From IMG/VR virus record IMGVR_UViG_3300047561_000814, positions 1 to 64,000 of that record: a DNA stretch of 64,000 nucleotides; one strand, 5' to 3'. The notes beneath the pieces are model-generated. The model searched no databases and had not been told where the DNA came from. It saw only the letters and a list, made by a program, of their open reading frames with translations. How positions within the stretch are numbered: position 1 is the first letter of the stretch; the number at the start of each line of letters is the position of its first letter. The position numbers and the translations under genes are program-made. The DNA comes from a virus. Its lineage: Duplodnaviria; Caudoviricetes. Shown here in pieces: positions 1 to 64,000 of the stretch.

Positions 1-2
1 CT

Positions 3-833
3 CTTGATATTGATTCAACTGTAGTAACATTAACAGGTACACAAACTCTTACAAACAAGACACTAACATCACCAACATTAACAACTCCTGATCTTGGAAC
101 TCCATCAGCAGGAACTTTAACAAATGCAACTGGTCTTCCAGTAGCAACTGGTATTTCAGGTCTTGGAACTAGCGTAGCAACATTCCTTGCTACACCATCT
201 AGTGCCAACTTAGCAGCAGCAGTAACTGGTGAAACAGGAACTGGCGCACTAGTATTTGCTGAGAGTCCAACTTTGGTAACTCCAGCACTTGGAACTCCAG
301 CGTCTGGAACAATGACAAACGTAACTGGATTACCTATTTCAACTGGTGTATCTGGTCTTGGAACTGGCGTAGCAACATTTCTTGCAACTCCATCTTCTGC
401 AAACCTTGCATCAGCATTAACTGATGAATCAGGATCTTCAACAGTAGCATTTACTAACAGTCCAACTTTTGTTACACCAAACATTGGTGCAGCAACAGCA
501 ACAAGTATTACACTTGACGATGCACTAATAGGTTCTGCAGCAAACGTTGCTGGAACTTCAGCAACTACAATTGACTCATGGTCAACAAGCACTTACCGAT
601 CTGCAAAATATATTGTACAGATGATAAAAGGTAGTGATATTGAAGTAATTGAGTTACTTGTTACAGTTGATGGATCAAACAACGTTTACTTAACAGAGTA
701 TGCAGATGTAATCAGCAATGCTGAACTAGGAACAACTAACGCTGTTTACAGTGGTGGAAACGTTCTTCTTCAGGTAACTGGTGCATCAGCATCTACCGCT
801 GTTAAAGTACACAAGATTTATATTGAAGTATAA
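3..833 (+). CDS. Tail fibre-like virion protein, 5'-truncated (frame is open from the window start)
   Basis: The frame of ORF 273..833 reads open back to position 3. It is Thr/Ser/Gly-rich with repeated [10 protein letters not shown] and [19 protein letters not shown] units typical of phage fibres. Confidence 0.7.
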
Positions 834-851
834 CTAGAATAGAGGTTATAA

Positions 852-1304
852 GTGGCAACAGTAAATAAAGACTTCAGAGTAAAGCACGGCATTATTGTAG
901 CCGATGGCGGAACTTTTGGATCAACAGTCACAGTTGCCACTCCTACCTTAGATACACATGCAACAACAAAACTATATGTAGATACAGCAGTTGGATCACC
1001 AACTATTGGAACAACACAGCCAGGATCTCCAGCAAATGGAAATTTATGGTTTGATACAGTAACAGAACGTATTCACGTATACTACAATAGTGAGTGGATT
1101 GCAATTGCTACCCTTGAAGATTCTGAAATATTGCCTAACCATATTCATGACACAGCAATTGATGGAACTGGGTTGGTTGTAAGTAGATTTATTGATGCTG
1201 GGTTTTATTATGAGCCTGGCGTTCTTGTAAGTGCTGGACTTTACAACACTACAGATTTTGAAGCAACGTATGACGGTGGTACAGCAACAGATAACTTTAA
1301 CTAA
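852..1304 (+). CDS. Putative virion/fibre-associated protein
   Basis: GAGG RBS and GTG start. Contains HATTKLYVD and GNLWFDT...YYNSEW motifs seen in fibre proteins. Lies between fibre genes. Confidence 0.55.
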   Translation: MATVNKDFRVKHGIIVADGGTFGSTVTVATPTLDTHATTKLYVDTAVGSPTIGTTQPGSPANGNLWFDTVTERIHVYYNSEWIAIATLEDSEILPNHIHDTAIDGTGLVVSRFIDAGFYYEPGVLVSAGLYNTTDFEATYDGGTATDNFN

Positions 1305-1309
1305 TTATC

Positions 1310-1318
1310 TGTTATAAT
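1310..1318 (+). promoter_or_regulatory. Extended -10 promoter (TGTTATAAT) for the tail fibre gene
   Basis: TGn-TATAAT in the intergenic gap, followed by AAGGAG RBS and ATG at 1343. Confidence 0.65.
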
Positions 1319-1342
1319 ATAACTAAGTATAAGGAGTAATAA

Positions 1343-3172
1343 ATGGCAACCAGAATGCAACAGCGTAGAGGAACTGCAGCGCAGTGGATCTCTACAAACT
1401 CAGGAGCAGGACCAGTATTAAATGCTGGTGAAATGGGCTGGGAATCAGATACAAATAAATTTAAAATTGGTGACGGTGTAAATAACTGGACAAGCCTAGA
1501 CTACTTCTCCGACATTAACTCTACTGTTAACCCTGCTTTTGGTACAAGCATTGTTTTTGAAGGTGCTACTGCTGACTCTTACGAGACTACCGTTGCAGTA
1601 ACAGACCCAACTGCTGACAGAACAATCACTCTTCCAGACGCTACTGGAACTGTAGCACTTACAAGTGATATCACATTAACAGCATCATCAACAACCACAC
1701 TTTCAAACAAATCAATCTCACTTGGCTCAAACACAGTTACATCAACTCTCGCTCAGTTAAATACTGCAGTATCTGATGCAGATGTAGCGTCACTTGCAGG
1801 AACAGAAACTCTTACAAATAAAACTTTAACAAGCCCAATCTTAACTACACCAAATATTGGAGTAGCATCTGGTACATCACTAACGCTAACTGGTGATTTA
1901 ACAGTTCAAGGAACTACTACAACTATTGATTCAACTACAATTGCTGTTAAAACTGCTTTTGTTTTTGAAGGTGCAACAAACGATTCTTATGAAACCACAC
2001 TTACAGTAACAGACCCTACAGCAGATAGAACAGTAACTATTCCAGATGCAACAGACACATTAGTAGGACGTGCAACTACAGATACGCTTACTAATAAATC
2101 AATTTCACTTGCTTCAAACACAGTTACATCAACTCTCGCTCAGTTAAACACTGCAGTTAGTGATGCAGATGTAGCCTCCCTTGCTGGATCTGAAACACTT
2201 ACAAATAAGACAGTTGCTCTTGGCTCAAATACAGTATCAGGAACTTTAGCACAATTCAATACCGCCGTCACGGATGCTGACTTTGCATCTTTAGCGGGTA
2301 GTGAAACACTTACAAATAAGACTATTAGCATTGCTTCAAATACCTTAACTGGAGTTGCCCCACTTGCCTCACCTACATTTACAGGAACTGTAACGCTGCC
2401 ATCAGGCACAGTTACTTCAACAATGATTCTTGATGGAACTATTGCAACTGCAGATATTGCAGATTCTGCAGTAACATCAGCAAAGATTGCAAATGACACA
2501 ATTGTAGATGCAGACATTAACTCTGCTGCTGCCATTGCAACATCTAAAATCTCAGGACTTGATACAGCACTTGGCCTAAAGGCTCCACTTGCAGCACCAG
2601 CATTCACAGGAACTGCAACAGCAGTTAACTTAACAATTTCTGGGGACTTGACAGTAAACGGAACTACGACAAACCTTAATTCAACTAACTTAGTTGTTGA
2701 AGATAAGAATATTGTTCTTGGAGATACAGCAACCCCTACAGATGTAACTGCTGATGGTGGCGGTATAACACTAAAAGGCCTATCAGATAAGACATTTAAC
2801 TGGGTAGACGCTACAGATGCTTGGACCTCATCAGAACACATCAACCTTGCTTCTGGCAAGTCATATTCTATTAATGGAACTGCTCTTAAAGATGTATCTG
2901 AAACTCTTTCAAATAAAACACTAGCAAGTGCAGTAGCAACAACAGCACTTACTCTTAATGCTACAGCAGAACTTAGATTAGCAGATACAGACTCAAGTCA
3001 CTATGTTGGTTTTAAGGCTCCAGGAACTGTTACAACAAATAAGGTTTGGACACTTCCTTCAGCAGATGGAACTGCCAATCAAGTCTTAACAACAAATGGT
3101 TCTGGAATTTTATCATTTGCCTCTGCTTCAGCAGGAGTAGATGAAGCAATTATAATTATGGGTGCTTACTAA
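1343..3172 (+). CDS. Tail fibre protein with Mtd_N/hyaluronidase-N-like N-terminus
   Basis: N-terminal QRRGTAAQW...PVLNAGEMGWESDTNKFKIGDG motif, followed by Thr-rich internal repeats (FEGATADSYETT...DPTADRTITLPD; SLAGSETLTNKT). Confidence 0.8.
   Translation: MATRMQQRRGTAAQWISTNSGAGPVLNAGEMGWESDTNKFKIGDGVNNWTSLDYFSDINSTVNPAFGTSIVFEGATADSYETTVAVTDPTADRTITLPDATGTVALTSDITLTASSTTTLSNKSISLGSNTVTSTLAQLNTAVSDADVASLAGTETLTNKTLTSPILTTPNIGVASGTSLTLTGDLTVQGTTTTIDSTTIAVKTAFVFEGATNDSYETTLTVTDPTADRTVTIPDATDTLVGRATTDTLTNKSISLASNTVTSTLAQLNTAVSDADVASLAGSETLTNKTVALGSNTVSGTLAQFNTAVTDADFASLAGSETLTNKTISIASNTLTGVAPLASPTFTGTVTLPSGTVTSTMILDGTIATADIADSAVTSAKIANDTIVDADINSAAAIATSKISGLDTALGLKAPLAAPAFTGTATAVNLTISGDLTVNGTTTNLNSTNLVVEDKNIVLGDTATPTDVTADGGGITLKGLSDKTFNWVDATDAWTSSEHINLASGKSYSINGTALKDVSETLSNKTLASAVATTALTLNATAELRLADTDSSHYVGFKAPGTVTTNKVWTLPSADGTANQVLTTNGSGILSFASASAGVDEAIIIMGAY
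1727..2148 (+). repeat. Identical 35-bp direct repeat (1727-1761 and 2114-2148) within a longer degenerate module duplication in the fibre gene
   Basis: tcaaacacagttacatcaactctcgctcagttaaa occurs twice, 387 bp (129 codons) apart. Confidence 0.85.
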
Positions 3173-3203
3173 AATACAAAGCACTAACTCTTAACTAGAG
3201 ATT

Positions 3204-3235
3204 AACACGCCTTAAACAAGCGTGTTTTTCTTTTT
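3204..3235 (+). terminator. Intrinsic terminator after the fibre gene
   Basis: AACACGC-cttaaacaa-GCGTGTT hairpin followed by a T-rich tract. Confidence 0.7.
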
Positions 3236-3242
3236 AATTCTA

Positions 3243-3251
3243 TGATATACT
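3243..3251 (+). promoter_or_regulatory. Extended -10 promoter (TGATATACT) for nrdJ
   Basis: TGn-TATACT directly after the terminator and upstream of the GTG start at 3310. Confidence 0.6.
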
Positions 3252-3309
3252 TAACACTACTTTGGATTCTGCAAAGTACTTATATTATTAATAGAAAGTT
3301 GGAACATAA

Positions 3310-5340
3310 GTGTCAGATATCTTTTCTTTTCGTTTGTCAGATGAGTTTGTAAATAAATATACTGAGGTACCAGCCCCATTTGGCTTTTCAGATGCTGGGT
3401 CAAACTCTTTAGGAGAGATTACCTTCATACGCACATACTCTAGGATGAAAGAAGATGGAACAAAAGAAAGATGGCATGAGGTTTGCAAGCGGGTAATTGA
3501 AGGAATGTACTCTGTACAAAAAAACCATGCTAAAGATAATCGCCTCCCATGGAACGATAACAAGGCTCAGAAGTCTGCCCAAGAAGCCTTTCAAAGAATG
3601 TTTGAATTAAAGTGGACACCACCAGGTCGTGGTCTTTGGGCATTTGGAACCCCTATGACTATGGAAAAACGTAACTCTGCTTCTTTGCAGAACTGCGCTA
3701 TGGTCTCTACTCGTGATATTGATCGTAATGATCCAGGAGCATTATTTGCTTGGGTTATGGATGCATTAATGCTTGGTATAGGTGTAGGGTTTGATACCGT
3801 CGGTCAAGATAAAGAAATGTCTATCTATGCTCCAACAGAACCAGAAAATGTATGGGATATTCCAGATACTCGTGAAGGTTGGGTTGACTCAGTAAGAATG
3901 CTTTTAAATTCATACCTACGACCTAATCAGGCTATACAGAAGTTTAACTATGACCTTATCCGTCCACTAGGAGCACCCATAAAGGGCTTTGGTGGGGTTG
4001 CTAGCGGTCCAGAACCACTCATTGCACTACACAGTAAGATAGACAGGGTAATTGGCGGTAGACCAGGAGAAACTCTTGATTCTCGTGCAATAGTAGACAT
4101 TGTAAACCTTATTGGTACATGCGTTGTTTCTGGTAATGTTCGTCGTTCCGCTACTTTGGCTTTAGGAAATGCTGAAGATAAAGATTTTATTAATTTAAAA
4201 AATGCAGAGGTTTTTCCAGATAGAAACTCATTTGATTCAGAGAATCCAGGATGGGCTTGGATGTCTAATAATTCTATCTCTGCAGAAGTTGGAACAAAGT
4301 ATGAAGACTATGTTGATTTAATTGCAGACAATGGTGAGCCAGGATTTATTTGGCTAGATGTTGCTAGAGATTATGGAAGATTGGCTGACGCTCCAGATTA
4401 TAAAGATTCTCGTGTTATGGGATTCAACCCATGCGCTGAACAACCATTAGAAAGTTATGAATTATGCACACTTGTAGAAGTTCATCTAAATCGTCATGAA
4501 GATAAAGAAGACTTTTTACGTACGCTAAAGTTTGCTTATTTATACGGTAAAACCGTTACGCTTATGCCAACACATTGGCAAGTTACAAATGGAATTATGC
4601 AACGTAATCGTCGTATTGGAACATCGCTTACTGGTATTGCATCTTTTGCAGATAAAAAAGGTATGCCAGTAATTCGTGAGTGGATGGACGAGGGGTATCA
4701 AAAGATTCGCTCATACGATCATACCTATTCAGAATGGTTATGTGTACGTGAATCAATTCGTGTAACTACCGTCAAACCTTCAGGATCTGTTTCATTGTTA
4801 TCTGGTGCAACACCAGGAGTCCATTGGGGTCCAGGAGGAGAGTTCTATCTTCGTGCTATAAGGTTTGGTAATACAGATCCAATGGTGCATTTATTTAAAG
4901 CGGCAGGGTATAAAATTGAAGATGACGTAGTATCAGCAAACACTTCAGTAGTATATTTCCCAGTAGCATCTGGACATCCTCGTTCTGAGAAGGATGTAAG
5001 TCTTTTTGAAAAAATTGGTTTGGCTGCTACTGCTCAAAAGTATTGGTCTGATAATGGAGTATCTGTAACTTTATCATTTGATAAGGAGTCTGAGACTAAA
5101 CATATTGCTCCAGCATTACATATGTATGAGGGTCAATTAAAGGCAGTTTCATTTTTACCTATGGGTAATAAAACTTATCCTCAACAACCATATACAAACA
5201 TTACAAGAGAAGAGTATAACTCTTATGTTGGTAAAATTGGTAAAATTGATTGGTCTGCTATTTATGATGGCAAGGATAACCTTGATGCAGAGTCTGAAAA
5301 GTATTGCTCAACAGACGCTTGCGAAATCAAACTATATTAG
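3310..5340 (+). CDS. nrdJ: Adenosylcobalamin-dependent (class II, monomeric RTPR type) ribonucleotide reductase
   Basis: PPGRGLW, LQNCAMVS, VVSGNVRRSA, catalytic NPCAEQ, TTVKPSGSVSLL and the C-terminal redox pair CSTDAC. Confidence 0.95.
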   Translation: MSDIFSFRLSDEFVNKYTEVPAPFGFSDAGSNSLGEITFIRTYSRMKEDGTKERWHEVCKRVIEGMYSVQKNHAKDNRLPWNDNKAQKSAQEAFQRMFELKWTPPGRGLWAFGTPMTMEKRNSASLQNCAMVSTRDIDRNDPGALFAWVMDALMLGIGVGFDTVGQDKEMSIYAPTEPENVWDIPDTREGWVDSVRMLLNSYLRPNQAIQKFNYDLIRPLGAPIKGFGGVASGPEPLIALHSKIDRVIGGRPGETLDSRAIVDIVNLIGTCVVSGNVRRSATLALGNAEDKDFINLKNAEVFPDRNSFDSENPGWAWMSNNSISAEVGTKYEDYVDLIADNGEPGFIWLDVARDYGRLADAPDYKDSRVMGFNPCAEQPLESYELCTLVEVHLNRHEDKEDFLRTLKFAYLYGKTVTLMPTHWQVTNGIMQRNRRIGTSLTGIASFADKKGMPVIREWMDEGYQKIRSYDHTYSEWLCVRESIRVTTVKPSGSVSLLSGATPGVHWGPGGEFYLRAIRFGNTDPMVHLFKAAGYKIEDDVVSANTSVVYFPVASGHPRSEKDVSLFEKIGLAATAQKYWSDNGVSVTLSFDKESETKHIAPALHMYEGQLKAVSFLPMGNKTYPQQPYTNITREEYNSYVGKIGKIDWSAIYDGKDNLDAESEKYCSTDACEIKLY

Positions 5341-5349
5341 TCTTCATCC

Positions 5350-5358
5350 TGCTATAAT
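5350..5358 (+). promoter_or_regulatory. Extended -10 promoter (TGCTATAAT)
   Basis: Consensus match followed by AGGAG RBS and ATG at 5376. Confidence 0.65.
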
Positions 5359-5375
5359 AAGGGGATAGGAGAAAT

Positions 5376-8300
5376 ATGTCTACCCCATCAAATTTATATG
5401 CAGAAAAAGTATATTCTGAGCATCCGCTAGTTTTGTGGGCATTAGACGACACTCTTGACTATAAAAGTTTAATTACTGAAGCGCAACGTAATCTTACAAC
5501 GCTGTGGACAAAAACAAACTGCGTCTCTGCAACATCGTCAGAAGACTTAACTGAGCCATTTGTAGATAGTCATTTATCAAGAATTAGAGTTAACGTTCCA
5601 GTAACAGAAACACTTGAATCATCAGTCATTAGCCCAAATATTCTTAATATTAATACTCTTGCAGATCTTGGAACATTTACTATTGGATCATACTTTTACT
5701 CAAATAGCGTTTATTTGCAGAGTGTTTCTATAGGCTATGAATATACAAACCCAGCCACTTCAACCATAGTCCAAAATTTAAAAACCTTTACTAGCACACT
5801 TTATCAAAAGTGGGGATTTATTTCTGAGACTTTTGAAATTCCAAATATTTCTGCACAATTACGAATTGTTATTAAAATTAAAATTTTTGAAGGTTCAGGA
5901 ACATCAGCAGATAATGAATTTTATATAAATGGTATTACTTTTGGGCAGTGGAATGAAGAATTTAATACATATTCTCTAAATGGAATAACAGAAACCACAG
6001 TTCCAGCAACAATAAGCATCTATGGCGGATATGATGCAGTAGAGGCACAAGCATATGGAGTTGCAGAAGACTCTGGATACTATATTACTGAAGGTGGTTT
6101 AAAGTGTAAAAATGCTGGCATTCCTTTAGTTTACGGTGCAAGCGGAGTGACAAGGTTAGAGCCAAATACTGAAGCATCTTTAATACTTCCAGGTAAAGGA
6201 TTTTTAAATAAAAAAGGACAGTATAACGATTATACAATTGAGTTCTGGGCAAGAATAGCAGTAAACACATCTACACCATTTAAAATATTTGGACCAATAG
6301 CATCCGAAGATGGCCTGTATGTTGAAGATGGATTTTTAACATTAGTTATTGGTGATCAGTTTGCATCACACTTCGTTGGTGAGTGGTTTAGACCAATGCT
6401 TATTCATATTCGTTTAATTAAAGATTCTGCATCTTTATTGGTTAATGGTGAAGAAGTTTTATCATTATCTTTAGATACTGCTAATTTAACTCTTCCAGCA
6501 GAACTTGATAATATCGGAGATAGTCAAGACTGGGTAGGATTCTATGCAAGCAATACTGTGTATCCTTTTGAAATTGATTGTGTTGCCGTATATTCTTATC
6601 AGGTTCCAATTACAATTGCAAAACGCAGGTGGGTTTATGGACAAGGAGTTGTTTCTGCAGAAGGAATAAACTCATCATATGGAGGAACAACCGCTTTTGT
6701 AGATTATCCATTTGCAAATTACACTGCTAACTATAATTATCCAGATTTTGCTGGTTGGGATCAAGGAAGTTTTGATAACTTAGCAACTACTCAAACAAGT
6801 TTAAGAACGCCAGAATATTCTTTACCAGAAATATTTTTAGGTACTAAAACATTGCAAGAACTATATGATGATAACAAAGACGCACAAGATAACGAGTCTG
6901 GTCCCGTCATTACTGATAAATTTTTGTCCTTTAGACCTAATAATACCTGGAATTCCGTTGATTCATATATTAATTTTTCAAGATTTAACTTATTGTCAAG
7001 TGAAGTTGAGAGTTGTTATGGAGTCTTTAGTTCTCACAACCTAGCATCAAATGAGATATTATTTAAAATATATAACCCTTTAAACAATAACTATTTTACA
7101 ATTCTTAAAGACGGAAATTTAATTAAATATTCTTTAACCTATAACGGAACCACTCAACTCCTATCTACCTCTACAACAATAACTGCTAATAGTCTTTTTG
7201 CAGTTGGATTTAACATAAAAACATTATCAGAAAAATTTGGCAGTGATATAAGTTCTTTTTTTGGAAATCAAAGTTCACTAAAAATGTATGTTTGTGGAGA
7301 TAATTCTGGAGACTATACCTTTACAGGAAGACTTTATTCTATTGGATTGGGAACAACTTTAAATTCTACAAAAATAACAGACTATATTGACACAAACGGT
7401 TTTATTGAATTAGACAAAGGACAGCAGTTAATTGATCACACAGCCAGTTACACAGTCCTTCCTTCGGAGGCGTATGAGAAGTATTTCTTAGACATAGGGG
7501 TTGCAGGGTATTGGCAAGATTACCTACCTCTTTCTTACTTTGCTCAATTTGTAAAAAATAGCAATGATGAAAAATTTTATGAAATAGATTTTTTACAATT
7601 TAACTTGGGATACCCAACAACCACCACCTTACAGCAAGAGTCTGGAACGTCCTCTTCGTATTATAATACAGATGGCGCACAAATAAAAAGTTATGCAACA
7701 TTTCAATATGTTGCGGATGGTGCAAACATTCCTACTTCTTTTGCTAATGAAGAACCACCAGGTGAATACAAAATACTTGACTTAAATAACTACGAAAACT
7801 GGGAAACAACAAAGTTTGAAATTTTAAACAATACATTGATTTACCCAATTAAAACCACAGACTTTAATAAAATTGCAATTGTCTATAGTCTTGAATTTAA
7901 CAGTCGTGGAGTTTTGACTAAGCCAATCCTATTAAATAAGTTACAGTTGGCCTCTCAAGCATTTAATGATAACTCCTTTAATCCAGTAGGAACAAGGTTT
8001 GGAGTAGACTTATTTCCATATAAAAAAAACGGAATCTACTTTGATTACAAATCTAAAAATCCGTTTAGCATATATAAAGAAAGCACCCCATATCTATATT
8101 TAACAAAAACATCTGGAATTGAAGTACGTGGTGAAATAGATATTTTAGAAAATCGTGGACTAAATCTTCCAATTAACAAAGAATTGGCAACAGCCTATAA
8201 AGTAAGCGCTATGCAATTGTGGTTAAGATATGATCAGGACACATTTCCAATAACCGCAACAGAGATTTTTGAAATTAACCATAAAGGCGGAACCCTTAAA

Positions 8301-8840
8301 TTTTACCTACAGGCAAACAGCCCCGACCTAGATAGAGGTAGGATATTTGTTTTGAATCAAAACGGTGTTCCTTATAATGGTGTTGGATTTTATTTAAATG
8401 GTAGTCTGGTAAGAGAGCCCGTCTTATCTCTTAAGGAGTGGTCCTCAATAGGTGTAGCATTTTTAACCTCTCTTGTCTATAATTCATATCTTGGAAGCAT
8501 AAATTTAACGGGGCCAGTATTATTTAATAACATTGCATATTATCAGGCAAACAGCCTATTAGAGGTTGAAAGTAGGACAATAAGAACTTGGTTTCAGGCA
8601 CTAACAGACGGTATTGCAACAAATGATTGGCAGTTTTGGTCCAGTAACTTTACATGGGATGGAATGTTAGTAATAGGATCATCAGAGTTCTATGGAATTA
8701 ATCCCTCAGATATTTATAAAACATATATAGGCACAAATAAAATAATTGTTGATGACGGAGAGGGACTGGTCTATCAGCCTGAAAAATTAAATATATATGC
8801 AGGTACAGAGTGGTCAACCAACGTCTCCACACCAGTATAG
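5376..8840 (+). CDS. Large putative virion structural protein, possibly with LamG/concanavalin-like beta domains
   Basis: 1154 aa, beta-strand and aromatic rich. HPLVLWALDD and YTIEFWARI...LLVNGEEV segments are reminiscent of LamG folds. Adjacent to the head module. Confidence 0.5.
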   Translation: MSTPSNLYAEKVYSEHPLVLWALDDTLDYKSLITEAQRNLTTLWTKTNCVSATSSEDLTEPFVDSHLSRIRVNVPVTETLESSVISPNILNINTLADLGTFTIGSYFYSNSVYLQSVSIGYEYTNPATSTIVQNLKTFTSTLYQKWGFISETFEIPNISAQLRIVIKIKIFEGSGTSADNEFYINGITFGQWNEEFNTYSLNGITETTVPATISIYGGYDAVEAQAYGVAEDSGYYITEGGLKCKNAGIPLVYGASGVTRLEPNTEASLILPGKGFLNKKGQYNDYTIEFWARIAVNTSTPFKIFGPIASEDGLYVEDGFLTLVIGDQFASHFVGEWFRPMLIHIRLIKDSASLLVNGEEVLSLSLDTANLTLPAELDNIGDSQDWVGFYASNTVYPFEIDCVAVYSYQVPITIAKRRWVYGQGVVSAEGINSSYGGTTAFVDYPFANYTANYNYPDFAGWDQGSFDNLATTQTSLRTPEYSLPEIFLGTKTLQELYDDNKDAQDNESGPVITDKFLSFRPNNTWNSVDSYINFSRFNLLSSEVESCYGVFSSHNLASNEILFKIYNPLNNNYFTILKDGNLIKYSLTYNGTTQLLSTSTTITANSLFAVGFNIKTLSEKFGSDISSFFGNQSSLKMYVCGDNSGDYTFTGRLYSIGLGTTLNSTKITDYIDTNGFIELDKGQQLIDHTASYTVLPSEAYEKYFLDIGVAGYWQDYLPLSYFAQFVKNSNDEKFYEIDFLQFNLGYPTTTTLQQESGTSSSYYNTDGAQIKSYATFQYVADGANIPTSFANEEPPGEYKILDLNNYENWETTKFEILNNTLIYPIKTTDFNKIAIVYSLEFNSRGVLTKPILLNKLQLASQAFNDNSFNPVGTRFGVDLFPYKKNGIYFDYKSKNPFSIYKESTPYLYLTKTSGIEVRGEIDILENRGLNLPINKELATAYKVSAMQLWLRYDQDTFPITATEIFEINHKGGTLKFYLQANSPDLDRGRIFVLNQNGVPYNGVGFYLNGSLVREPVLSLKEWSSIGVAFLTSLVYNSYLGSINLTGPVLFNNIAYYQANSLLEVESRTIRTWFQALTDGIATNDWQFWSSNFTWDGMLVIGSSEFYGINPSDIYKTYIGTNKIIVDDGEGLVYQPEKLNIYAGTEWSTNVSTPV

Positions 8841-8858
8841 TCTGATATACTTATGGTT

Positions 8859-9254
8859 ATGGAATCCTTAATTAATCCAAAAACTGGTAAGCCTTATGTT
8901 AAAAATGTACGCCGTCAGGTAATAGATAAGCACTACGACTGGGGTCTTTACGTATATAAGACATCCGCTGGTAAATGGTTTACAGACGACGAAGGCTCAG
9001 TTTTAAACATACCGTCTGACCGTGGAGATCTTACAAAAATTGCAGAATTAAAAAAGGTTGCAATACACAATGGAGATGATGGACTTGGCAAAGCGGTATT
9101 TGTTCCAGGGTTGACTCAAGTTAGTGAAGAAGAGTATTCCGAACAAAAAGCAAGAATGAAAGAAGGCTTGATCCCTTCAATGAATGATTTAGGCGCTTGG
9201 CATGCAGCCCAGCAGACATTAGAAAAACATGGAAGAGGGGCTATGGATGAGTGA
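8859..9254 (+). CDS. Hypothetical protein upstream of the portal (probably leaderless)
   Basis: 133-aa ORF. TGATATACT at 8843-8851 lies 7 nt before ATG 8859. The stop overlaps the portal start region. Confidence 0.6.
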   Translation: MESLINPKTGKPYVKNVRRQVIDKHYDWGLYVYKTSAGKWFTDDEGSVLNIPSDRGDLTKIAELKKVAIHNGDDGLGKAVFVPGLTQVSEEEYSEQKARMKEGLIPSMNDLGAWHAAQQTLEKHGRGAMDE

Positions 9255-10851
9255 AGAACAGTATATCCGTGCAAGTCTTAACACAGAAGAAAAAGAAGAC
9301 AGCATCTTTAAATCGCATGATCCCTTTAACAGAACTTGGGATGTTTTAAAAGATTATGTTGGGCTTGACCAAAACTTTCGTCGTAGAACAACTCGTAATT
9401 TAACAAAATATGCTGCACCAGAATTTAATGAAGCATACCTAGACGCAGCAAACGCAACTCCATCGGGAGTAAATGCGGGATCTAAACAAATCAATCCAGG
9501 CACGGTATATAGAAATGGTTACGGACTGTTTGACGTAATCACCCCTCCATATAACATGTACGAATTAGCCAACTTCTATGACACATCTTTTGCCAACCAT
9601 GCTGCTATTGACGCTAAAGTAGAAAACATTGTTGGTCTTGGATATCGCTTTGATATTTCAGATAGAACGTTATTAAGGTTTGAAATGAACGACGATGCAG
9701 GTGCGGTAAGCCGTGCTCGTAGTCGTATTGAAAGAGCCAAGATTCAAGTACGTGACTGGCTAGAAAATTTAAATGATGATGACAGTTTTACAAAAACAAT
9801 GGAAAAGGTTTACACAGATCTTCAGGCAACAGGTAATGGATTCATTGAAATAGGTAGAACAACCGCTGGAGAAATTGGTTATATTGGCCATATTCCAGCA
9901 ACAACTGTTCGTATACGACGCTTGCGTGATGGGTTTGTCCAGATTATTGGTCAAAAGGTGGTTTACTTTAGAAATTTTGGAGCAAAGAATGCAAATCCTT
10001 TAGGCACAGATCCACGGCCTAATGAGATAATTCATTTAAAACAATACTCACCTTTAAATACATTTTATGGGGTTCCAGATATTATTGCAGCAATGCCATC
10101 TCTTATTGGAGATCAACTTGCATCTCAATATAATATTGACTACTTTGAAAACAAGGCTGTTCCAAGATATGTTGTAACCCTAAAGGGTGCAAAACTTTCA
10201 GGGGATGCTGAAGATAAGATGTTTAGATTTTTACAAACTGGACTTAAGGCTCAGTCACATAGAACTCTTTATATTCCTCTTCCTGGAGACACAGAAGGTA
10301 ATAAGGTTGAGTTTAAGATGGAGCCAATTGAAAACGGCATTCAGGACGGCTCATTTAAAGAGTATCGCAAACAAAACCGTGATGATATCCTAATTGCTCA
10401 TCAAGTTCCTATTTCAAAACTAGGTGGTGCAGACTCTGGAGGCATTGCAGCAGCACTTTCTCAAGACCGCACATTTAAAGAACAGGTTTCTCGCCCAGCA
10501 CAAAGACATTTAGAGAAGGTTGTAAATAAAATTATAAGGGAAAAGACAGATATTCTTGAACTTAAGTTTAACGAATTAACCCTAACCGATGAAATTGCAC
10601 AATCTCAAATCCTTGAAAGATATGTAAAGACTCAGGTTATGACTCCAAACGAGGCTCGTGAAATGTTAGACTTGCCACTAAGAGCAGATGGAGATACTCC
10701 ATTTGTTATGTCTCCAAGACAAGCAACTGATGCTAGAGCAAATTTAGCAGGGGATCGCCAAAGAGATTCAGAAAGAACAAATAACAATTCTGATTCGCCA
10801 ACTACAATATCTGGTCGCAATGCACAGGGTGAAGGTAGATCGTCTCAATAG
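9247..10851 (+). CDS. Portal protein
   Basis: DLQATGNGFIEI, EIIHLKQYSPLNTFYGVPD, YFENKAVP, ILIAHQVP and MTPNEARE motifs of HK97/PBSX-type portals. Precedes the protease and capsid genes. Confidence 0.92.
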   Translation: MSEEQYIRASLNTEEKEDSIFKSHDPFNRTWDVLKDYVGLDQNFRRRTTRNLTKYAAPEFNEAYLDAANATPSGVNAGSKQINPGTVYRNGYGLFDVITPPYNMYELANFYDTSFANHAAIDAKVENIVGLGYRFDISDRTLLRFEMNDDAGAVSRARSRIERAKIQVRDWLENLNDDDSFTKTMEKVYTDLQATGNGFIEIGRTTAGEIGYIGHIPATTVRIRRLRDGFVQIIGQKVVYFRNFGAKNANPLGTDPRPNEIIHLKQYSPLNTFYGVPDIIAAMPSLIGDQLASQYNIDYFENKAVPRYVVTLKGAKLSGDAEDKMFRFLQTGLKAQSHRTLYIPLPGDTEGNKVEFKMEPIENGIQDGSFKEYRKQNRDDILIAHQVPISKLGGADSGGIAAALSQDRTFKEQVSRPAQRHLEKVVNKIIREKTDILELKFNELTLTDEIAQSQILERYVKTQVMTPNEAREMLDLPLRADGDTPFVMSPRQATDARANLAGDRQRDSERTNNNSDSPTTISGRNAQGEGRSSQ

Positions 10852-10873
10852 TTGAGAAACTTCTTTAAAGCGG

Positions 10874-10882
10874 TGCTATAAT
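10874..10882 (+). promoter_or_regulatory. Extended -10 promoter (TGCTATAAT) for the protease/capsid genes
   Basis: Consensus match 9 nt upstream of ATG 10892, with no SD sequence. Confidence 0.6.
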
Positions 10883-10891
10883 TATAACGTT

Positions 10892-12223
10892 ATGTTAATA
10901 AATAAGGCTCATTGGGAAACTAAAGGTGACAGTGTTCGCCTTTCAATGCCCATCGGAAAAGTAGATGTTGAGCGCCGTATGGTCTCTGGTTTTGCAACCC
11001 TTGACAACGTTGATCGCCAAAATGATATTGTAACAACAGAGTCTAGTATAGATGCTTTTAAGAATTTTCGTGGCAACCTTCGTGAAATGCATCAGCCAAG
11101 TGCTGTTGGTAAAATTGTTTCTTTTAAAGAAGATAAGTATTTTGATCCAAGCACTAAAAAGTTTTATAGCGGAGTTTATGTTTCTGCTTACGTTTCAAAA
11201 GGTGCACAGAATGCATGGGAAAAAGTTTTAGATGGAACCTATACTGGTTTTTCAATAGGTGGAAACATTAAAGAATGGGATGACGCTTACGACGAGAAAA
11301 TAGATAAGACAATTCGTGTAATTAAAACTTATGAGTTGTCAGAACTCTCTCTTGTAGATAACCCAGCAAATCAATTTGCAAACATAGTTTCTATTGAAAA
11401 AATTAATGGGCAAAACGTAGTTGATGGATATTTATCAAAAACAGAAATTGAAAATGTATTTTGGGACTCAGAAAACGGTATTGTAATGGTATCTGATTCT
11501 GACTCTGCAACAAGTCCAGTAAATGGTAATGCAATGCAGAATATTGGGTTTATAGAAAAAAATGATAAAGATACAGAAAAACTAATAAAATTCTTAGTTG
11601 ATAGTGCTAAAGGCATTAATACAATTAAGATTACTAAGGAGGTAAAACTAATGACAGAATCAACAGACACAGTTTCAGAAACTGTAGTTGAAAATGCAGA
11701 GGTTGCTCCAGAGGCACAAGCAGCAGAGGTAGTAGCAGAAGCAACAGAAATTGTTGCAGAAGCAGTAGAAACCCCTGCAGTCGTTGAAGAGGCACCAGCA
11801 GTTGAAGAAATTGCTCTTGCTAAGTCAGATGACGCTAGTGCAGAATCTTCTGTTGCAAAAGCAGCAGTTGAAGTAGAGACTGTGGTGGAAAAATCCGTTG
11901 CAGATGTTAAAGAAGAAGTTGCTAAAGCAGTTTCAGAAATTAATAGTTCTCTTACTAATGCCTTTGGCGATCTTGCTGCAACTATCAAATCTCTTAACGA
12001 GAAGGTAACAGCAGTAACAAAATCTCTTGAATCGGTAACATCTGATGTTAATGGAATCAAGAACAACTTTAACGAGTTTGGCAAGCGAGTAGATCTTGTA
12101 GAACAAGACACCGCTTTCCGCAAGTCTGGCGATCTAGGCGAGATCGTACAGGAATCACCACAAGTGATTCATAAAACCCTATGGGGCGGTCGTTTCCTCA
12201 CAAATGCCGACCTGTTTAACTAA
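10892..12223 (+). CDS. Prohead maturation protease fused to an acidic coiled-coil scaffold domain
   Basis: VSGFATLDNVDRQND, REMH, GFSIGG and ELSLVDNPAN (HK97-type protease His/Ser motifs). The C-terminal half is Ala/Glu/Val-rich then heptad-like. Confidence 0.9.
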   Translation: MLINKAHWETKGDSVRLSMPIGKVDVERRMVSGFATLDNVDRQNDIVTTESSIDAFKNFRGNLREMHQPSAVGKIVSFKEDKYFDPSTKKFYSGVYVSAYVSKGAQNAWEKVLDGTYTGFSIGGNIKEWDDAYDEKIDKTIRVIKTYELSELSLVDNPANQFANIVSIEKINGQNVVDGYLSKTEIENVFWDSENGIVMVSDSDSATSPVNGNAMQNIGFIEKNDKDTEKLIKFLVDSAKGINTIKITKEVKLMTESTDTVSETVVENAEVAPEAQAAEVVAEATEIVAEAVETPAVVEEAPAVEEIALAKSDDASAESSVAKAAVEVETVVEKSVADVKEEVAKAVSEINSSLTNAFGDLAATIKSLNEKVTAVTKSLESVTSDVNGIKNNFNEFGKRVDLVEQDTAFRKSGDLGEIVQESPQVIHKTLWGGRFLTNADLFN

Positions 12224-12251
12224 GGTAAAAAATCACTAGGAGGTGAAAATA

Positions 12252-13397
12252 ATGTCGGAACAAAACACAAATATAGAAAAAAACTATCCAGGTGCTGGAG
12301 ATGGCGCAGAGATTAACTCAGCGGGATCATTAGTATCGGGTGGTGTTGGAAGTGCAACTGGTCTGAATGCTGCAGGAGGATCTGTAGGTTCACAACTTGG
12401 TAACACTGCAACTGCTGGCTTCGGTTCAACAACTGGAGATAATGCAGTTAATCCAACAGGTAACGCAGGAGGTATTCTGCGCCCTGAACAAGCACAACGC
12501 TTTATTGATTACGTATGGGATGCAACTGTCCTTGCTAAAGATGGCCGTCGTGTCACCATGAGAGCAAACACCATGGAAATTGAAAAAGTCAACGTTGGAG
12601 AACGTGTAATTCGTGCAGCATCACAAGGCTCACCAAACTACACAAACACTGGCGCTAGATTTACAAAAGTTGAACTAACAACAAAAAAGATTCGTCTTGA
12701 TTGGGAAGTAGCAACTGAAGCACTTGAAGACAATATTGAAGGCGGAGCATTGGAAGATCGTCTAGTACGATTAATGACCAACGCATTCGGTAACGATATT
12801 GAAGATCTTGCTATCAACGGTGATGGAGCAACAGGAGATTTCTTGTCCATCATGTCTGGTTTCGTAAAGCAAACTCGTGGAACAGTAGGAAATGCTGCTC
12901 ACGAATATGCTGCAACCGTAGCAGACAATAACTTTACCACAACAGTAATGCAAGGCTTGCTATTAGCAATGCCTCGTAAGTACCGTGCCCTTAAGAGCAA
13001 TCTTAAGTTCTACGCAGGTACTGATGCTTTTGCTGGTATTGTTCGTAACAACGGTACACTAGCAGATGCTATTTCAGCAGCGTTCTCTGATCGCACTGGT
13101 AGCACACCGCAAAACCGTCAAGATTACATGGATGGTGCTGCACAGACATTTGGTAATGCACGTACAACTCGTGTACTAGGTGTAGATGTACTAGAAGTTC
13201 CTTACTACCCAGCAGGTTATGTTGATTTAACATTCCCTTCTAACCGTGTATGGGGCTTCCAGAGAGACATCACTGTAAACCGTGAATACAAACCAAAGAA
13301 AGACACAATTGAATACACAGTATTCGTACGATTTGGTCTTGCTTGGGAAGAACTAGATGCAGTCGCTTATGTTGACTCAGATAGTGCTGATTCCTAA
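12252..13397 (+). CDS. Major capsid protein (HK97 fold)
   Basis: GGAGGTG RBS. GGILRPEQAQRFIDY, EALEDNIEG, DIEDLAINGD and REYKPKKDTIEYTVFVR motifs. Follows the protease and is followed by a strong terminator. Confidence 0.92.
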   Translation: MSEQNTNIEKNYPGAGDGAEINSAGSLVSGGVGSATGLNAAGGSVGSQLGNTATAGFGSTTGDNAVNPTGNAGGILRPEQAQRFIDYVWDATVLAKDGRRVTMRANTMEIEKVNVGERVIRAASQGSPNYTNTGARFTKVELTTKKIRLDWEVATEALEDNIEGGALEDRLVRLMTNAFGNDIEDLAINGDGATGDFLSIMSGFVKQTRGTVGNAAHEYAATVADNNFTTTVMQGLLLAMPRKYRALKSNLKFYAGTDAFAGIVRNNGTLADAISAAFSDRTGSTPQNRQDYMDGAAQTFGNARTTRVLGVDVLEVPYYPAGYVDLTFPSNRVWGFQRDITVNREYKPKKDTIEYTVFVRFGLAWEELDAVAYVDSDSADS

Positions 13398-13415
13398 AAT
13401 ATAGTCATCACGTAC

Positions 13416-13449
13416 TAGGGAGGGCGGAATAAAAACCGCCCTCCTTATT
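13416..13449 (+). terminator. Strong hairpin (terminator) after the major capsid gene
   Basis: GGGAGGGCGG-aataaaaa-CCGCCCTCCT followed by TATT. Confidence 0.75.
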
Positions 13450-13492
13450 GTCATTCTGATGGTATAATTACAAGTGAGCACTGGAGAAAAAA

Positions 13493-13849
13493 ATGAATTT
13501 AACAATGGATCAGTTAAAAGATAAAACAGTAATGGCATTAAAAGCATATGCAAAGAAAAATAACATAGAATTATTTGAATCAAATACAAAACTTGAAATT
13601 TTAGAAATTTTGGCTAGTTGGATTCCGCCAGAAGTAAAAGAAGAAACTGCAGAAAAAGCAGGTAAAAATAAAGACTTAACAAACAAAATAGCATTACACT
13701 CAGACAGAAATCTTCATATGGAAGGCTTGGGTGCATTAGTTGTGGGGTATAACATAGTCTCAAAGGAGGCATCGGAAAAGTGGCTTACTCACAGGTTAGT
13801 ACGAATAGCACAACCTGAAGAAGTAGCATCTTATTACGCTAAAGTATAA
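13493..13849 (+). CDS. Hypothetical protein with Rho-N/HeH-like N-terminal domain
   Basis: LKDKTVMALKAYAKKNNI...TKLEILEIL resembles Rho_N-like helices. Has its own TGGTATAAT promoter (13460-13468) and GGAG RBS. Confidence 0.55.
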   Translation: MNLTMDQLKDKTVMALKAYAKKNNIELFESNTKLEILEILASWIPPEVKEETAEKAGKNKDLTNKIALHSDRNLHMEGLGALVVGYNIVSKEASEKWLTHRLVRIAQPEEVASYYAKV

Positions 13850-14850
13850 TGTCAGTAGTCCTTCGTTTACCCCCGTATCCTTTAACTGTTAAATACACAG
13901 TTCCAGACGCTAATGCCAAATACGTTATAGTTGTTCAAGATGTTGCAGAGCAATCAGAAACTACTTCTTATAGAACATCAAATGCCAGCAAGGAAGTTAC
14001 TTATACACTAGATGATGATTTTATTAAATATGATAAATCGTATGCCCTGACAATTCATGAAGATTTAGAAGAAAGTGGCATGGTCGTAGCAGATCGTGGA
14101 GACATAGTCGTTGAAGATAACCTAGAAATAAAGCGTCCATACGTAAGCCCTACAATTTTAGCATCAATAAATAATCAAACATCTGCAACAGAAATTGCTA
14201 AATATACAGAGTATGAAAAATTAGCAAGAGCAATTATTGACTCAATAACTGGTGGTTTTTATTATGAACGTGGATTTATTGAGATTGTTGGACAAGAAGT
14301 AGACTATATTCCACTTTGGAAAAGAGTACACAAAATATTAAGAGTGTATGAAAACTCACAATTAGTTTATGATGTATACAACGAAGATGGACCAACTATA
14401 GGAGACTACACATACGTAATTACTAAAGATAAGACCGCACTTACAAAAGACCCAACAGCATCAAGTGGTGCAATAAATAGAGCAGAACAACGACCAGCAA
14501 GAATGCCACTTGGAACGTCAGACTCTTTTTCACTTTTTGATACAGAAGACAGTGGAAACACTATGACCGTAACTCCTGGAGTAGCATTTCCAGCAGGCAT
14601 AGATCTTATATTATTATTAGAAACTGGATACAAGGTAGTACCTATTGATATTCAAGATGCTACAAAATTATTAGTTGAAGATATTAGATGCGGTAAATTA
14701 GATTATTATAAGAGATATATTAAGAACTACAGCACTGATCAATTTAAAATTGAATACGATAAAAGAATGATTGAGGGTACTGGAAATATTATTGTAGACA
14801 AGATTTTGTCTAAATATGTCAATAATGTTGTTCGTCCTGGAGTGTTGTAA
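13849..14850 (+). CDS. Head-to-tail adaptor (putative)
   Basis: Position after the capsid gene. ARAIIDSITG and GYKVVPIDIQDATKLL, with TGNIIVDKILSKY at the C-terminus as in adaptor proteins. Confidence 0.65.
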   Translation: MSVVLRLPPYPLTVKYTVPDANAKYVIVVQDVAEQSETTSYRTSNASKEVTYTLDDDFIKYDKSYALTIHEDLEESGMVVADRGDIVVEDNLEIKRPYVSPTILASINNQTSATEIAKYTEYEKLARAIIDSITGGFYYERGFIEIVGQEVDYIPLWKRVHKILRVYENSQLVYDVYNEDGPTIGDYTYVITKDKTALTKDPTASSGAINRAEQRPARMPLGTSDSFSLFDTEDSGNTMTVTPGVAFPAGIDLILLLETGYKVVPIDIQDATKLLVEDIRCGKLDYYKRYIKNYSTDQFKIEYDKRMIEGTGNIIVDKILSKYVNNVVRPGVL

Positions 14851-15299
14851 TGGATGCATGCGAAGTCACAGACTTTATGTTTCCAATGAAGGCTGATATC
14901 TACTTTCCTATTCTTGCACAAGGTGGCTATGGTCAACCTACAAAAAACTGGGTATACGATAGAACAATTACCTGTAACGCTACATCTGGAGGTAGGTTAA
15001 GAACAGAAGATGTCAAACCAGATAATTTTTTAAAATATGAAAACAAACTCATTGCAAGAACAAAAGAAGATCCAAGACTTTCTTCAAATAATGCAAATAA
15101 CGCAATAACAAATATACTTATAACAAATATTAGAGATGCATCAGATACTATTATCTACAAAGAAACAGCGGGAGCAAGATCAGGCAAAGGAACAATTTAT
15201 GAAGTAGCAACAGTTGAACCATTTGCTGGCCCATTTGGATATACAGAATATTATACAATGTTCTGGCGCAGGGCTGAAAATCAGACTGTAGGTGATTAA
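14850..15299 (+). CDS. Head-to-tail stopper/closure protein (putative)
   Basis: 149 aa, translationally coupled, canonical synteny after the adaptor. Confidence 0.55.
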   Translation: MDACEVTDFMFPMKADIYFPILAQGGYGQPTKNWVYDRTITCNATSGGRLRTEDVKPDNFLKYENKLIARTKEDPRLSSNNANNAITNILITNIRDASDTIIYKETAGARSGKGTIYEVATVEPFAGPFGYTEYYTMFWRRAENQTVGD

Positions 15300-15976
15300 T
15301 GATAGCAATAACAAACACAACATCCTTTACTAAACAAATGAATAATATTGTTAATTATTCTTTTGGATTTTTAGAAGGCGTTGATCGTGGTAAAAAAATA
15401 TTTTTTGATAGACTAGGCAAAGGAACTATTGAAGCATTAGCGCAATACATTGATGTACAAGCCAGAGCCAATCCAAAAACACTACATCATGTTTATGAGT
15501 GGAATCAAATTAGTAGTCCAGGTGCAAGACTATTTAATTTACAATATACCGTTAGCAACTTAGGACTTTCTGTTAACTCTACATTTAGACAATCAAGAAG
15601 TGTTTCTGAAAATATGACTACTCCTTTTTATAATAAAGCAAAAATTATGGAAAAGGGTATTCCAGTAACAATAAGGCCAACAAAATCTAAAGTTTTAAAA
15701 TTTAATGGTCCTAATGGAGAGATATTCACAAGCAGGCCAGTTAAAGTTGATAACCCAGGAGGAGACTTTGTTATTGGTGGTTTTGAATCTGCATTTGATG
15801 AGTTTATGATTAGATATTTTAAACAATCTTTTTTAAGAGCATCTGGAGTTTATGACTATATTAAAAAACCAACATTGTATAAGAAAAACTTTAAATCTGG
15901 TTCAGTGGCAGGTAGAAGTAAAGGAATTGACACAGGATTTAAATGGATAACCAATGCAACAATTGGGGTAGAATAA
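15299..15976 (+). CDS. Neck/tail-completion protein (putative)
   Basis: Basic 225-aa protein in the neck gene slot, with TIRP...KVLKF motif. Confidence 0.5.
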   Translation: MIAITNTTSFTKQMNNIVNYSFGFLEGVDRGKKIFFDRLGKGTIEALAQYIDVQARANPKTLHHVYEWNQISSPGARLFNLQYTVSNLGLSVNSTFRQSRSVSENMTTPFYNKAKIMEKGIPVTIRPTKSKVLKFNGPNGEIFTSRPVKVDNPGGDFVIGGFESAFDEFMIRYFKQSFLRASGVYDYIKKPTLYKKNFKSGSVAGRSKGIDTGFKWITNATIGVE

Positions 15977-15980
15977 GACT

Positions 15981-16781
15981 ATGACTATATTAACTGACAC
16001 TGGATTTCCACCAACTTTTTTAAACAGATATATTTTGTCTGAGTTAGAGCATTATGAACTTATAGCAGAATCAGAAGGACTAAGTCCAATGGTTCCAGCA
16101 CAGTTTCCAACAAACATTGAGGACTTGTATAACGATAGCATTCAAATTAGACAAACAGAAAGTCCTATCTTAATTGTTTACGATAGACTGATGAGGTTTA
16201 GACCTACCCCGTTTTATTTACAAAAAAGAGAACAATTGATATATTTTATTTATTCTACAGACGTTAGTAAGTTAATAGATTGTGTTCGTGTTATATCTAA
16301 TGCCCTTGATCGGGAAGATTCTTCAGCAGAAGACGTAAATTCTTATAACTTTATTAATCCAACCTTAAGCAGTCCACTAGTCACAATCTCTACTAAAACC
16401 ATATCAAATAAGGCACTTACAAGTAAATTTGCTACAATAACAACATCTACAGCCCATGGCTTTGTGGCAGGAGATGCTGTGACAATCACAGGGCTAGATG
16501 CTACATTTAACGGTACCTATTTTATTAAAAGTGTTCCATCAGCAACAACATTTAAATTTTCTAAAAATGCAGCAAATGTTGGTTCAGTGGCAGCATCAGG
16601 GTCTGTTTCAAAACAAGACTATACTCCATTTAATATTTTGTTCCACAGTACCAGGGTATATCAAGCAGACGAAAGCAGAGACGTAGCAGAACTAGCCTCA
16701 GCAAGAACCCTTTTTGTAAATAAGTTAATTGTTGAGTATGACTATCATATTTCGGTTGACCCAGACTCTAGGTATACATAA
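15981..16781 (+). CDS. Tail terminator (putative) with an inserted beta-rich domain
   Basis: Immediately before the major tail protein. Internal ATITTSTAHGFVAGDAVTITG...FNGTY segment. Confidence 0.55.
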   Translation: MTILTDTGFPPTFLNRYILSELEHYELIAESEGLSPMVPAQFPTNIEDLYNDSIQIRQTESPILIVYDRLMRFRPTPFYLQKREQLIYFIYSTDVSKLIDCVRVISNALDREDSSAEDVNSYNFINPTLSSPLVTISTKTISNKALTSKFATITTSTAHGFVAGDAVTITGLDATFNGTYFIKSVPSATTFKFSKNAANVGSVAASGSVSKQDYTPFNILFHSTRVYQADESRDVAELASARTLFVNKLIVEYDYHISVDPDSRYT

Positions 16782-16855
16782 AAAGCGGTATAATTACTTT
16801 TAGAGGAAACACGCCAAACAACTTAATAAATACTTTATGAAAGAGGTGAATAAAT

Positions 16856-17497
16856 ATGCCATATAGCCGTGGTACGTCAAATAACGTTATTGTGGGTGCA
16901 GCAGCATTCTTCATTAACGATAACACATTGACCCCGTCAACTTTAACATCATTAGCAGTAATTGATTCAAGTGAGTCTTACAAGACCACACTTTCAGCAT
17001 CTGCTTCTTATACAAACGTTGGCTACACAATGAACGGTCTTGAATTACAGTTCCAACCAGACTTCGGTGAAGTTCAGGTAGATCAAATTCTTGACGTTGC
17101 AAGACTATACAAGCAAGGTATGCAGGTAAATCTTGCTACCGCTTTTGCTGAAGCAACTCTAGAAAACTTGCTTATTGCATTAGCATACTCTGATGCTAGA
17201 CTTACAGGAAATAAAAACGCATCTACAGGTCAGACACTGAACCTGAGTGCAGGAGACATTGGAGATGTTCCAGTAGAACGAGGAATCGTTGCTGTTGGTC
17301 CAGGATCTGGTGACCCAACAACATTTGAGGATAAAGAACGCATCTATGCAGCATATCGTGCTCTTTCAATTGAGAACGTAACTGTATCAGCAAAGCGTGA
17401 TGAACCATCAATGTTTGAGGTTTCATTCCGTCTTCTTCCTGAAGATACTTCAGGTTCATACGGTAAGATCATTGATCGTACCTTTGGACAATCATAA
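16856..17497 (+). CDS. Major tail protein
   Basis: GAGGTG RBS and TATAAT at 16789-16794. VGYTMNGLELQFQPDFGEVQVDQ and FEVSFRLLP are typical of siphoviral tail tube proteins. Followed by a terminator. Confidence 0.85.
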   Translation: MPYSRGTSNNVIVGAAAFFINDNTLTPSTLTSLAVIDSSESYKTTLSASASYTNVGYTMNGLELQFQPDFGEVQVDQILDVARLYKQGMQVNLATAFAEATLENLLIALAYSDARLTGNKNASTGQTLNLSAGDIGDVPVERGIVAVGPGSGDPTTFEDKERIYAAYRALSIENVTVSAKRDEPSMFEVSFRLLPEDTSGSYGKIIDRTFGQS

Positions 17498-17516
17498 TCT
17501 AAATTTAGATTAACTC

Positions 17517-17551
17517 AAGACCCACCTTTAATTAGGTGGGTTTTTTGTTTT
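17517..17551 (+). terminator. Intrinsic terminator after the major tail gene
   Basis: GACCCACCT-ttaatt-AGGTGGGTT followed by a T-run. Confidence 0.85.
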
Positions 17552-17574
17552 CCCTGTGATAGAATAGAAAGATT

Positions 17575-18270
17575 ATGGCAACAACTGTTTATAAAAATAA
17601 GATAATTAAACTCGTTGATGGTACAGAACTAGAGATCGTTCCATTAAAAATAAAATATTTACGTGAGTTTATGGAGGCATTTGAGTACGTTAAAACTGCC
17701 AAAAATGATGATGAAGCCATAGATTTTTTAGTTGAGTGTGTAAGAATTACAATGAAACAATATTATCCAGATATAAAATTAACAAAGTCTGATGTAGAAG
17801 ATAGCCTAGATATGCCCACCATATACACAGTGTTAGATATTTCTGCGGGTATAAAAATTAATCAAAAATCTGAAGAAACAGTAAAAGACCAAGCAACAGA
17901 CAGTGGCTCAAGTTGGTCAGAGTTAGACCTTGCTAAGATTGAATCTGAGGTATTTTTATTGGGTATATGGAAAGACTATCGGGACTTAGAAGAGTCTTTG
18001 TCTATGCCCGAATTAATTGCAACTCTTTCAAGTCGTAGAGAACTTGAATATCAAGAAAAAAAATTCTTGGCTGCCATTCAAGGAGTAGATTTAGATGCTC
18101 AGTCTGGAGAATCAAAGGGGCAAAAAGAATGGGACGACATGAAGGCTAGAGTATTTAGTCAAGGCAAAGCAAAAGATGGTAACGACATTCTGGCTCTTCA
18201 AGGACAAAATGCCAGAAGTGCAGGGTTTGGTATTGGCTATGGGCTAGATTACGAAGATTTAACAAAATAA
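17575..18270 (+). CDS. Tail assembly chaperone, long (G-T-like) form
   Basis: Between the major tail and tape measure genes. The N-terminal ~100 aa are paralogous to 18330..18659, followed by a WSELDLAKIESEVFLLGIWK domain. Confidence 0.75.
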   Translation: MATTVYKNKIIKLVDGTELEIVPLKIKYLREFMEAFEYVKTAKNDDEAIDFLVECVRITMKQYYPDIKLTKSDVEDSLDMPTIYTVLDISAGIKINQKSEETVKDQATDSGSSWSELDLAKIESEVFLLGIWKDYRDLEESLSMPELIATLSSRRELEYQEKKFLAAIQGVDLDAQSGESKGQKEWDDMKARVFSQGKAKDGNDILALQGQNARSAGFGIGYGLDYEDLTK

Positions 18271-18329
18271 AATAATAAAAAAATAAGTTCTAGCATGCTA
18301 TAATTGACATAACCTATAGGAGGAAAACA

Positions 18330-18659
18330 ATGGCAACAACTACGTATGAGGAACAAACTCTTACACTAATTGATGGCACAAAGGTTACAGTACGTCCTCT
18401 AAAAATCTCTCTACTTCGTCCGTTTATGAAGAAGTTTGAGGGTGTGGGAGCGGTGGCGGAAGATAACGGCAAATCTATGGACATTCTTATGGAATGCGTA
18501 CAGATTGCAATGAAGCAATACAAGCCAGAACTCTCTGAAGACGTAAAAAAACTAGAGGAGAATATTGATCTCCCAACTGTTTACAAGATCGTAGAAGCAG
18601 CATCAGGTATTAAACTTGCTGAAGTTTCAGACGTTCTTGGCGTAACTATGGCTGAATAA
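18330..18659 (+). CDS. Tail assembly chaperone, short (G-like) form
   Basis: Own TGCTATAAT promoter (18296-18304) and AGGAGG RBS. Paralogous to the N-terminus of the preceding gene. Confidence 0.75.
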   Translation: MATTTYEEQTLTLIDGTKVTVRPLKISLLRPFMKKFEGVGAVAEDNGKSMDILMECVQIAMKQYKPELSEDVKKLEENIDLPTVYKIVEAASGIKLAEVSDVLGVTMAE

Positions 18660-18680
18660 TTAAAAGAGGTGTGAAACTAA

Positions 18681-21600
18681 ATGGCTGATGTTAATGCTAA
18701 TATTGACATTAATATTGATTCGTCTAATGCATTATCACAGTTAAAAGCATTACAACGTCAGATATCGCAGTTTCACACCTCAATAGCCAGATCAAGTGAG
18801 GCAGCAGCCCTTGCTCAAAAGGGTTTACAAAAAAATCTTTTAAATAGTATAAATGCTATCAGTGGTTTTAGTGCTGAGATGCGAACAGTTAAAACATCTG
18901 CAGAGTCATTCACCCACTCACTAGAAACAAATAAATTTTCAATGCGTGAGTACTTCCGTTATGCGGGAGCATCTACAAAAACATTTGGAAGATTATTTAA
19001 ATCAGAATTTGACACAATTGGTAAAGTAGCCGAAGAACGTACCAAGAGACTACAAACCCAATATATTAAAATGGGTCGTGACACCAACGGGGCAATGAAG
19101 GCAATGAGCATTATGCCTACCCAGTTGAATATGAGCGACTATACAACTAAGGTTCAGATAGCCGCACAGAAACAAGCACTATTTAATCAGTTAATGAAAC
19201 AAGGATCTACCAATCTTTTAAACTTTGGTAAGAATACACAATGGGCTGGTCGTCAGTTAATGGTTGGTTTTACCCTGCCATTAATGCTTATAGGCTCAGC
19301 AGCAACAAAAACTTTTATGGAAATGGAAGCCCAAGCACTTAAATTTAGAAAAGTTTATGGAGATTTGTTTACACCGCAGGCTGAAACTCAAGCAGCACTA
19401 ACTAATATTACAGAACTAGGAAAACAATTTACCAAGTATGGTGTGGCAGTTTCTGCAACCGTTGGTTTAGCAGCGGAGGCTGCAGCAGCAGGTTTTCAAG
19501 GATTAGACTTACAACGTCAAACTACACAAGCAACACGGCTTTCTATTCTTGGTCAAGTTGATAGTCAAAAAGCACTTGAAACAACTATTGCATTACAAAA
19601 TGCTTTTGGTATGTCATCTGAAAGTCTTGCAGATTCTATTAACTTTTTAAACGCAGTAGAAAACCAGACAGTTGTATCTCTTGATGACATCACTACAGCA
19701 ATTCCAAAGGTAGCACCAGTTATTCAACAATTAGGTGGAGATGTAAAGGATTTAACATTCTTTATTGCAGCAATGAAAGAAGGTGGAATTAATGCATCAG
19801 AAGGTGCAAACGCACTTAAGTCTGGCCTTGCAGCATTAATTAACCCAACTAAAAAAGCATCAGAAATGCTTGCCTCATATGGAATTAATGCAACAGCAAT
19901 TGTTGACAAGAATAAGGGTAATCTTAAAGCAACTGTTATTGGTTTTGCAGAAGCATTAAATAGATTAGATCCACTTGCAAGAGCAAGGGCAATTGAACAA
20001 ATGTTTGGTAAATTCCAGTTTGCTCGTCTATCAACATTATTTGCTAACGTAACAAAAGAAGGAAACCAGGCTTCTCGTGTTCTTGATTTAGCAAACTCAT
20101 CTGTTGAACAACTTTCAGCATTGTCTGAAAAAGAATTAGGACAAACTGCAGATTCTTCTATGAATAAATTTAAAAAGAGTGTTGAAGATCTTAAAATTGC
20201 ACTTGTTCCAGTTGGTGAAACTTTCTTACAAACGTTTACGCCACTTATTGATTTTATTGGAAATATTCTTGAAAAATTTGGTAATTTATCTAATGGAACA
20301 AAAAAAATAATTACTTTATTGACAGTTGGTATTGGTGCAATAGGCCCAGTAATACTTATGACATTTGGTTTAATTGCAAACCTAGTTGCAAATGGTATTA
20401 AATTATTTGCAACATTACGTGGTGGATATCAAAGGTTAACTGGTCAATCCCAAATATTAGGAGAACAAACACAGTACATGACTATGGAGCAGTTAGATGC
20501 AGCAGCAGCAGCACACTCTCTTAATCAAACACATGCTACATTAACACAAACTTTTACAGCAGAACGAACAGCAATTAATCAATTAATTTCATCATATAAT
20601 TCAGCAGCAACAGCAGCAAGAAACTTTTCAATGAACAATCCTGGAATGATGATGCCAGGGCGAGGTGCTAGAAAATTTGCAAGCGGTATTGTAAGTGTTC
20701 CAGGACCAAAGGGAGCAGGAGATGTAGTTCCAGCAATGCTGTCTCCAGGGGAATCAGTTATTCCAGCAGACATGACAAAGAAATATGCACCATTAATTAA
20801 TGGAATGATTGCAAATAACATACCTGGATATGAAATTGGTAAAGGATTTAAAAATGCAACAATGTTTTTACCAGAATCAATTAATACACTTATGGGGCAG
20901 TCAAGTGGAAAAGGCGTTCCAACTGGAGATGTTTCCAAATATTTAGGTCAAGCAGGTGGATCATCAATGGCACCACTTGTTGCTGTCATTGCAAGAGAAA
21001 TTAAAGTTGGTCTTAATAACCCTAAATTTAAACAAGAATGGTCTACTATAGCAAGTCTTTTTGCACAAACAGCAACAGATGCATTAAATCAATCTGGAAA
21101 ACAGTTTATTAAAGATGCAGATCTTGAGCAAATAGTTGTACCAGCACTTCGTGAAGCAGCAAAAGGAATACAGGTTGCTGGAAAAGATATTGATGTTGCA
21201 CTTGAAAATGCTATTAATCAAATTAGAACCGTAGGTCCAGTAGGTGTAGGGTCTGGATCTTTAGGCGGAATTGGAAGAACAACTTTTGCAGGATCATACA
21301 GAGGAGCAAGAACTGTAGCACAAAAGTTTGCTGCAGAAGAAAATCCATCAGCATTTAAACAAACAGAAAGACTATCTCAAAGTAGAGGAACAACTGTTAA
21401 ATCCTTCCAAACATTAAATCCAATGTTAAATAAATGGGAAGTTGCAACAATGTCCCATATTACAACATCTGTTACTGCAAGTGCAGAAGAATTAACAAAA
21501 AAGATGACTCCATATCTTGGAGATGTTGGAGAAAAAATAACCAAGGCAATTACAAAAGATATTACAAAAGGAGCAATTCAAGCAGCAGGAACAGGGCAAC

Positions 21601-24600
21601 AGCCTTTTGCAAACTCACCAAAATTTGAACCAAAAACAGATCTTAGTAGAGGTGGCTCATATAGAGGAACAATTAGCAGTTTTGTAACTCAGGAAACCAT
21701 AAGAAAAAATGAAGAACGTGCAAAACTTTTAGCAAGTACTGGCGGTGGTACAAACCTGGTTGCTGGAATAAGAACAGCACAACAGGCAAAGTATGATAAA
21801 GAAGACGCTGCTCTTTTAGAAGCAATGGGAGTAAAAAATGCAAGATCTGCAATTACTGCTACAGAAAAAGAGGCTCAAACAGCATCTCCATCTAGAAGAA
21901 CAAGAAAAATTGGACAAGACATTGCTCGTGGTCTTGAAGTTGGAATGGCAGACAGACAAGACGATGTTGCATTAGCAGGTTCTCAATTAGGTCAGGCTGC
22001 TACAAGTGGAACTGGCAGGGGATCTAGAAGAGTCGCATCTAGACCACAAGGTGCACCAGGATTTATAGCAGGTAATGCACCTAGAACAGGCCTTCCAATT
22101 TCTACTTTAAATGCAGCATATCAAGAAAATGAAATGAAAGATGCAGTAAAAAAACAACAACAAAAAATAGCAATTACTAATCAAAGAATGAACTCATTAA
22201 ACAAAGCATTTATGAGTGGTACATTTGCCCTATCTGCATTATCAGGTGTTGCCTCAATGGCTGGTGGAAATCTAGGAAAATTCTCTGAAATATTATTTCA
22301 AATAACTGGACCACTATTTGCTTTATCCTCTATTATTCAACTGTTAACTGGAAACAAAATAATTTCAATTATTTCTAAATTTAAAGTTGGCTTTGGCATT
22401 GCATCTGTTGGTTTAATTGCTCTTGGTGTTGCAATTAAATTAACTAATGATGCAAGAAAAAGAGAGTTAGATTATATTAATGGTCTTTCAAATGCCATGA
22501 AAACTACAACAGACCAAGTTAAAACACTTGGTGATTTCTTTAGCGTTGTTCCATCAAAACTTCCATTTGAAACTAGAAATAGAGAGGTTGTTTCAAAAAC
22601 AACAAGAACGGCAAGAGATAGGCTAAGAGAAGATCCTGCATTTCAAAAACAATTTGCACCAACAATTAAAACTTTATCAAAGTCTACAGCAGAACAAGCA
22701 CAACTAGCCTTTACATCTTTGGCTCTTAATCTTAAAGCCCAAGGTTTTGCTACTGATCAAGTTCAAACAATCATTGACGCCCTTCGTGAAGAAGCAGGTA
22801 AAACAGATGTTAAGTTAGATGTTAAATCACTTAATTTTTCACCAGAATCAATTAAAGGATTACAAGATCAAATAGCAAAACTACTTGTTACATTTAGTAA
22901 AGATTTTACTCTTAAACCAACTGGAGGACAGAAGTTTTTAAGTGGTTTTATAGCATCATTATTTGGAGAAACTCCACAACTTACAGAAATGACTAATGCA
23001 ACTAAAAAATCTCTTTCAGAGTTAACCACATTTATTACAGAAACATCAAACTCCGCTGCTGGAATGTTTAGGCTTGGACTTATTAGTGGAAAGGAATTTG
23101 AATCAACCTTACTGGCTACTCTTAATACAATAAATGGTCTTGATGCAGTAGCAAAAAGAGTTGCCTTGTTAGAAGTATTTAAAAAACTTGATGTTGATGC
23201 AAAGCCATTTTTATCAACATTATATACAGTAAAACAACAAATGATGTTAATTGCTTTACTAAGTTCTGGAGTTCTTAGTAAAGACAGCCCAATATTAAAA
23301 GCCCTTTCTTCTTCAGATGGAAAAACAAAAATGAGAGGAATTAATGGCTTAACAAAAGCATATAATAATCTTTTTGGATCAATTGAAAAAGTTAATAAAG
23401 AAGATGCAAAAAATAATGGTGACAATGCAGGTGGAGCAGGAAAATTAAATGCACTTCAAGAAAAAATTAAAGCAATTCAAAATCAAACCAAGGCCTATAT
23501 CATACTGCGTAATGCAAAAATTGATGAAGCAACTGCAACAGAATTATCAAATGATGCAGAGATAGCGTCCCTTGTTATTGCAAATAGTAAGGGCAAGTCA
23601 TTACAGCAAATTATTAAATTAATTAATGAATATAAAGCAGCAGTAAAAGGACAATCAGATGCTGAATTAAAATACATGGAAACGCCAAATTTGTTTAAAA
23701 AACAATTAGAGCGATATCAAGCACAGGCAGAACTTAGAGATAAGATAATTGATATTCAATTTGCACCTAAAATAAAGGCAGAAAATGATGCTTTAAAAAC
23801 TCAAGAACAAAATTTACAAAAGGTAAATGATGAAATTCAAAAAATTACAGATTCTCAAATTAAACCAATACAGAACATAATTGATGCAAATAATTTTGCT
23901 CTTGAATCAATATCTTTAAAAGAAGATGCAATTAATGAAAAATATAATACACAGATAGAGTCTTTAGATAAAATTGCAACGATTAATCAGGATATTGCAA
24001 ATATTCAAAAGCAGAGACTATCTATTGCTGATGCACTTACTCGTGGAGATATATCTGCTGCTGCACAACTTGCTCAAGAGGCAAGAGCAGAAAATGCATC
24101 ATCCGCAGTAACTGGACAAAAAGATGCTTTGACAAATACTCGTGATGCTCAAATTAAAACACTTGGAAGAATTGCAATTGAAAAACAAAATAAAGAACTT
24201 CAATTACAAATTAACACAATTGAAAGAGGATCGCTGCTAATTCTGCAACAAAAGAAAGATACAATTGAAACTACAATTGATTCAACTAATAGAAATATTC
24301 AAGCATTAAACTCTGAAGTTGATAGACTAAAAGATGCTACTTTGTATGCTGGAAAAACCAGGACAGAGATTGATAGTCTTGCTGGACTTATTGATGCAGC
24401 AGAAAAAGCAGGAATACCTTTTAATGATTTACTTTTAAGTCAAGCAGGATCTGCTGCAGCACTTGCAAAATCACTTTCAGATGCTGTTACTGCTCAAACC
24501 AATCTAGCATCTTTATCAAGCCTTGTATCAGGTGCAGGTGCAGCAACAGGTGCAAAAACAGTTGCATCAACGGTTGCAGCAACTGGTGTAGGAGCAACAA

Positions 24601-25130
24601 CTGGTGCAAAAACAGGTTCAACCGTAACAGTTAAATCTGGCAACACCCTAAGTGGAATTGCAGCAACAGCAGGAGTAAAACTTGCAGATGTAATAAAAGC
24701 CAATCCACAAATATCAAATCCAAACTTAATTAAACCAGGCCAAGTAATTAATATACCAGGAAAAATGTATGGTGGTTTAATTTCAAAGTACATGGCATTT
24801 GGCGGTAGAGCAATGGGATCCGATACCGTACCAGCAATGTTAACTCCTGGAGAATTTGTAATGAATAAAGCAGCATCAAGGGCATATGGACCATTACTTG
24901 AAAGACTAAATGAATCCAAGTATCCTGGAATGCTTAGTGGTGGCGGACAGACTCAAGTTCCAGTAAATAATATTTCAACATCTGTAAGCGATAACTCTAC
25001 AGCAGTGTATAATTATAATTTAGGATTCAGTATTAATGGCTCCAATGGAAATGCCAAAGATATTGCCAATGCGGTAATGAGAGAAATTAAAAATGTTGAT
25101 TCACAAAGAATCAGAGGACAGAGGCGATAA
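18681..25130 (+). CDS. Tape measure protein with a C-proximal LysM domain
   Basis: 2149 aa, helical and Ala-rich. TP901-like core (INFLNAVENQTVVSLDDITTAIPK, GANALKSGLA). LysM motif VTVKSGNTLSGIA...IKANPQISNPNLIKPGQVINIP near 24620-24760. Confidence 0.93.
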   Translation: MADVNANIDINIDSSNALSQLKALQRQISQFHTSIARSSEAAALAQKGLQKNLLNSINAISGFSAEMRTVKTSAESFTHSLETNKFSMREYFRYAGASTKTFGRLFKSEFDTIGKVAEERTKRLQTQYIKMGRDTNGAMKAMSIMPTQLNMSDYTTKVQIAAQKQALFNQLMKQGSTNLLNFGKNTQWAGRQLMVGFTLPLMLIGSAATKTFMEMEAQALKFRKVYGDLFTPQAETQAALTNITELGKQFTKYGVAVSATVGLAAEAAAAGFQGLDLQRQTTQATRLSILGQVDSQKALETTIALQNAFGMSSESLADSINFLNAVENQTVVSLDDITTAIPKVAPVIQQLGGDVKDLTFFIAAMKEGGINASEGANALKSGLAALINPTKKASEMLASYGINATAIVDKNKGNLKATVIGFAEALNRLDPLARARAIEQMFGKFQFARLSTLFANVTKEGNQASRVLDLANSSVEQLSALSEKELGQTADSSMNKFKKSVEDLKIALVPVGETFLQTFTPLIDFIGNILEKFGNLSNGTKKIITLLTVGIGAIGPVILMTFGLIANLVANGIKLFATLRGGYQRLTGQSQILGEQTQYMTMEQLDAAAAAHSLNQTHATLTQTFTAERTAINQLISSYNSAATAARNFSMNNPGMMMPGRGARKFASGIVSVPGPKGAGDVVPAMLSPGESVIPADMTKKYAPLINGMIANNIPGYEIGKGFKNATMFLPESINTLMGQSSGKGVPTGDVSKYLGQAGGSSMAPLVAVIAREIKVGLNNPKFKQEWSTIASLFAQTATDALNQSGKQFIKDADLEQIVVPALREAAKGIQVAGKDIDVALENAINQIRTVGPVGVGSGSLGGIGRTTFAGSYRGARTVAQKFAAEENPSAFKQTERLSQSRGTTVKSFQTLNPMLNKWEVATMSHITTSVTASAEELTKKMTPYLGDVGEKITKAITKDITKGAIQAAGTGQQPFANSPKFEPKTDLSRGGSYRGTISSFVTQETIRKNEERAKLLASTGGGTNLVAGIRTAQQAKYDKEDAALLEAMGVKNARSAITATEKEAQTASPSRRTRKIGQDIARGLEVGMADRQDDVALAGSQLGQAATSGTGRGSRRVASRPQGAPGFIAGNAPRTGLPISTLNAAYQENEMKDAVKKQQQKIAITNQRMNSLNKAFMSGTFALSALSGVASMAGGNLGKFSEILFQITGPLFALSSIIQLLTGNKIISIISKFKVGFGIASVGLIALGVAIKLTNDARKRELDYINGLSNAMKTTTDQVKTLGDFFSVVPSKLPFETRNREVVSKTTRTARDRLREDPAFQKQFAPTIKTLSKSTAEQAQLAFTSLALNLKAQGFATDQVQTIIDALREEAGKTDVKLDVKSLNFSPESIKGLQDQIAKLLVTFSKDFTLKPTGGQKFLSGFIASLFGETPQLTEMTNATKKSLSELTTFITETSNSAAGMFRLGLISGKEFESTLLATLNTINGLDAVAKRVALLEVFKKLDVDAKPFLSTLYTVKQQMMLIALLSSGVLSKDSPILKALSSSDGKTKMRGINGLTKAYNNLFGSIEKVNKEDAKNNGDNAGGAGKLNALQEKIKAIQNQTKAYIILRNAKIDEATATELSNDAEIASLVIANSKGKSLQQIIKLINEYKAAVKGQSDAELKYMETPNLFKKQLERYQAQAELRDKIIDIQFAPKIKAENDALKTQEQNLQKVNDEIQKITDSQIKPIQNIIDANNFALESISLKEDAINEKYNTQIESLDKIATINQDIANIQKQRLSIADALTRGDISAAAQLAQEARAENASSAVTGQKDALTNTRDAQIKTLGRIAIEKQNKELQLQINTIERGSLLILQQKKDTIETTIDSTNRNIQALNSEVDRLKDATLYAGKTRTEIDSLAGLIDAAEKAGIPFNDLLLSQAGSAAALAKSLSDAVTAQTNLASLSSLVSGAGAATGAKTVASTVAATGVGATTGAKTGSTVTVKSGNTLSGIAATAGVKLADVIKANPQISNPNLIKPGQVINIPGKMYGGLISKYMAFGGRAMGSDTVPAMLTPGEFVMNKAASRAYGPLLERLNESKYPGMLSGGGQTQVPVNNISTSVSDNSTAVYNYNLGFSINGSNGNAKDIANAVMREIKNVDSQRIRGQRR

Positions 25131-25765
25131 TGGCTACTAGTGCTTATTTAACGGGTAGACGCAGGTATACCAGACCCCAAGGCATCTTATGGGCAAACAA
25201 CGCTGGAAGCCTCTCTAATGGCCTATACGTGCCTACTGGGGTAGAGGTAGGGGCCTCCACAACAGAAACAGATCCAGACCTACTAGATCAGTTTATTATT
25301 TTATCTGATCATAATAGAGGGGATATGCAATTTAATACCCAAAGAATTGAGCAACGCCAAAGAACAATTAATGGTCGTATGCGTTCGTATCATATTGCAG
25401 ATAAATTAACTATGTCTGTATCTTGGAACATGCTGCCTTCAAGAGGGTATTCAGGATTGCCCAACTTTAACTCAACAACGGGAGTATCACCAAGTGAAGG
25501 ATCTACAACAGAGTACACAGCAGATGGTGGTGCAGGTGGAGTAGAACTTCTTGATTGGTATGAAACACATCAAGGTCCATTTTTTATGTACCTTGCTTAT
25601 GATAAATATACAAACCTAGAAGGACAAACTTATGAATACAATGGTTTGAACAGATACAATCAAATTATTGAAGTTTACTTTGCAGATTTTAATTATTCAG
25701 TCGTAAAACGTGGGGCAACAAATCATGATCTCTGGAACATATCGGCAACACTGGAAGAAGTTTAA
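25130..25765 (+). CDS. Minor tail protein (distal tail-like)
   Basis: First gene after the tape measure, translationally coupled. Confidence 0.6.
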   Translation: MATSAYLTGRRRYTRPQGILWANNAGSLSNGLYVPTGVEVGASTTETDPDLLDQFIILSDHNRGDMQFNTQRIEQRQRTINGRMRSYHIADKLTMSVSWNMLPSRGYSGLPNFNSTTGVSPSEGSTTEYTADGGAGGVELLDWYETHQGPFFMYLAYDKYTNLEGQTYEYNGLNRYNQIIEVYFADFNYSVVKRGATNHDLWNISATLEEV

Positions 25766-28700
25766 ATGTTTGAAAGTGCCGACCTAAAGAACCACTTTGA
25801 AACATCTGCAACAATACAGACAGAGTCATTAGTTCTGGCTGAGTGGAACATGAATATGCCAGATAATATATTTAAACTTGGCAATTACAGGTATAGATCT
25901 CAAGAACAAAGTTCTCAATTTTTAACATTACCCAACACATTTGATAGCGCAGACGCTGGATTATTTTATACTGGAGCAACAGATGCAGATGTTGTTATTG
26001 ATGGAGGGTTTGAAAATGATGGAACCCCACAAACTTTTACATCTATAAAAGAAAAAAATAAACTTTTATACTCATTAGAAGATTGCATAAAACCATTTAG
26101 ACCAAGATCTGGTATTAATAAAGCAGTTGCTTTTAAAGGTAAATTTTTATCAAACTCTGGCAGCGATCTTGCTAGAAGGCCAAGATATTATATGGCATCA
26201 CGCTATGATCAATTTAAATATTTTACATCTTTTAGAACTGAAAATGGTATTGAAAGAGGTATTGCTAAAAATATAGTTAATGGCAATTACTATATAGACG
26301 ATACTGCCCCATTTGTAGTTTATAAAGAAAATGTACCAGCAAACAGAATTATTGTAAAGATGCAAACCAATGTTGGAGATATAAATCTAGGAGACTTTAC
26401 TGATATTTCTAAAACTTTTGCAGATCCGTTTTTTGGTAATGCAAATAAGACAACACCAACAAGATGGAAAGTTCAGCACCTTGAAGGAAGCAATTGGGTA
26501 GACTCTTATGTGTTTACTGAAAATGACACTCGTGATGATGGATCTCCAATTATTAGTCATGACGGATATGTTGAATTACAATATAGATTAAAAAATATTC
26601 CAGATAATTTTAAGGACAGTTTTGTTTTTGCAGAAACTTTTTCTTCATCTACGCTACTACCAAATGAATCAATAAACGGATATGCATATTTAGTTATTTC
26701 AAATGCAGAAGATATTGGAACTTATTACGTTTGGAACAGCACCACTGAGACATACGATACATTTACTCCTGTCTATGGATGGGTATTGGGAAGTGAACAA
26801 ATTGATAATAAAACAACATTTGTTACAGACCTAACAAGCCCACTATCATTTCAAGAAACAACAAATGGACAAATCGTTTACAGAGAGTTTCAAAATGTTC
26901 GTGGACTAAGAATTGTAGTAGAAAGAATGAACAAATTTGATTCTACTTTTGACTTAATTGAAATGTCTCCAAGATTAGTTGCTAATATATCGGATAAAAC
27001 AATAGACTATAGTGTTAAAAAAATTCTTTCTGATCTTGGCACATCTGCTTTGCCAGTGGGACAGTTGCTTGCTTCAACTGGAAATATATCTTTGTTTGAT
27101 GATGACCAAGCATTTAATAATAACAATACAACTAGCATAGTTAGTGATTATGTTGATAAAAATATTAAATTTAATTTTTATGAAAAAATATTAAATGTAA
27201 GCGGATTTGATTACTGGGTTCCAATTAAAACACTCTACTCTGATGGATTTCCACAAGCAAGCGTTACTGCTGGCACATTGGATATATCTTTAAGAGACTT
27301 TTATTTTTTCTTAGAGTCTATGCCTGCACCAAGAATGTTGGTAACAGAAGTATCGCTTAGTTATGCAATTAGTTTAATTCTTGATTATATTGGGTTTAGC
27401 AACTACGCATTTTATAAAACAACAAACGAACCAGATCCAATCATTCCGTATTTTTTTATTGCTCCAGATCAAACGGTAGCAGAAGTATTAAATCAACTTG
27501 CAGTGTCTACACAAACGGCGATGTTTTTTGATGAGTATAACAATTTTATTGTAATGAGCAAAAACTATATGCTTCCAGACATAGACGATAGAACTTCTAG
27601 CATGGTTCTGTCTGGATCTAACAACCAATCTGTTAGCGGTATTGTTGAAAACTTACCTTCAGGAACGCTTCCAAATATTCTTTCAATTGCATCTCAAGAC
27701 AAAAAAGTTTATAATAACGGAAAGATTAATTATACAAGCAGATACATTCAAAGATCTTACGGATCTATTCGCCAAGCAAGCATGATTGATATAGATAAAA
27801 CTTGGATTTATAAGCCTGCACTTTTATGGGAAGTGTCTGGAACAGATTCAACTAAAACAATTAATGAAGTTGCGTCTAAACAAGGTAAATATGTTTTAGG
27901 AGCAATGCCATTAAATTCTGACCTTACGATATCACCACCAAGTGTAGTTAGTCGTAAAATAATAAATAATATTTTTGATCTTGGAGAAAACGTTTATTGG
28001 CTTACAAGATATCAAGGATACTTTTATTCTAATGGAGAAGTTATTAGATATGATGCTGCACAGTTTAATGTTACCCTTGCAATTTGGTATCCAATATTAT
28101 CAGACGGTATAAATTTAAATGAATCTAAGCCAGAAATTGTTTTACCTGGAAGACTAGCGCCAACAAGCGTTATTGATAGTTTAGACAAAAGAGTTGCAAA
28201 TGGAGAAATTACAGAAGCACAAAAAGGTGAACAAATTCAGGCATGGAGAGTTTCTCACAGACAAGGTAGTAGCAATGTGTGGATTACCAATAATCAGGAG
28301 TATCAAAACTTTTTTAGATCTTTACCTTTTAATGGAAAAATATATCCCACTGGCTTAGTAAGAATTTACACAGTTCCATTTTATGAAGACATTGATGGTG
28401 TTACTCGTTTACAGAATGGCGTAGTTTATGAGCATGGACGTGCTCAGTTTGGAACAGCAATAACAAGTCATACCGCTGGAATAGACACCTATTGGTCAAA
28501 CAATTCCTATGTTAGAGGCTGTGATATGGAAACCCAATATTTATTTACAACTACCTTGCTTGAAGATATTTCTTTGCCAGCAACTGTAATTGGAGCAGCA
28601 GGAGTTAATAACTCTAAAGCACAGCAGACATCAAGAGGCGGAACAATTAAAAACTTTATGTCTTCAAGTTATACAACGGAGACTCCAGTTAACTCAACCA

Positions 28701-30274
28701 CATCTCCTAAAACTGGAACAATTCAATCATCAGCCTTAGTGATGAATGGTCCAACTTTTGAAACAACCGAAACCCCAATTGACTTAGTGTCTTATGTCTA
28801 TAAAGAATTAGACAATTCTTATAAACATTTTGGAACAAGAATGCGTATTATTGGCAAAATTGAAAATAATGAACGTCGCAGTCAAACACCAAATGGAAGC
28901 ACAACATACTACCAGGTTGCTGGAGTTCAGCCAGACCAAGCAGTAAGTATTGGAGGAGGTTCAGGAGGATTAGCAGTATTACTTAATCCAACAACAAACA
29001 ACGGATATTACTTTGAAATTGCTGCATTAACAAGTGACAATATAGAATCATATTTAAAATTAGATAAAAATAATAAATCAGAAATTTCTATTAACAATGT
29101 TGTTTTTTATAAAATTAAAAAAGATGAGTCTAACAATAATGCAATCCCTGTAAAACTTTATGGCGGTCTAGCAAAAATTACAGTTGACGATGGTAGGTTT
29201 ACTGGGCAGTATAGAATGGCGGGTGAAGAAAATCCAACGGTATATGATTTAGCCGTAGAGTATCAAGACATAGGAAAAATAAGAAGGTTTTACTTATATA
29301 TTAACAATCAGTTAATTAAAGTTGTAGACGATCCAGATCCACTTCCAATATATAATAATATGGCTCCATTTGTTCGTGGTTCATCTAGAATCATGTTTGA
29401 AAACATTTATGCTTTATCACAAAACTATTCTCAAAATAGTGTTTTCACAGTTGGAGAAACACTATCTTCTGCTTTTGGAGATAATGAAATAAGTGCTAGT
29501 GAATCTTTAAGAAAATATGCAATGAGCGGTATGGTTCAAGCAACCTACCTATCTGGAATTAGTGCTCAACAACCACCTAAATACAATTTATATTTTGATG
29601 AATTTGGTTCAATAATGAGAGAGTGCGCTTATTTTGATGTTAAGTATGACCGTGCATATCCAGCACTTTACGCTAAGTTATCACCAACTTTTAATAATGT
29701 TAAAGGCTATGTCTCATCTGGTTTTTATGCAGACTCATACGGCGCTGAGTTTTTAATATTTAATGCTACAGACACTGCTCTAAATCTTGATGAAACAAGC
29801 GGTAACTATCTAAGAATTCAAGGCGTTACTTTTACACAAGATACTACGCATGAATTAACAGTTGACGAATACTTTAAAAAACGTAGCAATTTCTCTAACC
29901 CATTATTAACTGGATCTTCTCAAATTGTTTCTCCGCAAGTTGAAAAACAAAGGTTTGATGAAATTAAAAGAAGCAGAATGATTTATGGAAACAATGAGTT
30001 TACCTTAGACACTCCATACATACAGACACAGGATGATGCAGAAAATTTAATGGGTTGGATGATAAATAAACTTATGGTTCCTAAAAAATCAATTGGTTTA
30101 AAAATATTTGCAACTCCAACAATTCAACTTGGAGATATCCTAACAATTAACTATAAAGATTCCAACAATTTAGATTTGGTTACTTCAACTGATTCTAGAT
30201 TTATAGTTTATAATATTGAATATACAAGAAAAATAGATGGTCCAGATATGACTCTTTATTTGGCGGAGGTGTAA
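25766..30274 (+). CDS. Large minor tail/baseplate hub protein
   Basis: 1502 aa in the tail-tip slot. VAEVLNQLAVSTQTAMFFDEYNNF and C-terminal PYIQTQDDAENL...IQLGDILTINY are hub-like. Confidence 0.7.
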   Translation: MFESADLKNHFETSATIQTESLVLAEWNMNMPDNIFKLGNYRYRSQEQSSQFLTLPNTFDSADAGLFYTGATDADVVIDGGFENDGTPQTFTSIKEKNKLLYSLEDCIKPFRPRSGINKAVAFKGKFLSNSGSDLARRPRYYMASRYDQFKYFTSFRTENGIERGIAKNIVNGNYYIDDTAPFVVYKENVPANRIIVKMQTNVGDINLGDFTDISKTFADPFFGNANKTTPTRWKVQHLEGSNWVDSYVFTENDTRDDGSPIISHDGYVELQYRLKNIPDNFKDSFVFAETFSSSTLLPNESINGYAYLVISNAEDIGTYYVWNSTTETYDTFTPVYGWVLGSEQIDNKTTFVTDLTSPLSFQETTNGQIVYREFQNVRGLRIVVERMNKFDSTFDLIEMSPRLVANISDKTIDYSVKKILSDLGTSALPVGQLLASTGNISLFDDDQAFNNNNTTSIVSDYVDKNIKFNFYEKILNVSGFDYWVPIKTLYSDGFPQASVTAGTLDISLRDFYFFLESMPAPRMLVTEVSLSYAISLILDYIGFSNYAFYKTTNEPDPIIPYFFIAPDQTVAEVLNQLAVSTQTAMFFDEYNNFIVMSKNYMLPDIDDRTSSMVLSGSNNQSVSGIVENLPSGTLPNILSIASQDKKVYNNGKINYTSRYIQRSYGSIRQASMIDIDKTWIYKPALLWEVSGTDSTKTINEVASKQGKYVLGAMPLNSDLTISPPSVVSRKIINNIFDLGENVYWLTRYQGYFYSNGEVIRYDAAQFNVTLAIWYPILSDGINLNESKPEIVLPGRLAPTSVIDSLDKRVANGEITEAQKGEQIQAWRVSHRQGSSNVWITNNQEYQNFFRSLPFNGKIYPTGLVRIYTVPFYEDIDGVTRLQNGVVYEHGRAQFGTAITSHTAGIDTYWSNNSYVRGCDMETQYLFTTTLLEDISLPATVIGAAGVNNSKAQQTSRGGTIKNFMSSSYTTETPVNSTTSPKTGTIQSSALVMNGPTFETTETPIDLVSYVYKELDNSYKHFGTRMRIIGKIENNERRSQTPNGSTTYYQVAGVQPDQAVSIGGGSGGLAVLLNPTTNNGYYFEIAALTSDNIESYLKLDKNNKSEISINNVVFYKIKKDESNNNAIPVKLYGGLAKITVDDGRFTGQYRMAGEENPTVYDLAVEYQDIGKIRRFYLYINNQLIKVVDDPDPLPIYNNMAPFVRGSSRIMFENIYALSQNYSQNSVFTVGETLSSAFGDNEISASESLRKYAMSGMVQATYLSGISAQQPPKYNLYFDEFGSIMRECAYFDVKYDRAYPALYAKLSPTFNNVKGYVSSGFYADSYGAEFLIFNATDTALNLDETSGNYLRIQGVTFTQDTTHELTVDEYFKKRSNFSNPLLTGSSQIVSPQVEKQRFDEIKRSRMIYGNNEFTLDTPYIQTQDDAENLMGWMINKLMVPKKSIGLKIFATPTIQLGDILTINYKDSNNLDLVTSTDSRFIVYNIEYTRKIDGPDMTLYLAEV

Positions 30275-30275
30275 A

Positions 30276-31154
30276 ATGCTAGACAGCAGGATTGCTGGCG
30301 GAACTAAAATAGAAAATGCCAATACAAGAGAAGATAGGGTTCCTAAGCCAGAAATAATTGCTCCAGCAAAAGCGCCAGAGTTTACTGGTCCTGCAAAATA
30401 TAGTCCATTTGTTGAAACTCTGAAGGCTGTTAACACTTCAGGCATTGTTAGTCCAGCAAAATCAAATGGTTTGTTTATTGGACCTATCCCAATGGGAACT
30501 ACTCGTACTGCAACTGGTTATGAAACAACACCGTATTCACCAGAAAAAAGTTATACCCCTGGCGATTTTAGAAAAGCAGAAGAAGCATCCAACGAACCTT
30601 TTTATGAATCACAGATCAAAGAAGATATCCCAGTTTTTAGTACAGGATCATTTAGCCTTAAAGTAAGTCCAACACCCTTAACCCCAACCTTGCCAGTAAC
30701 AGTTTCACCTCCACCACCACCAGTTAAAACTGCAACTTTAGATATTATATTATTTAATGAAGAATCCGTTCCTACAGATGGAATGTTTGATCAAATATTT
30801 GAAAATATTGGCGGACAAGAATTAATTAGCATAACAAGATCTGACATTGTTAATGGACAAAAAATATCATACCAGCCAATTAAAAACCTTTCAGCCATTC
30901 AACAAAGGTATAATCCAAACAATATTCTTAGCCTACAACAAACCTCAGACAAGTTCTTCGCTGGATTTTCAATTAAATTAGAAGACAAAATTCCAGAAAT
31001 TGGCAACGGGCCTAACGGAGAAAACGTATACCTTAACGCAACTGGAGACTTAATTATTGAGTTTATTAACGTAAATGCTGATGAACAAGTAGAAACACAG
31101 ATTAGCGTAAGTGGTACAATATATGAAGCAGATCTTGGAGACTATACATCATGA
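30276..31154 (+). CDS. Putative minor tail protein with Pro-rich N-terminal half
   Basis: Tail-module synteny and PPPPP linker. Confidence 0.5.
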   Translation: MLDSRIAGGTKIENANTREDRVPKPEIIAPAKAPEFTGPAKYSPFVETLKAVNTSGIVSPAKSNGLFIGPIPMGTTRTATGYETTPYSPEKSYTPGDFRKAEEASNEPFYESQIKEDIPVFSTGSFSLKVSPTPLTPTLPVTVSPPPPPVKTATLDIILFNEESVPTDGMFDQIFENIGGQELISITRSDIVNGQKISYQPIKNLSAIQQRYNPNNILSLQQTSDKFFAGFSIKLEDKIPEIGNGPNGENVYLNATGDLIIEFINVNADEQVETQISVSGTIYEADLGDYTS

Positions 31155-32311
31155 TAACCAATATTGGTAAATCTATTATTGCAAAGTATTTACTTGGTCA
31201 GGCTCCTGCCTATGCCTCTTATATTGCTATTGGCTGTGGCGCTACCCCACTAGATACCGCCGATGAAATTGGCGATTATTCAACAAAAACAAATTTAGAT
31301 TTTGAAATGTTTCGTGTTCCAATATCTTCTAGAGGTTTTGTAAACGAAGACGGTGTAGACAAAATTGTTTTAACAGCAGAACTACCAACAGAAGAAAGAT
31401 ATGAAATATCTGAAATTGGAATATATTCTGCAGGCTCTAATCCATCTGCGGGTGCATATGATAGTAAAACAGTTTTTGCGTTTACACAAACAGAAAACTG
31501 GCAATACGTAACAGCAGCCTCAGCAGTAGCAATTAACACGGAATCTGGTGCGCTAGATGCTCCAATCTACGACAACATTATTGCTATAGCGGATCCAGTA
31601 TTTCAAACAAGCGCAGATAATCCAATATTTTTTAAATCACCAAGAGTTGCAAGATATGAAAGACCAAGATTTTTAAATAATGTAATTATGATAAAAGGCA
31701 ATGAGGCTGATCTTGATATTGAATCTGATAGTGGTCCAACACAAGATACTTTTGAAATAGGAGCAGGATCAAACTATATTAGATTAAGCGGAACAACAGT
31801 TGACTTTACAAAAAACTCTCCAACAGACCAATTAAGACTAGCATTCTCAATAGTAAACAGAGATGGAACCTACGGGGCTGGCACTCAACCAGAAAGAGCA
31901 AGAGTTTTAGTTTCATTTGAAAATACAAGTGGAACACAATTTGCAAGACTTGAAGCAGAGGTTGTTGATGACAGTAGTGGCGGACAATATGATTTTGCTA
32001 CAGAAAGATATTTTGTTATAACAAAACAACTTCAACAACTATATAGAACATCTGGATTTGATTGGAATGCTGTTTCTGTAGTTAAGGTGTACGCATGCGT
32101 TATTGATGGAGTTAATCCTTCTGGTAATTATTATGTAGCCTTAGATGCTTTAAAACTAGAAAATGTTGCTACAGTAAATCCACTCTACGGACTAACAGGA
32201 TATTCAGTAATTCAAACTGCAGGCGCAGCAACAATAGTTAAGAGTCCTAATACTAGCAACTATGTTGAATTTAGATTTTCAATAGATCTTTCTAGCGGAA
32301 ATAATTCATAA
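31151..32311 (+). CDS. Putative minor tail/baseplate protein
   Basis: MITNIGKSIIAKYL...YIAIGCG...ISEIGIYS N-terminal pattern resembles tail-fibre/baseplate attachment domains. Confidence 0.6.
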   Translation: MITNIGKSIIAKYLLGQAPAYASYIAIGCGATPLDTADEIGDYSTKTNLDFEMFRVPISSRGFVNEDGVDKIVLTAELPTEERYEISEIGIYSAGSNPSAGAYDSKTVFAFTQTENWQYVTAASAVAINTESGALDAPIYDNIIAIADPVFQTSADNPIFFKSPRVARYERPRFLNNVIMIKGNEADLDIESDSGPTQDTFEIGAGSNYIRLSGTTVDFTKNSPTDQLRLAFSIVNRDGTYGAGTQPERARVLVSFENTSGTQFARLEAEVVDDSSGGQYDFATERYFVITKQLQQLYRTSGFDWNAVSVVKVYACVIDGVNPSGNYYVALDALKLENVATVNPLYGLTGYSVIQTAGAATIVKSPNTSNYVEFRFSIDLSSGNNS

Positions 32312-32736
32312 TGGCTGATGCAGGAATTAAAAAGGTTATAATTAAAAAAGCATCTTTACCAGCAGTAGACAGCAATAAGGTTGGATACGTTTTTAGATAT
32401 AGAATTGTTTCTGAAGATAAGAATAGAACTTCTCAGTGGTCTCCAATAAACCTTGTATTAGATAACTCAATTACAAGTGTTGCTGGAACCGTACAGGTTT
32501 CATCCTCAGTTATTAGTACAGTATGGGGGGATGAATTAAATAGACCCAAATATGATATTTTTGTTGCATTTGATGGGGCTACAGCAACCTATCACGGCAC
32601 AACCCCAATTCACTCATATCAATTTATTAAAACTGGAACCACAAATGTACGTGTAATTATTCAAGTTGAATCATCTGAAAAAACACTAAACGCCAATTTG
32701 CAAATATACAACTCTGGCCTAGTTTCTTTGGTATAA
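32311..32736 (+). CDS. Putative virion protein
   Basis: Coupled to the preceding gene, beta-rich (YVFRYRIVSEDKNRTSQWSP). Confidence 0.5.
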   Translation: MADAGIKKVIIKKASLPAVDSNKVGYVFRYRIVSEDKNRTSQWSPINLVLDNSITSVAGTVQVSSSVISTVWGDELNRPKYDIFVAFDGATATYHGTTPIHSYQFIKTGTTNVRVIIQVESSEKTLNANLQIYNSGLVSLV

Positions 32737-32752
32737 TAAATTATGAGGACAT

Positions 32753-33439
32753 ATGAATAAAATAATAACATTTACAAATATACTTGGACTAGATTTTTTT
32801 CCGCCTAAACCAGCAGTAAAAGAAGTGCCAAATTGGTACAAAGATACACCAGAGTATGTTAGTAATCTAGGTAAAAGATATGTTGATGGTGAGACACCCC
32901 ATACAATTAAAAAATGTATGCCAGTATTTGATGCTATAACTGCTGGATATATTCTTTATACTCAAGTAGAGATACAAGTAACCCAACAAAATAATGTTCC
33001 ATACTATGTGTGGCCAAGTCAAGATTTTATAAATCACCATCTGCTGATACAAGCCCCTTTACACCCAGCAAAAAATGATGCAGGATATGCTAAGTTTAAT
33101 AATCCTTATTCAATTACTACTCCACCTGGATACTCAACCTTATTTATACAACCGTTTCACAGAGAGTCTGTATTCACTATTTTCCCAGGTATAGTAGATA
33201 CTGATACCTACAAAGCCCCAGTTAATTTTCCATTTGTACTTAATGATCTCAAATGGGAAGGAATAATTCCAGCAGGAACGCCAATGGCTCAAGTTATACC
33301 ATTTAAAAGAGAATCTTGGGAACATAAAATAGGTTCTAATAAAGAACGAGAAGAGCAAGAAAAAAACAGTAAAAAATTAAAAACTATGCTTTTTAATTCT
33401 TATAAAAAACAATTTTGGTTTAAAAAAGAATACAAATAG
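32753..33439 (+). CDS. Hypothetical protein, DUF6065-like beta fold (accessory insertion)
   Basis: KKCMPVFDAITAGY, TPPGYSTLF, GIVDTD and IIPAGTPMAQVIPFKRE motifs. Follows TGGTATAAT at 32729-32737. Confidence 0.55.
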   Translation: MNKIITFTNILGLDFFPPKPAVKEVPNWYKDTPEYVSNLGKRYVDGETPHTIKKCMPVFDAITAGYILYTQVEIQVTQQNNVPYYVWPSQDFINHHLLIQAPLHPAKNDAGYAKFNNPYSITTPPGYSTLFIQPFHRESVFTIFPGIVDTDTYKAPVNFPFVLNDLKWEGIIPAGTPMAQVIPFKRESWEHKIGSNKEREEQEKNSKKLKTMLFNSYKKQFWFKKEYK

Positions 33440-33448
33440 GAGAAATAA

Positions 33449-33889
33449 ATGGCTAAAGTACCACTACCAGAAAGAGGGCAACCTCTTGATGTTACATATC
33501 TATATCAATTGATTGAGGCCGTAAACGACCTTTCTACAAATGTTGCTTCTAAGCAAACAAGTAAGACAATTATTGATACAGCAAGTGCGGGTAAGGCAGA
33601 GGTGCAAACCTCTAATACAAGAATAGTAGGCGGTTTGGTTGAAGTTGCAAACAACTCCACAGTTTCGGCGGGAAACGAAAGAACGTTCACCTACGACTTT
33701 AAAGACTTTAAATACCCACCAATAGTATCAGCAACTCCAGTAAACACTGGACAAACACCAGCAGGGCAAAACGTAAATATTGTTTTAAAAAGCGTTACAG
33801 AAACAAGAGTAGAGGGTGTTGTAAGGTTTGGTGCTTCTGGAGACCTATCCCTATCAGTACATCTAGTCATTGTTGGTATTCCAAATTAA
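33449..33889 (+). CDS. Hypothetical protein (possible virion protein)
   Basis: AGGAG RBS, 146 aa, FKYPPIVSATP motif. Confidence 0.5.
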   Translation: MAKVPLPERGQPLDVTYLYQLIEAVNDLSTNVASKQTSKTIIDTASAGKAEVQTSNTRIVGGLVEVANNSTVSAGNERTFTYDFKDFKYPPIVSATPVNTGQTPAGQNVNIVLKSVTETRVEGVVRFGASGDLSLSVHLVIVGIPN

Positions 33890-33900
33890 AGATAAAATTA

Positions 33901-34092
33901 ATGATTTATTGTAAAAAATGTAAAGGTAGAACTTTTGTTGACAGGCAGTATAGCAGTGCCCAGCATATGGAGACATACTGCATGGTATGTGGTATGAGAA
34001 AATTTTTTCATCCACCAGCAGAAAGTGAAGAAGGACGATGGTTACTAGCAAAGGAATTATCCAGAGCGAAATCTACAATAGCGAAACTGTAA
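33901..34092 (+). CDS. Small zinc-ribbon protein
   Basis: CKKC...CMVC motif. Confidence 0.6.
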   Translation: MIYCKKCKGRTFVDRQYSSAQHMETYCMVCGMRKFFHPPAESEEGRWLLAKELSRAKSTIAKL

Positions 34093-34580
34093 TACAAGGA
34101 AATAAAAAAATATGGTTTCTTAATGGAGATTTAGTAAGACTACATCACAGTTCAAGATCTACTGGAATGGTATCTGTTTATAATATTACTAAAGATAGAA
34201 TTGAAACTTGCTTACGATCTGATTTTAGAAAAAATAGAGAACGTGCATATACTGTTACTGAGACTGCTAAATTAATTAATCGTCATAGAAAATATATGCC
34301 TAAATTAATGAAGACTGGAATGATACCAAAACCAATTGGTGCAAGGCTAAATGGACAAAGGGGTTGGCAAATTAGATCCTATTACTCAGAAAGCATGGTA
34401 AGGGATATACGTGCTATACTGGCTACTATACATATAGGACAGCCAAGAAAAGACGGACTTATAACAAATAATATGACTCCTACAAGCCAAGAGTTGACAC
34501 GGCGAATGGGAGACGGTATACTTACATATACAAAGACAGAAGATGGAAGATTTATTCCTGTTTGGGCAGAAAACATTTAA
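34038..34580 (+). CDS. Helix-turn-helix DNA-binding protein (MerR/excisionase-like)
   Basis: YTVTETAKLINRHRKYMPKLMKTGMIP...RSYYSESMV pattern. Confidence 0.6.
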   Translation: MVTSKGIIQSEIYNSETVIQGNKKIWFLNGDLVRLHHSSRSTGMVSVYNITKDRIETCLRSDFRKNRERAYTVTETAKLINRHRKYMPKLMKTGMIPKPIGARLNGQRGWQIRSYYSESMVRDIRAILATIHIGQPRKDGLITNNMTPTSQELTRRMGDGILTYTKTEDGRFIPVWAENI

Positions 34581-34599
34581 TAATAGAAACGGTGGGGTA

Positions 34600-34812
34600 A
34601 TGGAAAACGAAAATACAAAAGTATCAGTAGCACTTGGATATACACTTAATTTAGGTAACTTTCAATCACTAAGGTTTGATTTTAATGTTATAGATAATAC
34701 ACGAAATGGTGAGACAGTAGACCAGGCTTTTAATCGTGTCTATAAGTTTGTAGAAGATAAGTTAACAGAAAAAGTTAAAGAAGCCGAAACAGAGGCTGAA
34801 AGTAACAACTAA
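34600..34812 (+). CDS. Hypothetical protein
   Basis: GGGG RBS before ATG 34600, LGYTLNLGNFQSLR motif. Confidence 0.6.
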   Translation: MENENTKVSVALGYTLNLGNFQSLRFDFNVIDNTRNGETVDQAFNRVYKFVEDKLTEKVKEAETEAESNN

Positions 34813-35120
34813 TGACTGAACGCAAAGACCGTATGGCTTTGCTAAGTAGATACAATAAGTTGCATCTACAAAGATATGAAGCCAAAAGCAACATGAATCT
34901 TAATGTTGAACAATGGGCTGCAGATGCTCTTGTTGAATCTTATGGTATAGGAGTTTGTTATGATTTATTGGATTATTATTTTAATATTTCTCTTTCTCCT
35001 GCTTGGAATTACTTTGCATACAATGCACAGAAAATATTGGAAGCAAAACTAGAAGTAGAGCAAGACATTAAAGACCGAGAAGAGCGAAGAAAACTAGCAA
35101 GGAAGTGGATTAATGAATAA
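34812..35120 (+). CDS. Hypothetical protein (possible helicase-associated)
   Basis: Coupled ORF directly upstream of dnaB. Confidence 0.55.
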   Translation: MTERKDRMALLSRYNKLHLQRYEAKSNMNLNVEQWAADALVESYGIGVCYDLLDYYFNISLSPAWNYFAYNAQKILEAKLEVEQDIKDREERRKLARKWINE

Positions 35121-36339
35121 TACAGAAGCAAAGTTAATCACCGCAGTATTAAATGATAAACAGATTCATGTATTATTACAAGCAAATGTTGATAATCTTT
35201 TAAGAACCCACAATGACGTCTGGGGTTTTATCAGACTATATTCAGAAAATAATCAATCGGTTCCACCAGTATCTTTAGTTGTAGAAAAATTTAGAGACTT
35301 TGTGCCCGTAGAAGGGGTTGGTGCAACAAAGCATCACCTTGAAGAATTACAAACAGAATATCTAAATGATAGTCTTAAAGACATCCTACGGAATGCAGCA
35401 TCTGAAGTTCAAGTTGGTAATGGATCAAAGGCTCTTGAGCATATTATTACAAAAACATCAGAATTAAAAAAGAATACTGCTGCAATAAGAGATATTGAAG
35501 TAACAGACCTTGAGTCAGCAATTGCATACTTTGAGAATGTAAAGAAAATGCAAAGCCTAGGTCACATTGGAATTAAAACAGGTTTGCCAGGGTTTGATAA
35601 CTATTTACCTTCTGGAATCATGCCAGGACAACTAGGAGTCTTCCTTGCATATCCTGGTATTGGAAAGTCTTGGTTGGCTCTGTACTTCGCTGTACAGGCC
35701 TGGAAACAGGGTCGTAGCCCACTTATCATAAGTCTTGAAATGTCTGAAACAGAAGTTCGTAACCGTGTGTTTGCAATTATGGGTGAGGGCTTATGGTCTC
35801 ATCGTAAACTTAGCAATGGCGAAGTAGAAATTGAAATGCTTAAAAAATGGCATGCAGATAAATTACAAGGCAAGCCAGAGTTTCACATTATCTCTAATGA
35901 TAACGGAGGAGATTTAACTCCTTCAGTTATACGTGGAAAGATTGATCAATATAAGCCAGACTTTGTTGTTGTTGATTATTTACAATTAATGTCACCAAAT
36001 CAAAAGGCCGATAGTGAGACGGTACGTATGAAAAACCTTTCACGAGAACTTAAACTTATGTCTATTAGCGAAGAGGTTCCCATTATTGCTATTTCATCTG
36101 CTACTCCAGATGATGTTAAGGATCTTTCTACACCGCCAACTTTAGGACAAACGGCTTGGTCAAGACAAATTGCTTATGATGCTGACTGGGTAATGGCTTT
36201 AGGTCGTGCTACGAACAGTGATATTATTGAATGTGTATTTAGAAAAAATAGAAATGGTTTTATGGGGGACTTTTTAGTTCAAGTAGATTTTGATAGAGGA
36301 TACTATCGCTATAAGGATTATGAGGATAAAAATGGTTAA
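35113..36339 (+). CDS. dnaB: DnaB-like replicative helicase
   Basis: Walker A AYPGIGKS, ISLEMS, VVVDYLQLM, SRELKLMS and KNRNG motifs. Confidence 0.93.
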   Translation: MNNTEAKLITAVLNDKQIHVLLQANVDNLLRTHNDVWGFIRLYSENNQSVPPVSLVVEKFRDFVPVEGVGATKHHLEELQTEYLNDSLKDILRNAASEVQVGNGSKALEHIITKTSELKKNTAAIRDIEVTDLESAIAYFENVKKMQSLGHIGIKTGLPGFDNYLPSGIMPGQLGVFLAYPGIGKSWLALYFAVQAWKQGRSPLIISLEMSETEVRNRVFAIMGEGLWSHRKLSNGEVEIEMLKKWHADKLQGKPEFHIISNDNGGDLTPSVIRGKIDQYKPDFVVVDYLQLMSPNQKADSETVRMKNLSRELKLMSISEEVPIIAISSATPDDVKDLSTPPTLGQTAWSRQIAYDADWVMALGRATNSDIIECVFRKNRNGFMGDFLVQVDFDRGYYRYKDYEDKNG

Positions 36340-37255
36340 AGATTCTTATACTGCAGAACAAGTTAATCGTGTGCTAACTGGTGCTGGCATTGATATTGAG
36401 GCTGAGTATGGAACAGACTATATTATATTTTGTCCGTATCATAACAACAACAGAACTCCCGCTGGTGAAGTATCAAAAGAGCATGGATTGTTTTTTTGCT
36501 TTGGATGTCAAACCACAAAAACTCTTGTTGAGTTTGTAATGTATATATCCAATAGAACCTACTTTGAGGCAATAAGATATATTAAAAGTAAAGAGCAAGA
36601 AAGTAGCATTGAGACATCAGTCAATAAGGCGTTAGTAAGTAAACCAGAGTTTATCCAGTATGATGAACTATTAATTAAAAGATTAAATAATAATGCATTA
36701 GAGTCTCCAAGAGCAGTTAGGTATTACGAAGGTAGAAAAATAACTAAAGACTCAATGATAAAATTTAATCTTGGCTATTCAGAAAAACAAGATTCAGTTA
36801 CAATTCCAGTACACTCTCCAGACGGCATGTGTATTGGATTTGTTGCTAGAACAGTTGAAGGCAAAGAATTTAAGAATACCCCTGGTTTGCCAAAAGGGAA
36901 AACCTTATTTAATTTACATAGAATAAAGGCTTCAAGCATTGTCTATGTAGTAGAGTCTTCTTTTGATGCAATTAGGCTAGATCAAGTAGGATTCCCTGCG
37001 GTTGCTACGCTGGGTGCTAATGTTTCTGCAGCACAAATAAAACTATTAGAAAAGTATTTTAATAGTATTGTTTTGATTGCAGATAACGATGATGCAGGAA
37101 TAATAATGAGAGATAAGTTAATTCAAAGACTTGGACCTGTTGTTACTTCTGTTTACGTAGATAAAAAATATAAAGATATAGGCGACATGGATGATGATGC
37201 AATTAAAAAGTTGGAGTTCCAATTTGACAATTCCATCACTAGTATGTTAAAATAG
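36332..37255 (+). CDS. dnaG: DNA primase (CHC2 zinc finger plus TOPRIM)
   Basis: CPYH...FCFGC zinc finger, VVESSFDA and ADNDDAG TOPRIM motifs. Confidence 0.9.
   Translation: MVKDSYTAEQVNRVLTGAGIDIEAEYGTDYIIFCPYHNNNRTPAGEVSKEHGLFFCFGCQTTKTLVEFVMYISNRTYFEAIRYIKSKEQESSIETSVNKALVSKPEFIQYDELLIKRLNNNALESPRAVRYYEGRKITKDSMIKFNLGYSEKQDSVTIPVHSPDGMCIGFVARTVEGKEFKNTPGLPKGKTLFNLHRIKASSIVYVVESSFDAIRLDQVGFPAVATLGANVSAAQIKLLEKYFNSIVLIADNDDAGIIMRDKLIQRLGPVVTSVYVDKKYKDIGDMDDDAIKKLEFQFDNSITSMLK
37224..37253 (+). promoter_or_regulatory. Sigma70-type promoter for ssb/dnaE
   Basis: TTGACA (37224-37229), 18-nt spacer, TG-T-TAAAAT (37245-37253). Confidence 0.6.
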
Positions 37256-37282
37256 ATATAACACATAAGGAGAAAAAATAAT

Positions 37283-37939
37283 ATGACTATTGTAAAGGGA
37301 CTAAAGAACATTAATGCCCTAGTTGACAAGCCAAAGTATGATGAAAACTCTCCAAAGGTAAGATGGTTAAAACTTGCCGATGGACAGTCTGCAAAGATTA
37401 GGTTCGTTGAAGAACTTGATGAAGACTCTGCAAACTATAATGCAGATCGTGGGTTAGCACTTGTTGTTAAAGAACACACAAATCCAAAAGACTACAAACG
37501 CAAGGCTGTAGACACTATGGAATCAGAAGGTCGTGACTGGGCTGAAGAAATGCATCGTAAAGATGTAAAGGCTGGCTGGAGAGCACGTCTTCGTTTTTAT
37601 TGCAACGTACTTGTAGATGATGGCATTGAAGAGCCATACGTAGCCATTTGGTCAATGGGCGTAAGTAAGCAATCTGCATTCAATACTATTCGTGAGTATG
37701 CCCTTGAAACAGGCAGCATCTCAAACATCTTATGGAAGTTAAAGCGTAACGGTCAGGGGACTGAAACAAGTTACACACTTATTCCATCTGCACCAGATAA
37801 AGAACCATTTAACTGGACAACACATAAGCCATACGCTCTTGAATTAGCATTAAAGAAAATTCCTTATGCTGAACAAGAAGCATTCTATTTGGGGTTTGAT
37901 ACTCCATCCGTAACTTCATCAACCAATACAGATTGGTAA
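37283..37939 (+). CDS. Single-stranded DNA-binding protein (gp32-like, putative)
   Basis: WLKLADGQSAKIRF, WKLKRNGQGTETSYTL and an acidic/aromatic tail (TDW). Lies between primase and polymerase. Confidence 0.7.
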   Translation: MTIVKGLKNINALVDKPKYDENSPKVRWLKLADGQSAKIRFVEELDEDSANYNADRGLALVVKEHTNPKDYKRKAVDTMESEGRDWAEEMHRKDVKAGWRARLRFYCNVLVDDGIEEPYVAIWSMGVSKQSAFNTIREYALETGSISNILWKLKRNGQGTETSYTLIPSAPDKEPFNWTTHKPYALELALKKIPYAEQEAFYLGFDTPSVTSSTNTDW

Positions 37940-37940
37940 G

Positions 37941-40900
37941 ATGAACTACGTAGGCTTACATGTTCATACTCACTACTCCCTATTTGACGGCATAGCAACT
38001 CCACAAGAGTATGTAGACCGTGCTATCAAGTTGGGTATGAACGCTCTTGCAATTACAGATCACGGATCACTTTCTGGTCACAGAGAGTTTTACCGTTCTG
38101 CAAAAGAAAAGGGCATTAAGCCAATCCTTGGTCTAGAAGGATATATGTGTGCAGACATATCAGATAAAAGAGATAAGTCTGAAAGAACAGGTCAACAAGA
38201 TCTTGTTTATAATCATATTATCCTTCTAGCCAAGAACCAAAAAGGTTTAGAAAATCTTAATAAAATTAGCGAAATAGCATGGACGGATGGATTCTTTAAA
38301 AAACCAAGATTTGATTTTGAAATTCTTCAAAAATACAAAGATGGCATTATCGTAACATCTGCTTGCCCTAGCAGCGTTATTGTTAAAGCATTAGAAGAGC
38401 AAGAGTTTGCACTTGCTAAAAAACACATTAAGTGGTTTAAAGATAATTTTGGTAGCGACTACTACATTGAGGTCATGCCACATAATACGCCAGAAATAAA
38501 TAAATATCTTATTGATCTTGCTGATGAATTTAATATTAAAGTAGTAGTTACACCAGACTGTCATCATGTTGATGAATCACAAAAACATATTCAAGAGTTT
38601 AAACTTTTAATGAACACTCATGCTAAAGTACAAAAAGATGCTACATATACAAAATCTGTAAAGATTGATTCTATGATGGAGCGTCTTGATTATCTTTACG
38701 GAGAAGACCGCCAGATAACATTTAATAAGTTTGACATTCATTTACTTTCCTATGAAGAGATTAAGGTAGCAATGAAAAAACAGGGTATTGATAGAGAAGA
38801 CATATACTCAAACACACTATTACTAGCAGAGACAGTAAAAGACTATGAAATTAAAGATGGTCTTGATTTACTTCCAGTTCAATATAAAAATCCAGATCAA
38901 GAATTAGCAACCTTAGCATTTGCTGCATTAGAAGAAAAAAGATTAAACCCTAATTGGCTTGGCAACGATGTTTATGAACAAAGACTTATGGAAGAATTAG
39001 AAATTATTCGTGATAAAAAGTTTGCACCATATTTCTTAGTAGTTCAAAATATGATTTCTTGGGCAAAGAAAGAAGGAATCTTAGTTGGTCCAGGGCGTGG
39101 ATCTTCTGCTGGTTCTTTGGTTTGTTATCTTCTTGGCATTACTGATATTGATCCATTAGAGCATGGGCTTTTGTTCTTTCGTTTTATTAATCCAGAACGT
39201 AATGACTTTCCCGATATTGATACAGACATTCAAGATACTCGTCGTGATGAAGTAAAAGATTATTTAGTTAGACAGTATAGGCATGTAGCATCTATTGCAA
39301 CGTTCCTTCAATTTAAAGATAAAGGTGTTGTGCGAGATGTTGCACGAGTTTTAGATATTCCACTTGCAGATGTTAATAAGGTTTTAAAACTTGTTGACAC
39401 TTGGGATGAATATTGCACATCTAAAACTACATTATCATTTAGAGAAAAATATCCAGAGGTGGAAATTTATGGAGAACAGTTACGTGGTCGTATTAGAGGT
39501 ACTGGCATTCATGCTGCTGGTGTGGTTACTAGTAAGGATCCAATCTTTAGGTATGCGCCATTGGAAACTCGTTCTTCTCCTGGATCCGATTATCGCATTC
39601 CTGTGGTCGGTGTTGATATGGAAGAGGCTGAAAAGATTGGTCTTATTAAAATTGATGCATTAGGACTTAAAACTTTAAGTGTAGTAAAAGATTGTATTGA
39701 CATGATTAAACAAAATCACTACAAAGATATTGATCTTTTATCAATTGATATGACAGACTCTAAAGTATACGAAATGCTTTCAGATGGATATACCAAAGGT
39801 GTGTTTCAGTGTGAGGCAACTCCGTACACAAACCTTCTAGTAAAAATGGGAGTAAAGAATTTTAGCGAGTTAGCAGCATCAAACGCCCTAGTTCGTCCAG
39901 GCGCTATGAACACTATTGGTAAAGATTATATTGCTCGTAAACACGGAAAACAAAACGTTTCTTATATTCATCAAACTATGAAAGAATTCACAGACGACAC
40001 ATATGGGTGTATTCTTTATCAGGAACAGGTTATGCAGGCTTGCGTTTATCTTGGTGGAATGACAATGGCTGAGGCTGACAAGGTTCGTAAGATTATTGGA
40101 AAGAAAAAAGATGCAAAAGAGTTCAATCTATTTCAAGATAGGTTTGTTGCTGGGGCGAGTAAGTTCATATCTCCTAATAAAGCCTTGGATCTATGGAAAG
40201 ACTTTGAGGAACACGCAGGTTATTCGTTCAACAAGAGTCATGCGGTTGCTTATTCTACACTCTCGTATTGGACGGCGTGGTTAAAATACTACTATCCACT
40301 TGAGTTTATGTTTGCCCTTCTTAAAAATGAGAAGGATAAAGACGGTAGAACAGAATATCTAATTGAAGCAAAACGTATGGGTATATCAGTTAAACTACCA
40401 CATATAAATGATTCAGACCTTGACTTTAAAATTGAAGGTAAGGGGATTCGTTTTGGATTAACTGGTATCAAGTTTATTTCAAATAACATTGCACAAAAAT
40501 ATATTGATGCAAGACCATTTAATAGTTATAAACAACTTGAAGAGTTTACATTTACAAAAGGTAATGGCGTAAACAGTAGAGCACTAAATGCGCTTAGGCT
40601 AACTGGTGCTGCAACATTTTCTGATAATCCACGTAACGATGAAGACATTAAAGAAAATCTTTATGAGTATTTAAATCTTCCAGAGTTCAATATTTCTATT
40701 CCATCTCACTATTATGCATTTATTCAATCAATTGAGGATTTTGAAGAAAAAGGATCTTTTATTTTAATGGGTATGGTTAAAGCAATTAAACGAGGAAAGG
40801 GATGGTCAAGGGTTGAAATTTTAGACAAAACTGGAAGCGTTGGTATATTTGATGAAGAATCAACAACTATTGAAACAGGTCGCACCTACTTAATTCTTGC

Positions 40901-41228
40901 TAATGATAATAGAATTGTTTCTGCAGTTCCTATTGACGAAGTAAAAGGATCAACAAATGCACTTGTTAAGTTTTTAAGTTATAAGCAACTACCCTATACA
41001 GAAGATGAAATGTTTGTTGTTTCATTTAAATCAAGAATAACAAAGGCTGGAAAGAAAATGGCTTCTTTAACCTTAGCAGATACGTCAAGAGACTTACACT
41101 CAGTGACAGTATTCCCTACTGCATTTCCAAAAGCATACATGCACATTGAAGAAGGCAAGTCGTATAAATTTAGTTTTGGTAAAACCAAAGATGGCACGGT
41201 AATTATGGAGGATGTAAATGTCAGTTAA
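37941..41228 (+). CDS. dnaE: DNA polymerase III alpha subunit
   Basis: PHP motifs HVHTHYSLFDG and AITDHG, GPGRGSSAGSLV, PDIDTD, HAAGVV, KIDALGL and YSFNKSHAVAY. Confidence 0.96.
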   Translation: MNYVGLHVHTHYSLFDGIATPQEYVDRAIKLGMNALAITDHGSLSGHREFYRSAKEKGIKPILGLEGYMCADISDKRDKSERTGQQDLVYNHIILLAKNQKGLENLNKISEIAWTDGFFKKPRFDFEILQKYKDGIIVTSACPSSVIVKALEEQEFALAKKHIKWFKDNFGSDYYIEVMPHNTPEINKYLIDLADEFNIKVVVTPDCHHVDESQKHIQEFKLLMNTHAKVQKDATYTKSVKIDSMMERLDYLYGEDRQITFNKFDIHLLSYEEIKVAMKKQGIDREDIYSNTLLLAETVKDYEIKDGLDLLPVQYKNPDQELATLAFAALEEKRLNPNWLGNDVYEQRLMEELEIIRDKKFAPYFLVVQNMISWAKKEGILVGPGRGSSAGSLVCYLLGITDIDPLEHGLLFFRFINPERNDFPDIDTDIQDTRRDEVKDYLVRQYRHVASIATFLQFKDKGVVRDVARVLDIPLADVNKVLKLVDTWDEYCTSKTTLSFREKYPEVEIYGEQLRGRIRGTGIHAAGVVTSKDPIFRYAPLETRSSPGSDYRIPVVGVDMEEAEKIGLIKIDALGLKTLSVVKDCIDMIKQNHYKDIDLLSIDMTDSKVYEMLSDGYTKGVFQCEATPYTNLLVKMGVKNFSELAASNALVRPGAMNTIGKDYIARKHGKQNVSYIHQTMKEFTDDTYGCILYQEQVMQACVYLGGMTMAEADKVRKIIGKKKDAKEFNLFQDRFVAGASKFISPNKALDLWKDFEEHAGYSFNKSHAVAYSTLSYWTAWLKYYYPLEFMFALLKNEKDKDGRTEYLIEAKRMGISVKLPHINDSDLDFKIEGKGIRFGLTGIKFISNNIAQKYIDARPFNSYKQLEEFTFTKGNGVNSRALNALRLTGAATFSDNPRNDEDIKENLYEYLNLPEFNISIPSHYYAFIQSIEDFEEKGSFILMGMVKAIKRGKGWSRVEILDKTGSVGIFDEESTTIETGRTYLILANDNRIVSAVPIDEVKGSTNALVKFLSYKQLPYTEDEMFVVSFKSRITKAGKKMASLTLADTSRDLHSVTVFPTAFPKAYMHIEEGKSYKFSFGKTKDGTVIMEDVNVS

Positions 41229-42231
41229 CATACAAGATGTACTAGCACAGTTAGACCCAAGAATTAGAAAACGTCTTGGGACAGGAGAGGGAATTACTTT
41301 TGAGTATCAACCAACTCCAAGTTTTGGTTTAAATCGTGCCCTTGGCGGTGGATTGCCATACGGAAGACAGGTTCTTATATGGGGTAGCAAGTCATCTGCT
41401 AAGTCTTCTATGTGTCTACAAATGATTGCTTTAGCACAAAAAGAAGGCAAGGTTTGTGCATGGATTGATTCTGAAATGTCCTATTCGGAAGACTGGGCTA
41501 AACTGATGGGGGTAGATCCAACAAAACTAATTTACTCTCAAGCACGTACTATTAGCGATATGGTAGATGTTGGCGTTGGACTTATAAATGCTGGAGTTGA
41601 TCTTATTGTTATTGACTCAATTACATCAATGCTTCCTGCAATATATTTTGAAAAAGATTCAGACGAAATGAAGGCGCTTGAAAATACAAAGCAGATTGGT
41701 GCAGAGTCTAGAGACTTTAGCAATGCCTGGAAAATGCTTAACTATGCTAACAATAAAGTAAAGCCCACGCTGCTTGTTCTTATTTCACAATCAAGAAATA
41801 ATATTAATGCAATGTACACAAGCCAACAACCTTCTGGCGGTCAGGCAACTAAGTTCTACTCATCTTGCGTAATTAAATTGTTTTCTTCTGAATCAGAAAA
41901 TCAAGCAATTAAAGGAAAGATTAAAATTGGAGATAAATTAATTGAAGAAAAAATTGGTAGAAAGATTCGTTGGGAACTACAATTCTCTAAAACCTCTCCA
42001 GGGTTCCAATCTGGTGAGTATGATTTTTATTTTAGAGGTGACAATATTGGTATTGATGCAATAGGAGATTTAGTTGATACTGCAGAATCAATGGGCTTGG
42101 TTAATAGAACTGGCGCATGGTATCAGTTAGATGACGGCACAAAGGTACAAGGCCGTGATGGTTTTATTGCTCGTGTTAAAGAAGATCTAGATTTACAGGA
42201 ACAACTTAAGAAAAAAATAATTGATGCCTGA
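41218..42231 (+). CDS. recA: RecA/UvsX-like recombinase
   Basis: LGGGLPYGR, variant Walker A GSKSSAKS, IVIDSI, GGQATKFYSS and GAWY...QGRD. Confidence 0.9.
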   Translation: MSVNIQDVLAQLDPRIRKRLGTGEGITFEYQPTPSFGLNRALGGGLPYGRQVLIWGSKSSAKSSMCLQMIALAQKEGKVCAWIDSEMSYSEDWAKLMGVDPTKLIYSQARTISDMVDVGVGLINAGVDLIVIDSITSMLPAIYFEKDSDEMKALENTKQIGAESRDFSNAWKMLNYANNKVKPTLLVLISQSRNNINAMYTSQQPSGGQATKFYSSCVIKLFSSESENQAIKGKIKIGDKLIEEKIGRKIRWELQFSKTSPGFQSGEYDFYFRGDNIGIDAIGDLVDTAESMGLVNRTGAWYQLDDGTKVQGRDGFIARVKEDLDLQEQLKKKIIDA

Positions 42232-42421
42232 GCAAATTTTTACTGTATATCCTGGAAAATGGCCATGCAAGACTTGTCAAGAAGTTGTAATATCTTTAAG
42301 GTATTGGCCAGAAACTGGAAATGCCACCTGGATGTGTACACAAAAACATATTTCAAAAGTTAATCTATTACCTCCAACAAAGAAGGACTATGAGCAAAAA
42401 CAAAGAAAAGAGATTATATAA
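42224..42421 (+). CDS. Small Cys/His (zinc-binding) protein
   Basis: CKTC...CTQKH motif, overlapping the recA stop. Confidence 0.55.
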   Translation: MPEQIFTVYPGKWPCKTCQEVVISLRYWPETGNATWMCTQKHISKVNLLPPTKKDYEQKQRKEII

Positions 42422-43012
42422 ATGAGTAATAATAAAAAAAATGAAACTGAAACAGGATTTTATAATTTTATAGATAAAACTATTTTTGGACAAAGTTTAA
42501 TTCATTTAATTAATTTAAATTTGCCCAAAGACTCTGTTATTGTAGAGGTAGGAACTGGCTATGGCACAACAGCATGTATGATTGCACAGCATTGTCCAAA
42601 TATTAAAAAAATATATACAATAGATCCATATACGCCATACAACACATCTTGGGTTGGAGGCGATATTTTTTTTGGTAAAAAAGAAATTGATAATGCAAAA
42701 GTTATTGCAAAACATAATATTGAGTTTAGTGGATTTAAAGAAAAAATAGAATCATTAAATATAACATCTGACTCTTCTTTATCAATTTTTGATAATGAAT
42801 CTATAGATTTACTTTTTTATGATGCAACGCAAACTGTTGAAATTATATATAAAGATCTTTTTAATTGGTATAAAAAAATAAAAAGAAAAGGAATTGTTTC
42901 TGGACATTGTTGGAGCGTTTTAAAAGATGGAATATTGAAATTTAAAAATAATATAGACAGTGATAGCATTTTAAGTGTTTATGATGATGTTTGGGTGTGG
43001 CAAAAAAAATGA
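42422..43012 (+). CDS. Class I SAM-dependent methyltransferase (Methyltransf_24-like)
   Basis: VEVGTGYG motif I, YTIDPY, IDLLFYDA and KRKGIVSGH. Markedly AT-rich. Confidence 0.75.
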   Translation: MSNNKKNETETGFYNFIDKTIFGQSLIHLINLNLPKDSVIVEVGTGYGTTACMIAQHCPNIKKIYTIDPYTPYNTSWVGGDIFFGKKEIDNAKVIAKHNIEFSGFKEKIESLNITSDSSLSIFDNESIDLLFYDATQTVEIIYKDLFNWYKKIKRKGIVSGHCWSVLKDGILKFKNNIDSDSILSVYDDVWVWQKK

Positions 43013-43308
43013 CAGAAAAAAATGAATCAAAAAAAATAGGTGCAAAACAGCATAAAAATTCTGGTAGAAATACACAGAAAGGCGATGCCACTTGGAGAGG
43101 ATTTGTTGTTGACTTTAAAGAAGCCAGCAAATCTTTTACATTAAATAAAGATGTATGGGCAAAGGTCGTTACTGACTCAATCCAGGCAGGTAGAGATAAA
43201 TCTCCAGCCATTATTGTAATTCTTGGAGAAGGCAATACAAAGGTAAGACTTGCTATAATTGAAATGAACATGCTAGAGCAATTAACAGAGGAGGAATATA
43301 ATGTCTGA
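43009..43308 (+). CDS. PD-(D/E)XK nuclease, Holliday-junction-resolvase-like
   Basis: NSGR...KGDA...VVDFKE pattern. Confidence 0.55.
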   Translation: MTEKNESKKIGAKQHKNSGRNTQKGDATWRGFVVDFKEASKSFTLNKDVWAKVVTDSIQAGRDKSPAIIVILGEGNTKVRLAIIEMNMLEQLTEEEYNV

Positions 43309-43615
43309 AACAGGAACACAGAAAACAACACTTGACATGGTAAATGGTTTAACAGAAATTGCAGACTATATGCAAGATGAGGAGTTAACCGTTGCCTTAA
43401 CTATGATTGCAAAGATTATCATAAAACCAGATATTCCCCTACAGGCTGCTAGTCTTGAAATTGTAAGGCTACAGGCCATTGCAGCAAAGATGTCTTTTAA
43501 AGCCACTTGGATGGCTAATGTTGACAAATCTGACAGGGCAAAGAAAAATATATACTTTACAGCAGCACAAGCAATAAACGATTTGGTCTCAGCGCTTAAA
43601 TACATAATGCGCTAA
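43301..43615 (+). CDS. Hypothetical helical protein
   Basis: GAGGAGG RBS, 104-aa ORF. Confidence 0.6.
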   Translation: MSETGTQKTTLDMVNGLTEIADYMQDEELTVALTMIAKIIIKPDIPLQAASLEIVRLQAIAAKMSFKATWMANVDKSDRAKKNIYFTAAQAINDLVSALKYIMR

Positions 43616-43648
43616 CCTGCTATAATTAATATAAACAAAGGATAAAAC

Positions 43649-44512
43649 ATGGCTAAAAACTTACTAAAACAGATTATGATTAAAGATATCAAAAAGAACA
43701 AAAGAAATAGTGAAGAAGATGAAAATCTTGTTGAGGGGTTAGACACTGCCATAAACGCTGGCTATCTTACTAAAACAAAACCAAAATTTACTAAGAAAAA
43801 TAACTTCTCTGCATCCAATCTAACATATGGCTCAGGAGAATGTCCAAGGTATTGGTCTCTAGCCTTTGATGGTCAGATCTTCTATGATAATTCAGACGCA
43901 ATTGGTGTAGCAAATAGAACACAAGGAAGCCTTGGACATGGAAGAATTCAAGAAGCAATAGAAGCCTCTGGTTTACTTGCAGAAGATTTAGAGTTTGATC
44001 CAATACCAAGAAAGTATAACCAACAAACTCATCCAGCAATGGAGTTTAGAGTTAAAATTGATGATCCACCGTTTGATGGGTATGGAGATGTCATGCTTGA
44101 CTACAAAGGTGAAAGACTTGTTGGTGAAATTAAAACAGTAAGAAACGATGACTTTGAACATAAAAAATTAAGTAGAAAACCTAAAATGGGTCACTTAATG
44201 CAATTACTAATGTATATGAAGGTTTGGAAAATTGGTAAGGGTGTAATGATTTATGAAAATAAAAACAATCACGAATTACTTACCTTACCCGTTATAGTAA
44301 ATGATCAGTATCGTACTTGGGTAGATGAAACATTTGAATGGATGAGAGTAGTTTACAAAAGTTGGCAAGATAAACAATTACCAGAAATTCCCTATCGTTC
44401 AAATTCAAGAGTTTGCAAGGTGTGTCCTATTCAAAAAGCATGTGCAGAAGCAGGGGACGGAACAATCAAAATTAAACCTATGAAATTATTAAAGGACGAG
44501 AAAGATGAATAA
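43649..44512 (+). CDS. Cas4/RecB-family exonuclease
   Basis: ECPRY, GYGDV...VGEIKT, QLLMYM and a C-terminal CKVCPIQKAC Fe-S cluster. Own TGCTATAAT promoter (43618-43626). Confidence 0.85.
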   Translation: MAKNLLKQIMIKDIKKNKRNSEEDENLVEGLDTAINAGYLTKTKPKFTKKNNFSASNLTYGSGECPRYWSLAFDGQIFYDNSDAIGVANRTQGSLGHGRIQEAIEASGLLAEDLEFDPIPRKYNQQTHPAMEFRVKIDDPPFDGYGDVMLDYKGERLVGEIKTVRNDDFEHKKLSRKPKMGHLMQLLMYMKVWKIGKGVMIYENKNNHELLTLPVIVNDQYRTWVDETFEWMRVVYKSWQDKQLPEIPYRSNSRVCKVCPIQKACAEAGDGTIKIKPMKLLKDEKDE

Positions 44513-44514
44513 AT

Positions 44515-44805
44515 GTGAAACTATGTGAAAGGTGCGAGACCCAGTTTAAACCAAAGGTAAGTTATCAAATTTATTGTGGAGATGTTTGTAGAGAAGAAGC
44601 CACCAAAATAAAGATAGCCGAAAGGTATCACATAACTCGTAGACAAAGAAGGATAGGTAAAAAAAGACTTTGTATTGGTGGCTGTAAAGAACAACTTTCA
44701 ATATATAACGATTCTGGCTTTTGTCCTAATTGTAATATAAATAAAAAAGAAGTAGACAAAATGTTAAAACAACTAAAAGGATTCTTTGACTATGAACAAA
44801 AATAA
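44515..44805 (+). CDS. Cys-rich zinc-binding protein
   Basis: CERC, CGDVC, CIGGC and CPNC motifs. Confidence 0.6.
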   Translation: MKLCERCETQFKPKVSYQIYCGDVCREEATKIKIAERYHITRRQRRIGKKRLCIGGCKEQLSIYNDSGFCPNCNINKKEVDKMLKQLKGFFDYEQK

Positions 44806-45364
44806 CCAAAAAACAATTTGTGCTATTGATGCAAGCACCAACAGTCTTGCTTTTGCTATTTTTAATAATAAGACCCTAGGTAGTATTGGTAAAATTAATT
44901 TTAATGGAAAAACAAATTATGAAAAAGTAATAGATGCCTGTGCTAAGACAAGGGCATTCTTTGAACATTTTGGTGGATTTGAAGCAATTATAATTGAACA
45001 TACCGTATTTATGAACAGTCCTAAAACTGCTGCAGATCTAGCATTAGTTCAGGGGGCACTATTAGGTGCTGCTGGACTAACTGGAACAAAAGTTATAGGA
45101 ACCGTATCACCAATAACCTGGCAAAATTATTTAGGAAATAAAAGGTTAACCAAAGAAGAACAACTAGGAATTAGATTAATGAATCCTGGAAAATCAGTTT
45201 CTTGGTACAAAACATACGAACGGCAAATAAGAAAAGAAAGGACCATAAAACTAATTGAAATTAATTATGATAAAATTATTAAAGACAATGACGTTGCTGA
45301 TGCTTGTGGTATCGGCCATTGGGCTATTAATAACTGGAACAAAGCAATGAGAATTGAGGAATAA
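44786..45364 (+). CDS. RuvC-like Holliday junction resolvase
   Basis: CAIDASTNSLAFAIF, IIIEH, VSPITWQ and DNDVADACGIG motifs. Confidence 0.85.
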   Translation: MTMNKNNQKTICAIDASTNSLAFAIFNNKTLGSIGKINFNGKTNYEKVIDACAKTRAFFEHFGGFEAIIIEHTVFMNSPKTAADLALVQGALLGAAGLTGTKVIGTVSPITWQNYLGNKRLTKEEQLGIRLMNPGKSVSWYKTYERQIRKERTIKLIEINYDKIIKDNDVADACGIGHWAINNWNKAMRIEE

Positions 45365-46008
45365 TGCCAGAGTTAAATGCAAACATACCACCAATTGAGT
45401 GCTATGTTCGTGGTAACTTCTTAAGAGATCAAGAAGATAGTCATGATAAATATTTTCCATGTGTAATTTTTGGAGTATCTAGCGTTAAGGCCAGAAGTCC
45501 TTTGTTTCATTTTTTAATGGAAGATGGTGGTATTTGGTGGCGAATGCCAATCAATGCATTTTGCACTAAACCTAATGTACCTGAAGAGCCTATATACAAC
45601 CTTGTGTTGTGGAATTCATTTTCTCCACACATATCTGTAACTAAATTTCAAAACTTAAGCAATATGAGAATGTCATACTTAGATAGAGAAAAGAATCAGG
45701 TTCCTGGCAAGTACCTATTTACTTTAGATTGGCATAATCCAGATAGCAATGTATTAGACGATGGCTATTCTGAAAATCCAGGGCAGCATAAGTGTGGTCA
45801 TGTTATTCAAAGAGATGATGGCAATTTTGCTATTCAACCTAACAATAGGGTTAAGTTATACGAGCCATCATTTGTTACTAAACCAGACCTTCTGCTTCAT
45901 AGATTAGTTAATACAAATAAGTGGGATGTTGAAAGTTATGATAAATGGGTACTAGAAGACTCAAATTCCTATAATTATGATATTAATATTGCTGAAATTG
46001 ACAAATAA
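45364..46008 (+). CDS. Conserved phage hypothetical protein
   Basis: LNANIPPIECYVR, RMPINAF, YLFTLDW and HKCGH...GNFAIQPNNR. Coupled start. Confidence 0.6.
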   Translation: MPELNANIPPIECYVRGNFLRDQEDSHDKYFPCVIFGVSSVKARSPLFHFLMEDGGIWWRMPINAFCTKPNVPEEPIYNLVLWNSFSPHISVTKFQNLSNMRMSYLDREKNQVPGKYLFTLDWHNPDSNVLDDGYSENPGQHKCGHVIQRDDGNFAIQPNNRVKLYEPSFVTKPDLLLHRLVNTNKWDVESYDKWVLEDSNSYNYDINIAEIDK

Positions 46009-46026
46009 TCCAATGGCTGCTAAACT
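45998..46026 (+). promoter_or_regulatory. Sigma70-type promoter
   Basis: TTGACA, 17-nt spacer ending in TGC, then TAAACT. Confidence 0.55.
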
Positions 46027-46168
46027 ATATACAAGCGAGACTTGGTTACGTAAAAGATTTCTTATGGACAAAAAATCTCCACAAGATATTGCTAAAGAGT
46101 GTGGGGCAAGCATAGAAACAATTTATGTGTACCTTGCAAAATTTGGATTAAGGAAATCAAAAAGATGA
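46013..46168 (+). CDS. Small HTH protein
   Basis: WLRKRF...KSPQDIAKECGASIETIYVYLAKFGL. Confidence 0.6.
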   Translation: MAAKLYTSETWLRKRFLMDKKSPQDIAKECGASIETIYVYLAKFGLRKSKR

Positions 46169-46920
46169 GCAAAAAAGATACAGTAAATGTATATTGGGCA
46201 CCAGCATATTCTATGAACATGAAAGGGGCAAAAGAATGGAACATGATTTATCAAGATCCATTTAATTTATTTACAGAATTAAACAAAGATAAAAACTTAC
46301 TTATTGATAAATCGTCTTATTTTACTTGTCCAGTAACAAAAAATTTATTTAAAAACACATATTTTTTTAAAAATACAATAAGTTGTAAGTATGAATATGA
46401 TTTTACTGTAAATCCTCCTATTATTAATCCACTTACAGAAAATTTTATTAATTTAAATATAATCAGAGACCCAAACATGAAGTCTTATCCATTAATAGCA
46501 ATGTCTTTATATTATATATTGTTTTCCGAAGAACCACTTGTTGCAACATTCTCAAATCCAACATTTCATAAACCAGAGTATATCAATTATGGAACATGTA
46601 TTCCTGGAGAATTTGATATTGGTCAGTGGTTTAGACCATATCCAATGGAAATTCAATTGTGGAATCAAAAAGGAATATTTGAATTAAAAGAATATGAGCC
46701 ATTATTTTATGTTAAATTTAACACCGATAAAAAAATTAACTTACAAAGATTTGTTTTTAATGAAAAATTATCACAATATTCTGATCATTGTATTAATTAT
46801 AAAAATATTTTTGGATTTTTTCATCCATTAAGTAAAATGTATTCAAAATTTAAAGAGTCTAAGTTAAATACTTTAATTTTAAAAGAAATTAAAAATAATT
46901 TAGTGGAAGAAATAAAATGA
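46165..46920 (+). CDS. Hypothetical protein, AT-rich accessory gene
   Basis: ATGA overlap with the preceding gene. YFTCP, IPGEFDIGQWFRP and EPLFYVKF motifs. Confidence 0.6.
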   Translation: MSKKDTVNVYWAPAYSMNMKGAKEWNMIYQDPFNLFTELNKDKNLLIDKSSYFTCPVTKNLFKNTYFFKNTISCKYEYDFTVNPPIINPLTENFINLNIIRDPNMKSYPLIAMSLYYILFSEEPLVATFSNPTFHKPEYINYGTCIPGEFDIGQWFRPYPMEIQLWNQKGIFELKEYEPLFYVKFNTDKKINLQRFVFNEKLSQYSDHCINYKNIFGFFHPLSKMYSKFKESKLNTLILKEIKNNLVEEIK

Positions 46921-47252
46921 AACCAAGTGCAGTATTTAAAGATGTTAAAGATTTTAAATGTGAGGATCTTTATCTTCAATCAATTGGGGCGCCATCTGGC
47001 ACTTTAATTTGGCAAACATGTCATTCTATAACACAAATGCTTATTGAAAAAAACATAGCATACGGTGACTCTGCCTTAGATCCTGTAAGAATTTTTAGCA
47101 AGTCCGATCCAGCAGAACAACTTAAAGTTAGAATTGACGACAAACTAAGTCGTCTTATGAAAGGCACAGACTATCCTGGAGATAATGACATTGATGATTT
47201 AATAGGATATTTAGTTTTATTAAAAATAGCAAAGGAAAAAAATGTCAACTGA
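46917..47252 (+). CDS. DUF1599/Nmad1-like nucleotide-modification-associated protein
   Basis: LIEKNIAYGDS, VRIDDKLSRL and DDLIGYLVL motifs. Confidence 0.65.
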   Translation: MKPSAVFKDVKDFKCEDLYLQSIGAPSGTLIWQTCHSITQMLIEKNIAYGDSALDPVRIFSKSDPAEQLKVRIDDKLSRLMKGTDYPGDNDIDDLIGYLVLLKIAKEKNVN

Positions 47253-47775
47253 ATCAGAATTAATTGAGCACCTTGATGAAGTTAATAAGGTAGTTACAGA
47301 ATATCTTAAAGGTCAAGATCCAACAAAAATTTCTAAAGAGTTAGATATTCCACGTACTCGTGTTGTTTCATTAATTAATGAGTGGAAAGTTATGGCATCT
47401 GCAAATGATGCGATTCGTGCTCGTGCTAAAGAAGCCCTTGCTGGAGCAGATACTCATTACACAAAACTTATTACAAAGGCTTATGAGGTAATTGATGAAT
47501 CAAGTATGACTAATAATCTTAGTGCAAAGACTCAAGCAATTAAGTTGGTGATGGATATTGAAAAATCTAGAATTGAAATGTTACAAAAAGCAGGACTTTT
47601 AGAAAATAAAGAACTTGCAGAAGAAATGGTTGAAATTGAAAGACGACAAGAAGTTCTTGTTGAAATCTTAAGAGACATTGCCTCAACCCATCCAGAGGTT
47701 CGTGATTTAATTATGAGACGCCTTTCTCAAATTGCTAAAGATGGAGAGGTAATTACAATTGTCCAAGATGTTTAA
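47242..47775 (+). CDS. Terminase small subunit (putative; N-terminal HTH plus coiled coil)
   Basis: YLKGQDPTKISKELDIPRTRV HTH, immediately upstream of the large subunit. Confidence 0.65.
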   Translation: MSTESELIEHLDEVNKVVTEYLKGQDPTKISKELDIPRTRVVSLINEWKVMASANDAIRARAKEALAGADTHYTKLITKAYEVIDESSMTNNLSAKTQAIKLVMDIEKSRIEMLQKAGLLENKELAEEMVEIERRQEVLVEILRDIASTHPEVRDLIMRRLSQIAKDGEVITIVQDV

Positions 47776-49543
47776 TGATTTTTTAGAAGTTTTAAAAGAA
47801 AATCAATTTGACGAGATTCCAGTAGACGCAAAAACATTTGTTGAGTCTGCTGATTATCTTGGACAGCCACAATTATCTTTAATTCAATATGAAATTGTAG
47901 AAGCAATGAGTCAAATTTATCGTAAAGAAGAACTACAAGAAATTTTTGGATCTGTTGCTGGCTCTCAATATTTTGATAAATACACTAAAAATGAAATTAT
48001 TTTGCAACTTGGCAAGGGATCTGGAAAAGACTTTGTATCAACGGTAGCCTGTGCATACATAGTCTATAAACTATTGTGTCTTAAAGATCCTGCTAGATAT
48101 TATGGAAAACCAAGCGGGGATGCAATTGATATCATAAACGTAGCCATTAACGCACAACAAGCAAAGAACGTATTCTTTAAAGGATTTAAAACTAAGATAG
48201 AAAAATCACCATGGTTTGCAGGAAAGTATAACGCAAAGGCTGATAGTGTTGAGTTTGATAAATCAATTACTGTCTACTCTGGACACTCAGAAAGAGAATC
48301 ACACGAAGGGTTAAATTTACTTCTTGCAGTACTTGACGAAATTTCTGGCTTTGCATCTGAAGTTGGAACTGGTAATGAACAAGGTAAGACTGCAGAAAAT
48401 ATTTATAAAGCATTTCGTGGTTCTGTAGATTCTCGTTTTCCAGATTTGGGTAAGTTAGTATTACTTTCATTTCCCCGCTATCAAGGTGACTTTATTTCTA
48501 AAAGATATGAAGATGTTATTGCAGAAAAAGAAACTATTGAAAAGAAACATTTATTTATTATGAATGAAGACCTTCCACATGATGATCCAAATAATCAATT
48601 TGAAATTGCATGGGAAGAAGATACAATTCTTTCTTATAAAGTTCCAAAAGTTTTAGCACTTAAAAAAACAACTTGGGATGTAAACCCTACTAGAAAAATA
48701 GATGATTTTAAGTTAGCATTCTATACAGACCTTGGCGACGCCATGATGCGGTTTGCATGTACGCCAACCTTTGCATCAGATGCATTTTTTAAGGATAAAG
48801 CAAAACTAGAAAAAGTAATGACATTAAGAAATCCAGTTGACAATTTTAGAAGGTTTGATGAATCATTTAAACCTGATCCAGAAAAAATATATTACATTCA
48901 CGCCGACCTTGCTCAGAAACACGACAAATGTGCTGTAGCAATTGCTCACGTAGACAAGTGGGTAAACATTCAAGTTATTAAAGATTATGAACAAGTAGCG
49001 CCAATGGTTATTGTTGATGCAGTTGCTTGGTGGGAACCAAAAGCAGAAGGTCCAGTTAATTTATCAGAAGTAAAACAATGGATTATTAATTTACGAAGAC
49101 AAGGATTCAATATTGGTGTTGTTTCGTTTGACCGTTGGCAGTCATTTGACATTCAACAGGAATTAAAAGCGGTAGGCATAAAGACTGACACTGTTTCTGT
49201 TGCTAAAAAACACTACGAAGATTTAGCAATGATGATATATGAAGAAAGAGTTGCAATACCAAGAATTCCTTTATTGCTGGAAGAGATGTCAGAACTCAAA
49301 ATTATGAAAAATACTAGGGTTGATCATCCACGTAAAAAATCTAAGGACCTAGCAGATGCTGTATGTGGCGCTGTATTTGGAGCAATATCACATACACCTA
49401 AAGATTCTAACCATGAGATTGAGATTCATACTTGGTCTACTTCTGCACGACTTGCAGAAAAACAAAGGGATATGGTAGAATTAGACAACAAGGAAATGCC
49501 TAAAGATGTTAGAGATTTTCTTGATAGATTAAACATAATATAA
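47759..49543 (+). CDS. terL: Terminase large subunit
   Basis: Walker A GKGSGKD, Walker B AVLDEISGF, nuclease motifs HADLA, FDRWQS and DHPRKKSKDLADA. Confidence 0.92.
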   Translation: MSKMFNDFLEVLKENQFDEIPVDAKTFVESADYLGQPQLSLIQYEIVEAMSQIYRKEELQEIFGSVAGSQYFDKYTKNEIILQLGKGSGKDFVSTVACAYIVYKLLCLKDPARYYGKPSGDAIDIINVAINAQQAKNVFFKGFKTKIEKSPWFAGKYNAKADSVEFDKSITVYSGHSERESHEGLNLLLAVLDEISGFASEVGTGNEQGKTAENIYKAFRGSVDSRFPDLGKLVLLSFPRYQGDFISKRYEDVIAEKETIEKKHLFIMNEDLPHDDPNNQFEIAWEEDTILSYKVPKVLALKKTTWDVNPTRKIDDFKLAFYTDLGDAMMRFACTPTFASDAFFKDKAKLEKVMTLRNPVDNFRRFDESFKPDPEKIYYIHADLAQKHDKCAVAIAHVDKWVNIQVIKDYEQVAPMVIVDAVAWWEPKAEGPVNLSEVKQWIINLRRQGFNIGVVSFDRWQSFDIQQELKAVGIKTDTVSVAKKHYEDLAMMIYEERVAIPRIPLLLEEMSELKIMKNTRVDHPRKKSKDLADAVCGAVFGAISHTPKDSNHEIEIHTWSTSARLAEKQRDMVELDNKEMPKDVRDFLDRLNII

Positions 49544-49559
49544 ACAAACAAGGAGAACA

Positions 49560-51221
49560 ATGAATTCATTTAAAAAAATTGCCCTAGGACTCGCTGCAGC
49601 CATGTCCTTTGGCGTATTATCTGCACTTCCGACACATGCTACGGTGATTGCACCAACCTTGACAATTGACTCTCCTACAGATTCAATTCTCGTAGGTGAG
49701 ACTGCAACAGCAGTAGTTTCGTTGTCATATATTTCAGAAACATCAGCAGACACAGCAACTGTGTTATCTGCTATATTTACACAGCCTTCTACGGCTAATA
49801 AGTCTGCAACACTTACACTGCTTGAAACAAATACAGCAACAGTAGTAATTGCAGGAGATAGTTTGACTGCAAATGTTAACTCAACAGTTAATACAACAGG
49901 ATATGTAACAGCAAAATTTACAGTTACTTTGGCAGCGCCAACAGTTGCTGGAACATATGAGGCAAGAATTATTACAACTCGCCCATCAACTGGTCCATCA
50001 GTTATATGGACAATAACAGTTGGTGCTGGAGATACAGTTCCTTCTGCTTCAACAACAACTTCAATTCTTAACAGAGGCGAAGTAATTACTGCAACAGTAG
50101 ATGATTCAGTATTTGCTCCAAAAGCAGCAGCAACAGATGCAGCAGCAGTCATTGTTATTGCACAAAAAAATGCAGCAAGCAGAACAACTTCAGAATCACT
50201 TCTTGCTACAGTAACTGGATCAGGATCAATTGGATATGGCACTAATGCTACAACAATGTCAGTTCTTGGTCGTTCACTTGTAATCCCATCAGGCAACTAC
50301 ATTGGTGTATTTGCTGACGGTACTGCAGGAGTTGGAACAATTACAATTACAACCCTTACAGGTACAGTGCTTGCAACAGAAAAAGTAACATTCTACGGAG
50401 ATATTGCAACAATTGAAGCAACTGCAGTTAAGTCTGTTATTGCAGTTGGTGCAAATACAACTACAGTCAAGGCAGTTGCAAAGGATGCTTCTGGCGTAAC
50501 AGTCGGAGCAGGAACTCTTTATGCATATTCATCAGATGTAACAACAGTATCTGATTCAGCAACAGCAACAACAATTGTTAACGGTGAAGCCGTATTTACA
50601 ATTACTGGTGTTAAGACTGGTGGAGCAGCAATTACAGTTAAGTCTGGAACAATTGCATCAGCACCAGTTTCTACTCGTGTAGAAGCAGCAGCAGCAACTG
50701 TAAAGATTTCATTTGATAAGGCTACATACCTTCCAGGTGAGGCAGCAACAGTTAAGGTTCAAGTTCTTGATGCAGTAGGTCTGCCAGTTTCTGGTAAGAC
50801 ACACTCAGCACTATTCGCAACAGGTGGAATCACTTCTACTTATGCATTTGGTTCAGGATCTGACGTACTTACAGCAACATCAGTTACAACTGATACTGAT
50901 ACAGCAAAGTCATACAAGGTATATATGCCTTTGACTGAAAACACTGTAAAACTTTCAGCAACTGGTGGTACATCCCTACCTCTAGCAGGACAGATTGCAG
51001 TAACCGCATCAGCAACAGTTTCAAATTCTTCTTCTAGCACAAACGCTACTCTTGCAGCATTAGTTGCACAGATTACCGCCATGCAGGGAATTTTTGATGG
51101 CCTAAAGGCAGAAGTTGCAACTTCAAAAGCAGAAAGAGTTGCTTTTGTAAAGCAATACAATATTCTTGCTAAAAAGTGGAACGCAAAGAATCCTAAGTCT
51201 AAGGTTGCACTAATTAAGTAA
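49560..51221 (+). CDS. Secreted Ala/Thr/Val-rich Ig-like cell-surface (S-layer-like) protein
   Basis: Signal peptide MNSFKKIALGLAAAMSFGVLSALPTHA, beta-sandwich-like body, basic C-terminal helix KQYNILAKKWNAKNPKSKVALIK, AAGGAG RBS. Confidence 0.7.
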   Translation: MNSFKKIALGLAAAMSFGVLSALPTHATVIAPTLTIDSPTDSILVGETATAVVSLSYISETSADTATVLSAIFTQPSTANKSATLTLLETNTATVVIAGDSLTANVNSTVNTTGYVTAKFTVTLAAPTVAGTYEARIITTRPSTGPSVIWTITVGAGDTVPSASTTTSILNRGEVITATVDDSVFAPKAAATDAAAVIVIAQKNAASRTTSESLLATVTGSGSIGYGTNATTMSVLGRSLVIPSGNYIGVFADGTAGVGTITITTLTGTVLATEKVTFYGDIATIEATAVKSVIAVGANTTTVKAVAKDASGVTVGAGTLYAYSSDVTTVSDSATATTIVNGEAVFTITGVKTGGAAITVKSGTIASAPVSTRVEAAAATVKISFDKATYLPGEAATVKVQVLDAVGLPVSGKTHSALFATGGITSTYAFGSGSDVLTATSVTTDTDTAKSYKVYMPLTENTVKLSATGGTSLPLAGQIAVTASATVSNSSSSTNATLAALVAQITAMQGIFDGLKAEVATSKAERVAFVKQYNILAKKWNAKNPKSKVALIK

Positions 51222-51236
51222 TATTACTTATAAATT

Positions 51237-51268
51237 AAAGGGTTAGCCAAGCGCTAGCCCTTTTTTTT
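51237..51268 (+). terminator. Intrinsic terminator
   Basis: AAAGGGTTAGC-caagc-GCTAGCCCTTT followed by a T-run. Confidence 0.85.
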
Positions 51269-51324
51269 ATTGGATAAAAATGGTATAATTGCTAATATAA
51301 CTACACATTGGAGATTATACATAA

Positions 51325-53994
51325 TTGACTAGCCTCAAGCGTAAAATATTATTGGCTTTGGGGATAGGGTTATGCTTAACAATTTTTGGTATTATGGCGC
51401 CTAATGAAGCCTATGCTACGGATAATCAAGAACAGGTAGTAGTTAGCCCTGCCCAACAGGCAGTCAATACAGCCCTTGCAACGGCTACTACAGAGGTTCA
51501 ACAGGCTATTTCAGCCACAGACACAGCCACCGCCACCGTTGCAGTAGCAGTAGTTCAAAATGTAGAGGCGCAGTCAGCGGTAGATACAATAACAGCCACG
51601 GTAGCAATAGCACAATCAAATATAACCTTAGTAGACACAGCCACTGCCACAATTAATGCTATAGATTTATCTCTTACGCCAATAGATCAAAGTTCTCAAA
51701 TAGTTCAAGATGCAAAAAATACAATTACAACAGCACAAACCTCCATAAATAATATTGATACATCAACTGCACAAGTACAAATATCTGAAGCCATTGCAGC
51801 AAAAACAACAGCAACAACGGCACAAACCACTGCACAAACCGAATTAACTCAAGCCAACATTGCAATTAACAACGCTCAAGATGCAGTAAATGCTTTGGTA
51901 GCCACAATTGGAACAACAACAAATGTTTTAGCAAATACAGATGATGCTGGTATTCGCATGAACCTTCCATTTAATTTACAAATGGGCGGAGTAACATATT
52001 CAAATATTTATGTTGGATCTAATGGAACAATTATGTTTGGAGTAAATCAAGGGACAAACTACTCTTCTACACCTACCGCTCCTTCTATTTCTGTAGCGGG
52101 ATACGACTGGACTACATGGAGTAATGGTTCTGGTATTACTTATTCAACAACAACAAATACGCTATCTATTGCATGGGACGTTAGAGTATTCCCGTTAACA
52201 ACGGCAGAAACACAGATGACTCAGATTCGTTTTAATGCAGACGTAAATCCTACAGATGGTGCTTGGGCAGCAGATATTAATGTTACTGGACCAATACCAA
52301 ACGGCACAAGGTTTAACGTAAGAGAAACTACTAATGGAACAGTAACTGCCACTCTTGATACAAATCCTGGCGCTGGATATAACGCAACAATTAGTCAAGG
52401 CGCTGCATTTACTCCCACTCCTGATCCAAATAATGCAACTGTTTTGGCGGCAATTGATACAGCAAATGCACAAATTGCTACATTAAACTCAGAAATTACT
52501 GCAGTTGTTGCTCAAAATACTACAAACACATCAGCAATAAATGCTATTAATACAACATCTTTAACCAATACCGTAAACTCAGCGATATCAACAAAAACAT
52601 CTCTTCAATCAACATTAAATACTAAATCAAGTCAACTAGTTACTGCAATTAATAATAATATTCCTACACCAGCCCCTATCATTACAATCCCAGCACCTGG
52701 TCCATTAATGTATGTTGAAGTAGACATGCCAACAGGGTATGAAGGAAACACATGGTTTTATCAAGTTACTACTCAAAATCCAACTGCTGCAAACCCATAT
52801 GCTGGTGGAACATACAATACAGATGGCGCTCCTGCATCAATTGAGTTAAGTGGTTTGACACAAGGCGCTACCTATACTATTAGAGTTGCTAACTGGTCTG
52901 GACCTGTAAGTGAATATACTGAGACTGTTATTTCTATACCCGCTACTCAAGGCGCAAATTTAAATGGTGGTGGAGCAATTCAACCGCCACCTGCTCCAGA
53001 GCCTCCTGTTGAGCAACCATCTGATCCAGCACCTATACCAGTGCCACCTGCAGAAGAACCTCCTATTGTAATTGAAGAACCCCCTATTATAATTGAAGAG
53101 CCACCCGTTGTAGTTGAAGAACCCCCTATTGTAATTGAAGAGCCACCTGTTGTAGAACCTGAACCTCCTGTTATTGAAGAATTACCACCATTAACTGTTG
53201 AAGAAATTATCTCAGTTGTAGAAGATCTGGTTGCTGACGGTAATTTAACAGCAGCAGATGCAGAAGCAGTGCTAGATGCTTTAATGTCTGATGGAGAAAT
53301 AACATCTTCAGAAATTAGTGCACTGACTGATAATTTAATATCAGATGGAACCTTAAGTGCAAATGAATCAGCACTAATTATAGATGCTTTAAATTCTGAC
53401 GGGGTAGTTACAAACTCAGAGGTCACATCATTAGTTGAAGCACTTGTATCTGAAGGCGGATTATCTACAAATGAAACAAAATTAATTGTAGATGCATTAT
53501 CTGCAGATGGAAATATCACTACGTCAGAAGTAAATAATCTATCTGATGCTTTAACTAAAGATGGTTCATTTACATTAGCAGAAAAAGATTTAGTTTCACA
53601 AGTATTGATTACAGCAGCAGATGGAGCACCAGTAACTGCTGCCAACATAGAATCGGCGGGACTTGAATATCAGGATCTTCCTCCTACAATACCAGTAGAG
53701 GTAAGAGAAGACGTTAATGGTAATCCTGTAGTTATTACTGCAGAGGTGGCATCAGCATTGCTTGTATTGGAAAGTCCAGCAGCATTATTAGATGCAGTTG
53801 CTACTTGTTTTAATCCAGATGAAGCAATTGAAGGTTTGACAGAAGAGCAAAAATGTGAATTGGGCAAAGCCTTACTTAGCATAGGTGCTGATATGTCTAT
53901 ACCAGAACGTGAAAAAGCAAAAGATATTGTAGTTGTAACAATCATTGCTGGTCAAATGATAGTTGGAACTGCATCAAGAAGAAGGAGAGCATAA
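51325..53994 (+). CDS. Large secreted/membrane-anchored surface protein (coiled coils, globular domain, FnIII-like domain, Pro-rich stalk, acidic repeats)
   Basis: N-terminal signal peptide, LSGLTQGATYTIRVAN FnIII motif, EEPP repeats, C-terminal hydrophobic stretch plus RRRA. Promoter TGGTATAAT at 51281-51289. Confidence 0.7.
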   Translation: MTSLKRKILLALGIGLCLTIFGIMAPNEAYATDNQEQVVVSPAQQAVNTALATATTEVQQAISATDTATATVAVAVVQNVEAQSAVDTITATVAIAQSNITLVDTATATINAIDLSLTPIDQSSQIVQDAKNTITTAQTSINNIDTSTAQVQISEAIAAKTTATTAQTTAQTELTQANIAINNAQDAVNALVATIGTTTNVLANTDDAGIRMNLPFNLQMGGVTYSNIYVGSNGTIMFGVNQGTNYSSTPTAPSISVAGYDWTTWSNGSGITYSTTTNTLSIAWDVRVFPLTTAETQMTQIRFNADVNPTDGAWAADINVTGPIPNGTRFNVRETTNGTVTATLDTNPGAGYNATISQGAAFTPTPDPNNATVLAAIDTANAQIATLNSEITAVVAQNTTNTSAINAINTTSLTNTVNSAISTKTSLQSTLNTKSSQLVTAINNNIPTPAPIITIPAPGPLMYVEVDMPTGYEGNTWFYQVTTQNPTAANPYAGGTYNTDGAPASIELSGLTQGATYTIRVANWSGPVSEYTETVISIPATQGANLNGGGAIQPPPAPEPPVEQPSDPAPIPVPPAEEPPIVIEEPPIIIEEPPVVVEEPPIVIEEPPVVEPEPPVIEELPPLTVEEIISVVEDLVADGNLTAADAEAVLDALMSDGEITSSEISALTDNLISDGTLSANESALIIDALNSDGVVTNSEVTSLVEALVSEGGLSTNETKLIVDALSADGNITTSEVNNLSDALTKDGSFTLAEKDLVSQVLITAADGAPVTAANIESAGLEYQDLPPTIPVEVREDVNGNPVVITAEVASALLVLESPAALLDAVATCFNPDEAIEGLTEEQKCELGKALLSIGADMSIPEREKAKDIVVVTIIAGQMIVGTASRRRRA
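53053..53190 (+). repeat. Tandem ~21-bp coding repeat (EEPPIVI), about 6 copies
   Basis: gaagaacctcctattgtaatt / gaagaaccccctattataatt / gaagagccacccgttgtagtt and further copies. Confidence 0.85.
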
Positions 53995-53995
53995 A

Positions 53996-54169
53996 ATGAA
54001 AAAGTTCAAAGAATGGGGTATGGCAGCCCTAAACGAAAACTTTACATTCCTTGGCTTCTTTGTAGCATGGGTGGTTTTAGAGGGTAGCGCAAAGACGGTG
54101 GTAGGGTACGTAACCCTGGCATCAATAGCCGTATGGTTTGCAACCATAGGAATTCGTAAAGAAGACTAA
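53996..54169 (+). CDS. Small two-TM membrane protein
   Basis: AGGAG RBS and two hydrophobic segments. Confidence 0.6.
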   Translation: MKKFKEWGMAALNENFTFLGFFVAWVVLEGSAKTVVGYVTLASIAVWFATIGIRKED

Positions 54170-54222
54170 TACTATTTAATAATACTATAAGTTATTATTT
54201 TAATGTATAGTATACTATTAGT

Positions 54223-54423
54223 ATGAAGAAATTAACATCAGCCATTGGTTGCTGTATACTTGTATTGATGCTATCAGGATGTGGCATTGAACTAGGTCAT
54301 TATCGTTACCCTTGTCAAAATCCTGATAACTGGAACGCTAAAGATTGCATACCTCCAATTTGTGAAGCAAAAGGTGTATGTACAAAAGATATTATTAAGG
54401 TAGAGGACACAAAAAATGCGTAA
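54223..54423 (+). CDS. Small Cys-rich lipoprotein
   Basis: Lipobox LSGC, then YRYPCQNPDNW...C...C...C. TATACT lies 6 nt before the ATG (leaderless). Confidence 0.7.
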   Translation: MKKLTSAIGCCILVLMLSGCGIELGHYRYPCQNPDNWNAKDCIPPICEAKGVCTKDIIKVEDTKNA

Positions 54424-54820
54424 TCGTAGAACACAGTCAGAGATGGACTCTTTATTAAAGTTTATTTTAGGATTAACCCTTGGAGCAATTTTATTTTTTA
54501 CATCAATGGGAATTCTGTATGGTTTGCTTTTTGTTGAGCAACCACTAAATGCCCAATCAGAAAACGATAAAATGTTTTTTAACGTTCTTGGTAGCGTAGC
54601 AACTTTTATTACAGGAACACTTGCTGGTCTTCTTATTGGATCATCTGGCGCTAAAGATATTATGTCTGCACAGATTGCAAATAAAGAAGTTGATGCCAAA
54701 AATACAATGGCAGATAAAAAATTAGAATCAGAGATTGACGCAACAGCAGCACGTCTAGCAGCAAAGCCAGACGGGGCAATGCCAGAAGAACAACCAGTTG
54801 ATACGGATTGGAATAAGTGA
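54416..54820 (+). CDS. Two-TM membrane protein (holin candidate)
   Basis: Two TM helices and a charged C-terminal tail, upstream of the endolysin. Confidence 0.55.
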   Translation: MRNRRTQSEMDSLLKFILGLTLGAILFFTSMGILYGLLFVEQPLNAQSENDKMFFNVLGSVATFITGTLAGLLIGSSGAKDIMSAQIANKEVDAKNTMADKKLESEIDATAARLAAKPDGAMPEEQPVDTDWNK

Positions 54821-55026
54821 TGTCAAAAGATTCTACAAAAAAGACTTTACTAAAAACATTAAGTTGGGAAACTTTTCACTTAGTGGGCGTCGCTGGTATT
54901 ATTTATTTATTTACTCGTGAATGGGAATACGCAAGTCTTGGAGCCCTAATCTATATTGGTTGGGAAGCATTAGGCTACTTTATTCATGAAAGAATTTGGG
55001 CAAAATTTGGGAATAAGGTAAGGTGA
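54820..55026 (+). CDS. DUF2061-like small membrane protein
   Basis: KTLLKTLSWE...YFIHERIWAK motif. Confidence 0.7.
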   Translation: MSKDSTKKTLLKTLSWETFHLVGVAGIIYLFTREWEYASLGALIYIGWEALGYFIHERIWAKFGNKVR

Positions 55027-55604
55027 TGGCGGAGCAAGGTACAGCAGCACGTTTAATTGAAGTTGCTACAGCAGAGATTGGGACTATTGAAGGTCCAAAA
55101 GATAATGAAACAAAGTACGGCGCTTACACAAAGGCTAACTTTCAACCATGGTGCGGATCATTTGTTAATTGGTGCGGTAACGAGGCTGGCGTAAAAATTC
55201 CTAACACTGTTTATACTCCAGCAGGGGTAACAGCATTTAAAAAAGCCAACTCATGGATTGATGGAGACATAGCAGATCCAGAATCAGGGGATATAGCCTA
55301 TTTTGATTTCCCCTCAGATGGCGTTGATAGGGTGAGTCACGTAGGCATTGTTGTTAAAGATAATGAAGACGGAACTGTTTGGTGTATTGAAGGAAATACT
55401 TCTTCAAAGAAGTCTGGAAGTCAACGAAATGGCGGAGAGGTTTGCAAACAGTTACGTGCTTATAAAAAAAACAAGGCTGGAGTTTTAATCTCAATAGTTG
55501 GGTTTGGTCGTCCAAAATTTGGAGCATCTACACCTACTACAACTGCTAAAAAATCTCAAAATAAAACAAAAACATGCTCAGCATGCGGTCAAAATATTAA
55601 ATAA
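55026..55604 (+). CDS. Endolysin, CHAP-domain peptidoglycan hydrolase
   Basis: PWCGSFVNW catalytic Cys, SHVGIV His, IEGNTS, GFGRP and a C-terminal CSAC. Confidence 0.88.
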   Translation: MAEQGTAARLIEVATAEIGTIEGPKDNETKYGAYTKANFQPWCGSFVNWCGNEAGVKIPNTVYTPAGVTAFKKANSWIDGDIADPESGDIAYFDFPSDGVDRVSHVGIVVKDNEDGTVWCIEGNTSSKKSGSQRNGGEVCKQLRAYKKNKAGVLISIVGFGRPKFGASTPTTTAKKSQNKTKTCSACGQNIK

Positions 55605-55610
55605 AGGTGT

Positions 55611-55639
55611 TTGACTAAGCAAAAATGCTTTGATATACT
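55611..55639 (+). promoter_or_regulatory. Sigma70-type promoter
   Basis: TTGACT, 17-nt spacer ending in TGA, then TATACT. Confidence 0.75.
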
Positions 55640-55666
55640 TAAGGTTATAGTCTGAGGGGGAATTGT

Positions 55667-56197
55667 ATGACCGTACTGGCTGTTGTGCGTGATCAACTAA
55701 CTAATAAAATTTATATGGCTGGTGATCGGGGGGCTTCAGATGATAATACTATCTTGGCTCTAACTTCTCCAAAAGTTTGGAAACTTGGTCCATACCTAAT
55801 TGGATATGCTGGAGCATTAGACGGTGAACGTATTCGTTATAATTTTAATCCATATGTTCCAGACATTAAAGACACAGACAAGTTTATGCAAACTAAGTTT
55901 ATTAAACAACTTAGAGATTTTTATAATAACTGGTGGGTAGATACTAGCAAAGAAGGTGACCTAGGTCTTATTATTTGTATTAAAGGACAAATATATGAAC
56001 ACAATGCTATTGATATGTCCTTGTCTAAATACAATTTGGATTATTTGGCTATGGGATCTGGTGCTGAGTACGCCTATGGATATTTAAATGCTACAGAAAA
56101 ATCTAAAGATGCTCGTAAAAGAGTTATTGGAGCAGTAAATTCAGCAATAAAATTTAGTCCAACCTGCTTGGGTCCAGTTGACGTAGTAAGCATTTAG
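55667..56197 (+). CDS. Ntn-hydrolase, HslV/proteasome-beta-like peptidase
   Basis: N-terminal Thr after Met (MTVLAVV), MAGDRGAS, KVWK, GYAG, AMGSGAEYAYG and AIKFSPTC motifs. Confidence 0.8.
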   Translation: MTVLAVVRDQLTNKIYMAGDRGASDDNTILALTSPKVWKLGPYLIGYAGALDGERIRYNFNPYVPDIKDTDKFMQTKFIKQLRDFYNNWWVDTSKEGDLGLIICIKGQIYEHNAIDMSLSKYNLDYLAMGSGAEYAYGYLNATEKSKDARKRVIGAVNSAIKFSPTCLGPVDVVSI

Positions 56198-56206
56198 CGC
56201 TATACT
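56178..56206 (+). promoter_or_regulatory. Sigma70-type promoter giving a leaderless mRNA
   Basis: TTGACG-17 nt-TATACT, with the ATG 6 nt downstream. Confidence 0.65.
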
Positions 56207-56212
56207 TAATAT

Positions 56213-56419
56213 ATGAATCATAAGTATAAAGAAGATTTATCTTTAGAAGACAAAAAGTTTGGCGTTTGGCTTGAAAAAGGAATTGAAAAAGGTTGGGTAA
56301 CACCGCCTTATTGCAATACCCATGATGGTGGATACGAATATATGGGTGAAGAAGAACAAGAAGAATGGGAAGCAGGTGGCGACCCATGTTGTCATGTCAT
56401 CAGATTGATGATATCTTAA
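56213..56419 (+). CDS. Hypothetical protein
   Basis: GIEKGWVTPPYCNTHDG...GGDPCCHVIR, with its own promoter. Confidence 0.65.
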   Translation: MNHKYKEDLSLEDKKFGVWLEKGIEKGWVTPPYCNTHDGGYEYMGEEEQEEWEAGGDPCCHVIRLMIS

Positions 56420-56435
56420 ATAGATTAGGAAGAAT

Positions 56436-57104
56436 ATGAAAACAAAAAATAAAGTTTTTACTGCAATTTTAAGCGTAGTTGCATCATCATTTTTATTTAT
56501 TGCCGTTCCAGAGGCAGCAACTGCTGCACCGTGTTCGGCATCCGATCCTTGTCAAACTTATGCAATGGTAGATAATACAAATAACGTTATAAATGTTATT
56601 GTTTGTCAGCCATCAGTTTGTGGTAGTGGAACTTTTGCTGGTTATCGTGTTGTTTTACAAATTGCTGCTAATCCACAAACAAATGATCCAACTGGAACAA
56701 GTGGTCAGATGACAAAACCAGAAGAAAATAGAGTTGTTACGTTGTCAGATAATAATACTTTTACTGTAAAACAGAATGAAGTTGTTATTCAGACTATTGC
56801 AGTTCCAGAAGTTCAAACTCAAAATACAAATAATACAACAACAACAACAACAACATCTATGCAGGCACAGTTTATTGATACAAGTACTGGATCTGTAAAA
56901 ATTGACGCAACTCAAACTACTGATTCTACTACAGTAACTTCTAATTCTACAGTAAATAGTACAAACACTATTAAAGAAACTGTTATTTTTCAAGAAAGAA
57001 AAACTGCAGCACAAGTATCTTCTGTGCTTGAACAACAAAAACTTACTTTATTCCAATCAAGAATGAATAAGTTATTAATACTTTTAAGCGGTTGGCTTAT
57101 TTAG
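56436..57104 (+). CDS. Secreted Thr-rich protein
   Basis: Signal peptide, Cys pairs, (ACA)7 poly-Thr at 56835-56855 and an amphipathic C-terminus. Confidence 0.6.
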   Translation: MKTKNKVFTAILSVVASSFLFIAVPEAATAAPCSASDPCQTYAMVDNTNNVINVIVCQPSVCGSGTFAGYRVVLQIAANPQTNDPTGTSGQMTKPEENRVVTLSDNNTFTVKQNEVVIQTIAVPEVQTQNTNNTTTTTTTSMQAQFIDTSTGSVKIDATQTTDSTTVTSNSTVNSTNTIKETVIFQERKTAAQVSSVLEQQKLTLFQSRMNKLLILLSGWLI

Positions 57105-57120
57105 TTTAATCCTTAATGTT

Positions 57121-57194
57121 GCGGATATTGCATAGTGGTAGTGCGTAACCTTGCCAAGGTTAATGTGCGGGTCCGATTCCCGCTATCCGCTCCA
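57121..57194 (+). tRNA. tRNA-Gly (GCC)
   Basis: Acceptor GCGGATA/TATCCGC, anticodon arm TAACC-TTGCCAA-GGTTA, T arm GCGGG-TCCGATT-CCCGC, encoded CCA. Confidence 0.92.
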
Positions 57195-57195
57195 A

Positions 57196-57267
57196 GGCCC
57201 TATCTTCTAGTGGTCAGGATACCAGGCTTTCATCTTGGTGAGCAGAGTTCAATTCTCTGTAGGGCTA
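57196..57267 (+). tRNA. tRNA-Glu (TTC)
   Basis: Acceptor GGCCCTA/TAGGGCT, anticodon arm CCAGG-CTTTCAT-CTTGG, T arm CAGAG-TTCAATT-CTCTG. Followed by CAA rather than CCA. Confidence 0.88.
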
Positions 57268-57275
57268 CAAAATTC

Positions 57276-57341
57276 TGATATAATAATATTGTATCTGCCA
57301 AATGGGGATACATTAACTTATTCGCTTGAAAGGGGAATAAA
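57276..57341 (+). promoter_or_regulatory. hsp20 promoter (TGATATAAT) and structured 5'UTR with SD-sequestering hairpin (ROSE-like)
   Basis: Two hairpins at 57290-57312 and 57318-57340. The second pairs TTATTCGCTT with AGGGGAATAA. Confidence 0.6.
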
Positions 57342-57758
57342 ATGGTAACACAGTTTGCAATGGATCTATTCAATGATCCTTTTTTTATTGGCTTTAATAG
57401 AGAGTTAGGCCGTTTAAATACAGCACATAAAGTAAATTCACAGTCATATCCTCCATATGATCTTCTTAAATTAGATGAAGACACCTATATACTATCTCTT
57501 GCTATTGCAGGATTTACAAAAGAATATATTGACGTATCGGTAGACAATGGAACCCTTGTAATTAAAGGAGAAATTGTAGAAGTTACAGATGCTGAAGTTG
57601 TTCACAAGGGAATCGCTGGTCGTAAGTTTGTACGATCTTTTGCTCTTGGCGAATACATGGAAGTATCTAGTGCTGAACTAAAAGATGGACTGCTAACAAT
57701 TAATATTGTTCGTGTTATTCCTGAAGATAAAAAACCTAAAGTAATTAAAATAAAATAA
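57342..57758 (+). CDS. Small heat shock protein Hsp20/IbpA
   Basis: SYPPYDL, LAIAGF, HKGIAGRKFVRSFAL and AELKDGLLTI...PEDKKPKVIKI. Confidence 0.95.
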   Translation: MVTQFAMDLFNDPFFIGFNRELGRLNTAHKVNSQSYPPYDLLKLDEDTYILSLAIAGFTKEYIDVSVDNGTLVIKGEIVEVTDAEVVHKGIAGRKFVRSFALGEYMEVSSAELKDGLLTINIVRVIPEDKKPKVIKIK

Positions 57759-57769
57759 AAATAACAACC

Positions 57770-57798
57770 TGGGCATGTTGCAAAACTGCCTATTTTTT
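57770..57798 (+). terminator. Terminator after hsp20
   Basis: GGGCAtGTT-gcaa-AACTGCCT followed by ATTTTTT. Confidence 0.65.
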
Positions 57799-57829
57799 GA
57801 TATACTTAGATATAACCATAGGAGATTTA

Positions 57830-58003
57830 ATGCCAAGAGATGACTACAGATGTTCTATTTGTTCTTCACAAATTGAATTTGAAAGATCAATTGGTGATGA
57901 CAAATATCCAATATGCTGTAATGAATCTATGCAAAAAGTATGGAGTTCACCTGCTGCAATTTTTCGGGGTAATGGATTTTACTCAACTGACAACAGAAAG
58001 TAG
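57830..58003 (+). CDS. FmdB-family zinc-ribbon protein
   Basis: MPRDDYRCSIC...CC...MQKVWS...FRGNGFYSTD. AGGAG RBS and TGATATACT promoter at 57798-57806. Confidence 0.8.
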   Translation: MPRDDYRCSICSSQIEFERSIGDDKYPICCNESMQKVWSSPAAIFRGNGFYSTDNRK

Positions 58004-58018
58004 ATGTATAATATGAGT

Positions 58019-58276
58019 ATGACTAATATTGTTGAAGATCATCCAAGCGTAGTTTCAAAAAAGTATATACTAAATGCCAGTGATCGTTGCGATAAATGTA
58101 CTGCTCAAGCCTTAATTAAGGTTAAGGGCTTGTCGGGAGAGTTAACATTTTGCAGTCATCATTATGAAAAAATAATGAATAGTTCTGAATCACATAATAA
58201 AATGATGGCTTTTTTAGTAGAAATTCTTGATGAGCGTGAAAAACTTATTAAAGACAAACCAGTGGGAGGCATATAA
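58019..58276 (+). CDS. Hypothetical protein with a CxxC...CxHH motif
   Basis: DRCDKCTAQA...LTFCSHH. Start uncertain (58004, 58013 or 58019). Confidence 0.6.
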   Translation: MTNIVEDHPSVVSKKYILNASDRCDKCTAQALIKVKGLSGELTFCSHHYEKIMNSSESHNKMMAFLVEILDEREKLIKDKPVGGI

Positions 58277-58842
58277 TGTTATACAATAAAGAAATTTTAG
58301 ATTTTAGATTTTCTTACATTAAAAACTATAATATTGAAAAAATAAAAAAAATTGTTAAAAATCTTGAAAATGAATGGTTAGTTGATCATTCTAGGCAAGA
58401 TATGTTTTATGTACATAGATATACAAACTCATACATTATAAATAAAGTTTCGCTTGACTGGAAACAAGGAGAGCCATTGCAGTCAATAAATAAATTAGAA
58501 TCAACAGAACTTTCAGAACTTGCATTAGAAATTGCTTGTGATTTAGAAAAACAAATTGATGGAAAAATGGGTCAAGTTTTATTTACAAAACTTCCTGCAA
58601 AAAAAATTATTGATCCTCACGAAGACCATGGAGATTATTTACACTGTGTTGCACGTCATCACATTCCAATTATTACAAATTTAGGGGTAAGGTTTATTAT
58701 AGATGGAGAAGGCCGACATGTTCCAGAGGGTGAGTGCTGGGAAATAAATAATAACAAAACACATGCAGTTGAAAATAATGGAGAAGAGGACCGAATTCAT
58801 CTTTTAATTGACATAATACCAAATAAATATTTAACAGTATAA
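58276..58842 (+). CDS. Aspartyl/asparaginyl beta-hydroxylase-like 2OG-Fe(II) oxygenase
   Basis: IDPHED (HxD), RHHIPIITN and WEINNNKTHAVENNGEEDRIHLLID. Confidence 0.85.
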   Translation: MLYNKEILDFRFSYIKNYNIEKIKKIVKNLENEWLVDHSRQDMFYVHRYTNSYIINKVSLDWKQGEPLQSINKLESTELSELALEIACDLEKQIDGKMGQVLFTKLPAKKIIDPHEDHGDYLHCVARHHIPIITNLGVRFIIDGEGRHVPEGECWEINNNKTHAVENNGEEDRIHLLIDIIPNKYLTV

Positions 58843-58866
58843 ATAATTAAAAAGAAATGGAGAAAA

Positions 58867-59274
58867 ATGTACGAATACTTTGTTAGAGAAGTAAAAAATG
58901 TTGTTGATGGAGACACCATTGACGTAGTTATTGATTTAGGGTTTGATATTTTATTTGAATCCCGTGTTCGTTTGGCTGGTATTGATACGCCAGAGTCACG
59001 GACAACAGATAAGGCTGAAAAGGCTCTTGGTCTTGAGGCTAAGGAATATTTAAAAAAACAACTTAAGGATGCTAAGTCAGTTGTCATTCGTACAGAAAAA
59101 ATGGATTCATCAGAAAAGTATGGTCGTATTCTTGGTTGGGTTTATGTTAATGGGGAATCAGATTCCGTAAACAATAAAATGATTAAAGATGGTTATGCTT
59201 GGGGATATCTTGGTGATACAAAAATTAAAGATTTTGAAATTCTTAAAAAGGCTAGATCAAAGTCTGGTAAATGA
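58867..59274 (+). CDS. Thermonuclease (SNase-like)
   Basis: VVDGDTID, VRLAGIDTPE and EKYGRILG. Confidence 0.9.
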   Translation: MYEYFVREVKNVVDGDTIDVVIDLGFDILFESRVRLAGIDTPESRTTDKAEKALGLEAKEYLKKQLKDAKSVVIRTEKMDSSEKYGRILGWVYVNGESDSVNNKMIKDGYAWGYLGDTKIKDFEILKKARSKSGK

Positions 59275-59543
59275 AAAACGTTTTTTATTTTACAGCAGAC
59301 TGGTGTAGTCCTTGTAAAAAAACAAGACCAGTTGTTGAGGAATTAAAAAAAGAAGGTTTTCAATTTCAAATGATAGATGTTGATTACGAACAACTTTTGG
59401 CTAAACAGTTTCAGGTTAAATCAATTCCTACATTTATTTTATTAGAAGACGGCAAAGAACTTGATCGTGTAACTGGGGCACAAACAAGGGCAGAGTTGGA
59501 GAACTTTATTAATTATGAAAAAATTATTCAAGAGAATATTTAA
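59271..59543 (+). CDS. Thioredoxin
   Basis: FTADWCSPCK and VKSIPTF. Confidence 0.9.
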   Translation: MKNVFYFTADWCSPCKKTRPVVEELKKEGFQFQMIDVDYEQLLAKQFQVKSIPTFILLEDGKELDRVTGAQTRAELENFINYEKIIQENI

Positions 59544-59892
59544 TCCAGATGGGAAAAGCATGAGTTCAGATGAAAATGAAATGATTGAAAAGTTGATCCT
59601 TGAGGGTGGACTAGAGGTTGCGGGTATTGATTCTGAAAACGGATCATTCCTATATTCATTTACACCTAAAATTAAAGAACTAATGCCAGAACTTTATAAT
59701 GATCATCTTAATAGAGTCAATGCTGAGATACTTTCTTTATGGGAAAGAGCCTACGTAGACATAGATTTTTTGGCAAAAGAGCCAGTGGTAACTCTTACAG
59801 ATAAGTCTTTTGATCCAGTAGAAATGTCAAAACTACGCAAGCAAGACGTTTGGGCTATAGAAGAACTTAAACGCCTTACTCGTAAAAAATAA
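59515..59892 (+). CDS. Hypothetical protein
   Basis: 125-aa ORF in operon context. Confidence 0.55.
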   Translation: MKKLFKRIFNPDGKSMSSDENEMIEKLILEGGLEVAGIDSENGSFLYSFTPKIKELMPELYNDHLNRVNAEILSLWERAYVDIDFLAKEPVVTLTDKSFDPVEMSKLRKQDVWAIEELKRLTRKK

Positions 59893-59910
59893 GTCTGATA
59901 TAATAAAAGC

Positions 59911-60678
59911 ATGAGTCATGTTGTAGAAGGCGATTTCGTAATGTTTGTTCATGAAGATGATGGAATTATGGCTGGTCGTGTTGAATATGTTATGACTAAT
60001 CCTGGCTTACTTGGTATTCCTGGCTCTGAATACTCAATGGAATATGCTGAAGATGATAAACCAGTCATTGTTCGTGCTTATAAAGAAGAAGATGGCGCAT
60101 GGGAAGAACAGCCATACGTTTTCTATCATCGCATGTCAGAAGTTGTGAAGATTGAATCACTATCTGTATCTGTTGATATGGTAATGGAAATTGGATCAAG
60201 TGGAACTGGAATTCCAACAATGCCATCGCAATCCGATATGGAAAACATGTATGCTGTTCAAATAGGAAAATCTTATAACTCAGATAATCAAGATGAAGAT
60301 AAATGGGATAACATGGAAAAAAAGTGCTGGGTTGGATATGAACAACGTGGCATGAAAGACAAGGGTGGACGAATGGTTCCTAATTGCGTTCCTGTTGGCA
60401 AATTAAATGAAATGGATGACAACATGGGAAAAGCAAAACCAAAATATGAAGACTTTATTAAACCAAGAAGTGGTGGAACTGAGCCATCTAATCCAAAACT
60501 TTATGCAACAGTTGTTCAAGCAGCAAAAGATAAGTTTGACGTTTATCCATCTGCAGTAGCAAATTCCTGGGTAGTGCAAGAATATAAGCGTCGTGGTGGC
60601 ACATACAAATCAGAATCAAAATCTACAACCAAAAGTATTTGGGGTGGAGCATTTGATCCTTTGACATTGGAAAAATAA
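59911..60678 (+). CDS. Modular hypothetical protein, candidate internal head protein
   Basis: Modules CWVGYEQRGMKDKGGRMVPNCVP and KFDVYPSAVANSWVVQEYKRRGGTY, C-terminal KSIWGGAF. Leaderless TGATATAAT promoter at 59896-59904. Confidence 0.6.
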   Translation: MSHVVEGDFVMFVHEDDGIMAGRVEYVMTNPGLLGIPGSEYSMEYAEDDKPVIVRAYKEEDGAWEEQPYVFYHRMSEVVKIESLSVSVDMVMEIGSSGTGIPTMPSQSDMENMYAVQIGKSYNSDNQDEDKWDNMEKKCWVGYEQRGMKDKGGRMVPNCVPVGKLNEMDDNMGKAKPKYEDFIKPRSGGTEPSNPKLYATVVQAAKDKFDVYPSAVANSWVVQEYKRRGGTYKSESKSTTKSIWGGAFDPLTLEK

Positions 60679-60836
60679 TGTCTAAAAAATCTTCAGGATC
60701 TTATTTTAAAAATTACGGGTTTAATCCAATACAAATTAAAGACGGCAGAATTGTTCGTTTAAGAAAAGATGGTAGTGTTAAAGCGGACTTAGGTCCATAT
60801 CCAAAAACAAAGATAGGGGTAACTCATGGCAAATAA
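60678..60836 (+). CDS. Small basic hypothetical protein (52 aa, not in the ORF track)
   Basis: TAATG coupling. Reads MSKKSSGSYF...IKDGRIVRLRKDG...HGK. Confidence 0.55.
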   Translation: MSKKSSGSYFKNYGFNPIQIKDGRIVRLRKDGSVKADLGPYPKTKIGVTHGK

Positions 60837-60930
60837 AGAACAAAAAGGTAATGCTAATAAAAAGAAAGAGCCAAAGATGACTCTTAAAGAAAAACGTGCT
60901 GTTAAGCAAGAAAAAAAGAAATCAAAATGA
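60826..60930 (+). CDS. Very basic 34-aa peptide
   Basis: AGGGG RBS. Reads MANKEQKGNANKKKEPKMTLKEKRAVKQEKKKSK. Confidence 0.55.
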   Translation: MANKEQKGNANKKKEPKMTLKEKRAVKQEKKKSK

Positions 60931-61034
60931 ATACATTTTATTTCTTGCATTCTTTAGTAATAGGTTTGTTAATGATTGGATCATTTTTTTGGGGTAAGTC
61001 TTATGAAACAAATAGGGTAAAGAAAAATGGCTGA
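60927..61034 (+). CDS. Small single-TM peptide (35 aa)
   Basis: ATGA overlap. Reads MNTFYFLHSLVIGLLMIGSFFWGKSY... Confidence 0.45.
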   Translation: MNTFYFLHSLVIGLLMIGSFFWGKSYETNRVKKNG

Positions 61035-61395
61035 TACATACACACCTACTTCAGGTATGAAGGCTGCTGCTCGTCGTGCTTTAAAATGGAAAGCAGATGG
61101 CAAGGCAACTGGTGCAGGAACTCCAGTAGGTTGGGGTAGAGCAACAGATATTGTAAATGGATCTGCTATGTCTCTTAGTACTGTTAAGAGAATGTATTCT
61201 TTTTTTTCCCGTCATGAGGTAGATAAAAAGGGTAAGGGTTTTTATTCTGGTCCAGATTTTCCATCTAATGGAAAAATTATGTGGGATGCTTGGGGTGGCG
61301 ATGCAGGATTTTCATGGAGCCGTGCAATTGTAGAAAGAGAAAAAAAGAAAGTAGAAAAGGTTTGGCAGGGAACTGCCTTTGATCTAAGAAAGTAG
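61027..61395 (+). CDS. Hypothetical protein, candidate internal head protein
   Basis: ARRALKW...GTPVGWGRA...TVKRMYSFFSRHE...WDAWGGDAG, C-terminal EKVWQGTAFDL. Confidence 0.65.
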   Translation: MADTYTPTSGMKAAARRALKWKADGKATGAGTPVGWGRATDIVNGSAMSLSTVKRMYSFFSRHEVDKKGKGFYSGPDFPSNGKIMWDAWGGDAGFSWSRAIVEREKKKVEKVWQGTAFDLRK

Positions 61396-61402
61396 TGGGT
61401 AT

Positions 61403-61564
61403 ATGGATAATTTAGAAAAAAATGAGTTAATTCAGTTAATATCATTTTATAAGCAAAAACTATCTGACGTAGAACTAGAGTCATTAAAACTACAACTTGA
61501 AGTTAATAAACTTAACTCTATGGTTTTAGGCTTGAGCAAAGAATCAGTTAAAAAAACTAAATAA
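61403..61564 (+). CDS. Small coiled-coil protein (53 aa, not in the ORF track)
   Basis: MDNLEKNELIQLISFYKQKLSDVELESLKLQLEVNKL... fills the intergenic gap. Confidence 0.55.
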   Translation: MDNLEKNELIQLISFYKQKLSDVELESLKLQLEVNKLNSMVLGLSKESVKKTK

Positions 61565-61565
61565 A

Positions 61566-61994
61566 ATGGAATATTTATTAGTTATGGGCTTGACATTGCT
61601 GGCCTACTGGTCTATAATTAAGATATCAAATAAAAAAAGAATATCATTTTTAAAAAAAATTAAATATCGGCAAAGCAATATTCATGAAATGATTAAAGAT
61701 GTTATTCCAAAAGAAAGGTTTGAGAAGCCTAAGTTTATTACTCAATCTCAAAGACATATTCAAAAAAATATGTTAAAAGTAGTAATAGAAAAAGATAAAG
61801 CATATTGGATAATGGATAATGTTTTTTATACTGCTGATGCTATTAATGGCAGGGTAGATGAAAATACAGCAAAACCATTAGATATTGAAAATATGCCAAC
61901 AAAAGAATTAGATAATATGTTATCAATACTTGATGACTTAAAACAAGGAGTGGGACCAAATGATAGTGGCAGTACAGGGAACAAAAGAGTTTAA
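61566..61994 (+). CDS. Hypothetical protein with N-terminal membrane anchor
   Basis: Hydrophobic N-terminus and AYWIMDNVFYTAD. Confidence 0.6.
   Translation: MEYLLVMGLTLLAYWSIIKISNKKRISFLKKIKYRQSNIHEMIKDVIPKERFEKPKFITQSQRHIQKNMLKVVIEKDKAYWIMDNVFYTADAINGRVDENTAKPLDIENMPTKELDNMLSILDDLKQGVGPNDSGSTGNKRV
61590..61618 (+). promoter_or_regulatory. Perfect consensus sigma70 promoter inside a CDS
   Basis: TTGACA-17 nt-TATAAT. Confidence 0.6.
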
Positions 61995-62310
61995 CCAGTA
62001 CAACATTTTTCTACGTGCCATGAGTGTTGCCTTATCAGGAATGAAAGATGAAGATAGTGAGTTCATTATTTATTCCGCTGGCCCATCAAAAATAAATAAT
62101 TTTGTTTCAGAGTTCTCTAATTTATCAGAACGTGGAATGAAGGCAAGAGGCAAAAAAATTAAATTTTATAATGTAGCACCCGTATGGTTGAGTGAGCATA
62201 TAAAGCAAATTAATTATTTTGCTTTTTTAAGTAATCCAAAAGAACCAAAATCAAAATTGGTTTTAACTGCAGAAGCAAACAACATTGACGTTGGTCTTTT
62301 TAAGTATTAG
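61960..62310 (+). CDS. SLOG/YspA-like protein (putative)
   Basis: MIVAVQGTKEFNQY N-terminus resembles YspA/DUF2493-type SLOG domains. Confidence 0.45.
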   Translation: MIVAVQGTKEFNQYNIFLRAMSVALSGMKDEDSEFIIYSAGPSKINNFVSEFSNLSERGMKARGKKIKFYNVAPVWLSEHIKQINYFAFLSNPKEPKSKLVLTAEANNIDVGLFKY

Positions 62311-62318
62311 GAGAAAAA

Positions 62319-62528
62319 ATGATTATTAGAAGTTTAAAGACAATGGAAAAAATTGTAAATAAAAACGAAAACCTTATTTGGCATGCGTGGGATGTAATTG
62401 ATTTAAAAGAATCTGATACAGCAAAAACCTCTCCTATGGGCATTAGAGTAAAAAACAAATGGTATCTGCATAGAATTTATAAGCCTGGTCGCAATGGTTG
62501 GGATATACCAAATAAGTATAAGGATTAA
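62319..62528 (+). CDS. Hypothetical protein
   Basis: AGGAG RBS, 69 aa, Trp-rich. Confidence 0.6.
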   Translation: MIIRSLKTMEKIVNKNENLIWHAWDVIDLKESDTAKTSPMGIRVKNKWYLHRIYKPGRNGWDIPNKYKD

Positions 62529-62530
62529 CC

Positions 62531-62815
62531 TTGAAACAGCATTTATGGAAAGACCAAGCCTTGTGTTTGGGAACGGATAACAACGCATTTTTTGATAAAT
62601 ACGAAGACCATGAGGGATCTAGAAGAGACATTGATTCACTTTGCAAACAGTGCCCAGTTAGAAAAGTATGCTTTGCTAATGGCGTTTCAGGAAAAGAGTG
62701 GGGTGTTTGGGGTGGGGTATACTTAGAAGGTGGAGAAGTTTCAAGAGAGTTTAATAAACATAAAACCAAAGAAGATTGGTCTAAAACATGGCAATCACTA
62801 ACAATGGAGGAATAG
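62531..62815 (+). CDS. whiB: WhiB-family Fe-S transcription factor
   Basis: W...ALC...CKQCPVRKVC...GVWGG signature. Confidence 0.92.
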   Translation: MKQHLWKDQALCLGTDNNAFFDKYEDHEGSRRDIDSLCKQCPVRKVCFANGVSGKEWGVWGGVYLEGGEVSREFNKHKTKEDWSKTWQSLTMEE

Positions 62816-62819
62816 TAAA

Positions 62820-63575
62820 ATGATTATACAAATTATAGGTTTACCAGGATCTGGCAAAACGACATTAGCAAAAGAATTAGTAAAAAAAATTAATGCAATT
62901 CATCTCAATGCTGATGAAGTAAGATCTGATTTAAATAAAGACTTAGGTTTTACCTTAGAAGATAGGATTGAGCAGTCTCGTCGTATGGGGGCTTTGTCAA
63001 GACTTCTTTCAAATCAGGGGTATGACGTTGTTGTAGACTTTGTTAATCCAACAAAAGAAACAAGAGATGCTTTTGGAAAACCAGATAGACTTATTTGGAT
63101 GAATACATTTGAAAAAAGTAAATATCCAGATACAGACAAAATGTTTCAATATCCAGAAACTTTTGATATGTGTTTTGATAAAACAATTCCAATGGAAGAA
63201 AGAATTAACATAATCATTGAAGGTTTTGGATTACATGACTGGAGCAAGCCAACTACATTAATGCTTGGTCGTTATCAACCATGGCATGAAGGACATCATG
63301 CTCTTTATACAGAAGCGCAAAATCGTACAGAGCAAGTAATGGTTGGCGTTAGGGATACACATGGAACAACAGAGAAAGATCCTCTTACCTTTGATGAAGT
63401 AAGAGAATATATATCAAAAGATTCATACATGGATAAAGCAATGGTAATTAAAATGCCAAACATTACAAATATTGTTTATGGTCGTGATGTAGGATATAAG
63501 ATTGAACAAGTAGATTTGGGGGCAGACATTCATGCTATTTCGGCTACTGAAAAACGTAAAGAATTGGGTATTTAG
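62820..63575 (+). CDS. Adenylylsulfate kinase-like domain fused to a HIGH-family nucleotidyltransferase
   Basis: GLPGSGKTT, LNADEVRSDLNKDLGFTLEDRIEQSRR (CysC-like), then GRYQPWHEGH and ISATEKR. Confidence 0.8.
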   Translation: MIIQIIGLPGSGKTTLAKELVKKINAIHLNADEVRSDLNKDLGFTLEDRIEQSRRMGALSRLLSNQGYDVVVDFVNPTKETRDAFGKPDRLIWMNTFEKSKYPDTDKMFQYPETFDMCFDKTIPMEERINIIIEGFGLHDWSKPTTLMLGRYQPWHEGHHALYTEAQNRTEQVMVGVRDTHGTTEKDPLTFDEVREYISKDSYMDKAMVIKMPNITNIVYGRDVGYKIEQVDLGADIHAISATEKRKELGI

Positions 63576-63640
63576 TTTTGGGAAAGGCATTGCAGATGCA
63601 GAAGATAGATTTGTTAAAAGCATGTTTGAAGAAGATATAG

Positions 63641-63847
63641 ATGATGAAAGTAACAAAGACTAGATCATTTATTAAAGCATTAAGTTATAGAATTTGGGGA
63701 ACCCTTTCATCTGTTGCTGTTGCTTATGTTATTACAAAAAATGCTTCACTTTCTATAACAATTGCTTTTTGGGAAACCGTTGTTAAAATATTTATTTACT
63801 ACGCACATGAGCGTGGCTGGAATAAAGTTCAGTGGGGAAGAAAATGA
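63641..63847 (+). CDS. DUF2061-like small membrane protein
   Basis: RSFIKALSYRIWGT...YYAHERGWNKVQWG. Confidence 0.8.
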   Translation: MMKVTKTRSFIKALSYRIWGTLSSVAVAYVITKNASLSITIAFWETVVKIFIYYAHERGWNKVQWGRK

Positions 63848-64000
63848 TGTATACGGAAGAAATGCGTAGGGCTGTGCATTCAATTACACCGCCTAAAGGA
63901 TTTGGCGTTGAGATTATTGACAATGAGCACTTCCTTACGGTAAAATTAGATGAAAGAAAATTTTTGCACATGGTGCATGATGATAAAATATCAGCGCTCC
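63844..64000 (+). CDS. Hypothetical protein, 3'-truncated by the window end
   Basis: ATGA overlap. Reads MMYTEEMRRAVHSITPPKGFGVEIIDNEHFL..., open to the end. Confidence 0.55.
   Translation, partial: MMYTEEMRRAVHSITPPKGFGVEIIDNEHFLTVKLDERKFLHMVHDDKISAL

Follow-up and report, generated by a model that had tools for sequence, protein, structure and literature searches.

Gene content of the locus

The phage considered here is a freshwater actinophage. Its record, labeled G000 below, is 104,477 nt long (~104 kb), has a G+C content of 35.6%, and encodes WhiB; the records of its relatives are G001, G002, and G006 to G015. The window is the stretch of 64,000 nt that forms the start of this record (positions 1 to 64,000), and its set of open reading frames (ORFs) comprises 298 ORFs of at least 40 aa. 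The features under discussion are collected in Table 1. The head module has the gene order portal, protease-scaffold, and capsid protein, which is also the order in annotated Streptomyces and Rhodococcus phages; the product of the first of these genes is a presumed portal, named by gene position. The genes for two accessory proteins, A and B, are found ~48 kb from the head module, and their neighbors look, as judged by eye, like a nuclease and a thioredoxin. A nucleotide search with nt 59500 to 62000 gave no match among cultured phages, and the 52-aa ORF that separates A and B gave nothing above the Pfam threshold.

Table 1. Features of the head module and of the accessory-gene region
Feature	Position (nt)	Strand	Basis or remark
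Presumed portal protein gene, 540 aa	9229..10851	+	ORF directly 5' of protease-scaffold; name from position
Predicted prohead protease-scaffold fusion, 443 aa	10892..12223	+	Pfam, PHROG, homology
Scaffold motif KTLWGGRF	12173-12196	+	8 aa before the protease-scaffold stop
Scaffold C-terminal tail KTLWGGRFLTNADLFN	12173..12220	+	Conserved in relatives
Major capsid protein	12243..13397	+	Start GTG 12243 or ATG 12252; PHROG and homology
Accessory protein A, 255 aa, "beads on a string" mosaic	59911..60678	+	Domain searches
A: Hva1_TUDOR-like beta domain, aa 1-84	59911-60162	+	BLASTP E = 4e-10 to P0077
A: Cys hairpin CWVGY..VPNC, aa 139-162	60325-60396	+	Several PHROGs of unknown function
A: DUF5872-like helical hairpin, aa 192-237	60484-60621	+	Pfam E = 3.6e-5, below cut-off
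A motif KSIWGGAF	60631-60654	+	7 aa before the stop of 59911-60678
Tail of A KSIWGGAFDPLTLEK	60631..60675	+	80/80 homologous loci
ORF between A and B, 52 aa, without tail	60678..60836	+	Syntenic ORF in G001
Accessory protein B, 122 aa, five-helix domain and tail	61027..61395	+	phrog_2859, AF2
B motif EKVWQGTAF	61354-61380	+	4 aa before the stop of 61027-61395
Tail of B EKVWQGTAFDLRK	61354..61392	+	Low-confidence hook after the last helix, which ends at Q114
Coiled-coil-like ORF, 53 aa	61403..61564	+	In frame behind the B tail in some relatives

The protease-scaffold has an N-terminal S78/XkdF protease, an Ala/Glu/Val-rich, coiled-coil middle, and the C-terminal tail. It belongs with the S78/XkdF prohead proteases by its place between the portal and capsid genes and by Pfam matches above the curated cut-offs (Peptidase_S78_2, 24.7 bits with a cut-off of 24; Peptidase_S78, 23.9 bits with a cut-off of 21). 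Residues 2 to 440 match phrog_9427, "head maturation protease" (E = 6e-114), and the protein is 47.6% identical to the protease of Streptomyces phage Blueeyedbeauty. The capsid protein matches phrog_1623, "virion structural protein," over residues 71 to 378 (E = 1.6e-70), and the Blueeyedbeauty homologue of its gene is annotated "major capsid protein." Since it has no Pfam match, and since sequence and profile searches against solved structures gave no match for it (nor any for the scaffold or B), its HK97 fold is presumed.

The name of the N-terminal domain of A follows the PF11160 label of P0077, which is a precomputed annotation. In the AF2 model of A, the linkers and residues 234 to 255 are predicted to be disordered. 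The B domain (aa 1 to 108) corresponds to phrog_2859 (E = 8.5e-33), and a search at E ≤ 0.001 places its relatives in 3559 representative clusters. In the AF2 model of B (pLDDT 91), helices span residues 9 to 23, 33 to 44, 50 to 68, 81 to 88, and 91 to 114, and the mean pLDDT in the tail is 57 for residues 111 to 120 and 47 for residues 121 and 122. Foldseek found nothing in the PDB at E ≤ 0.001 for this model, the best hit in a wide VIA-align search had a Z score of 4.9, within the noise for helical domains, and the protein atlas returned only unnamed viral clusters.

A C-terminal tail common to the scaffold, A, and B

An initial annotation of this DNA had reported that the protease-scaffold and two distant proteins end in similar peptides, and the three ORFs and their motifs are indeed present at the positions it gave, all on the + strand. 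The pattern K.{1,2}W.G.{1,2}F is found in only 3 of the 298 window ORFs, at the C-terminus each time, and a six-frame scan of the 104,477-nt record for W[GQ]G.{1,2}F returned 3 occurrences, which are the same three tails. The further statement that no other protein ends in this way thus holds both across the window ORFs and across the whole record. The enrichment that had been proposed as a check was also found: in the last 20 aa of a greedy set of 155 ORFs, there were 3 motifs compared to 0.025 expected, and none of 2000 shuffles reached 3. With the loosest pattern, W.G.{1,2}F, 1 of 2000 shuffles reached the observed count. Because the motif was defined after the fact, its conservation in relatives is a stronger argument than the shuffle test. 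The consensus of the tail is K-x-[ILVF]-W-x-[GDN]-x(1-2)-F, followed by 2 to 9 further residues.

KSLWGGRFL or KTLWGGRFL is present in 72 of 72 evaluable relatives' scaffolds (8 of the 80 loci were left out, having too little upstream DNA for the filter), and scaffolds of 44 to 51% identity, 7 of 7 examined, also retain the core, which there reads SVWGGRFL, KFWQGSFL, KWGGHFL, or SIWSGSFL. Two Streptomyces phage subfamilies keep the scaffold tail at ~47% identity (KWGGRFL and KWGGHFL), and the scaffold of Rhodococcus phage Trina retains an F-x-G-x-F core. A tblastn search of 50,697 phage records with the last 30 aa of the scaffold found 11 records only, all of them with a Streptomyces phage "capsid maturation protease."

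Loss of the motif in homologues of the accessory proteins had been named as an outcome that would speak against the initial reading, and the motif proved to be retained. The tail is kept at 80 of 80 A loci and at 75 of 80 B loci; of the remaining B loci, four have the variant W-x-N-S-P-F (N for G) and one runs off the locus. The A tail is kept whichever modules lie upstream of it (DUF5872, DUF5824, an extra "ALG..LP..W," the Cys motif present or absent), in architectures that span 185 to 517 aa with DUF5872 or DUF5824 and with variable linkers. The B tail is tandemly duplicated in G002. The comparisons support the view that the scaffold had the peptide before the accessory proteins did, and we propose that the scaffold tail is the original from which the others were copied.

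Fusion partners of the accessory domains

Elsewhere, the B domain is joined to proteins of the phage head. It is the N-terminal domain of S78 protease and capsid polyproteins in Synechococcus phage S-CBS3 and Roseobacter phage CRP-406; it is contained in BFVD entries that bear the names prohead protease, XkdF, portal, and MCP fragment; and it is fused to Phage_Mu_F, portal, and ADP-ribosyltransferases in still other proteins. In P0205, a single chain comprises B, Hva1_TUDOR, S78, and capsid. A 444-aa "coil containing protein" of Vibrio phages, encoded beside a head-morphogenesis gene, begins with the B domain. The B domain also occurs with Phage_Mu_F, ADPrib_exo_Tox, DRAT, Zeta_toxin, NUDIX, ART-PolyVal, Hva1_TUDOR, DUF5872, and DUF5824. 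The fusion partners of the accessory domains are thus head associated, and modules with such partners (prohead protease, portal, MuF, or capsid protein) have the look of "polyvalent" cargo of the head interior. Membership in the polyvalent-effector repertoire is further indicated by the effector domains among the B partners and by the homology of the A N-terminus to Hva1_TUDOR. The description of A and B as unrelated accessory proteins is therefore half right: they have no mutual sequence relation, but they are not an arbitrary pair, being modules of one polyvalent-protein repertoire.

G000 itself has no Phage_Mu_F match, and Pfam finds neither a MuF nor a portal domain in A or B. Head-assembly Pfam domains were present in none of the 26 tail-bearing B proteins in the diverse set described below, compared to S78 in 10, MuF in 8, and portal families in 5 of 114 tail-less B proteins of at least 150 aa (10 tail-less proteins of <150 aa were left out), these counts being per family rather than per protein. 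A local seed search recovered 12 anchored proteins. The hypergeometric P value for exclusion ranges from 0.004 to 0.12 with the assumed overlap of the Pfam counts, so that mutual exclusion of the tail and a covalent anchor is no more than suggestive.

Other carriers of the tail

The tail is not confined to A and B. In an independent set of 150 diverse B-domain proteins, 26 end in the tail compared to 0.99 expected (0 of 1000 shuffles reached this number). Three further stand-alone modules, in G006, G007, and G011, end in it as well: a HAD-like module, whose label comes from weak Pfam matches only, and modules that we call GCSGY and Cys-rich, which are homologous to segments of a single polyvalent protein, P0189 (E = 7e-10 and 1e-10, respectively). 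With these, at least five module types carry the tail, so that portability is seen in nature, as far as sequences alone can display it.

The characterization of the peptide as a C-terminal tag stands in that it is a conserved module that persists as the domains upstream of it are swapped, but it must be qualified in that the motif is also internal, at module borders and in read-through fusions. The same 150 proteins contain 22 internal copies at module borders, two of them in P0125. In P0003, P0008, P0065, P0097, and P0103, the reading frame runs on past the B tail through the coiled-coil ORF behind it, so that the motif stands ~57 aa from the protein end. Among 120 listed B clusters, about 16 have lengths of 169 to 195 aa, and the 5 inspected are these read-through forms.

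There are also B proteins that lack the tail. P0068, P0121, and P0126, which are fusions of B and DUF5872, end in ..RRGGKY and are counter-examples to a strictly terminal tag; in P0068 and P0121, only an internal EKSLFEGFG remains. Other B C-termini occur despite a tail-bearing scaffold in 62 of 77 B proteins, and also in G011 to G014. The whole-genome scans for tail carriers covered G000, G001, and G002. In the evaluable records (G000 to G002, G006, G007, and G010), tail-bearing cargo is always accompanied by a tail-bearing scaffold, but because such a scaffold is also present in 4 of 4 evaluable records whose B is tail-less, co-occurrence does not discriminate. A scaffold match was absent from G008 (66% complete), G009 (42%), and G015 (estimated 92%), and no P0218 loci were found in IMG/VR. 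Blueeyedbeauty has the scaffold tail, and a scan for other tails in this phage found no convincing accessory carrier. One alternative-frame ORF over its portal/gp27 junction and, separately, one motif that lies 16 aa from an end were taken to be chance matches.

A proposed role for the tail

The tail is shared, conserved, and independent of the domains upstream of it; the AF2 models predict it to be disordered in A and, in B, a low-confidence stretch after a long helix that may form a hook. The explanation that we favor, and that we regard as rather likely, is that it is a portable, scaffold-mimicking procapsid-targeting tag that loads A and B into the head. The original home of the peptide would be the extreme C-terminus of the protease-scaffold fusion, where, by analogy with other scaffolding proteins, it may act as a shell-binding element that holds the scaffold against the inside of the shell during assembly. 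Small accessory genes in a clade of freshwater actinophages would have acquired a copy of it, and the modules that these genes encode are, in other phages, covalently attached to prohead protease, portal, MuF, or capsid protein. Through the copied tail, their products would dock to the receptor of the scaffold, be enclosed as the shell closes, and later be ejected into the host, where A and B would presumably act as effectors. The analogy with 80alpha and P22 points to the capsid protein as the probable receptor of the scaffold tail; the portal is a possible alternative, as is the scaffold core. A single co-fold of the capsid protein with B gave a score of 0.25 (mark 0.32), which speaks neither for nor against binding.

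The internal copies invite a different explanation, in which the peptide serves mainly to be recognized or cut by the prohead protease, so that the scaffold is released and polyvalent proteins are divided into modules, and is not a binding tag. Copies at module borders would suit such a signal, the carrier of the original copy is the protease-scaffold fusion itself, and the targeting peptides of T4 are removed by the prohead protease, according to PMC7411985. In stand-alone proteins, however, the motif is 2 to 9 residues from the end, so that a cut there would remove almost nothing, and the tandem terminal copy in G002 fits avidity better. The internal copies can equally be relics of gene fusion, as the same modules are seen both separate and fused. 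Cleavage is in any case compatible with a tag, since the two functions are not exclusive, and we think it unlikely that it is the main role of the peptide.

A and B might instead modulate assembly, competing with the scaffold at its site or adding to it there, for example, to tune head size or scaffold occupancy. There is a precedent in SaPI1 CpmB, which, according to PMC5644958, possesses the C-terminal helix-and-hook of the scaffold and uses the same site on the capsid protein. The Vibrio phage protein beside a head-morphogenesis gene and the fusion of B to a small coiled-coil ORF in some relatives would also be in keeping with modulation. A modulator would not be expected from the spread of the tail over at least five unrelated module types, including the HAD-like one, nor from the company that these modules keep, namely ADP-ribosyltransferase, Zeta-toxin, NUDIX, and MuF domains, which are characteristic of delivered effectors; moreover, the genes are the phage's own and not those of a satellite. 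We consider this explanation distinctly unlikely.

Short C-terminal linear motifs often have degron or recruitment roles, and A and B sit among apparently non-structural genes, which raises the further alternative of a non-capsid partner such as a host chaperone, a protease, or a replication factor. Against this, the only protein that always carries the peptide, and carries it unchanged, is the scaffold; the partner domains are head associated in other phages; and the motif is kept both in Streptomyces-annotated phages and in G000, with its WhiB and G+C content of 35.6%. To our knowledge, the tail matches no clamp-binding or ssrA-type consensus. A degron or recruitment motif is accordingly a very improbable account of the peptide. 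That the resemblance arose by chance, or as a neutral by-product of recombination between gene 3' ends, is hardly credible, for although the motif is short and was defined after being seen, the shuffles in the phage itself do not reach the observed count, the enrichment recurs in the independent diverse set, and all of the 80 A loci and of the 79 evaluable B loci (including the N variants) keep the tail while linkers vary.

If the procapsid-targeting explanation is right, a scaffold-derived tag would provide a rule for finding candidates for delivered effectors, probably with anti-defense or host-takeover roles, in metagenomic phages, and it would explain the construction of polyvalent proteins by fusion of tagged cassettes. 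With this short natural peptide, foreign proteins could also be loaded into particles derived from phages. The system can be tested directly with three or four genes in a heterologous host. A broader version, to which we give somewhat less than even chances, is that tailed phages widely use a capsid "zip code" in which, as in encapsulins, a copy of the scaffold end loads exchangeable effector modules without covalent anchors. The injected proteins of uncultured phages would then be predictable from sequence alone, and polyvalent proteins could have arisen by fusing individually tagged cassettes, a route to which the internal copies, as relics, would point.

Comparison with known systems

The selection of non-structural proteins that travel in the phage head and enter the host with the DNA is understood in few model phages, through the CTS of T4, MuF and portal fusions, and the Dar proteins of P1. 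A keyword search of the literature, of incomplete coverage, found no published description of the present peptide.

In the 80alpha scaffold and SaPI1 CpmB, a common C-terminal "helix-and-hook" with a RIIK motif consists of an amphipathic helix and then a short hook (PMC5644958). The present case is alike in that the peptide at the very C-terminus of the scaffold recurs on a second protein: the scaffold motif is at the extreme C-terminus in close and distant relatives alike, and non-scaffold proteins (A, B, and the further modules) have similar ends. In the AF2 models, B has a helix at residues 91 to 114 followed by 8 low-confidence residues, which may resemble the helix-and-hook, and the tail of A is disordered. 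The differences are that CpmB, as portrayed there, is a satellite-encoded competing scaffold that changes capsid size, whereas here the genes are the phage's own and the carriers are several unrelated, cargo-like modules; and that the RIIK binding was solved by cryo-EM, whereas here the motif is an unrelated W-x-G-x-F whose binding we infer.

The CTS of T4, on IPI-III and Alt, is a short peptide common to unrelated internal proteins that directs them to the prohead for later ejection (PMC7411985). The likeness is that of a portable peptide on several unrelated proteins. The T4 signal sits at the N-terminus, reportedly binds the scaffolding core, and is removed by the prohead protease, whereas the present tail is a C-terminal copy of the scaffold end in all carriers.

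The HK97 prohead protease is reportedly enclosed in the procapsid via a C-terminal targeting tail (Duda, Oh and Hendrix 2013). This would again be a C-terminal tail on an S78-family protease, but the HK97 tail is reported for the protease alone, whereas ours is common to non-protease accessory proteins.

MuF- and portal-anchored polyvalent effectors are predicted to be packaged in the head and injected (PMC5512222; Iyer et al. 2017). They draw on the same repertoire of small modules and effector domains, to judge from the accessible text, in which neither the B domain nor the tail was found to be named. They have a covalent MuF or portal anchor there, whereas G000 has separate small proteins with a scaffold-like tail and no MuF domain.

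Encapsulins, finally, load unrelated cargo through short terminal peptides that dock non-covalently inside an HK97-type shell and, by an alternative route, through fusion of cargo to the shell protein (PMC8229669). The same dichotomy is found here between the tail and the protease or MCP fusions. No sequence similarity is apparent between the tail and the encapsulin motif. Encapsulins work with neither scaffold nor protease, contain no DNA, and have their cargo gene beside the shell gene, whereas the present phage has a protease-scaffold and distant accessory genes; the tag, if real, would be a mechanistic link between phage scaffolds and encapsulin cargo loading.

Genome context and head module

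The virus record (G000) is 104,477 nt long, with an estimated completeness of ~96% (CheckV) and a G+C content of 35.6%; the window is its first 64 kb. Its protease-scaffold has Pfam matches to Peptidase_S78_2/XkdF and Peptidase_S78, both above the cut-offs, and matches phrog_9427, "head maturation protease," at E = 6e-114. The nearest cultured relatives of this protein are in ~130-kb Streptomyces phages (Stanwilliamsviridae) and some Rhodococcus phages. The presence of a WhiB-family gene makes an actinobacterial host probable; taken with the head genes' affinities to Streptomyces and Rhodococcus phages, this gene suggests such a host for a phage of 35.6% G+C. The capsid protein has an N-terminal extension of ~75 residues, rich in Gly/Ser/Thr/Ala, outside the phrog_1623 match (which begins at residue 71); the gene is 1155 nt long, compared to 996 nt in the annotated Streptomyces phage Blueeyedbeauty. 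This stretch may represent a propeptide or delta-like region.

Features of the head module and of the locus encoding accessory proteins A and B
Feature	Positions	Strand	Remarks
Putative portal	9229-10851		540-aa ORF, first of head module
Protease-scaffold fusion	10892-12223		443 aa, after portal ORF
Major capsid protein	12243 or 12252 to 13397		After protease-scaffold
Capsid N-terminal extension	12243-12470	+	
135-aa ORF and 90-aa ORF with WCSPCK motif	58867-59543	+	Just 5' of A; same order in related record G001
Accessory protein A	59911-60678	+	255 aa
Accessory protein B	61027-61395	+	122 aa
Coiled-coil-like ORF	61403-61564	+	53 aa, after B
WhiB-family gene	62546-62719	+	48.4 bits, above Pfam cut-off; just 3' of A/B locus

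A conserved C-terminal tail

The protease-scaffold, A, and B end in a common peptide, K-x(1-2)-W-x-G-x(1-2)-F, at exactly the positions reported in the initial annotation, which had seen no further protein in the window with such an end. This holds: K.{1,2}W.G.{1,2}F occurs in 3 of 298 window ORFs (at least 40 aa) and is C-terminal in all three. Scanning all six frames of the full record for W[GQ]G.{1,2}F returned only the same three peptides, each 4 to 8 residues ahead of the stop of a long plus-strand ORF. In a shuffle control on 155 greedily chosen ORFs, 0.025 occurrences were expected versus 3 observed, and 0 of 2000 shuffles gave at least three.

Because the motif was defined after being seen, the weight of the argument lies on conservation. 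The scaffold tail is KSLWGGRFL or KTLWGGRFL in all 72 IMG/VR relatives with an evaluable 3' gene end (8 of 80 loci, with too little upstream sequence, were left out). Conservation in homologues of the accessory proteins had been proposed as a test, and it is high: the tail of A is kept in 80 of 80 loci and that of B in 75, with N for G in 4 others and one protein extending beyond its locus.

Modules that carry the tail

The predicted structure of A is a string of small modules with disordered linkers: a Hva1_TUDOR-like beta domain (E = 4e-10 to protein P0077), a Cys hairpin, a DUF5872-like helical hairpin, and a disordered tail. In its homologues, DUF5824 can take the place of DUF5872, the Cys hairpin comes and goes, and a GCSGY module at the N terminus or an "ALG..LP..W" module may be added, with the tail at the end whatever modules precede it. 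By eye, the two ORFs 5' of A resemble a staphylococcal nuclease and a thioredoxin.

B is modeled as five helices (pLDDT 91), the last of which (residues 91 to 114) leads into the low-confidence tail; comparison with solved structures gave no convincing resemblance. Its domain (phrog_2859) is highly promiscuous (3559 representative clusters at E ≤ 0.001), with Phage_Mu_F, portal, ADP-ribosyltransferase, DRAT, Zeta toxin, NUDIX, and ferritin partners in the representative set, and BFVD entries that contain it are labeled prohead protease, XkdF, portal, and MCP fragment. An ~800-aa polyprotein of Synechococcus phages S-CBS1 and S-CBS3 and Roseobacter phage CRP-406, encoded directly after the portal gene, begins with this domain and includes Peptidase_S78 and Phage_capsid, and representative protein P0205 joins B, Hva1_TUDOR, S78 protease, and capsid protein in a single chain. 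The modules of A and B are building blocks of polyvalent proteins, for which Iyer et al. predicted head packaging via MuF or portal anchors (PMC5512222). No MuF domain was found in G000. The coiled-coil-like ORF after B is fused to it in frame, behind the tail, in P0003, P0008, P0065, P0097, and P0103; this pairing is reminiscent of the "coil containing protein" of Vibrio phages (L002:4001-5335), in which B is combined with a coiled coil.

The tail terminates 26 of 150 diverse B-domain proteins, compared to 0.99 expected (0 of 1000 shuffles); a test for enrichment had been suggested in the initial annotation. In three more distant records scanned nearly whole (all but the last 730 bases in G007), stand-alone ORFs besides the scaffold end in the tail: a 120-aa Cys-rich module in G011, an 88-aa GCSGY module in G007, and a 141-aa HAD-like protein, with Pfam matches under the cut-offs, in G006. 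The Cys-rich and GCSGY modules have homologous segments in polyvalent protein P0189, which has one tail only, at its end, and the B homologue in related record G002 has two tandem tails. The same modules therefore occur either individually, encoded by small genes that each supply a tail, or joined in one chain with a single tail at the end. The peptide is thus modular and portable, as had been proposed, given its unrelated stand-alone carriers and the swapping of modules.

A second recurrent C-terminal module of B-domain proteins, ..MPDGSFPI..RNAI.S.GRA....A..HI.RRA.ALG...LLP.DW(K), was seen in P0125, P0128, P0132, P0143, P0167, P0176, P0189, P0216, and P0233 and loci L061, L147, L282, and L339, with the W-x-G-x-F tail after it in some cases and ..SMSKS.NYSDSRFMKYM in others. 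It may act as a further terminal address or mediate interactions.

Origin of the tail

Scaffolds 44 to 51% identical to that of G000 end in SVWGGRFL, KFWQGSFL, KWGGHFL, or SIWSGSFL (7 of 7 examined). Streptomyces phages Blueeyedbeauty and NootNoot have KWGGRFL and KWGGHFL, and Rhodococcus phage Trina retains KFQGLF; in the terminal comparison, the scaffold end of Rhodococcus phage Weasels2 has diverged. A tblastn search of 50,697 phage records with the last 30 scaffold residues matched 11 records only, all Streptomyces phage capsid maturation proteases, and the 130-kb Blueeyedbeauty genome yielded no other gene with a convincing tail-like end. The tail is thus old in the scaffold, where it characterizes this protease-scaffold family, and was acquired by accessory proteins in the freshwater clade.

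A 114-aa alternative-frame ORF in Blueeyedbeauty (L183, ~14900-15250, plus strand), in a frame used by neither portal nor gp27, overlaps the portal gene at its 3' end and has a tail-like terminus, ..KKGLEWSGPSFVQTD; the likeness is probably due to chance. In proteins with an internal B domain (P0134, P0135, P0136, P0181-P0183, P0068, and P0121), the peptide after the last helix of B is often K-[AS]-L-F-x-[DEG]-F-G-K-D-Y rather than K-x-W-x-G-x-x-F. This peptide and the Trina scaffold end, KFQGLFSGDYGRE, may be variants of one family (aromatic-x-[GD]-x-F).

Possible function and comparison with known systems

The scaffold and several head-associated accessory modules do share a real, conserved, and portable C-terminal peptide. 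By analogy, the most economical reading is that the tail would be the scaffold's docking peptide and that accessory modules bearing a copy would be enclosed in the procapsid; candidate receptors are the capsid protein, the portal, and the scaffold core. Internal copies (22 in the 150 B-domain proteins), sometimes left at module borders of concatenated forms, would also fit a protease site. One peptide could serve both roles, as in T4. Carrying the tail is not obligatory, since some B plus DUF5872 fusions have no tail, many B proteins end otherwise in phages with a tail-bearing scaffold, and in some relatives read-through of B into the next small coiled-coil ORF makes the motif internal. The A and B genes also lie far from the head module. 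On balance, we favor with moderate confidence a scaffold-mimicking procapsid-targeting tag as the best explanation of the tail. The tail is widespread in uncultured phages, can be read from sequence, and is easy to test.

In known systems, the scaffold C terminus holds the scaffold to the capsid protein, and the HK97 protease is reportedly targeted by its own C-terminal tail. The targeting route considered here would be non-covalent, whereas other phages use fusions to protease, portal, MuF, or capsid protein. Head-assembly Pfam domains are found in 0 of 26 tail-bearing B proteins; the 114 without a tail include 10 with S78, 8 with MuF, and 5 with portal families. These counts are in line with a choice of either tail or covalent anchor, the statistic being weak (P = 0.004 to 0.12). 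The C-terminal helix-and-hook of the 80alpha scaffold binds the capsid N-arm and A/P cleft, and SaPI1 CpmB copies it, reaching the same site (PMC5644958). T4 loads unrelated internal proteins via a common N-terminal peptide (PMC7411985), and encapsulins load cargo by terminal peptides or fusion to the shell (PMC8229669). The tail is a variation on such known capsid-targeting principles rather than a new one.
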